Source: Podarcis erhardii (lineage: Eukaryota). From it: DNA of 64,000 bases. How positions within the stretch are numbered: the first letter of the stretch is position 1; the number at the start of each line of letters is the position of its first letter. The notes below the pieces were generated by a model that did no database searches, was not told the origin of the DNA, and saw nothing but the letters and a program-made list of their open reading frames with translations. Shown piece after piece: positions 1 to 64,000 of the stretch. The stretch lies in the NCBI GenBank assembly GCA_964252035.1, contig OZ176201.1. One strand, 5' to 3'. A program made the position numbers and the translations under genes.

Positions 1-118
1 GCATGCGACTCTTAATTTCTGGGTCGTGGGTTCAAGCCCCATATTGGGCAAAAGATTCCTGTCTTGCAGGGGGTTGGACTAAATAACCCTCGTTGTCCCT
101 TCCAACTCTATGATTCTG
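1..118 (+). mobile_element. tRNA-Lys(CTT)-derived SINE with CR1-like 3' tail, 5' end cut by the window edge
   Basis: GCATGCGACTCTTAATTTCTGGGTCGTGGGTTCAAGCCCC resembles the tRNA-Lys anticodon and T arms. It runs directly into GGGTTGGACTA...CCCTTCCAACTCTATGATTCT, the typical CR1 3' end. Confidence 0.8.
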
Positions 119-3076
119 ACACACTTATGAAAAGAGCTCTCTCTAGGGACTAGGAAAAGTGGAAAACTCACTTTGGAATCCATCAACACTTTTGAAATTT
201 CAACTGCAAATGAAGATCATCAAACTCTGCTGGCTCCAGAATCTATGGATCCTTGGATAGGCTTCCTCCTCCAGTCTGCTCCTCTGGGAGATTTCTCAGC
301 CCTTCAACTATGTGTCAGATTTTTGGATGTTAACGTAGGCTGCGTTCAACAGCATAAAGTTTTTCTTTAATGAGGCCCGGGTCAGGATGGAACCGTATTG
401 CAGTGCCCAAATGGAATGAGAAACGGCTGCATCAGACACATTGCTCCAACCTACTGAAATCAACAGACTGCACAGACCAGAGGGACAATTCATTTCTGGT
501 CTTAGAGCTCAGAGGCACCATTTTGCTTGGTACAAATACACCTGTTACACAGTTTTCACTTACTTGTTAACATTTGTACTCTGTCATTTCCTCCAAAGAG
601 CTCAGCGCTGTATTTCCACTTCAGAACACAACTCTGTGAGATGGAAAGACTTACGCACGGCTACTTGGTGAACTTCGTGGCAGTTTGAACCCGGGTTTAC
701 CACATACTAACCCAGCACTCTAGCTGCTGTGCCACACTGGTGCCAACGCTGGGGAAGGAGCTCCATGATCTGATGAGCAGATAGGTACAAAAACAGATAA
801 AGATAATTTTGTGACTCTGCATAGAGGTAAGGTAAGGGCCAGAGCTCAGTGGTAGAGCCCATTATTTTTGTGCTCTAAAGTTTAATAGGTGGCATTTGAA
901 AGACCAGGGAGCAGATTGCTGTGAAAGGCCTCCACACAAGACTTCAGAGAGCCATTGTCAGCGAGAGTAGACAGTAATGGGCTGAATGAGCTGTGGAACA
1001 TAAGAGCCCTGCTGGATTGGCCCAAGGCCCTTCTAGTTCAACTGCCTGCTTTCTTAGTGGTCAACCAGATGCCTATGGAAGCCTTCCAGGAGTGCAACAG
1101 TGCTCTTTTCAGCAGTCTCCTCTTCTCCTAATATCACAGTCTTCCCCCAGGCTGCCCTCCTGAGTCCATGTTCCCATAATAGGAAAAGCACAAAAGAAGT
1201 GGGACATTTGAAGCTGGCAGTCGCTGCCAAGATGGAACATGTAAACAGTGCCCAAGCATTCAGCAGAAAATGGAGCAAACAGTTTTCAAGAGAAAGATAA
1301 ATGCCCTAGGAAGTACGTGGCCACTGAATGACAACTGCAATTACCTAGAATAAACTGTGGCATTCTTAATTTTAAGGGTCCTGATCCATCTTCCCTTTGA
1401 AGTCAATACCAGCCTCCCTACTCAATCTGCAATGAGAGGCTAAAGTGTGCCTTTTGTCAACACAATAAAATCCTTTGCCAGGAATTATTTCCATGGGGTA
1501 AAGAGCTAATGCAGCCAAGCAACTTGGTGGAATCTCACAGCTGATTAGAGTGGGCAAATACAGTGAAAATGCCACCAAGACGCTTGCTTGCATTCTGTTT
1601 AATTAAATGGAGTTAAGTTAATGTTTACCGTGGGAAAAGGCACAAGGGAAAACACGATGTGTTTCTTCTTTTTTTAAAAAAACATTTTAGTTGCTTCTTT
1701 ACAAAATGTCCAAAATGATACATAAAAATTAGAACAGTCCTCTTTGAAAAAGATAGCATAAACAACATGGTAAACCAGCAGAAGCAAAATCCAATTAAAA
1801 ATAAGCTCAGGCTGCCAATGTTTTGTTTTTTAAAAAAGCAGACTTCCCAAAGGGAGATTCCTGAGTCTGATGGGGCTGGTTGTGCTTCTTGGGGAAGAAA
1901 ATTCCTCAGGGTGGGTGACAGGCCCCCATGAAAGCCCTCCCCATGGTGCCCTCATAGTTCTAATCTTGGTGAATAAGGGAATGCAGAGTGCAGCCTCTCT
2001 CATGAACCTAAAGTGCATCTGATGGCACAGATGTAGAATGACTGCCCCCAAACCAGCCATCTCAGGCCCTATGAGCAGCAGGGAAGGCCCTGTTGGTGGT
2101 TCTGCCTCTGGCAGTTGTCTGACTGGCACTGATCTGTGAAAGTGAAGCCAGCAGGGGTGCAACTACTATTAAACACAATATAAAACTAAAAGAATATAAT
2201 CCAGAATAAAAGTGTAAAACCACACAAAGCAACAGCAAGCAGGGAGTCTCATCTCCCATCCCGCCAAAATGTTAAGGAAAGTGGGGGAAAGTGTCATGGG
2301 CCAGGAGTTAGCTTCGCCTGCTGAACAGCAGCCTGAAGGGGGAGAAGGCAGATTGACTCCACCTGCAGCTGATCAGCCTTCAAGGACTCAGAGGTGAAGG
2401 CACTGCTGAGAACTATCTGGCTTCAGCCTTCTTAAGCAGAGCTTCCAGCAGCAGTCAGATGCTGGTAACAACACTTGTAGTTCCTGGCCTGACCTTGTTT
2501 CCTGCTTGTCTTGACCCCGACCCCAAGATCATCGGATTCTCTGACCCCTGGACCATCTGACCACATGAATTGCTGTTCGCCCACCCTAGGACTGGACCTG
2601 ACTCTGGATGCCAACTCTGCCTCCAGGCAAGTACACCTCAGAGACTCTTCTGGTTGGCTGGCCTCCCACTCCACTAAGCTCTGCACAGTGTTGCTCAGCA
2701 ATGAGACTACAACAAAAAGGTTAATTCCACATATGTCAGCATAAATGATTTTCCCCACAAAGTATGCTACTGTAACTCTCTTATCTGAGTTGCTGGTCAA
2801 ACTAGCATGTAGCCATAAAGAGTTCAGCTTATTGTATTAATTGCTGGGGAGTGTTGGACACTTGTGAAGACTGTTGAAGAAATCTCTGGAAACATAGAAG
2901 ACTTTAAGAAAAGCTCATCTGATAGAAGTTGAACATCTTGCAAGACTTCTGAACTTGGAGAACTCTGACAGTTGCAGGACTTAGTACTTGCCTAGTGGAC
3001 TTTGGCACAGCAAGGACTTTGAAAGCAAAGAACCCTCTCTGGGCTCAGAGAGTAAAGACTTCTTGTAGCAAGTGTT

Positions 3077-3104
3077 AGTAGTGTGTGTGTGTGTGTGTGT
3101 GTGT
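3077..3104. repeat. (TG)n microsatellite
   Basis: Pure GT dinucleotide run. Confidence 0.95.
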
Positions 3105-3430
3105 ATTGTGTATGTTTTGCCAAGTAAAAGCTAACTCTGCGGTGAGCTTAACCTCTTGACTGAACTTCTGTGGCACATACACAACACCCAACACTGGGCA
3201 AAGAGGTATGTCCTCACATGCCATGAAAACTATGTTATTATGAGACACACTTAACCAGGGGAAGTCATTCTGTAGGCATAGAGCCAATCTAGACCCCTGC
3301 AATACAAATCTCATTGGATCATGGAACCACCAAAAGAGCCTCTTCTGCAGATCTGGGGCAGATTGGTCTGGGAAGAGGCATTCTGTTCAATAGCTGTCAT
3401 AACCTGCCTATACAAGTACAAATCTATATA

Positions 3431-3682
3431 CAGTGGTACCTCGGGTTAAGAACTTAATTCGTTCTGGAGGTCCGTTCTTAACCTGAAACTGTTCTTAACC
3501 TGAGGTACCACTTTAGCTAATGGGCCCTCCTCCTCCTCCTGCTGCTGCTGCTGCTGCTGCTGCACAATTTCTGTTCTCATCCTAAAGCAAAGTTCTTGAC
3601 CCGAGGTACTTTTTCTGGGTTAGTGGAGTCTGTAACCTGAAGCGTCTGTAACCTGAAGCATTTGTAACCCGAAGTACCACTG
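3431..3682. mobile_element. Tc1/mariner-type MITE (TIR CAGTGGTACCTCGGGTTA), TA target duplication
   Basis: TA|CAGTGGTACCTCGGGTTA ... TAACCCGAAGTACCACTG|TA. Same family at 10561-10787 and 12253-12473. Internal (CTC)n(CTG)n tract at 3526-3563. Confidence 0.9.
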
Positions 3683-4850
3683 TACTACAGCTCAGGAATT
3701 CTGACACAAATGTCCACAACTGGTCACCATCAGAGCTGCACTAAAACCTAGTCTGAGGCAATCAGATAATACTAATATATTCTAAATGAGGAATTTTGAG
3801 GCCAAGACAACTGATTAGCACAAAGTCAGCTATGGTAGAGATTTTTTAAAACAAGAACAACAACAACTTGCCATTTTACTTGCTATTGTTAATCTATCAT
3901 CAGTAAGAAATCCTTGCTGATATATTGCAGATTACCTTGAGATGTACCAGTCAATTCCTTATTCATTCCCTATGCAGGTTCCCCTGTCCCCCCCCTTTTT
4001 TTGTCTGTCAAGTTTTTCTCTTTAAATGTTTTATTGTTAGCATTGGTCCAGCCCCGTCATCATGGAGTCAAGATGAGTCAGATAAATAAAAAAAGCTTTT
4101 AAATCACACACTGCATGTGTAGATCATATTTTTGAAACTTTCGTGGTCAGATGGAATTCTCTGTAAGCTGCTTTTATTGTTATAATCAATCAAATTATTA
4201 ATAGTAAAAGAATAGCAACTTGGGAATAGTTAGATGCATGTCTCAGGCTGTTGGTCCAGCTTCTGTGAGGTTTGCCAAACACATGTTTGAGATGCATGGC
4301 TGACAATTCCCCAGTTTCCAAAGGCGCACATCTTCTGGTAGGGAAATGAAGTGCGGCAGAACCCAGCATATATGGGGAAAGAAGGGAGCTAAAGAATGCA
4401 AGATTTATTAATATTTATCATCTGTCCTGTGTTAAAGAACTGTTGCTTATTCTAGAATACTCTGGATTGTATAATATAAAAAACCCTGTTAAACCCAAAA
4501 AGCTCTACAGTCAGATTTTTTTATTGCAGTTTTGGATTCAGTGATTTTTGTTGGGTCACGATGTGAAACTTTTCTTGGAAGACAAGGTCAGTATGGACTG
4601 AAGATTGGGCCTGCTTTCAGAGTTGCTACAAGATTTGAAGCAGCATTAGGCGGAGTAAGGTGGCCACCTCAAGAACAGACAGCTGGGGCAGGGCAACAGC
4701 AGATCGCACAGCCTGCCCTGCACCCCTAAACAAGGGGCAGCTAACCTGTGATCCTCCAGATGTTGGTTGACTACAACTCCCTTCATCCCTGATCACTGAC
4801 CAGTGGGAATCCATCAACTTATGGAGGGCTTGGCTACTATTGCCCTAAGG

Positions 4851-4987
4851 CAGGCACCCCCCAAACTTGGCCCTGCAGCTGTTTTGGAACTACAATTCCC
4901 ATCATCCCTGACCACTTGTCCTGTTAGATAGGGATGATGGGAGTTGTAGTCCCAAAACATCTGGAGGGCCGAGTTTGGGGATGCCTG
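4851..4987. mobile_element. hAT-type MITE with palindromic core and perfect 8-bp TSD
   Basis: TIRs CAGGCACCCCCAAACT / AGTTTGGGGATGCCTG. TSD CCCTAAGG at 4843-4850 and 4988-4995. Core ACTACAATTCCCATCATCCC...GGGATGATGGGAGTTGTAGT is self-complementary. Confidence 0.9.
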
Positions 4988-5123
4988 CCCTAAGGTATCC
5001 TACTACCCCCCAGTGCGGTAGAGGATGTTGCTCCATCACCCGCTTTGCATCACGATTCAGCTGCTGATCTAGTCAGAGCACACAACTTTCCCCAAAGAAT
5101 CTTGGGAGCTGTGCTTTGCTCAC

Positions 5124-5174
5124 CACAGCGCTACAACTCTCAGCGCTACAACTCTCAGCTACAACTCTCAGCAT
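5124..5174. repeat. Short tandem repeat, unit CAGCGCTACAACTCT (about 3 copies)
   Basis: cagcgctacaactct cagcgctacaactct cagctacaactct cagc is directly visible. Confidence 0.85.
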
Positions 5175-5216
5175 CTGCTTTAAATATATGGTACGTACAC
5201 AAGGCAGTGTGTATGC

Positions 5217-5442
5217 CCGTGGTTCCCAAAGTGGGGCACATGCCCCGGGGGGGGGCAATTTGATTTTTAAGGGGGGCAATTTGAGAATGAGTTATGAACA
5301 GTGAATGGCCTTTTAGGCTTCCTCCACATGAATAGGAGTTCACTTTTTGAATAATAAGAATTATATGTCACTGGGGGGTGGGCATCAGGATTTTAGAGAT
5401 GCTTAGGTGGGGCATGGCCAAAAAAAAGTTTGGGAACCACTG
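5217..5442. mobile_element. hAT-type MITE (second family)
   Basis: TIRs CCGTGGTTCCCAAA / TTTGGGAACCACTG. 8-bp TSD GTGTATGC / GTGTATGT (7 of 8 match). Confidence 0.8.
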
Positions 5443-8020
5443 GTGTATGTGGAAGCAGAGAGGGACAAATGTTGTTCTTTAACCACAGGCAGCAGTCCTG
5501 ATTTAAAGATTCAAAGGCTATGATACTGAGTCATTTGGCACTTTTTTTTACTCCTCATCCTCTCCGCATTGCAGGGCAACTTTTTTCCCCTGGTAAAATA
5601 ATGGTTGGACACAATATGCCACTGGAAACCACAAGAGGGAATAGTGCTCTTGTGCTTGAGGGTTTCCCACAGAAATCTGGTTGGCCACTATGAAAACAGA
5701 AACCTGGATTAGATGGCTTACTGTCTGGTGTTTTTATGTGGCTTAGAGTCCAAAAGAGAAATGCAAGTAAACTCAGCATGTGCTCATTTGAAATAGGCGC
5801 GTATATTCTGGAAGAAGCTTCTGGAACGAGAAGTTGTGCAGTTGCCAGCTTCAGGAACCAGGGTTGTCATTTTTTCAACTGTCCACTGTCAGCAAGCCAG
5901 GCCATGCTCCCTCCTGGTCAACCAGCAATCCCATGTAACAACAGAGAATGCAGCCCTCTATTGAAAACACAAAGTATGGTACTGTTTTGCTGAGCTATCC
6001 CCGGGAGGAAGCAGGGAGGCTCGTCTCTTCCAACTGTGCAAGATATTTGGCCACTCAGAATGCCTATGGATGATCTAGAGCTGGCCCCTTCCAGGCCATA
6101 GGAGCAGAATGGGGAGTGGGCAGCCCTTCCCATAAGCTAAATAAACATATATTTAATTATGGTGACAGCTCCTGTCCTAATCTGCCCCCTTCAGTTGCTC
6201 AACTAAGATTTGAATTGGACAGCAATTGCAGCAATGTGGAGAGAGGAGTGAAGTTCCTGCAGTGCAGAAAATAATTGTTCAAAGGATTTTCAGCATGACA
6301 CTCTGGGTTGATCTAATGGTCCACCTAGTGGTCTGCTCTGGTTGCAGCAGAGAATGTAATTCTCAAAGGAAATGAAAGACTGGTATCTTTGACTGATCAG
6401 CCTTTGCCCTCTTTCCTCAAGCTCAAATTCAGGAGTCAGTGGAAGGGATGGTCCTTAGCCAAGACAGCGTGAGGCACTATCTCGCACCTCTGCATTAAGG
6501 AGGAGTTTCTTGGCTTGTTTCCCTGTGAGATGGAGGAATTTATGTAACCTCTTCCAGGTGGATCCTCAGTACATGTAGAACTATATAAAACTGTAGGTAT
6601 TCATTAAGTCCAGTATACTGTCTTGGAAAGCATAAGCTGAAATGTGCAAAACAAAATAGTAGAGAATGCCTCCATTCTATGCAGATCTTGACACGCTCCA
6701 TTTTGGGACACTGATACATTCTCAAGATGCGTATACCCTGAAAACATCTGGTGCATAAGATCATTTTCTTTAATTTCTTTAAATATTTTTTATTTGTTTT
6801 CAATTACAGTCCAATCATAGCCTCATTATTAACAATACCAATTTATAATACAATACTGATCGTTCAAATACTGAATTATATAATTTAGATAAAGTGGCCC
6901 CCCGCATACCAGATTTGACGATTTTCTTTATTTCTGCGTTCCAAAATCTTATTAATTTCAATTACCTTCTGGTCATAGCAATAATCCCTCATACAACAAC
7001 TGCAATATTAATAACTTCTATTCATGTTGGCACATTAAATGATTTATAAAACTACAAGTGAGGAACTCAGATTATATCCTTGTTCTTCCTGTGTGTGTGG
7101 CAATTATTCTGTCCGTTGTGTTTCTTCCTGTCCTTGTAAGATGTTATGTCTTTCTTTCCCCCGGTTGTTGCTGTTATCCATCATGCCTTGGGCGGAGGTG
7201 ATATCCCATTGTTGTTCCAGGAATTTCTCCGTCGCTCCGTCCCATGCTTTGTTGTTTTGCAACTTTAACAACAGCTGCAAAAGTCACTGTCTCAGTAAAT
7301 ACTACCTGTTGTCACAATTTTTCCTCTCAGCCTGGGAAGAAGAGCTGTCTGTGGAACTACAGATGACTCAACAAAGAACCCTATGAGTTCCTTGGCAGTT
7401 CACGGACTCCTTTCGTCCTTCCTTCCACTGCAGATATATAAGCAATTACACTTCCAATTAAATTAAATCCCAAGTCCTCTTAGTGTAATTCAGTTCACTT
7501 TGTAAATAATAAAGGATGGGAAAGGGTCAGCTCCAAGTTTCCATCATAAACCTTTTGCAAAATAGAGCTTCCCTCCCTTTTTCCTCTTTACACACACAGT
7601 TCTGTTTGATGTTATATTCCATATTTATAATCCAGTTTCTTCCATCCTCGCTTGTACAAATGTATTTTGAACTAACATTCAGAATGGGATGTCCCTATTT
7701 TCATTGGAGAAATCTTGGAGGGTATGAGATAGAAGTAGAATGATGGCATGAGAAGATGGTGTGCTACTCGGGGGAGAAAATGGAAGGAGAAAGACATCTA
7801 GTGAGGAAATAACTGAAAGTCTGCCTCTTTCTCTACAGACCTCCTTCAGTGTTAAGATCGGCAGAGGAAGCCCTCTTTGGTTCTTTCACTGCCTTCAGAA
7901 GCTTGGGGGTAATGGTGGATAAGAAGAGGGCATTCTCTGTGGCAACCCATAAGTTGCGGCACTGCCTCCTCACAGAGATGCATCCGGCATCTTCATTATA
8001 TACTGTGGCTTCAGTATACA

Positions 8021-8545
8021 TGGGAGCCAGTGTGATGTAGTGGTTAAGAGCAGTGGACTTGTAATCTGGTGAACCGGGTTCGCTTCCCTGCTCCTCCACT
8101 TGCAGCTGCTGGGTGACCTTCAGCTAGTCACACTTCTTGAAGTCTCTCAGCCCCACTCACCTCACAGAGTGTTCGTTGTGGGGGAGGAAGGGAAAGGAGA
8201 TTGTTAGCCACTTTGAGACTCCTTAAAGGTAAAGGTAAAGGGACCCCTGATCATTAGGTCCAGTCGTGACCAACACTGGGGTTGCGGCGCTCATCTCGCT
8301 TTATTGACAGAGGGAGCCGCCAGAGCGGTACCTATTTATCTACTTGCACTTTGACGTGCTTTGGAACTGCTAGGTTGGCAGGAGCAGGGACCGAGCAACG
8401 GGAGCTCACCCCGTTGCGGGGATTCGAACCGCGACCTTCTGAACGGCAAGTCCTAGGCTCTGTGGTTTAACCCACAGTGCCACCTGCGTCCCTTGAGACT
8501 CCTTAGGGTAGTTATAAAGCAGGATATCAACTCCTCCTCTTCTTC
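8021..8545 (+). mobile_element. tRNA-headed MIR/CORE-like squamate SINE, interrupted by a Sauria SINE
   Basis: A-box GTGTGATGTAGTGGTT, B-box-like GGTTCGCTTCC, CORE-like GGGTGACCTT...AGTCAC. Its tail (CTTTGAGACTCCTTAGGGTAG...) resumes after the nested insertion. Confidence 0.7.
8226..8492 (-). mobile_element. Sauria SINE with internal deletion, 13-bp TSD
   Basis: Reverse complement matches the copies at 11796 and 17932 but lacks about 90-95 nt of the central part. TSD TTGAGACTCCTTA at 8213-8225 and 8493-8505. (ACCTTT)n tail. Confidence 0.9.
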
Positions 8546-8786
8546 TTTTGGCAGATGCTGAAGGAACACCTCTTTACTTGGGCTTTTAACACCTTAGGTA
8601 TATAGATTTTTTAGGGCCTTCCTTCTCCTGTCATAACACCAAACTTTTGCAGAAATGGAGCAATCTTGTGGATATGCCTGATCTCATCAAATAATCTTTG
8701 TACGCTGTATTCACAGTGTACTATGGTGGCTTCCATGTTGTTGTGCAACACATCCGCGAACACATTACTTGTAAGGGCCTGATCAC

Positions 8787-11700
8787 TTATGGCTTTTCAG
8801 GCAACCCAAATAACTCCTCTGGGATTTTCTTAAGCAGCTGCATCTTTGAGAAGACTTGGTTCAGCACGGCCCTGGCAGCTGTTAGCTCCAATGGGGATTC
8901 TGCTTGCTTGGCAAGAGAGACCCCTCACGTTGCCAGTGCCAAGACGTGATGATTAAGGCTGCGTTTTCTCCCCGTCTCATGCTATGCAACTGCTGATTTA
9001 TTTCACAATGCTGTGTGTGTAATTCCTAGCACGCCGTCCAAATCGTTGCGCAAATAATATTTACTTGTGTGGGAACATGCGCTTGTGGCATCAGGAAGTT
9101 TTCACAGAAATCTGCAATGAATATCGGGGGTGGGGAGTAGAAAGACAATTGTGATGTAACTGCAATCACAGTCTGCTGTCAAGACTCGATGACTCAATAG
9201 CAGATACAAGGCACCCTTAATATAGATGGATTGTCTGTGCTTAATGGTTACCAAATGTTCCTCGCTTAAATTTATTTATTGTTTATTTTGTTTAAAGGGA
9301 TACTTTTATTTGGAGATGCAGTCCTTTATTTGAGATCAGAGATGTTGCTTCATGCGCAGTAACTATGTCATGGCAATTTATTTGCTATGCAGACTTCCCT
9401 GAGTTTACAAAGCTGGATGGATAACAATATGGAAGCGCAGGATTGTACCTTATGCTGATCCTACTTAATTTGATGCAACCCATAGGCTCCTGTCTGCCAT
9501 AACTAACACTTCTCTCATCTCTGTTGAGTCCTGGTAAGATCCAGCATAGCCTAGTGGCTAGAGCACTAGACTATGACCTGGGGAATCCCAGGTTCAAAAC
9601 CCTTCTCAGCCATGAAACTCACTGGATGCTTGTGGGGCAGTCACCATCCCTCAGCCTAAGTTGCATCAAAGGATTGGGGGGGGAGTGTTCCATGTATGGT
9701 ACCCTGTTGGTGGTGGACTTGGGCTTGACTTGCATATGTTGTGGAGAAGAAACCATTTGTCAGGTGCAGCTGCCATGGCACAAAAGTAACCACTATATGT
9801 AAGATAGTTGATTATGTGGTTATAAGAATATGGGAGGACCAGCATAAAGTATGTAGGTGCCCTTTTCACCAGCCTATGCTCCCTGCAAATTCTGTTTATG
9901 ATCCATCTCCTATGAAACTAATATATGTAGCTCAGGTCACTTGAAAGTCAACTGGAGCTATTTGCTCTTCTCTTAGGATTTGTGGGATTCTAAAAATGCA
10001 CAGATTTTCACATAAAGTGTGATAGATTGTTCCAGGCAGGTGGACTGGATTAGTCACTAAGGGTATATACACATTAGTGGCTTAAAACGCAGCGAGATCA
10101 TTTCCCCCCACTGCAGTTCAAGTCACATTTGCACGTGCAGTACGTGCCACGCAGGGGACAAAGGTGTCTTCACTTGATGCACATTACCTGCTTTATTTTC
10201 CTACACCTGCAACTCCCCCAAACTCCTATTCAAGGAAGCTGACATCTATGCACGTGCTGTCATCTGCCCATGAGCAACAGCTGTTTGACCTGCACAAACT
10301 TCAGATTAATCAGGGCTTGTTTTCAAATTGAATGGAAGTTGTCTTGAGGGGAAATGCATCAAACAGAAGTAAATCTGAAGAAACTATGGATTACATGTAG
10401 ATTGTAGCTAACTTCATGTGCACCTAGCTTTGAATACCAGTGGTGGGAGCACACTGAAGATAGAGTAAATGGTAATGTGTGGCTTTTGGCTTTCTGCTAT
10501 GATTTTATAACTCCCCCTTCCATTTTTTAACAAAGTAAATTCTTCCCTGGTATATGATTACAGTGGTACCTCGGGTTACATACGCTTCAGGTTACATACG
10601 CTTCAGGTTCAGACTCCGCTAACCCAGAAATAGTGCTTCAGGTTAAGAACTTTGCTTCAGGATGAGAACAGAAATTGTACAGCAGCAGGAGGCCCCATTA
10701 GCTAAACTGGTGCTTCAGGTTAAGAACAGTTTCAGGTTAAGAACGGACCTCCAGAACGAATTAAGTACTTAACCTGAGGTACCACTGTACAAAGGAACAG
10801 ACAGATGAACAGGTAACCACAAATACACACCAAAGTAAAACAAAATAAAAACAGTTTAAGGGCTGAAAAAAGGCCCTTGGTTATTTGACATAATATCTTT
10901 GGGGATACTGCCATCATGTGGCTTACTGATGCTCAGTTTCTTGCCATATTTTTTCATCATCTTGGTGCCCTCCAGTTCAAAAATCTTCTTGGTTATCTTC
11001 CTGGATAAACGGGACAGAGGGTGGGGAAGCAAATACAAATAAACTTGCACAATCTTTAGTACCACAGGGCCGACTAAATATTTTAAATGGTTACATGTGC
11101 AGCAGGCCCATGAGTTCTGCAGTCTGTGAGGGCCCTGATCCAGAGAAAGGGATAACCATAAGGGTGGAGGGGGCTTTGTAGACCATGCCCCTGCTTGATG
11201 CATGCAGGCAATCCTGCGCTAGAAATGGTCCCATCACTAGTTTTTATTTTTTAAAAAAAGTAGCCTTTTCAAAATCAAATTCTTTCCCATTGCCCAAGGA
11301 TAAGAAAAACAATATATTACTGTATTCACGGATTCTTGAAAATAAAATACTTTATTCTTGGGAAATCCCCCAGCCTCTTCTTGAAGCAAGAATCCACCAC
11401 TTCTCTAGGTAATTGGTTCAACTGTCAAACTGCTCTTTCCATCAAAAGTAATCTTGTGCCCCTTTAAGCTTAGTAGATCTGGCCTTTGAGGGCAGCAGAG
11501 AATAAGTCTTTTGCCCTCTAGTTCTATAACGACAGCCATTCAGGTAACGAGAAGAGTGCTATCATTATCATATACCCCACCTGTGCCTTCCCTTCTACAG
11601 GGTAAATATAATCAGTCAGTTCAACCTTTCCTCATAGGATTTGTGTTCTGTATTGGTGACTTCATTACCCTGCCCCCCCATGAACCTGTTCTTTATTGTC

Positions 11701-12513
11701 TATATTCCAACGAGGACACATTACTCCAGTTGAGACGTGACTTGGTTTGCGCACACTTCCATCAGTTTAATTCCGCCATCCTATGCAAGCTTACAGGGAC
11801 ACGGGTGGCGCTGTGGGTTAAACTTGCTGATCAGAAGATTGGCAGTTCAAATCCCCATGACGGGCCGAGCTCCTGTTCCTCGGTCCCTGCTCCTGCCAAC
11901 CTAGCAGTTCGAAAGCATGTCAAAGTGCAAGTAGATAAATAGGTACCGCTCCGTCGGGAAGGTAAACGGCGTTTCTGTAAGCTGCTCTGGTTCTCCAGAA
12001 GCGGCTTAGTCCTGTTAGTCACATGACCCGGAAGCTGTACGCCGGCTCCCTCGGTCAATAAAAAGAGACGAGCGCCACAACCCCAGAGTCAGCCACGACT
12101 GGACCTAATGGTCAGGGGTCCCTTTACCTTTTCATGCACGTTTACACAGGGTGGGGCTTCCTTCTTGGCACGTCTGCAACCTCAACCCCCATTACCTGGG
12201 CACAATTCCTACTGGGTGCAGAGCTCCTGAATAGCCATGGCGAGGATTAGTACAGTGGTACCTTGGGTTAAGTACTTAATTCGTTCCGGAGGTCCGTTTT
12301 TAACCTGAAATTGTTCTTAACCTGAGGTACCACTTTAGCTAATGGGGCCTGCTGCTGCCGCCGCCGGAGCACAATTTCTGTTCTCACCCTGAAGCAAAGT
12401 TCTTAACCCGAGGTACTACTTCTGGGTTAGCGGAGTCTGTAACCTGCAGCGTATGTAACCCGATGTACCACTGTACTCTCAAACCTCATGGAGGCTTGCT
12501 TCTGGCTAGGCAT
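8787..12513 (-). CDS. Putative small uncharacterised spliced gene (111 aa if the MITE is excised), head-to-head with BAP1; possibly a recently disrupted allele or pseudogene
   Basis: Exons on -: non-coding exon 1 with donor GTAAGA after 12929; exon 2 12566-12196 (acceptor ttctccctag, ATG at 12513, donor GTAATG, MITE at 12253-12473); exon 3 11000-10927 (ccag/GTAAGC); exon 4 9111-9065 (ttgcag/GTAAAT); exon 5 8906-8787 (TAA). Exons 3 and 4 each have only one open frame and the phases chain 2-1-0. Product: MPSQKQASMRFESTNPRHGYSGALHPVGIVPRKITKKIFELEGTKMMKKYGKKLSINFCENFLMPQAHVPTQQAESPLELTAARAVLNQVFSKMQLLKKIPEELFGLPEKP. No family recognised. Confidence 0.5.
9541..9715 (+). mobile_element. Old MIR/CORE-like SINE fragment
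   Basis: CATAGCCTAGTGGCTAGAGCA (A box), CCAGGTTCAAAACCC (B box), GGGGCAGTCACCATCCCTCAGCCTAA (CORE-like). Confidence 0.65.
10561..10787. mobile_element. Tc1/mariner-type MITE, TA TSD (opposite orientation to the 3431 copy)
   Basis: TA|CAGTGGTACCTCGGGTTA ... TAACCTGAGGTACCACTG|TA. Confidence 0.9.
11350..11760 (-). mobile_element. Degraded CR1 LINE ORF2 fragment
   Basis: Phrases typical of antisense CR1 (CCACCACTTCTCTAGGTAATTGGTTCAACTGTCAAACTGCTCTT; TTCAACCTTTCCTCATAGG). Recognised by eye only. Confidence 0.55.
11796..12132 (+). mobile_element. Full-length Sauria SINE
   Basis: GGGACACGGGTGGCGCTGTGGGTTAAA head, CTCCTGCCAACCTAGCAGTTCGAAAGCA core, GGGGTCCCTTTACCTTT tail. Degenerate TSD ATGCAAGCTTACA / ATGCACGTTTACA. 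Confidence 0.92.
12253..12473. mobile_element. Tc1/mariner-type MITE, TA TSD, inserted in the putative orphan coding exon
   Basis: TA(12251-52)|CAGTGGTACCTTGGGTTA ... TAACCCGATGTACCACTG|TA(12474-75). Confidence 0.92.
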
Positions 12514-13168
12514 GCAGAGGACTTCCGCCGCAAGCTGAACTGATTCCCCGCTTAAGGTTGCGACTGCTAGGGAGAAATGCAGGCACAGAAATATGCAAAG
12601 TAGTGGCGGGCTGCTTCCCAGAGTCGTATCCTCACCGCTTCAGGACAGCTTAAAGTTTATTTGTTTTTTATCTATTGCTAGATTTGTATCTCACCCTTCG
12701 CCCGAAGATCACAGCACAGAACAACTTCACAAATACAAATATAGAAATACAAAACGAGAACACAAAATATATAATAAAACAAAATCAAACCAGTAGCAAC
12801 GGTCCCCCCCCCGCCCCCACTCAATTATTTAGCTAATCGAATTCGCCAGCACATCTGCAGGCTCAAAGCTCTTGAAACTCCGCCCAAACCGGAAACCTCC
12901 AACCCTTTCCGCCCGGGACTTTTCTTACTGCGTCGCGACTTATCTTTCGCCGCGCTCCATTTCCCTCTTCCTACGTCGGGGCGGACGCTGTGCGTCTCGA
13001 GTCGCGCCGAGATGACGTGTTCAAGAGGCGGCGCCGTGAGCGTGGGGGGTCCTGTTGTTGTAGGTGGCGGCGGAGTGAAATTGGAGCCTCTCAAACGGCG
13101 GGCGGTGGCGGGTGGCCGAAGCTGGAGGTGGGCGGGCAGGTGGGTCTGTGAAGGGCCTGGGGCCGGTC

Positions 13169-13197
13169 ATGGCGCTGGGGCCTGACCCAGGGGGAAG

Positions 13198-13201
<4 letters not shown>
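13169..13201 (+). promoter_or_regulatory. uORF (MALGPDPGGR*) whose TGA overlaps the BAP1 ATG
   Basis: gtcATGG (strong Kozak) at 13169. Ten codons, then TGA at 13199-13201 within A-TG-A of the main start (13198-13200). Confidence 0.8.
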
Positions 13202-28009
<14,808 letters not shown>

Positions 28010-29785
28010 CACCGGCCTTTGGACAGTATGTTGTGTTCACTGCTTGTCACTTTGGTCATCTGGTGCACATTTCAGGCTCTACCAGCTGGGCAGTGCCCAG
28101 GAGACGGGCTTTGCACTGAACATCTCTGTTCAAATAATCAGTGTTAGTGTAAGGTTACATGCAAATCCACCTGCATTCAAATGGGCTGTAGATGTTCCTC
28201 TTAATGGTGGTGACTATGTGGGCATTCCAGTGTAACTTTTCTCCAAACCCTAAGGACCAGGACCACTTGAGGGTCCTACTTAACACAGCACTTGAATTTG
28301 CTACTCAGTGTCCTAAATCCGTCTGCAGTATATCTTGCAGTAGCCAATGGCATCCTTCAGAAGCTCTGTAGGGAGATTATTGGAAAAGGAGAAACCAAAT
28401 TCCTGCCACCTTCTAGAAGGGCATTGCAGCAGGAGTTGGTGTGGTGTTGGGTTCAGTTTTCCCAGCAAAAAAGGAATTGGCTATGTACTGTTTCTGGCCA
28501 GTGCCGATGGCTCTGTGTTCTCCTGGGAGGCTATTATCTATTTTCTGTATTAAAATGTATATATATATTTTCTGAGCCATATTATCATTGTAGTCGACTA
28601 CAGGTGGCCATCTATCCTTTTCCAGGAATCTATTATGTGCATTGGAAGGGATGCTGTCCACTTGAAGGTCAGGCTTCTTTGTTCCTCCTTTGCAGAAGGT
28701 CTTTCAGTTCAGTATCAGTCCTGTTAATGTTTCTCTGGGTGGTTTCTTCAGTTGTTGCAGGAACAGGGAGAGGAATTTCTGAAACGGGCGGTGGGTGCCC
28801 AAAGTAAGGACACAGTGTGACTCACAATTTATAGGGGTGTATACCTTGAAGTGTGTGCTGCTTTCTGTTATATTTTTCTGTTTGTTAGCCATGCACAGAA
28901 AAGGATCAGAATGATCAAGCATACGAGATTATTTCCCCCTTCCTGATCTTGGGGGTTGATAAACTGTAGCCTCAGGTCCCCCTTGAAAGTCCCTTGGCTT
29001 TTGCTCAGATTATGCTGCATAAAACCACCCTTTATGAAGTTAAAGCAATGCTGAGACAAACAGTTGAAATGGGTGGATTAGTGTCATGATATGCTAGAAG
29101 TAACATAGGTATTTGTTCTGTTTTCTCTCTGGAACTGTTAGACCACCCCAAAAAATCAGGTGGGTAGGAATCATGACAGTGGTCTCTCTGTGTGATTCCC
29201 CAATGCATGTGGCAGGTGGAATAAAGGAAGAAGCCCCAGAAAAGCAGCTCCTTCACTGCTGCCAGTGAATGTGAAGTGACCCTTTTTATGGGTTGTTAAC
29301 ACTTCTGAGGCACAGACAGGAAGCAGACTGTTGATGAAAGGGCTACCATTGGATAATTGGTTTTCCTTGTATGCTTTTATAGTGAAAAGTGAGACAGGGC
29401 AAGAAGTAGTAGTTTTCTCAGCAGTGGTGGCAGTGATCAGTGAGGGAGGAGTTATGCCTTTAGCATGGGTGATGGCCAAGGCAGAGACAGCTGGATCATC
29501 AGTGTGCAGATGTACCTGGGATTGTGGACACTGCTCAGCAGCCCTACACCTGCATACTCAGTCACCCTCTGCTGCTGCTACTTGCCAGCAAGGGTGTACA
29601 ATCCCCCCCCCCCAGTTCTACCTCATTGCCAGTCTTTTGCTGCAGCAGCAGGCTTAATGGTAAAAGATTGGCAAGCTGAATAATCAGCACGGCAGCTCTA
29701 CTGCCACCACAGCCGGCTTGAGACCTTCTTGTCTATTTCTCCTTATGTACATTGGTTTACTCTTGTGTCCTGTGAAAATTGAGTA

Positions 29786-30016
29786 CAAACCTCAGTTCCT
29801 GAATGGCTCCATTTTTGAATGATTCGGCTCCCGAACGCCAAAACCCCGGAAGTAAATGCTCTGGTTTTTGAACATTTTTCGGAAGCCGAATGCGGCTTCT
29901 GCTTGAGTGCAGGAAGCTCCTGCAATCAATCGGAAGCCGTGCCTTGGTTGTTGAAACATTTCAGAAGCCGAAGAGGCTTCTGGGACGGATTACTTTTGAC
30001 AAACGAGGCTTGACTG
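29786..30016. mobile_element. Diverged Tc1/mariner-type MITE in the probable BAP1 3' UTR
   Basis: TA-flanked. Right end AAACGAGGCTTGACTG|TA. Internal TCGGCTCCCGAACG..CCGGAAGT and GGAAGCCG repeats are typical of a lizard mariner MITE. Left TIR is partly lost. Confidence 0.65.
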
Positions 30017-30416
30017 TACATGGTAAATGCAGCAGCGTTCGTATTGAGGAGAGAGACCAGGACCCACCTGCAAGTTTGCTGTAGGCTATGCTTGCTGGTA
30101 GTCATAGGCTATCATAGGATTTCTGGAAGAATTTCTCTTTTGCTGAAACTCATTCCATGAACATGTATAGTTGAGTCTTCTTTTGTAATACCAGAAATGA
30201 TTAGTGGAAAGCAAAAGACCACCACAAGCTGAGGAGTGAAAGGACATCCAGTGATTCCTGAGATGGTAGTGCAGCTGAGAACAGAACTGCATTTGCTTTC
30301 TCTGAAAATATGTACAGATGCTGACTGTAGAATTATTATTTTTTATATGTTGACAGAATCAACTGTCTTTTGTTTTGTCAGTTTCAAGTGCTGTAAATAC
30401 CAGTTCTGGGTCAGAA

Positions 30417-30422
30417 AATAAA
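30417..30422 (+). terminator. Candidate distal BAP1 polyadenylation signal AATAAA
   Basis: Last + strand AATAAA before the DNAH1 3' end. Other candidates: ATTAAA 28549, AATAAA 29220, ATTAAA 30629. Confidence 0.5.
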
Positions 30423-30611
30423 ATGTATACCCATCTGAAGATTTCTCTGGTCAGACCTTAAAACTTAAATTTTGTCTCTATACTTGCAAAAACAGAAATG
30501 CTTTTGTCACTATACATCTTAGCAACTACACCCTTGTGTCCTCTTTGTCTACAGGATGAGGGAAATCCCAGTTAGGAGTGCCACACTTGTCTGCGAAACC
30601 AAAGTTGATAT

Positions 30612-30617
30612 TTTATT
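30612..30617 (-). terminator. Candidate DNAH1 polyadenylation signal AATAAA (- strand)
   Basis: TTTATT on + about 170 nt downstream of the DNAH1 stop codon. Confidence 0.65.
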
Positions 30618-30784
30618 AATGTTACAGGATTAAATTAATGAAATGATAGCATTATCACAATCTTATGATTAGCTGTGTTTCAGCAGAGGCGGCTTCATCA
30701 AACAAGTCTAGTTGCATAGAGCACCTGCATAACTTCATTCTCTTCTAAGCTTCAAGAAGCTGCTCAGGTCTATTCCTTCAGTGT

Positions 30785-33700
30785 TTAGAAATCTAAGGCA
30801 CAGATCAAGGCAACACCCCGTTTAATCCAGTGCCTCTGAGGCTTACTGCTTGGAATCTCTACAGCAATCACATAGTTAGTAGAATGGCCCGTTGTGGACA
30901 GTGTCCCTAGCAAAGAAAATGAACAGTGTTAGACTAGTATACTGAAGAAGATAATATCTTTGTATCACTTACAGGCTGATGATCCTACGGCTGAAATGAC
31001 ATTTGCTACAGGAGTTTTTTTGTCTTTCAAACTGGCATGATTTCTGCAAAAGAAATCTCTGGAGACGGAAAAGTAGCTGAAAAAATTATCATGGCTGGAG
31101 GGCAGAGCACTTTCTTCCTTGTTTGTTCTGCTTCCTCTTCCCTAGCAAAGGTTTATGCAAACACCATGTAACAAGGGACTGTTTGCAATGCCCAGATTGT
31201 TTGAGAGATGGGGGAAGCTTTTTATCTTGCTAAAAGTAGTCAAAGATGCAAAGGGACATATCTAAAATTCTAACCTGATTTTCAGCATTAGAAAGCACCT
31301 GTCTCCCCTACTGATAGATTACTGTAGCCTTTCTTAATATGTTGTTGAACTACAACTCCCATCATCCCTGACCACTACTAAGCTAGGAATCATGGGAGTT
31401 GTAGTCCTACACCATCTGTGGACCTAAAGTTGAGAAAGGCTAGATTCATGAGAAGAATTTCTAATACTGTTCCTTTCCAAGTTTTGGCATCCTTCACCCA
31501 ACCTTTCCCTGAAAGGCTTACCTGCACGAGTTAATGTCTTGTAGATGGGACACAGATAGATGCCTTTGGTTGGAGGCTTGCGGTTAGGCACAGGAACTAG
31601 CCACAGGACTGCCATTTCTGTGTACAGCTCCTTTGGCCGTGACTCTGCAAGCTGAAAGAACATGGGGTCCCAGCGAGCCCCTTCCAGAAACAAGCCATGG
31701 ATGTAACATCCTTCTGTAGGACGCTGAGTTAGTGCCTGCACAGGCTGACTCATCACCTAAATTGAGAGGGTGGGAAAGCAAGTTTTCATCAATCAATCAA
31801 TCAATCAATCAATCAGGTAAAAGAAATGTGCCAGTTTGAAACAACAGAAAAAGAAGCCTGCCTGTGGGATTATATCAAAGGAGTTTGTCTGTATCTGAGC
31901 AGAATGATTGTGTCTAGTTGGGGATACCTGTAGCACCATTTACATAACAAACTACCGAATTTTAAAAAGTAGGGGTGCTCTGTGGTAATTGGGAACCACT
32001 ACTGTAGTGGTTTAAATGTAATGGGGGACTAGGAACCACAGGTACCTTTCACTTGCAAAGCTGACACTTGGGTTTTCAGTAGGTAAAAGGGTAAAAAAAC
32101 ATCACTTGCTGAGCTTTTGATACATGATCCACTGACCTTGAAGTCAAAAGAGATGGTGTCTATGGATATGATAGACTTTCTGGCAAAGTTCTGCAGTGTC
32201 CCTGTTAGAAAAGCCTGTGGGAAGAAGAAGCCGCTTATCCAGAACACAGGTGGGATCCCTTTTTCAATCCACCTCTGCAAGAAGTCAATGCGCAGCAGCA
32301 GGTCGTTCACCCAGGAGGCCAAGGGCTTCAAGGAGGGATAGGCCTGTGGGAAGAATGGCGTTGGAAGAAAGAGCTGTTAAGCATCTGTAAGTCCCAGTCC
32401 TTTGAATTGCTATGAGGCAAACATTTTAAATGCAAATTAAAATTAACTCTACTTGGTCAGCCAGTAATCTATGGTGCTAAATTTCTACATGTAAGCAAGA
32501 AAAAGTGTTTTTTAAGGTTTGGCTTCATCTGTACATCTGTGAAGTTTCAGTCTGGCTTAGCGTTCCTTATGAAAAAACTGACCAGTCATAGCAGCTAAGT
32601 AGTGTAGAGGTGTTTCTCCCATTTTGCAAAACAACCTGCTGCACTGCTGCAACTACTAAAAACTGTGCATAGCACTCAGAAGTACCTTACTATTCCACAT
32701 CTCTGGGACAATATTGTTGTATAAACTGATGGACATCAGTTCCAGCTGGGATGACATCACCACTAGGCCTTTGAGAGCTTTCAGCAGATCTTTCAAACTT
32801 GCTGCAATGACTGCCAGCAGACGATTGTATCTGTGCAAAATCAAGGCAGGTATTCTTGTTAAAAAAAAGAGGAGCAAACTAATCCAATGCTGTGATTTTA
32901 ATAACTTCTGTGAGCATATATGGCTGCACTATTGTGTAAACTTGGGGATATCATGTTTAATTTATTTTGCTGATTTTCAACAAAATTCTCAACATTATAT
33001 CATATGCAGCTCTGTAAAGGCTGTTTAAATTCATTTTCAGCGTAACTAGATATTAATATGTCTGAAATATGAATTCTGGGATGGGGAGGGGGTATTTGTT
33101 TCTTTCCACATTTCAATGTCAGAAAAGCTATAAATAGTTCAGTTTTCATAACCTTAAGCTGAAACACAAATTTATGTGCTGTGAGGGTAATGTAAATGAA
33201 GTTTGTCCTCAAATGCCCAAACAGGTGGAGAAAGGCAGCTCCTGCCTCATTTACCTGCCTGCAGATCTATTGTATCTACTTGCCCTCCCTAGCAGTTGCT
33301 CCTCTACTAGTTTCAGTTTACTAACTGTAAACTCTGAGAGGCACCTGCAGAGGAGTCCTGCAAAAAGCTGGGTTAAAGTAAGACTTGTACCTGATCACTT
33401 CCTGCGCCAAAACAGTGTTCATGGACTCCTCATACAGTACAGGATATCTCAACATTACTCTCTGCAAGTCAATGGGCTGAGGCACTTTCTCCAATATATC
33501 TTTTGAGGTCTCCTCCACAATCTAGAAAATGGATGGAAAAGACGTGGAAGCAACAGTTTGTGGGTGGAGAACTTCAGAGTAGCTTATTTAAACTGGGTGA
33601 GAGAAGACTCGTGTCTAAGATGAAAATTAAATTGTTTCTACTCTGTAATTTGTTTCTGCTCTCACATTACATATGCAGTTTATACTGCAGTCAGGCTGTA

Positions 33701-34533
33701 AGGTCACCTAACCTTTAAGGTGGGTGCCTTTGCACCCTTGAGATGTCTACTGTAAGACAGGTAGAGATCTTCACATAGCAAAGTAGTTCTGTAATGAGGA
33801 CAATGCTATTCATTTTTTAAAAAAATATTCTGACCCTTCACAATTCAATTTCTGCACAAAAAAGTGCTGAATTCTGTGATCTGTAGAAATTATACACATT
33901 AAGTGCTGCTGAATATTATTTATTTTGCATAACATTCTGCATGATTTTTAGTCATGGCCAAGAGCTGTCATTGCCTCCTAGAACTCTTATTCTGCTTCCT
34001 TTCTGAGATTTCAGGAGACATTGCTCAAACACTTTTCAGGTTCTCTTCTCAGCCATAAGGACAAGAAATGTTTTTGTTTTAAAATGAAAGGGAAGATTCT
34101 CAGGAAGCTGAACTGTGCCCATTGTGGCATTCTGAGCCATTTCTGTTCTGCCTCTTGGTATACAGGCAGCTCTTTCTATTAAAGAGTATTTCTGGGTGGG
34201 AGTATGCACTAAGTTCATATTCCATTGGGGTGGCAGGTTTACAGACCTCTTCCCTGCTCCGCCCTCCTGCTGTTGATGTCTTTGGCTGAAGTTGAATAAT
34301 GGCCCCAAGTAGTGCAAAAGTCTCATTCTGAGCAAAGGTGATGTTAGCATTGTCATGCAATCCGAAAATCTCAGGCATGTCATTGAGGGGAAGGCTCTTG
34401 ATGTACTGGATGTATCCCTATGGGGGAAAATCAACATGCAGAACAATGAGGAGGAATTTCTTTAAGAAAGACCAAAAGTAAACTACTGAAAGAAAGGGAG
34501 AAACTGTTTCAACAGTTATAAAAGAACACATTC

Positions 34534-34571
<38 letters not shown>

Positions 34572-37500
34572 TTTATGTATATCCCACCCTCCCCAGCCGA
34601 AGCCGGGCCCAGGGCGGCTAACAACACTAAAATGGTGCAATAGTGCAAATTATTAGGTGTTTACCTGGTTAACCTGTCACTCAGGGTTTCAACCAAAATT
34701 TGTATTTTGGAAGAACTGTTACAACCCTTGCGACAGCATCGTGCATTTTGTTTCAGGAACAGACTCATCTGTGAGAAATCTTCCCAAATCTGATACAGAC
34801 TCTTAGAAAAGTGGTTCACTTTTGAATCAATCAGGCACATACAGAACACCACACTCAGACTAGTATAGGTTTAATTCTTTCTATAGTGCAGTGTGTTTGC
34901 CTACTAGTTTATGCAACTTACATTAAGGTCATAAGTGGTACTAATCTGTTTGTAGACACCAGATTCTGAGTAAGAAAACTCTGGATTGAGAACATCTGGG
35001 TTGTAGAAATCTTCCAAAATATTCATGATGCAGCGCCTGTCCCAGTCATCCGTCACCCGGCCTCCATAGTTAATCTCACCTGCTGTGTACTTCAAAACCT
35101 ACAAAAGGACAAGCACATAGAAATGGCAAAGGAGGTTGTGGCTTGGGTATAAGAGGAGAACAATTTGGGGCACTTTGCCAGCCCTCTTTTTCCATGTCAG
35201 AAGCCACCTTGAAGAACTGAAACACTCTCCAGGGAAAGAGCACCCATGCAAGAGATCACGAGTGCAACTGCCTTCTGTCATGCACAGGGATCCAAGTCTC
35301 CACCATCTACTTACACACGTCAATAACTTTTTTCTCTGGCTGGTTCAGCTACAGCATTAAAACAAGCACAAGATTGGATTGGCTTGCCTCAACTACTCCA
35401 AACACATGGTGTCTGATGTTTTAATTTGTTGGAAGCTGCCCAGAGTGGCTGGGGCAACCCAGTCAGATGGGTAACATATAAATAAGACATCATCGTTGTT
35501 GTTAATATTAGGGAAATAAGGGTACACCATGCTGAATGCAAGAAATGGATTTACAGTTAACAAGCGTGGTAGCAATGGATAAGAGGGTGCGGAAGGTTTG
35601 ACAGTGGCTGGGAAGGCATGGCTAGATAGGCATGGTTTAATATTATTATTATTGTTGTTGTTGTTGTTGACAAACACTGACTAGTGATGAAGGCTGTGCA
35701 AAGGCAGATTATTTGGACCAGTCCAAATGAACCCAGTTTAAATATTTTGAGTAATTTAAACTGTACACAATATTCAGGCCCACTGCTTGGAGGCAGATAA
35801 TCCTGTCGCATCAGAGCATGTGGCAAGAGAGGCCTTAAGTATATTATGCTGCAGCTGCTGTGTTGCAGCAAGTTATTCTACTGCTTCTCCAGAGAACTGA
35901 GGAGAAATGGTGAATATGTTCCGCCAAACGTGGAACTTCAGGCTATTTAGCAGTATTTCCAATAAGGCTAGAAGCACTATCTGACCCACTCCCCAAGTAT
36001 TAGGTCACCTACATAATCCGTCTTCCTGGGAGGATTTTATTTCTTCACACACATTTTCTCACACCCCAGATTTCACCCTTGGCATGCACCACTCTCCTCC
36101 TACCTTGTAAGGGATGTTTTCATATTCATCCAGAAACATCTTTAGCTGGCTGATGCAGATGCGCAGATCTCCGTCTGTGAACTCATAAGGAATGTTGAAC
36201 CCCAGTGGCCCAAACTTCCTCCTTTCCAGTGCATTCCCATGGAAGAGGCAAAGCGAGAGGAGCAAGGATTTGAACTCCGTAAGCTGCAAGATGCAGAAAT
36301 AATGAGGACATGCATTGAGAAAAGGGTCCTAAGTGTCACAGGATAAGATGCTGCTACAACATTTCCATTAACAGTTGCTTCTAATGAGCAAGAAAGGCAC
36401 CCCCCCCACACAATTTGGCTGTACACCACTGTAACGTGGTACCCTTTGTGCAAAGAGGCACAGTAGCAGTGGAGAGGAACAGGGACTGATTCAGAAGCTT
36501 ATGGTAACCAATCCCTTGGCGGGAGAAAGGTAGGAATGAGGAAGTGCTGTCTGAGAACTTGGAAAATGGGACCTCTTACCTTGGTACAGGAGTTCAGAAA
36601 GTCATTGTTCAAGCTTAAGTAAGATTTCAGCAGATTAGCCTTTACTCCCCGTGGTGGCTCAATAGTCATCTTAGATCCGTTCTGGAGGATGGACACTGGA
36701 AACTTGTTACTAGGCAAACTGGTGAGCCAAAGTCTGAAGTCCCGGTGCACCTAGGCAATTAAAATATCAGCCATGTATAATCTGAAAGAGTTCCATTCTA
36801 CTTTTTAGAAACAACTTTTCTACGGAAGAGTCTTTTCTCACTCCCATTAGAGTGTTCCTCCATCACAAAGAGACCAGCAAATATATTTTTCATAGGAGGG
36901 AACAGTCAATGTTTCTCCTAAGATATCCAGCTTACTCCTGTGAGCTTTCAAAGACATCCTGCAATAAGAATGTGTAAGGAGAACATTGAGAGAAAGTGAC
37001 ACTTGCTGCGAGTTCCTTTACAGAAGCAAAAAAATGCTCACTGGAGATTCTATTTCATCTTATTAACTTGCTCCCATATGGAGCCTCAAGATTCTGCAAC
37101 TAATCCCTACCTCCTCCACCTTTTTTGCCCAGTTTCTTGTTGGCATTATAAGCATGCTCTGCAAAGAAAGTAGAAAACTCTAGAAAGATTGTGCCTAACT
37201 ACTGCTGTCCCATCACTTTAACAATTTTTCTACAGCTACCTATAAACATTTACATAAGGATCCATGGAGAAACTTTACGGCTTCTGCTGAAAATGCACAG
37301 GGAAGCAAAAGCTGAAGTCCATCTGTGTGTCACCTTGTCAGGGTTGATGCCTTCAATGAGTCGTTCCAAAGAAGGCATCCAGCTTGGAGCCAGGTGGCAA
37401 TTCTGGAAGAAGACCCACTTCCCACGCTCCATAGCACTGCGCATCATGGCTTCTGCACGGGGACCCTAAGAAGCAACACAGAATGACACAGTTAGCCACA

Positions 37501-40360
37501 GGTCAGTCAGGGTGGCTGTACTATGTCAGCAGGGAATTAGGGAAGGCAGAAAAACTAAGAAAGCTGAAAAAACTAAGAAAACTAAGAAAGCCAGGTGGAT
37601 GGACTAAAAGGGAGTTGGTAGGCACCACCAATCAGCTGATTGTCAGGACTTGCATAACACTGTGCACTGAAACCCTGATGCCCATTGGGCCTTTTGTGTG
37701 CAGTGCCACACGAAAAAGGTCACCTGACAATGTGGCACCAGGTGATTGACAGGTGAGGTGGGGGATATAAGGATTTGGGCTGTCAGTTGGATCTAGTTCC
37801 CCACCCCTGACTTAGGGGCGTGAAGGTCACTTAGAGTGTTGTAGGCTCTCATAGAATCATACAGTTGGAAGAGACCACAAGGGCCATCGAGTCCAACCCC
37901 CTGCCAAGCAGGAAACAGTCCATGTCTGCCTGCAGGAGACACCCATACAAGATGTAAGAAGGAATCAGGACAGCAAACATGATTAAGAGTTTCACGACAC
38001 TAACAAATTTATTATGTCACCAGCTTTTGTGGATCAGAGTCCACAAGTGTCGTTACCCAGAATTCCTGAAAGCAGGAAAGTGTGTGAAACAGGTTTGCAG
38101 TATTTTGTAGTGGGTGCTGGAAGAGCTGAATTCAGCTCCCCCCAGGTGAAACCTTGTACTTAGACATGAAAACTCAGTAGTGGACTTGAACACATCCACT
38201 GCTCTTATACTTAGTTATCCACTCAAAGATAGTAACGGCAGGAATCTACTTCCAAAGTTCTTTGGAAAAGAGCTACAGAGCAATTAATGAGGATCAGCCA
38301 TGTTTTAAGGGATGTGCAGCACTATAGCACTGGGCACTTACTTGTCCCTGTCCAAGAGAAATTGCAGATAGTTTCTTAGAAAACTTCATTTCTTCAGCAA
38401 ATTTATAGAGATCAGCAGCTGGGTCTGTGCCGGGAGAGAGGACGAAGATAAGAGGGGTAGTAGCGGCAGATTCCTTAAACACCACAGAGAGGTTTGCAGT
38501 CTGAAATGGGAATAAAGGCGGAATTTTTCTATTAAGCACTGGTAGTAGACAACGGAGAAGATATTTGCTCAGAGTCAGTGCACAGCGTTTCCCCGTCTTA
38601 TGCTTTGCTATCTAGTGTTGGGAATAAGGCCATGGCTAGACTTGAGAAAGAAGGCGGCAGGATGAGACAGTATGAGGTGATGGTTTTGCCAAACATCTAT
38701 CTGCTCACCCTTCCTACCACCCACGCTCAACTGCTGGTAGCTACCTGAGGCTCAATGAAGGTCTGCCCCAAGTTGGCAGCCACAAAGTCCTGCATTGCAT
38801 TGGTGACTTTGTCCCCTCGCAGGCAACGGAGGACCAGCAACTTCTGGAAGGCATCTAACTTGGCGTCCCACAGGCCAGGCAGATGCTCCCTGCAAGAGAG
38901 GAAAGGGCTGTGTCAGGTTTTCACATTTCACACTGAAAATGTAACAGGCATAGGGCAAGACGACAGGCTTCTCAGAGTGGATTTCATGTGGTAACTATAA
39001 TGGGATCAATCTTTGTGAAAGATCACTTGATGGCTGTGCTCTAGCTCCACTACTGGAGGCAATATGCCTCCATACACCAGATTCTAGGAATCATAGGTGA
39101 GCAAAATGCTGTTACACTCAGGTCCTGCTCGGGAGTTTCCATAGCATCTGGTTGGCCACTGTGAGAACAGGATGCTGGACTAGCTGGGCCTTTGGCCTGA
39201 GCCAGCAGGGCTCTTCTGATGTTTTTAAGGGGCTGGCAAGGTCAGTAACAAATGTCTAGCCATTTTCTGGGCAGAATTACCACTGGCAAGCAGTGGGGGT
39301 GAGGGATGGGGAAGGGGGGGGCACAGCCAAACAAAAAACAGTACAGGACCTACAACCCTACTGGAAACTGAAGGGGAAATGTCACCTGTGAGGTTCTGCG
39401 CTGTCAAAAATTGCTCGGAAACCATTCAGATTTGCCACAAAATCATCTGCAAAGCTGGAAAAATTGTGTAGGTTGGTCAAGGCCAAGATATCATTCCATG
39501 CTCTTTCGTATAACCATGCAGGAGCTGGATTATCCCGCATGGTCTTAACTGCACCACCAGAAATTAGGTATCGCCATTCATCCTGAATGTAAAAAAATCG
39601 CAAATAATAAGACAGGAAGAATTAGACTTTCTGCTTGTGAAATTTCCTTCCATGAACCATGGCCAGAAGTGCCAATGTATGGAGGTGTTCACCTCTCTGG
39701 CCCACAGATGGCAGGCTTGTCAAAATGTTTGCAGACTCTTGACGAGGGACCAGTCAGCATGATAAATTGTCAGGCGGGGCAACCATCACTTCCATAAGGT
39801 ATGTTTGTGAGGACAGTTCTGCACTGGTCACAGGTTTAAGAACAAAGGTATGTAATACTGCTCCCCCTTCCCAGAAACGTAACTTTCAGTGACACTACTT
39901 AAGTTTGTTAAGGATGCTGGGATTTGTAGTTCTACAGTTCCCAGTATTCTTTTTTTTGGGGGGGGGGAGGTCATGTGCTTTAAATGTGTGTTGGATGTGC
40001 CTTAGTGTATGGAATGGATTTGCCCCAGGAATATATGTCTGGAAGCACACCGTAGCAGTAGCTCTACAAATTGCAACTGCTGTGGGGAACACAAACATTA
40101 CATGGATGTTTTCTGCAGCAAACAGATGCTCCTCTGCTCAGGTAAAGGGAACTGGGTGCTTGTCACTTCTCTTTTCCATCTGAAACAGCCTCCCATATTC
40201 CTTCCCAAGGGTCACCCAGCCACCTCACCCCTATAATAGATTTTCAGGAAGTTCATGGAGCCGCAGAAGGAAAGGGAAGGTGGGAATGCCTCATTTCATG
40301 AATTCTGTTCCATTCACAGAAAGAGAGATAGGATCAAGTTAGCAGGTGGTTGTCACACAC

Positions 40361-40417
<57 letters not shown>

Positions 40418-43400
40418 GCACACCTGGCGTAATCAGGTGTCCCAGATGCCTGTATCTGAACATTCTGTGCCACCAGTGAAACACAGGGTGGTGCCTTCAA
40501 CCAATTTTAATAGGTGATGCTGCATTTTATCAATGGGCTATGCTTTAAGACATGTTTGTTGTACACTGCGTAGTTACATGCTTTGAAAAGCAGTCTCATA
40601 GCAGTTCATGATCGTACAGATACTTGCTTAAAAGGGTCCGAGGACATAGTTTCACTGACCATGTCTATTTTGCCTTCATTCATCATGATCCGGATGCAGA
40701 CCAGAAATGCAAACATGAGCTTATGCTTCTCAAAGAGGCTCCGACACACATTGCTGTAGAGGCTGAAGGTGAGGTACTTATTGATATTTGCTATTCGCTT
40801 CTTTAGGGTGTCTGAAAATAAGAAATCACAAAATAACAATGCAGACAGCGAGTAGGAGGAAATGACCCACAATATTCCCATATGCTTTAGCACTGTGTTC
40901 ATTATTCAAGAGGCCTTAGGCCTGCACTAGTGAGCCAGAAAAACTTCTCATGCCTCCTGTCTGGTGCTGGCATACCGAACACTGCCTGAAGAAATAAAAA
41001 CTGCTAGGATGGCTGAAGGCCATTTAAAAGCCAAGTGCTTTGCACTGATAAGGATACCAAGTTAAAAGCTAGTGCTTTAAAATAATTCTCTCATACAGAG
41101 CTTGACAGTAGAACAATTTAGATATGGTGAGGGAAGGGCAGACGGCATCAGGAACACCCACATCTCTGGATTACATACTAGTTCTACAGCATAAATGGCT
41201 GAATGTTGCCACCAGCATCACCTGAAATGATGACCATCTATAGATTCAGTAAAGTGGATTTTTTTCCTGAACCCCATACAGAAATAATCTAGGATCAAGC
41301 TGAAGTTCATTGAGATTCTGCAACTCTGGCAATAAACTAGTAGGGGCTGATTATGATCCATAATGAGTAGATGTACTCTTAAAAGGTTTGTGTGCCAATT
41401 TTATTCCAGCACTGAGCTCTACTGGATATTGAAGTGCAAGGATGAACAAATCTCCAGTCCTTCAAAAGTCTGAACATCTTCCAGAAGAACTGCAAGACCA
41501 CCTATTAATTTTGGGATGGCTTGTAACAAACATAATGGGATATAGCATTTGGGATCACCAATACATTATATTTTTACTTAGGTGAGGTTACTATCCTAAG
41601 GCTAACAACTTTACTATGCAAACATAATACTTTAGAAACTCTGAACATTCGGACTATGAAATTGTCGTTTTAGTGTTGATCAGAGTATGGCCCCTTCCAA
41701 CTCTACAATTCTATAGTTCTAAGTGAGACACGGAGGGGTTTGGGATGGGATTCTCTTCACACACAGCACATTATCAGAGGTACCTGCTCTCTCAGCGTTT
41801 GCAATTCCTGTCAGAAATATGTTGAGGAACCATTCCAATGAATACTGGTACATGGGATCGACATTGGCCAAGTCTGAGACACAGAAGAAGAGAATCTGGG
41901 TGCGGACAGCCACAGGCACATACTCCAGCCGGGTGATGTCAATATCCTTCTCTGTCTGTTCAGCTACCTTCACTTTGGCCTGCAGGAGATTCAAGACCGA
42001 GACAAAATGCACCATTCCATATTAAGTCAAAACAAACAGCTGACAGGCTGCAGTGGAAGTGCAGATTAGTCACCAACCTGAATCTCCCCCGCTTTTAGTT
42101 TGGATGCCTCCAACACTTTGATAAGCTCCAGATCATCAACAGGGTTCCCCTCAGAAGAGCTCAAGCGGTACAGGATCTGATCTTCTATCTCCTTCAGCTC
42201 CTGTCGCATCTTGGCATTACTGACAATCAATTGGTTCTTGGCCTCTTCCAAGTCAGGCCGCTCTTCAGCTACCACTTGGCCTAGCAGCTGATCCTCTAAG
42301 CCACTGTAAAAAGAACAGAAGTAACCACACATATTACAATTTGAACAACAAAGGGTCATATGGAATCTTCATGTTCTATTAGAGCTTGGTTTCAGACTTT
42401 CCCCAGCCGCAAACTGCATGCCTAGCAGGGCTCAAATTCACAGTTCCATCTATCAAGATTGATGGGATGCAACTTCTGTCTCAGAACTACAGGTGGGGAA
42501 AAGCAGCTGACATGATTAAGCCCAAGGAGAGTATCAGAACACTTGCTGGCATCAGCAATGAAAAGTAGAGCTGGTGTTACCTGGGGGATAGGGTGAAGTT
42601 AATCAGCGTAAGCTTGGTGGACAGCTCTGGTGTGTAGTGGGGATTAGGTAGGTTGGTGGTGATGTACATCTTGAAGTCCTCATGGTATGGAATGATTGTG
42701 TCTCCCAGCTTCAACACTGTGCTACCTTGCTGCTTATAGGTCTGTATATCAGGAAAACAAGTAAAAAGAAGAAGCAACAAACATCTGTGCAAACAAAAGA
42801 GACACAATTCTGTAACACATAGTAACACAACTTTCATAGCCAACTCTGCCCAACAAATTCATGTTATTGAGAGTGTACGGATAGTGTGGCTTGGGATGGG
42901 TAAAAGTAGATGGTAATGGTGAGGCCAGAATGGATTTTTGCATAATTTCTGGGCTAGTATCAGTCTACAACCAGAAGACAAATTTGCACGTCTCGGCATC
43001 AAAGCTGCTTCCTAGTCCCAGTTGGTCCAGCATATCAACACATATTAACAAGCATTTCTCTTTCCTTCATTTTATGGATGATAACAGGGGAACAGCAGCT
43101 AATAGAGGTAAAACCAGCAGTCAGGGGAAGAAGTAAGCCTTCTCCACCCAAAGCTTCTCAACTACAAATCTGCACCTTTGTAACCCCAATTCACACAGAA
43201 GATGCCAGTTCTTAAAGATGAAAGGCATTCCAACATTAGAGTAGCCCCTTGACTCAGTGCTGACAGCAGAAAAGTTGCCAGTGCCTGCTAATACTTTATC
43301 AAACAGGCACAGACAAATCAGAGGCACCTGTTTTAGCAGGACAGGTTCAAGGGCCGGATCCAGTTCTTCACCAACATTCTCCAGTAGGAACGGCTTTCCA

Positions 43401-46400
43401 AAACGAATGGCATTCTCCAAGCTGCGCAGGAAGTCCCGATCACTGAGCTTAGATGTATCTAACCCACTATCTCTCTCCTGAAAAACAGAGAAGGTGCAGA
43501 CAAACTCAGTACAGGTGATAAGTGGGGGCCTGCTTGTGTGAATGTGGAACAACAAATGGAAAATTGATTAAAAGAAACATGGGGTGGGGGTGGAGAAATC
43601 TTGAGTATAAGAATCCACTTTGTTAATAAATTGAACACAGCGAACACCCAGACCTGCGACTCTACAATGTGTGAAAGCAACCAAAAGGAACACTTGTGTG
43701 ATAACCACTTTCTCTGCTCATATTTCTTCATGATAACAGTTCAATGCCCCGTTCTGCTTTTGCTTTTTGATCACGGTTTTTCACATTGCAAAATCAATAC
43801 TCAGAATTGGCAGCTGAACCTTCAAACCCATGAAGTTTGGTTTTCTGCTTTAAAATTCTTAAACCATATTTCCATCATTTCATGAAGGAAAGAGCAGAAT
43901 CTTTTTTAAATAGTAATAATAAGATAATCAGAAGATTCAGATAACAAGGGTGTATTTTTTTTACATTTGCATTTATAGTTTGCAAACTGGGAATTTTAAC
44001 AGTGAGATGTAAACAACATGCTTTTATAGGAACTGAGATGTAAACAACATGCTTTTATAGGAACAGAACTTCAATCTCAGAGATAGGATGGGGTACCAAA
44101 TCCCCTGGTACCACTGAACTGGATTAATGACTTTGCAGAAGCAGAAGCCCTTACCAAGTTTTTTATCCATTTGTTGGCTTGTCCCTGGGGGTCTATGAAG
44201 AGAGTCCAGCGCTGAGAGAACTGAGTTATCATTCCATTCTCCACAGATAATGTATCATTGGGTAGACCTGCAATCTGAATAAGAACACGTCATTTTAACA
44301 GTAAGCACAAATTCTGGGTACTCTGCCCCTAAACAAAACTGCACTGGCAATAACATATGGTCTGCAGCAAGGAAAATGAATTTATGTAACCTGTGCAAAA
44401 TATGTCAATCAAGCAAATTTTCCATAATTTAAACTTCTGCTAGCGGAGGAGAGGACAAGGTGAGGTGTGCAGTGCAACCCATTGTATAGTTATTCTGTGA
44501 TTCACTTCTTCTTGAGTTTTGTCTACAATGGAATTAGGGCCCGGGAAACCAAAGCCATGTCCACATAGCTAGGATTCAGCCCCACAAGTTATTCAAAGCA
44601 TGGGAACACATTTCAAAACAATTCAGTCAGTGTATACTGTTAAAATTACCTGCCAAGATCGGATTTTCACTGGGTCTCCAAGTGTGCCTATCAGGTTTGG
44701 TTCTTTCGTGTGTGGAACATTATACGTCTCAAGCTTACTTATCCATTCATCATAAAGTGAATTGCGGTATTGACCCTGCAAAGGAAAACTATGCACTGAT
44801 CTTAAATCAGTATTACAGTTAGCTAAATTAGGCCAACATGCTGAAAAAGAGAATTGAAGCCCACATGCTTAGCTGTTCCAATGGATTGTCTAGCATCTTG
44901 TTCACACAGTAGCCAACAACATACCTATAGGAAGCTCATGGGACATGAGTGCAACAGCACTCTCCCCACTTGTGCTCCCAGGCAACTGGTATTCAGCAGT
45001 TCATCACTGGTTGGCGCAGTGGGGTGATGCTGAGGAGCCATCCTCCCAATGCTGGTGTTGCTGCTGTTTACAGCGTGGTGATGGGACAAGGCAATGGTGA
45101 GGTTGGGGCTACTCTGGTGCTCCTGCTGGGGAGCCTGTGAAGCCCCAGTTCTGCTGCTATCCTGCCCCTGCACTGACCTGTTAAGTGGCAGAAATGCTGG
45201 TGTCAGGAGGGCGGTTCTGCAGCGCAGCCCACCGTGCAAACCACTTCTGTACGCAGCCATCGTGACTAGTAGCCACTGACTGCTTTCTCCTTCATGGATT
45301 TATCAACATCTCTTTCAATACCACCCAAGTTGGTGGCCTTTACTGCATCACATGGTGGTGAAAGAGAACTTCCTTTGGTCTTTCCTAAATTGTCCAACAT
45401 ACAGCTTCATTGGGTGACTCTGGGTTCAAGTATTAAGAGAGAAGGAGAAAGAATTCTCTCTATCCACTTTCATCTACACCCTGGATAATTTTCTATACTT
45501 CTATCATGCCCTACTCCTTACTTGTATGTTTTTTTCTAAACTGAACTGTTCCAGCCCCTTCTTATTTTGGTTTCCCTTTTCTGCACCTTTTCCAGGTCTA
45601 CAATAGTCTTCTTGAGATGAAGCAATGAGAACTGTACATAATAGTCCATGTGTGACTGCACATCAATTTTTATAAGGGCATTATGATATTGGAAATTTTA
45701 TTTTCACTCCCTTCCCTAAATGAGCCCGAATATGGAATTCCTCTTTTTATATTGGGTTGGCATTTTCGTTAATCTATCTACCTTGACAAAGAATTATTTC
45801 CTGGACAGTGACCGCCAATTCAGGCCCCACTAGCACATAGGTGAAGTTAGGTTTTTAAAAACCCAATATGCATCACTTTATACTTGTTAACTATCAATTG
45901 CACTGGCTGTTTCTCTTGTGGGACAGATTTAGTAAGTAGGAGAGGATGTATTAATTACAATTATCATTCCAGTCTCCCCATGTGTTTGGGATTTAAACGT
46001 TTAGAATAATCAGCTTAGCGTTTGCACTTAGAAACCTAGCTGGTCAGAGTTTCAGATTACTATCCCTTGGCAGAAAAAATAAAAGCTAAGGAAAGGCTGC
46101 AAAACCTATTTAAATCCAGTTTTGAAGCAAGCTCGCTTCCCCCTTTTTAGTTACCACACTTGGAAAAATAATCAAAACAAAAACTGTAAAGTAAGTTAAA
46201 AATAGCGCTTACTTAAAGTCTTGCACTCATTTTCAACAAACACCAGCAAAAACAATGCAGGTAAAAATACTTCTAGGTTACAAAATTCATAGTTAAATTA
46301 TAAGATTCAACTATGTCAGCACATGGGGAGAACACAGACAGACAACTATCTCCATCAAAAGCATGGTGCAAAAGGACAAAGAGAGAGAGAGAGCAACATA

Positions 46401-49400
46401 TGTCTGATTTCTTCCTGCCACTGGAAACAGGGGAAATGACATCACACAGAGCTCTCTCTCCACCAGTTACATTCCTATGGTCTAAGACTGCCCATTTAGT
46501 AATTAATAGCTCTGTGGCCATTGGCCCCCAGACTTACTAATTAACAAGAATATGCACTGTTAGATTTTGACTGCAACTATCCCAGTTTCAACCCTTGTAT
46601 GTTTGACAATTCAGCACTATGCCACTATGGTTTAGCTACAATGTGGGATGCAGCAAGAATTTGACCCAGAAACATATTTTCTCTTGGGGAACTTATTCTG
46701 AACCAGAACTAAATCAAGACACTGATCAGGTATTCTGGAAAATAAAATATTTTTCCTACTCACTGTAAAAGGGCCCATGTATGCTATAAAGCCAGCTGAA
46801 GCCAACACATCCCCTGCAATGTTGTTAATCATATAATCCAGGTTCTGGACTGTTTCCTGCCAGCGTATCCTTTCATCAGCCAGGCCATTAATCAACTGGA
46901 GAAAAGAAAGATTGACATTAGTTTCTTTCTCAAAGAAGCTCCACCAAACCCCAGCAGAAAATGCCGCAGGAAAACAGTGACTGGGACTGCCTACCTAAGC
47001 CCAACTACTGATATATGGGAAATGAAAAAGCAGATTTGACACCCTGCTGTGATTAAGGCCACAAAATTACTATCGATGAGGATATGGCAAACTTACTCGG
47101 GCGGACATAATTGTCAGAAGAAATTGGTGGTTTTACTAGTATTCCCCCCCCCCCCAAGTTTCTGGATTGCAATTTGGAGATTATGTCTGTCTCTTTAATA
47201 GCTCGGCTGATGTGAAACAAAAGAAAGCTGTTTCTTCACCCCCAGTTCTTTCCTTCGGCCTCTGCTCCTGTCTTCCATCTTCCCCAACAAGTGGTAGGTG
47301 AGGCCTGGTGAAGGGAATGGGGGAGGAGAATCCACAGTTGTGGCCGTGGTCCTTACCTTGTCAGCCCGACCCAGTCTCTGCTCACACTGATCACACTTCA
47401 TCTCGAGTTCCTCTTTTGTGGCCAGAGTACCTTGGTATTTGGCCTGCAGGTTGGCAATGCCATCTTCCACCTCTCGAAGACGCTCCTTGGCCTCATCCAG
47501 AATCTTCTGTGTGGCCTGGAGGTCTTCTTCAGCCTCCCTCAAGGCTTGCTGTGGAGAGAGAGAAATTTTTTGTGATTGTCAAGTTCTGCCATAATTCCAA
47601 GGAAAATAATTGTGGTTAGCAGCAATGGGGCAGGCAGAGGCTCCATTCCGTTTTAGGTGTACATGCAATAACTTTGAAGAAGCACTGCTGTAGTTCTTAC
47701 TCGTTTTGGCTCCACAGCTTTTGCCACGAAGTGATACTTATGCATGGCCCTGACCCACTGGCAGATAGATGTGCAGGCTTTGGACACTTTGGCTATGGCT
47801 GCTGGCTGAAATTCGTCACTGTCGATATATGGCTGGATCAACTTAATTACTGAATCTGCAATGTTATCCTGAAAGGGTTAAAGAAGAGATTATGAGTGCT
47901 GGGAGCATCAAGGCCTGAGACATCAGGGGAGTCAGCTGTGAGGCAGAACCAAACCCCATGGCAAAAATTCATCAGTGTGGCAGGCAAAGCATAAACTCCC
48001 AATTGTGCACTCCCTTCTTTGTTTCTAGCTTCAAGCCAAGCTTATGCATTGCTTGTTCATTCCTTCAAGATGGCTTCTATTACTGCAAGGCAATGTGTTT
48101 GGTTTGTGGGCAATACAAGCTATCATTACCTCCTCGAAAAGTGGAAGGAAAGGAAACCATTTATTTTCATCTGCTGGTTCAGGCCAAGAATCAAAAGGTG
48201 AGTAGGCCAAGGAGTGTCCAGTGACTAATCAAAGTCAAAAGGACAACTGAGTATTCCTCGCATCACATCCCTTAATTGGGAACATCAACACTGACATTTG
48301 CTTCATAGCCAGCTTGTGACTACAGATAGATGCATGGTCCATGTTTTACGCAACCTTAACCTGGGAATAAATCGAGCCATTTCCTCCCTAAATTGGGAAG
48401 TGGAATGAACTTGACCCTCTTTCCCCATTTCACAGCCAGGGATTGCTTGCACACCTCCCAGATCCCTGGCTGTCAAATGACAGCTTTGTGTGGCCAGGAG
48501 AACTCTCCCCTGGCTAAGGGAAGCATCTGGGGCAAGCAGGCTTCACCTTGTAAAACCCTTTAGCCTGAAGGATTCTCTGCAGATATAAGGTGTTTATTTC
48601 CACCAGCAGTTTCACTGGGTGTGGCTTCTTTCAACCCCTCTGTTTAACTGTTTAATTGCTACATTTAATGGAATAAGGTACTATAAAGGGGCTGCACCTC
48701 CTAAGAAATGTGGGGTGGTTGGTCTCCAACAGGGGCTATACCTGTGAAAATTAATCTTAGGGGCAGGAGACTACTGGAGCAACAGGGTCTCCTGTGAGTA
48801 GTGGCATTTCTGCATAAAATCATTTTTCAGGTGCATCTTTTCAAAGCAGCCCTGATGGGCATCAATGGAGATGACTGCTTTGAAAGATTTCACTGTCACC
48901 AAATGCTTCCTTGCCAGGAAAAGCCCTTGCCGAACTTCTCCTGGCTGTGTTTTTGGGATTTGTGGCATGGGTGGGAGGATATTAAGCCAGGAGTTCTTGT
49001 CTCCCTTGGATTTTAATCTACTCTGAGGATTTGCAAGGATGGCTGCTTCTCTGAAACGCACACCGTGAGACCCTGGAGCTCATATCCAGGCTTGAGCCAA
49101 AAGAAAATAAAGCGGGGAAATGGTAGATGCCTCCTCCCTCCCTCCCTCCCTGCCAAATACGTCAGATTAGGTGAGGTTGTTAGGGGAAGAAAAAGGGGCA
49201 TCCTAGAAATCCCTACCCAGAGATGTAGCATATTGGATGTATTATTTCTCTGAAATATACGCCCATTAACTAATTAAATTGAGCTTTACTAGCGTGAACC
49301 AAAAAGCTATGAGAGAAAAGCATTTGATTGACTAGATGGCAAGCTTAAGTCCCACAATTATGCCAGCTACACTAGTACTTAGGCTTGCCCTTTTTCTTTT

Positions 49401-52400
49401 TTACTAGCCCTTGCTCCTGAGCTTTTAATAACAACTCCCTCTGTAGACTTTAGCAGACGAAAAGTTTATTCCCATGCCAGGAAGTGCTTCGCCTGCTGTT
49501 GCTTCCAGATCAAGCTGTTGCTAAAAGCACAGGAGAAGCCAAGGCCGTTTTATTCTGGTCAGTTGGATGGGAGGAGCATGGAAGAGAGAGAATGACTGAC
49601 TGACTGACTGACTACTATGGTACTTACCTTATCATATTTAAACAAGCTTTCAAGAAATTTCCCTGGGTCCTGAAGAAGGACTTTGCCAGGTTCCCAATAG
49701 TCATCTAACTTGGAACCTAGTTTCTCTCCTGCCACTTTCTTGGGCTTGATACCCTTCATAATGCAGACAGCTTCAATCACCATCTTCACTCCAAGTGGAG
49801 GACGCTGCATCGCTCGCACCTAGTTGAAAACATGGGGGAAAGAAGTGGATCAGTAATTCAGTATAATGTCACATCTGCTGGAGGGCATTCCTAACTATCC
49901 TGGACTTCAGTACTGAGGCATGGAATAAATCAAGATTACAAAATGGTCTTTAAAAGAGCACCAACAGTCATAAAGCTGAGTGCCCTTTCTCTGATCATTG
50001 CCATTGTTTATAACACGCTATCCATGTACACAACACTTTACAAACAAAGAAATGATAGGTCCCTGCCCCCAAGGGGCTTACTGTCTACAAACTGACACAA
50101 GGAAGACAACAAAGGAAGGGGTAAAAGGGGCAAGAATATGATATTACTTCAGTGACATGTATTTAAGCTTAGTTATAATGGGGGCATGAGGACTAGTGGG
50201 GTTCTGCTAAAGGCTACATGGAAAAGTAGGAGGGGTTTGAAGATAGGATGGCATCATGGGGACATTCTGGGAGGCTGCAAAGAGCAAAAGACCTTTGGGC
50301 AGCAGAGGGTGGCAGAGAGGGACAAGTGAAGATTACAGGCAGGAATGCATCAGGATATATGAATGAAGAGGGGTAAGGGACCATGCGGATAACTGAATAG
50401 GTAAGAAGTCTAGGAACTTAAGGAAGTGTATCATGTGGCCATCATTATAAGAGAGTTGAATGCTTTTTGACAACCAAGTGCTGGACTGAGGTGAGGGGAA
50501 CAAAAATGAGGCAAGATGCTGAGAAAAGTTTGCAGTGATTAAGATGCAAGATGACCAGGGCCTGAATCAGCTTTTGCCAAGATGTCAGAAAGAAAAGGAC
50601 CAAGGGAAAGAGTGAGAGTGTGTTGTACCTTTTCAACAGGGTAGGTGGTGGTGTTATCAACGAATACAGATAGTGTGAGGGGGCTGGGACAAATGATGAG
50701 AAGTTTGCTATTGGATGTAATGAATTTGAGACAACAATGGAACTACCAAAAAGAAATAACCAGTGAAGTACTTGTACATGTGACATCAGATGAAAGGGGG
50801 AAATTTTAGGATAGCGAGGGAGAACTGGGCATTAGCAGCACACAGGTGGTACTTAAAGCCACTCTACAATGTGTGTAGAGGAAGAACAGCAGAAAGGCAA
50901 GAATAGGAACCACAACACAGAAGGAAAGTAGGAGAAGAGCTTTCTTGTATGAAAATGCTAAAAGAGCAATTAGGCATGTAGGAAAAGAATTCATGGAGGG
51001 CAGAATCATGGAAACTTAGGGCAAAAGGGGAGCCAAGCAAGAGAGAGTGATTAATTTGAAAGGGAGAATAGAGGTCAAGGGGAGTGAGGACTAAATAGAG
51101 ACCTTTGAATTTGGTAGGGAGGAGGTGGTCAGTGATTTTGGTAGGTACAGTTGAAGAGGTGAAAAGATTTGCAGAAGAGAAAACTGAGATACCAGAAGTA
51201 CACAGCATACTCCAGTAGTCTGCAAATTGCAGCTAGATGCGAAATTGGACAAGAGATTTTTTTTTAGACTAGTGGAAAGGATAGAATCCAAAGTAACACT
51301 GAGTGAACATTCTGTCAGCTTAAGGAATTCTACTTGTGCAGTTGAATTTTTTCTCCTCCCTCCCACACACCCCTTAAATCTATTCTAGGGGTTTCCCAGC
51401 CCCATGAAGCAGAATTGGAAGGGGCATGGAGTGTGTGCGGGGGGGGGGGGGGAGAAGGGGACAAGTTCCACTGCACAAGCAGACAGGATGGGCTTGCTGA
51501 ATACTACCCAGTGGCATGTTTAAATGCAGTCATTTTGAAGGTGTGGTTCTTATTTATTGGGAGGAGATGATAGCTGCCCTGAATATGGCTGCTTCTTTAG
51601 GTTTGAAACACCACCTACTTAGGTTTGATTTACACATGCCTAGTGGCATGAGGAAAAAGGAAGACTGGGTTCATAAACCTTTCATAGTGTAGAAAAGAGA
51701 ATTTCAGGACATGAAGTGCAGTAAGTGTCCAAATCCTAGGGTGGCCAGTTGAAAAAGACAAAGCTCCCAAACCTTTAACAGCTATGTAGAAGAGGGATGT
51801 TAGCAACTGCAGCACATAATATAAGCAACACCAGCTGAAAGTCCTCCTTCTACATAACTATTAACGGGGCCCAGTCTTCTTTTTCAGCAGGTAACCCTTT
51901 CAAATGCTGTCTTCTGCATATCCATTAAGGATGCAGGGCCCTGACCTTTTTTGTTGTGCTCAAGTATGAGGAACCTTTGGCTGTTCAGATGATGCAGCTC
52001 CCATCAGCCCCAGCAAGCATGGCCAATGGTTTCTCACATCTGGTCTAGATCACTTAGAGTTGCCTAATTTATGGCACAATCTTAACCATGTCTACTCAGA
52101 AGTAAGCCCTGTTGAATTCTATGGGGCTTACTCCCAGGTAATTGAGGTCAGGACAGTGAGCCTTAGTCTCTCAAAGCTTTATGAGTGAACAATATTGTGC
52201 TTGGCATTATATGAAAACTGTCCCTGTTGTCAGATCTTTGAAGATGGTTTCATGTTTGCAAGTTGTCACTCAATGTCAGAACCACACTGAATGAGAAAAG
52301 AACATTTGTGCTTGAACTTTCCCCGGTTTAGATTATTGTCATACTACCTCTGTGTCGATAAATTGACTAAAGGGTTGCTAAAGAATCGTAAAACAAGGAT

Positions 52401-55400
52401 GCAGTGATGGGGAGGTATGGGGAAGTCGAAGGAAAGAAGGTGCATGAAAATAAGAATATGAAGTTATACATGTTTAAATGTTTTGTATGTTTTTGTTTTG
52501 TGTTTCGCTTGTCTTTATTATGTGTTTGGAAAATGAATAAAAATTATTATAAAAAAAAAAAATACTACCTCTGTGTCAATGTATGTATGTATGTATGTAT
52601 GTATGTATGTGTACTTGGAAGCTCCACTAAATTTACTTTCGGGTAAGTGTGCATTCAGTTATGGATAAAACCACCTGATGCAAATAATGGCTGAAGTGTC
52701 CCAGTGTTTGCCATCAGATGGCTAGGTAGGTATGCATGCAAGAGAAGAATCTCAAGAATGTCTTTTTGGAATGCAATGGGATGAGCTCCCCTATTATGTA
52801 TCAGTAGGGCTACAGGCTGGGAAAGTACTGAGCATACTAGAGCTGATGGGCTTTCATTGCATTGCCACCCGTGAGCAGAAATTGTACAGACAGGATGGCA
52901 GTGATGATCAATACAAAAGGCAGCTGCCGGATATAGGAGTACAATACTAGATAGAAACTAATCGTACCAATTTGCCAATTGGCTTCCAATATAGCTTTAA
53001 CACAGCAGTTTGCAATCAGGACAATTAGCAGCCGCTAATACTTGATCTTTGTGTTGTGAAAAGTTCCCCCTGCTGGTTTCTGCAGAAATAGGTATAAGAG
53101 AACTCCAGGCTACAGTTTGCTTCCAGGGTTACAGGGGTAAGTTACAAAGAGTGGCTAAAAAAAGACTACATGCATTGTTGTTTTGCTACTGCACCAGTGG
53201 AGTTTTGATCACAGAATTGCTGAGTTGGAAAGGACCCCGAGGGTCATTTAGTCCAACATCCTGCAATGATGTTGATGCAAATAAAAATGCAAAGTAAATC
53301 ACTTGGCTCACAGGATTGCTCCAGGGTGGTTGTGGTCTGTGTGTGAAGAAGCTGGGGGATAGTATCCAAAGGGCAGAATAAGTATTTATGCAGGGCCCTG
53401 AAACTTTTCCCTGACCATGAGCAATCCTGCTTGATCCTCCTTTATATTATAAAATTTAACCTATTATTATCATCTGCATGCTTTCAAGATAAAAGCTATT
53501 TTAACACCCAAATGCATGGAGAAAGTTAACACTAAAATTCTCAAGGTGTGGAATTCAGATAACCAATACTAGGGGTGTGCATCAGCTCTGTGTACTTCCC
53601 AAATTAATGAGGCAAATAGGGGTGATTTGGGTAAGGTTTTCACATGCTTGAATCAGACTGACTGGAGACTCCTTAAAGTCCCAAGTTCCTCTGTAGAATT
53701 GAGTGTCCCCCATGCTACTTTTCGAAATGAGTGCTGCATTCTTTCCCAGGGGAAAGATTCTGTATCCCCCAACGATCTCTGTGAGTTGGGAGGAGAAGAC
53801 TGTCTACTTACTTGCATGGGTTCTTTGCTGGGTAACAGGCTCTTTGTACAACCTCCCACCCCACCCCCGGAATGTATCTGCATACAATTTGGCAGACTTA
53901 ATCAACCCTTATAGGGCTCCTATATCTGCAAATTTCATCAAATTCTGTGAAATGAGAAAAAATTATAGCCACGTTTAGATTTTCCATTACTGAATGTAGG
54001 AAAAGCAGAGCTTTGTTTTTAGTAGAATGAATTTGATCCCCCCCCAAAATGAGTCAAGCTGGAAAGATGGAGTGACTCCAAAAAAGACTGGGCTGCTTCT
54101 CAAAGCGGAAGATACAAGTCAAAATCTTATGGTTGGTGCACACCTCTATTAAACGTCTTACTTGTGCAATGATAGAATAGGTAGGCACAAGGGAGACCTC
54201 CCTGCATTTTAATAAGCAAACTGCATCTGCTCCCCCCAGGGTTCGAAGAACCAGAACATGCTCTCACGGAGACGCTCCAGAGTTTTCCTCCTGGATACAG
54301 TTGACAGAGGAAGTGAGTTTGTGGAGACCCTGAAATTTGTTTATCCCAAGGCAGATGATCTTCAGGAGAAAGACTTTGACTGGCTCTTTGATTGTCCTGA
54401 GACAGAACAGTTTCTTGAGTCTTTCTGCAACATAGTGGGGGAGGAGAATGTATCCAGTTCTACAGAACTGGAGGCCTATGAGAAACTGGTCATTTCCGGG
54501 AAGCCTGTTCTGGAAGGTGAAGCACTGGAACAGGTGTTGAAGACCTGCCGCCAAGCCTCTCAGCTCAGGTGTGCTATGCAGGAGAATGACACCTTGCCTC
54601 TTGAGACACTTGAACAAGAGGTGCAGATGCTGAAGAGCCAATGCGCCTGTCGGGTAATGCGGCGCACCAAGCTCCAAATTCGTCTAGCCAGCTTGAAGCG
54701 GGAGCTCTGTCATTCAGCTGAGAAGAAAGAGAAAGCAAGCCGGGAGCTGAAGAAGGCACACCTGCGGCTAGAGCCAGAGAACTTTCAGAGCAATGATGCT
54801 CTCAGCCAAGCCTGTAAGAAAGTAAAGGAGCTGATGCAATGGCACAGGAAGCCTGCAAGCAAGCGGCAGGAAGCCTCAATGGCAGCAGCGGACCTGGAAC
54901 GTTGCCTTGAATTGGAAGAAAAAGTCACAAAGGCTTTATTGGGATTCTCACCAAAGGTCTTGCCAGATGTTGTCAGCGATGTGGAAGCTGATCAAACAGT
55001 TCTGGTGAAAAGGGGGCAGGGAGACTCTTGGGAAAAACTGGATACAGGGTCTATGGAAAGACGAGCTCAGAAAGTGCTGCTAGATAGTAAGAGTACATTC
55101 TGCAGTGATGATTCTGAGGGTCACAAAACGACACATGGCACGCTGAAAAGCCAAGTTCTCCCCAAGGGGCAGCTGGCCAATAAGAACGAGCCAGAGATTA
55201 CTTGTAAAGCTCTGCCGCAAGATACGGACCGAATGGAAAGTGAGAACTTCAGAACCGTTCAGGATGGTCGTCAAGGAGGGTTGAAGATGCGGGGAGAAGC
55301 TGCTGAAATGGAGCATACCAAAGATGACAAGCTGAGCAGCTATCAGGAAGAACTGGAGCGCATGGCATTGGCTTACATGTGCAGTCAGGAAAAGGCACTT

Positions 55401-58400
55401 GTGACCTCTGCAAACATTAAAGGAATTTCATATACCTTGAAATGGGCAGGGAAGGCCCTCAAGGCTGCTAAGGAGAACAAGGTAGGTCACTAGCTTCCTG
55501 GCTTAAACAAACAGGGTTTAGTAAATGACAGTAAGCACCTGTAATACAATAGGCTCTGCAACACAGAAATGCATTGAGAGAGAGAGAGATACGAATAATA
55601 AAAGAGTGAGACTCTAATTCACCTGTTGCACTTGGTGAATGGGTTTGAACCACTAGACTTTTTACATTTGTAGTGATGCTATAAAGTTCAGCAACAAGTA
55701 CTCTTTTTGTCACACAAGCCCCTGATTGGCTCTGCATTCATCAGAGCTGATGTTTGATTCTGTCCACCTCTGACTGTATCCATCCACCAAGAGCCAACCC
55801 CTGGACATTAAATTTTGTGGAAGTAGAGGGCTGAAACTGGCAGGTTTGGGATAAGGGACATGCTTCTGGAGAAGAGGAAATAAATGAGTGGTGGTGGTGA
55901 AAGCAGTTTCTCTAGGGAAACAAAGAAATCCCTTGCTGGGGATGAATGAAAATAAAAGAAACATTAGGAAGTGGGGCAGGGCAGGAGAGAAAAGTAAAAG
56001 CAACATGCAGTTTTCCACTTAAAGTCTGTACTGTATATCCAACATGTTCTCAACCATGAAGTCAAAAACTAATAGATTGGGGTGACAGCAAAAATCCCCT
56101 TGAAATGTTCCTATTTAAGTGACATCTTATTTATACGTAAACTAAATAATAAGAATAAGAATAAGAATAAGAATAATTTTTATTTATACCCTGCCCTCCC
56201 CAGCCAAGGCCGGGTTCAGGGCGGCTAACAAGCAATAAAAAAAACAAGTTGAATGAATGCAACTTAAAAACAAGATTAAAATATTATGTATTAACTATGC
56301 TGCAAACACAGACAAAAAGAATACTTCTGCCCCATGTTTTGAGTAAATTTTTACCTCCCACTTTATGGACTCTTGGCTGCTAAGCTTTATAAAGAAAGCT
56401 GATATAATCACTAGGCTTAGAAAATCAGAACTTAACAGGTCCTCTGGACCAATCTAGTCCTAAGCTATTTGTATTGTGTTCTGCATTATTCTCAGTTTTT
56501 TGAGTTACTTTTAACAAGATATATGGGTTTAGATATAGGGAGAGTACCATGATGTCATTCCCAATAGTATTTTAGTTAGAGTCCCATGGGTTAGGAGAAT
56601 ACTTGCCAACAAAACTGGTGGTTTTTCTTGCAAAGTTCGTAGAGGCCTTCAAGAACTGCAGGGGAATGTGAAATTTAATGTCCTTCTCTTCTGCAGGTGG
56701 AGGAAGAGAAAGGAGAACTGTATCTTCGTAGAGCCACTTTCCAGGAGCAGTTGTGTATCCTCCAAAGGGAGGTTAGACAGGCAAAAACCAAAAAACTTGT
56801 CCCTTTGCTCCAGACCAGTGCCAGCCTCCTTCGCTTGCCTGTAGTATGTGGAGAACTCACTTTGGAAACCAGGAGACTTGGTCATCTTGTATCGATGCAA
56901 GAACAAGCTGCTGGCCAAATGATGGTCCAGTGGAGCCATTTGGAGCTGCTGTGGCTCTTGCTGATGCATGAGCAGAAGAATCTGCAACAGATGAAGACCC
57001 AACTGGAGGGGATGGTGGCTACCTCGAATGAATCACATGCTAAATTGCAGGAATGGCAAGCCTGCTTTGAGGATTCAAGATTCTCCATTAAGCAATGCCC
57101 GCGGACTCTGATAGACCCCAGTGATCTCACCATGTTAAGGTAAAGATCCGAAGAGCTATGGCAGGGGAAAGGTATCAAATGGCTGCAAGTGTTAGAAACA
57201 AGGAAATACTTCCTTAGGGTAGAAATGGGGCTCGTTAGAAAACAAAAATAAGCTGGTATGTGACTAAAATGAAGCATAACCTATTGAAGATAAAACAAAA
57301 CAAATTCCTTCCAGTAGCACCTTAAAGACCAACTAAGTCAGTTCTTGGTATGAGCTTTCGTGTGCATGCACACTTCTTCAGATACACTGAAACAGAAGTT
57401 TCCAGACCCTTCTATATAGTGAGAAGGTGGGGAGGGGTATTACTCAGAAGGGTGGTGGGAATGGGTGATTGGCAGATAGATTGGCAGATAGATTCACAGC
57501 GTCTTATGTATTCCTTTCCTCCTTAGGCTGTGGGAGATGCTAAACAGGCACAGTCAAGATAAACAACTCTTCCATGCCTATGGGGCCTTGGCAGGCTGGG
57601 GCTCCCGGTTATGCCAGGAGCTCAGGATGCTCAAAGTGCAGCTGGCCACACCACACTCTCAGCTTCCTAAACTGGAGTCTGACAATGAGGTACTTCACTG
57701 TTTGATGTATGGTGACTGCAACCAGCTAATGCTTCGTGCTCAGGTAAGCAAAAGCTGTAGCCCATCATGTGTGTGAATCTTCTTTTTCTTGCTATATTAT
57801 CTATTAATAATCACAAGAATAGACCAAATTAACGGCACACAATGATCTTTGCTTTTGCTACACCATTAAGTGTTGTACTCTTGGGACTCCTGGTCCTCCT
57901 TAAGTAGCAAACTTCCCTCCCTGTGAAACTTCTAAATGATGAAAAATTGGAGAAATATGTGCTGCTGCTTCTGAACCCCTATTTGTTTTGACACCTGTTT
58001 TCTACAGGGACTAGAAGAACCTCTGGAGCAGCTTTACACCACACAAGCCAAACTCTACCAAATGCTAATGGACACCTTGAGTGATGTGAAGGCCAAGCAA
58101 AAATCCCTGCGGAGTCACTTTCAGCAAACTGAGCGCAGCCTCTACATGCATTTCTTCACTAACCCAGAACAGCTGAAGGAGCTGGTGCAAGATGCTGAGA
58201 AAGAGACCCTGGCATTTTCTTAGGTGTCGGTATAGTCACATGAGAGTAGTTCAGTAGAAAATAGTCCTCCACCTTGCTTGAAGGTACTCACATCTTATCA
58301 TCATCTAGACTGAGTGGAAAGTCTCCTTAGGGAGAATCCTGTTCATGAAAGCTTACATTGCTATGTTCTCTTTGTAAAATAGACAGATTTGGACCTACCG

Positions 58401-61400
58401 GTAATTCCATATACAGTGTTTCTTCCCTACAATGACTTGGTAAAAAAGGCTCTTAAACTACAGTCTGTTTTTTCTCTTCAGAGTCTGAGTAAAGTGATGG
58501 AAGTAGTGATGGATGGGTGGGCTGAGATGTTGGTTAAAACTAAAAGCTACAGTGCATACTTCTAAGATGGGGCGCTGCCCTTTTCTGCTTGCCTGCATAT
58601 TTATTGTCTACCTATTTTTCTATCTCAATTACTGATGTTATTCAAAAAACTGTGATGAAAGAAGAACATGGCTGCACAATCAAGAATGTTTTGTTTAATG
58701 GCCAGGGTCCATTTTTTGCTTCCTTAAATTGTGGTAATACAAGAAGCTCCATGGTTGAAAATATAATGTGTACCAGTTTCAGGCATGTTGCTTGTTTTAT
58801 ATTGAAAACAACTCACTGAAATATGCTAATAAAAGTAATGTTCACTTTAATTTTAACTATTTGTTTAGGCAAAGGGCTATACCAACTAGCCTAGAAATAT
58901 GCTGATGTTGCAATATAATTATTGAAACACATTCTCCCTTTACCTTTCAAATAGGATATGGTGACAGGCATTGCAGAATCCTGGTGGAAACTGGTCATAA
59001 TCACTTATTATAGAAGCCTATTTTTAGATAATTTCACTGGCAACAGGATCCACACATTTTATCATAAGTTACAATTTAATTTTGTTTCCAGAATTCTGAA
59101 GTAAGGTTATGGAGGGGCTCTCTTTTCATACACCAGTAGCTCAATATAACTGCATTTTCCACTATGCATTTAAGACATACTAAAAGATATTGCACATATC
59201 TCAATACACCTATACATTGCTTTTGGTGACTTGCTGCTGCCACCTGACAATACAGATGAGCTACTTGCCGGGGTCGGCACCAACTAACAATAAGTCTTCA
59301 CATGCGTAGCAAAAATACACATCTAGAGCATTAAAAAAATCTCCATATGACTCTACTCTTAAGATCATCTCTAGGCACTGACTACAACATCAGTCAAATT
59401 GACAGCTGGCTAAATAAACCCAATTCTTGGAACAGTCCTTGAACAGGGGGAACATAATTGACAATAGGCCTTCTAAATTTTCTGGAAGTGCCAAATAATA
59501 GTAGGTAGTAACCCAGCATGTACCTTCAAATGTCAGTGAACAGAAAACGAGACAAGGATCTGTAGCACTAATTTTCTGCTTGTATTCAGCAGCTGTCAAT
59601 GTTCTTCCCAGCTAGGAAGCTTTGCAGTGGCTCAATAATCTAGTAAAAAGGGAGTTGGCCTTTGAATTCAATAGGACTAACTTCTGAAATGACACAAACA
59701 GGATTGTGCTGTGTGATGTGAACTATGCTTTTACTTCCCTTACTCTTCTCATCTAGTGAAATGAAGCCAGATGGTAACATTACTATAGAACCATTCGAGT
59801 CCAAAGAGTTAAGGTGGTAGAGGGATGCTGATACCCATCGTTTCAGCCTCTCCGGCAGGTGCAGACTGCTTTTCATCCCTCCTCATCAGATTTATCATTT
59901 GATGAGTGAGGAACAATGTTTGATCTGTGTATATGCATCTGCATATGTGATGGCTGGGATGTGGGTGAGAGAGTGTGCATGCTGGATATGACCCCTCTGC
60001 CAGTGTGCAGTACCCAAAGGCACTACATACCTTTGGCTGAAAAGGATTAGATTATTCCTCTTCAGGGACAGCCATCAAAAGAAATAAGCTGCTACAACTC
60101 ACTTACAAGGAAAAAAAGTTTGAAAATCAGAATGGGTGGGATGTTTAGGGGGTGTTACTATTGAACCTGTATCCATGGTAAAGCACAGACGGTATAACTA
60201 GTGTTCTTGTTGAAAGTATTGTTAAAAGCTATTCTTTCTCAACTCTGTTACCTCTGTAACATCATTTTTGTTGAGGTTCCTCAAGCTGGCAAGGGCAGCA
60301 TCCAGGGCAGGCAGGGCTTCTGCCAGGTCCTTCTGTGCGTCATCAGCAATAGCCTGAGCGGTCTGAGCTTTGACTTTGGCTTTCATTTCCTCTGCCTGCA
60401 CAGCATTCCGTGTTTCTTCTGCTACAGCTGTGTCTACCTGCAGCAGCACAAAGGTATTTGGAATCATGAATGCTTTCAGGACTGGCTAGATTAGAAGCAC
60501 CTTTTCTGCATCAGTCAGAGACCCAGTCTGCCTGCCATGGTAAACCATAGTTAACGGCTAGGCCTAAATACATGGCTCTCACTAGCACACGGGGTGGGGG
60601 GGCAAACCACAACAGTTGTTTTAGGATTACATCTGAATACAGGATTGTGGCTTGTTTCACTCCCTACCCCAGCCCTGAAAAAAAGCCCCAAGACCACATT
60701 AAGCCAAAGGAAAACTTTGACAACAGATTAATGTTTGTTTGGAGTGGAGCAAACCATGAGCACTTATTCAGATGAAACTTTAAGTTGGGGGTTTGTTTGT
60801 TTTCCTTCTGATCACTTGCAGGAAGGAAAAAAGCAAGCAGGATTAGTGTATTCACAGTAAACTATTAATTATGCTTTACCATGATGTGTTAATGAGGTCA
60901 TCGTTTGCCAAAGCATAAAAACATTCTAGCACAACAACAACAACAACCCAAGGGGCATGCTTTTCTCAAAAGGGCCAGGAGCAGATATGGCTGACCAGAA
61001 CTCTGAACAGGAACACTGCTGATACAGAATGATAGTATGCAATGTTTGGTTACCTGTCTCACTTGGGAAGTAGTATATGATAGCTTCAAGTTCTTTATTG
61101 TGCATGCATGGCTAAAGATAAAGAGACTGCTCTTCTTATGAACATGATTGTCTGAAATAAGCATCACACCTCACATAGCAAGGTTAAATATTTGTAGTGT
61201 AAAGGGCAGGTCATGTCATTCTGGAGCCAAAAGAACAAACCCAAATGGCACCCCCTTTTGCAGTAAAGAACAACAAAAGTTTTCCTTGTGGCAAATGTGT
61301 TGCCCCATTATTTTAATTGTAGGACTTGTATTGTGTGAAAACAAGGCAGAGATGCAACATGGGCCTCCCTTTCTCTAGCTTAAAGCTAACAAGGAAGAGT

Positions 61401-63984
61401 ATCAGCACAAAGTCCAATTATCAGGTTCTTTCCCCTTCTTGTTTTACCAGGGCACCATCAGCCTCTTTTGCAACAGTGTCTGAAGGTCCGCTGCATACCT
61501 GTATCTGTTCCATGGTTACCAGTGTGTCTTGGGCAGCCTCAGCCAGCAGGGGGCGTGCTAATTCTAGCTCTTCCTGCATTTTTGCTACATCTTCTGCAGT
61601 TCGCAAAAGCTAGAAATGGAGGGGAAAGTCATTTTCTTATTGAACGTGCCTAGCGAAGAGGAAAATAATCTGTTGCTACAACGCTGAAAACAGTACAGAT
61701 AGTAAAGGAAAAACCTCAGAAGTAGCTTCAAGCTACTTGAAAAGAGAACCTCTTGCTTATTCTGGGCTCCACTGGAAAGTCTCTTCTATTAATCAAATTC
61801 TAGAGCACAATCCAGTCCAAGCCACAGTTAATTCTGTGTCAGAGTTCTATGCAGGTGCTCAAATCCCCCACCAAAATCAATGGTATTAAAACTGCTTAAC
61901 TTTTACTTGGCCCAGCCGTGTTTTAAAACATTATTTTACCATTGCTTTTTCTTTGTTGTTATTCCATGCTGCCACTTTTCTGCATGAAAACTGGCAGCAT
62001 TTCCTAAGAGCAGCACTATATGCTCGAAGCTTGTTTCAGGTTGTGGGTTTTTGAAATATACTCAGAGTCGCAAAATGATTTCATGCTCTTTATTCAGCTC
62101 ATAGTGGTGAGGAGGAATGAATGAAAGTCCCCTCAAAGTATCTGCTTTATATACATTATTTACACAATGGGCTGCACATGACTGGCTAATTCCGGAATTC
62201 TACTGTAAGCCAATCAGGTTGTGGATTCACTTCTATCTGGAGCATGATTGGGTGGTTCCTGCCAACCAATCATACTGCTGCATTGTTCTAGGACCCATCA
62301 GACTGCTGCATTCTGAATCCTATTGTTCTAGGACCAATCAGACTGCTGCATTTTGGATCCTATTCAACTCAGTACATAACAGTTTTGTTTTTTTTAAAAT
62401 ATAAAGTATAATGTGCTACTAAAAGTCTCAGTTTCACATAAGACCAGGGTGAACTGCACTCAGTAAAGGAAAAGAGAACATCAATATATGTGGCTTTATC
62501 TTCATTCCTTCTCTCTCTCTTTTATAGCCTTACACATTTACATAGTGAAGAAAAGAGTCTACGCCAACCTTCCCAAGTTGGTGCCCTTCAACTCTCAGCA
62601 TCCCTGACCATTGGCCATGCTGGCAGAAGCTGATGGGAGTTGAGGGTTCAGCAATTTCTAGAGGGCACCATTTTGGGTAAGGCAAGTCTTTGCTCACACC
62701 CAAATACAGATACATTGACTTTCACTAATGATATTCGGGTGTATAATGATTTGAGGTAATTAACACCAGTGACATAGCATTTACCTTAAATAAATAAATA
62801 TAATTAGGCAAATCAGTTTTCAGCTGGCAAGAAAAACATATCTGTAGGCTTTTTGGAAGATGCATGTTAATTGATCTGATTGCTGTCTTAAAATATGAAG
62901 GCTGCATGCTGAATTTTATTCTGAGTGCTTTTCAGATATTTTATTCTGCTGGATTTTATTTTGGGTGTTTTTCAGATTTATTAAAGAATGTTTAATCATT
63001 CTTTAGTCTTATTTTGGTAGTGTTTAATGTGATGCATGCTGTTATTCCAGTTATAGTCATACAAGCACCCTCTGTGTTGAGCATCTTTCTAGAGCCTTCC
63101 ATGTTGACCTCTCACTCTTCATCAGTTGCCAGCTGTGGCAGCTTCAGGTTCTCTCTCTAGGCTTCCTTCTGAATTCCCTCACTGAACTTACTGAAGACTG
63201 ATCTTCCTACTGTCCTGAGCCTGGTGTAATATTCCCTTCAGCCAATCAACATGTTTCTGTTGGAATTCCAAACCCTTATGGACCAACAGGTTTGAAAGGA
63301 ATGTCCACTAAATGACTTATCATAAACTAACCACTTTGGATGTTATTGCCCTGTACATAAAAGCTGGAACCTTGCATGTATATATCACTGTCTTCTTAGC
63401 ACGAATTAGTAACTCTGACAGTTTGAACAGCTATTTGGTAGATTACCATCAAGACTTGAATACTATGCATCTCAGAGATGGGGAGCCTGTGGCCCTCCAG
63501 ATGTTACAGAACTACAACTCCCATTATCCCAGACCACTTTTTACCTAATATTGATAGTTTCTCTAAAGGAGGCTTCCAAACCTTGACTTTCACAAGCAAT
63601 GACAATGCTTTTGCAAGTGATCAGCACAGTGACACACTATACATCAGGCCAAAATGATATTCCAAACTTTTTAGTGTGTTGTGATGGAGGGAACCTTTTA
63701 TGATGTGTTTTGCTGAAAAGGAGAAATCGGTCTATTGCTCTAAGTGCAGCCTTCAACATATGTGGTAGAACCCCAAGACTGAAGCAACTCACCTTGTCCA
63801 ATCCACTCTTCATCCTGGTTTTGGCAACTTTGAGCTCCTGCTTTTTTGCACCTATCAAGGTGGTGAAGATGCCGAGCAGCTCCAGGTAGCTTTTGGGAGT
63901 GACATAATTATGCCTTGCCAATTCTGCCAGATACACCTTGCACTTAAGTGCTACGCTCTGATGGATTTCTACACACATCTCAAT
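30785..63984 (-). CDS. DNAH1: Dynein axonemal heavy chain 1, 3' part (last 27 exons, about 1491 aa; 5' part is outside the window)
   Basis: GT-AG exons in consistent phase: 63984-63793, 61609-61499, 60437-60252, 49819-49628, 47868-47701, 47548-47357, 46895-46764, 44775-44650, 44274-44155, 43477-43328, 42741-42581, 42303-42078, 41979-41784, 40811-40660, 39582-39386, 38889-38745, 38500-38342, 37465-37334, 36750-36580, 36283-36104, 35098-34922, 34417-34247, 33521-33391, 32830-32686, 32343-32137, 31756-31522, 30906-30785 (4476 nt). Dynein motifs [52 protein letters not shown]; ends [23 protein letters not shown]...[15 protein letters not shown]. Tail-to-tail adjacency to BAP1 matches known DNAH1 synteny. 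Confidence 0.97.
31321..31443. mobile_element. Diverged hAT-type palindromic MITE
   Basis: GAACTACAACTCCCATCATCCCTGACCAC...ATGGGAGTTGTAGTCC core. Confidence 0.7.
31789..31815. repeat. (AATC)n microsatellite
   Basis: Direct tetranucleotide run about 30 nt upstream of a DNAH1 acceptor. Confidence 0.9.
34534..34630 (-). mobile_element. (AAT)n tail plus 3' end of an L2-like element
   Basis: (TAA)n followed by TTTATGTATATCCCACCCTCCCCAGCCGAAGCCGGGCCCAGGGCGGCTAACA. A near-identical 3' end lies at 56144-56240 behind an (AATAAG)n tract. Confidence 0.7.
37850..37917 (-). mobile_element. CR1 3'-end fragment
   Basis: Nearly identical to 19335-19422. Confidence 0.85.
40363..40420. repeat. Compound (CT)n(CA)n microsatellite
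   Basis: Directly visible. Confidence 0.95.
44003..44064. repeat. Perfect 31-bp tandem duplication
   Basis: TGAGATGTAAACAACATGCTTTTATAGGAAC twice (44003-44033, 44034-44064). Confidence 0.95.
45270..45900 (-). mobile_element. Degraded CR1 LINE ORF2 fragment
   Basis: CTTTTCCAGGTCTACAATAGTCTTCTTGAGATG...GAGAACTGTACATAATAGTCC...TATAAGGGCATTATGATATT is a characteristic antisense CR1 RT region. Confidence 0.7.
50400..51230 (-). mobile_element. Degraded L2 LINE reverse-transcriptase fragment
   Basis: Minus-strand ORF remnants [15 protein letters not shown] (compare L2 LVQALVISRLDYCN) and [24 protein letters not shown] (compare HSTETAL.KVTNDLL..LILLDLSAAF). Confidence 0.7.
52357..52561 (+). mobile_element. 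5'-truncated L1-like retrotransposon with poly(A) and 16-bp TSD
   Basis: TSD ATACTACCTCTGTGTC at 52341-52356 and 52562-52577. AATAAA then an A12 tail. ORF-end remnant [16 protein letters not shown]. Confidence 0.85.
52580..52611. repeat. (TGTA)n microsatellite
   Basis: Direct tetranucleotide run next to the L1 TSD. Confidence 0.9.
54258..58223 (+). CDS. Divergent HAUS augmin-like complex subunit 3 paralogue (HAUS3-like, 699 aa), nested antisense in a DNAH1 intron
   Basis: Exons 54258-55481 (acceptor at 54238-39 upstream), 56697-57139, 57527-57743, 58008-58223. All GT-AG, phases 0-2-0, no stop or frameshift. N-terminus [25 protein letters not shown]...[18 protein letters not shown] matches HAUS3 as I recall it (EFVETLKKIGYPKADNLNGEDFDWLF...SGKPILEGAALDEALKTC). 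[26 protein letters not shown] and [11 protein letters not shown] also align with HAUS3. AATAAA at 58828-58833. Confidence 0.9.
57290..57495. mobile_element. Penelope-like element terminal fragment in HAUS3-like intron 2
   Basis: CCAGTAGCACCTTAAAGACCAACTAA...GAGCTTTCGTGTGCATGCACACTTCTTCAGATAC, a typical reptile PLE terminus. Recognised by eye. Confidence 0.65.
58828..58833 (+). terminator. Candidate poly(A) signal of the HAUS3-like gene
   Basis: AATAAA about 600 nt after the TAG, followed by T-rich sequence. Confidence 0.55.
62282..62361. repeat. 40-bp tandem duplication within a CCAAT-rich repeat remnant
   Basis: ATTGTTCTAGGACC(C/A)ATCAGACTGCTGCATT(C/T)TG(A/G)ATCCT twice. Confidence 0.85.
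62560..62683. mobile_element. Diverged hAT-type palindromic MITE
   Basis: CCTTCCCAAGTTGGTGCCC...CATCCCTGACCATTGGCCATGCTGGC...GATGGGAGTTG...GGGCACCATTTTGGGTAAGG inverted ends. Confidence 0.7.
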
Positions 63985-64000
63985 CTATAAGGGGGAGGAA

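What the first reader, a model, noticed from the sequence alone, without database searches (positions are those of the whole stretch)
54240..58833. Intact, highly divergent HAUS3 (augmin) paralogue nested antisense inside the DNAH1 stalk-region intron
Seen: a 699-aa, 4-exon uninterrupted ORF on + with canonical splice sites and its own AATAAA. It lies entirely inside the 10.4-kb DNAH1 intron 49820-60251, the largest DNAH1 intron in the window, which splits LNKNDVTE|VRAMQRPP near the coiled-coil/microtubule-binding domain junction. Known: HAUS3 is a core subunit of the augmin TIII subcomplex that recruits gamma-TuRC for branching microtubule nucleation, and canonical HAUS3 sits at the POLN locus, not DNAH1. 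Inference: the many substitutions in otherwise conserved blocks and the unexpected location suggest a second copy. There is no CpG island upstream, which fits tissue-restricted expression. A microtubule-nucleation paralogue inside a sperm/cilia dynein gene suggests a germline- or cilia-specific augmin variant (meiotic spindle, manchette or axoneme).
Basis: partly seen in the sequence, partly recalled or inferred. Interest (0 to 1): 0.88.

Follow-up and report, generated by a model that had tools for sequence, protein, structure and literature searches.

The report
Ancient second HAUS3 gene inside DNAH1
This is a real, intact lizard gene for a very old and divergent second copy of the augmin subunit HAUS3 (called HAUS3L in chicken); it sits inside a DNAH1 intron in reptiles, birds and echidna, databases already annotate it, and I found no study of its function.

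Summary
A 4-exon, 699-aa open reading frame on the + strand (54258-58223) has AG/GT at every junction and an AATAAA at 58828. It lies antisense inside the DNAH1 intron 49820-60251.

It is a HAUS3-family protein, collinear with human HAUS3 end to end. It is 98% identical to the RefSeq "HAUS3" of Podarcis raffonei, so the gene is already annotated.

The key result is phylogenetic: vertebrates have two HAUS3 clades.
- **Clade A (canonical):** includes a rodent, a goat, birds, a viper, frog, caecilian, lungfish, ray-finned fishes and a chimaera. It lies next to POLN in kakapo.
- **Clade B:** includes this gene, all ~700-aa sauropsid proteins, echidna, salamanders, frogs, caecilian and lungfish.

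Birds, caecilian and lungfish carry both copies in one species. Snakes have both, in different viperid genera.

An AU test rejects orthology of this gene to amniote clade A (p = 5.5e-36). The nesting in DNAH1 is shared by lizard, alligator, grouse and echidna, but not by caecilian, axolotl or lungfish.

dN/dS is 0.2-0.3 and all five reading frames examined are intact. A ~125-residue stretch around an amniote-specific ~90-aa insert is predicted disordered and evolves almost neutrally.

Germline-specific function is untested; chicken HAUS3L follicle data give only a hint.

The parts
54258..55481 (+). Coding exon 1 (408 codons): sauropsid-specific N-terminal extension, HAUS3 N-terminal domain, variable disordered stretch around the insert, start of the coiled coil.
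   Evidence: ORF. Pfam PF14932 at E = 7e-34. Donor AAG|gtaggt. Aligns to human HAUS3 7sqk_C residues 4-221 and 256-299.
54963..55337 (+). Variable, disordered stretch within exon 1 (residues 236-360) that contains the amniote clade-B-specific ~90-aa insert.
   Evidence: The extra ~90 residues are absent from all clade A proteins and from amphibian and lungfish clade B. pLDDT is below 50 for residues 231-359. dN/dS is 0.99 against P. raffonei, versus 0.16-0.20 in the flanking parts.
56697..57139 (+). Coding exon 2 (443 nt), coiled-coil region.
   Evidence: ag|GTG...AAG|gtaaag. Same length class and phase as exon 2 of clade A in kakapo (437 nt) and of clade B in alligator (443 nt).
57527..57743 (+). 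Coding exon 3 (217 nt).
   Evidence: Canonical splice sites. Same phase as the 229-nt exon 3 of clade A.
58008..58223 (+). Coding exon 4 (71 codons) plus the TAG stop.
   Evidence: With exons 2-3 it aligns to human HAUS3 residues 312-594.
58828..58833 (+). AATAAA polyadenylation signal, 605 nt after the stop codon.
   Evidence: It is the only AATAAA/ATTAAA within 1 kb downstream of the stop. Its use is not shown.
49820..60251 (-). Host intron of DNAH1, in the stalk / microtubule-binding region.
   Evidence: GT...AG on the minus strand. The same antisense nesting is annotated in P. raffonei, alligator, grouse and echidna.
60252..60467 (-). DNAH1 exon upstream of the host intron. Only the 3' end is exact; the 5' end is the ORF bound.
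   Evidence: ORF ...[34 protein letters not shown]. Pfam PF12777 MT at 21.2 bits.
49628..49819 (-). DNAH1 exon downstream of the host intron. The 5' end is exact; the 3' end is approximate.
   Evidence: [31 protein letters not shown].... Acceptor shown.

Best explanation
This is the lizard orthologue of a conserved, protein-coding second HAUS3 gene, called clade B here; the chicken symbol HAUS3L probably denotes the same gene.

**History.** It arose by DNA-level duplication of HAUS3, keeping the same four coding exons and intron phases. The duplication happened before lungfish and tetrapods split, and probably before jawed vertebrates diverged. By the amniote ancestor the gene sat antisense inside a stalk-region intron of DNAH1. 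It has stayed there in sauropsids and monotremes. No therian copy appeared among the full-length hits.

**Sequence state.** It is under purifying selection. It keeps the HAUS3 N-terminal domain and the long coiled-coil and C-terminal regions, collinear with human HAUS3. Amniote copies carry an extra ~90 residues in a disordered, almost neutrally evolving stretch, and sauropsid copies add a 14-residue N-terminal extension.

**Inferred, not shown.** It replaces canonical HAUS3 as the coiled-coil partner of HAUS5 in the T-III half of augmin in certain cells. Given the CpG-poor upstream region and the chicken follicle data, those cells are most likely germline cells. The nesting in DNAH1 is most likely a frozen accident of location rather than a functional link.
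For: **Family.**
- Pfam PF14932 at E = 7e-34.
- The 98% identical P. raffonei protein matches human HAUS3 7sqk_C at E = 3e-64 and Xenopus 8at2_C at 1e-55. N-terminal residues 18-234 align to 4-221 and residues 361-695 align to 257-594.
- That protein also carries precomputed PF27044 and PF27045 hits.

**Two clades.**
- An exhaustive profile search was followed by IQ-TREE rooted on amphioxus and coral. Clade A has 97/86 support and clade B 100/98; each roughly follows the species tree.
- Both clades occur in Rhinatrema, Protopterus, Cariama, Spheniscus humboldti and Ardeotis.
- The AU test rejects sauropsid B plus amniote A as one clade (p = 5.5e-36). It also rejects a duplication on the sarcopterygian stem (p = 0.004).

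**Synteny.**
- Kakapo clade A lies directly upstream of POLN, matching the arrangement described in PMC4591814.
- Clade B is nested antisense in a ~4200-aa dynein heavy chain gene in Podarcis, alligator, Lagopus and echidna.
- It is not nested in caecilian, lungfish or axolotl.

**A squamate has clade A.** Canonical exons 1-2 lie on contigs from Macrovipera lebetinus reads.

**Gene structure.** Both clades share the same exons and phases.

**Constraint.** dN/dS is 0.33 against P. raffonei and 0.21-0.37 for deeper pairs. All five ORFs are intact.

**Expression hints.** There is no CpG island upstream. Chicken HAUS3L has log2FC -6.1 in F6 versus small yellow follicles, listed beside EIF4E1B and SPIRE1L.
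Against: - No expression data exist for this lizard, so the transcript ends and tissue pattern are unknown.
- I did not verify that chicken HAUS3L (GeneID 101751348) is the clade B gene.
- Assembly into augmin is untested. Clade B evolves about twice as fast as clade A and keeps only 91 of 145 positions that are highly conserved in clade A. It scores 116-118 bits on PF14932 against 269 for kakapo clade A.
- The monomer AlphaFold model is low confidence (pLDDT 57.7).
- The canonical copy was not shown in this lizard's own genome.
- The deep position of clade B could be partly long-branch attraction.
- Absence from therians, sharks and ray-finned fishes rests on the best 150 hits of a single search.
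Confidence: 0.8

Rival explanations
1. Clade B protein no longer joins augmin. It has taken on a new role as a coiled-coil scaffold, keeping only the ancestral fold.
For: - About 30% identity to canonical HAUS3 in the same species, no closer than vertebrate HAUS3 is to amphioxus HAUS3.
- Branches about twice as long as in clade A.
- About a third of the clade-A-conserved positions have changed, and amniote copies carry an extra ~90 residues in a disordered stretch.
Against: - The protein is collinear with HAUS3 over its whole length, including the C-terminal part that bundles with HAUS1/4/5 in the solved complexes (architecture as described in the text read).
- 63% of the clade-A-conserved positions are kept.
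- No new domain has been gained.
Confidence: 0.15
2. This gene is the only HAUS3 of lizards: the ordinary orthologue that simply moved from POLN to DNAH1.
For: - In the word-based searches every squamate hit belonged to this ~700-aa type.
- I could not search this lizard's genome for another copy.
Against: - The AU test rejects one amniote clade (p = 5.5e-36).
- Birds hold both copies, with clade A beside POLN.
- A viper has intact clade A exons 1 and 2, while other vipers have clade B.
- Even if lacertids had lost clade A, this gene would still be the clade B paralogue.
Confidence: 0.03
3. It is a decaying duplicate or an annotation artefact with no function.
For: The region evolves quickly, and the stretch around the insert evolves at dN/dS of about 1.
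Against: - The ORFs are intact in lizard, alligator, grouse and echidna, lineages separated since the amniote ancestor.
- dN/dS is 0.16-0.20 outside the variable stretch.
- Splice sites and intron phases are conserved.
Confidence: 0.02

Closest known systems
Canonical vertebrate HAUS3 (augmin subunit 3; human 7sqk chain C, Xenopus 8at2 chain C), the gene that shares its first exon with POLN
   Same: - Same Pfam family.
- Collinear from N-terminal domain to C-terminus.
- Same four coding exons and intron phases.
- Helical coiled-coil architecture.
   Different: - About 30% identity.
- Separate clade.
- Different locus: inside a DNAH1 intron, not beside POLN.
- No CpG island upstream here, whereas the human promoter has one per PMC4591814.
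- An extra ~90 residues in a disordered stretch, plus a 14-residue N-terminal extension.
- Faster evolution.
RefSeq 'HAUS augmin-like complex subunit 3' of Podarcis raffonei (P0001) and the ~700-aa proteins of other sauropsids; chicken gene symbol HAUS3L
   Same: - 96% identity over exon 1 and 98% over the aligned protein.
- Same exon lengths.
- Same antisense position inside the dynein gene.
   Different: Nothing of substance; this is the same gene in a closely related lacertid (dS 0.039). The link to the chicken symbol HAUS3L rests on the name only.
HAUS5, the structural paralogue and coiled-coil partner of HAUS3 within augmin T-III
   Same: Long helical coiled-coil subunit of the same complex. 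The language-model search lists HAUS5 clusters after the HAUS3 clusters.
   Different: No Pfam HAUS5 match here. The window protein is clearly of the HAUS3 type.

Membership tests
HAUS3 / augmin subunit 3 family | N-terminal HAUS-augmin3 domain (PF14932) above Pfam's gathering score. | tested here: met
   117.9 bits against a cut-off of 29.4, E = 7e-34. The P. raffonei protein scores 115.8 bits.
HAUS3 / augmin subunit 3 family | Coiled-coil and C-terminal regions (PF27044 HAUS3_CC, PF27045 HAUS3_C), collinear with solved HAUS3 chains. | tested here: met
   The 98% identical P0001 carries precomputed hits; the local Pfam copy lacks these two models. phmmer aligns residues 361-695 to human HAUS3 257-594 at E = 3e-64.
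HAUS3 / augmin subunit 3 family | Shared gene structure: four coding exons with the same intron phases. | tested here: met
   Window 1224|443|217|213 nt against kakapo clade A 912|437|229|264 nt.
HAUS3 / augmin subunit 3 family | Assembles with HAUS1, HAUS4 and HAUS5 into augmin T-III and supports branching microtubule nucleation. | not testable with these tools
   Only a low-confidence monomer model was made (pLDDT 57.7). No multimer prediction tool or experiment was available.
Canonical HAUS3 orthologue group (clade A, POLN-linked) | Groups with mammalian, avian and fish HAUS3 in a gene tree. | tested here: not met
   The gene falls in clade B (100/98). A constrained tree is rejected at p-AU 5.5e-36.
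Canonical HAUS3 orthologue group (clade A, POLN-linked) | Lies directly upstream of POLN and shares its first exon. | tested here: not met
   It lies inside the DNAH1 intron 49820-60251. Kakapo clade A lies beside POLN. The arrangement is described in PMC4591814.
Clade B HAUS3 paralogue (probably the gene named HAUS3L in chicken) | Groups with the second HAUS3 copy of birds, crocodilians, turtles, echidna, amphibians and lungfish. | tested here: met
   HMM score is 936 for clade B against 325 for clade A.
Clade B HAUS3 paralogue (probably the gene named HAUS3L in chicken) | In amniotes, nested antisense in the DNAH1 stalk-region intron. | tested here: met
   Seen in the window and in P. raffonei, alligator, Lagopus and echidna.

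The most novel reading that the evidence does not exclude
Clade B HAUS3 is an ohnologue from the early vertebrate genome duplications. It builds a germline-specific (oocyte or meiotic) version of augmin in most non-therian sarcopterygians and was lost in therian mammals. If so, mouse and human would be atypical models for how augmin works in vertebrate gametes.
Probability: 0.2. Interest if true: 0.7.

Novelty: already known. Interest (0 to 1): 0.42.

Why it matters
Augmin is studied almost entirely in human cells, Xenopus extract, flies and plants, and is treated as having one HAUS3. This work shows that most non-therian land vertebrates and lungfish keep a second, constrained HAUS3 gene. That gene has been distinct since at least the lungfish-tetrapod split and has been fixed inside a DNAH1 intron since the amniote ancestor.

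The gene is annotated, usually under the same name as the canonical one. My literature searches found no paper that describes it as a paralogue or tests its function. It is a clean candidate for a tissue-specific augmin variant and a clear case of long-term gene nesting.

For genome annotation there is a practical point. Two different genes carry the name "HAUS3" in sauropsids, and some models are wrong. The Rhineura protein is named as a BAP1 isoform, and the echidna model is truncated at the N-terminus.

Tried and rejected
- **Sole relocated orthologue.** This was my first reading (odds given). I dropped it after the exhaustive search, tree and names.
- **Alignment-based word search.** It was capped at 8000 candidates and reached only clade B.
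- **Last word search, with kakapo clade A.** It listed only the best 120 of 521 hits, all birds, so it could not show squamate clade A directly.
- **Indirect route to squamate clade A.** An unnamed 306-aa representative grouped with amniote clade A. Its Logan runs SRR32478113/4 were traced to Macrovipera lebetinus through PMC12377087.
- **Crotalus adamanteus.** The two HAUS3 entries on different contigs are both clade B fragments, not two paralogues.
- **Isoform X2 proteins.** They are not on record for contig look-up.
- **ESM Atlas search.** It gave only phylum-level taxa and did not help.
- **Literature search for HAUS3/POLN in squamates.** It returned nothing relevant.
- **blastn of the viper contig against the window.** It found no shared repeats.
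- **Monomer AlphaFold model.** It was too uncertain for a fold search, so I ran none.
- **Retrocopy origin.** Rejected because the introns are shared with clade A.
- **Earlier scan notes.** None mention HAUS3, augmin or POLN in this genome.
Full report
**What is in the sequence.**
The + strand between 54258 and 58223 carries four exons: 54258-55481, 56697-57139, 57527-57743 and 58008-58223. They join into a 2100-nt reading frame of 699 codons plus TAG. Every acceptor is AG and every donor is GT. The start codon has A at -3. The only AATAAA in the next kilobase is at 58828.

On the minus strand, two DNAH1 exons flank the gene. One ends ...LNKNDVTE|gt at 60252. The next begins ag|VRAMQRPP at 49819. 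The upstream exon matches the dynein stalk model PF12777.

CpG observed/expected is 0.05-0.26 upstream of the ATG. The only island-like stretch in the window is at 12.7-13.5 kb.

**What family it belongs to.**
Exon 1 matches Pfam HAUS-augmin3 at E = 7e-34. It also matches the HAUS3 chains of the solved human and Xenopus augmin complexes.

The best database hit is the RefSeq protein "HAUS augmin-like complex subunit 3" of Podarcis raffonei, also 699 aa. It is 96% identical over exon 1 and 98% over the aligned protein. That protein aligns with human HAUS3 from residue 18 to 695, apart from an inserted stretch, at E = 3e-64.

The window therefore comes from a lacertid close to P. raffonei (dS 0.039), and the gene is already annotated.

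**Orthologue or paralogue?**
My first reading was that this is simply the sauropsid HAUS3, because ~700-aa proteins of this type turned up in squamates, turtles, crocodilians and birds. That reading was wrong.

An exhaustive profile search of 1.84 billion representatives, a first tree and the source names showed two vertebrate clades. A careful IQ-TREE analysis rooted on amphioxus and coral gave the following.
- **Clade A (97/86 support):** Callorhinchus, sturgeon, teleosts, lungfish, frog, caecilian, mammals and birds.
- **Clade B (100/98 support):** lungfish, caecilian, frogs, salamanders, echidna and all the ~700-aa sauropsid proteins, including the window gene.

Each clade roughly repeats the species tree. 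Rhinatrema and Protopterus each hold one gene of each clade, on contigs of different length. Many birds hold both, for example Cariama, Spheniscus humboldti and Ardeotis.

An AU test rejects a tree in which sauropsid clade B and amniote clade A form one group (p = 5.5e-36). It also rejects, less strongly and with a long-branch caveat, a duplication on the sarcopterygian stem (p = 0.004). The duplication is therefore at least as old as the lungfish-tetrapod split and probably older than jawed vertebrates.

**Do squamates keep the canonical copy?**
The capped searches could not list squamate clade A proteins directly. An unnamed 306-aa representative grouped with amniote clade A but with neither birds nor mammals. 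Its contigs come from runs SRR32478113 and SRR32478114. A mitogenome paper assigns those runs to two specimens of the viper Macrovipera lebetinus (PMC12377087). The longer contig holds intact clade A exons 1 and 2.

Other vipers have clade B. So snakes have both copies, seen in different viperid genera rather than in one species. The same is likely, but not shown, for this lizard.

**Location through time.**
Kakapo clade A lies directly upstream of POLN on the same strand. That matches the shared-first-exon arrangement described for zebrafish, mouse and human (PMC4591814).

Clade B is nested antisense inside a ~4200-aa dynein heavy chain gene in four species:
- P. raffonei
- Alligator sinensis
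- Lagopus muta
- the echidna

It is not nested in three others:
- In the caecilian it lies next to a Notch-type gene.
- In lungfish no overlapping gene is called.
- In axolotl no overlapping gene is called.

The nesting therefore dates to the amniote stem and has been stable since. Every full-length clade B representative in the tree was either named as non-therian or fell among the bird sequences, and some short fragments stayed unnamed. Given how densely therians are sequenced, this suggests loss, but I did not test it directly.

**How it arose and whether it is functional.**
Coding exon lengths are as follows.

| Gene | Exon 1 | Exon 2 | Exon 3 | Exon 4 |
|---|---|---|---|---|
| Window and P. 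raffonei, clade B | 1224 | 443 | 217 | 213 |
| Alligator, clade B | 1251 | 443 | 217 | 213 |
| Lagopus, clade B | 1182 | 440 | 217 | 216 |
| Echidna, clade B | 1056 | 434 | 214 | 351 |
| Kakapo, clade A | 912 | 437 | 229 | 264 |

The echidna figure for exon 1 counts from an upstream ATG that the RefSeq model misses. Intron positions and phases are shared between the clades, so this is a DNA-level duplicate and not a retrocopy.

All five clade B reading frames are intact. Nei-Gojobori dN/dS is 0.33 against P. raffonei (17 synonymous and 21 non-synonymous differences) and 0.21-0.37 for the deeper pairs in which dS could be estimated. Within the Podarcis comparison it is 0.16 in the N-terminal domain, 0.20 in the coiled-coil and C-terminal part, and 0.99 in residues 236-360.

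That stretch contains about 90 residues that sauropsid clade B has and every other sequence in the alignment lacks. The longer echidna exon 1 suggests monotremes carry a shorter version. AlphaFold predicts residues 231-359 to be disordered, with pLDDT below 50. The monomer model as a whole is poor (pLDDT 57.7), as expected for an obligate coiled-coil subunit, so I ran no fold search.

Clade B evolves about twice as fast as clade A. It is about 30% identical to clade A in the same species and keeps 91 of the 145 positions that are highly conserved in clade A.

**What it most likely does.**
- **Shown:** it is a constrained HAUS3-family gene, distinct from the canonical one.
- **Inferred:** because it keeps the whole HAUS3 layout, including the C-terminal part that bundles with HAUS1/4/5 and the long stretch that pairs with HAUS5 (architecture as described in the text read), it most likely substitutes for HAUS3 in an alternative augmin T-III.
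- **Weak hints of where:** the upstream region is CpG-poor. Among the hits listed, some clade A proteins came from short Logan contigs, and one of them (L006) carries an intron-free full ORF, as a transcript would. No full-length clade B protein came from Logan. In chicken follicle RNA-seq, "HAUS3L" is about 70-fold lower in F6 than in small yellow follicles, listed beside EIF4E1B, SPIRE1L and SOX3 (PMC7367319). I did not verify that chicken HAUS3L is the clade B gene.
- **No evidence found:** nothing links the gene's function to DNAH1 or to cilia.

**Novelty and verdict.**
It is not new as a gene. It is annotated across sauropsid RefSeq genomes, and chicken has a gene symbol HAUS3L that probably refers to it.

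My searches found no paper that treats it as a paralogue, dates it, notes the nesting in DNAH1 or tests its function. I rate it as already known in kind, with moderate interest as an unstudied and probably tissue-specific augmin subunit that therian models lack.

Noticed in passing
P0002 (Rhineura floridana protein): A 705-aa clade B HAUS3 protein is named 'ubiquitin carboxyl-terminal hydrolase BAP1 isoform X3' in RefSeq. This is probably a naming or merging error caused by the neighbouring BAP1 gene.
   Followed up: no
L004:9437-10492 (echidna): The echidna RefSeq model (497 aa) starts at an internal Met. An uninterrupted ORF extends upstream to an ATG at 9437 and encodes the missing HAUS3 N-terminal domain, giving about 685 aa in all.
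   Followed up: yes
window 50000-51500: A stretch of about 1.5 kb inside the DNAH1 intron has strong strand asymmetry: GC skew +0.32 to +0.39 and AT skew +0.16 to +0.30, purine-rich on the + strand. Tandem Repeats Finder reports no tandem repeat there. It may be an old transposon fragment.
   Followed up: no
L003:11183-11329 (Lagopus muta): Intron 1 of the grouse clade B gene is only 147 nt, a multiple of three. This may explain some long single-ORF bird fragments in the protein database.
   Followed up: partly
Rhinatrema bivittatum clade B locus: In the caecilian the clade B gene lies about 1.5 kb upstream of a Notch-type receptor gene rather than in DNAH1. This could help identify the ancestral location and test an origin by whole-genome duplication.
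   Followed up: no
window 56148-56176 and 57467-57494: There are small microsatellites in the introns of the gene: (AATAAG)x4.8 in intron 1 and (GATTGGCAGATA)x2.3 in intron 2.
   Followed up: no
Clade A of birds: Canonical HAUS3 of birds sits on a long stem branch (0.28) and is only about 41-51% identical to a rodent's. It is less similar to mammalian HAUS3 than the caecilian protein is in several fragment comparisons.
   Followed up: no
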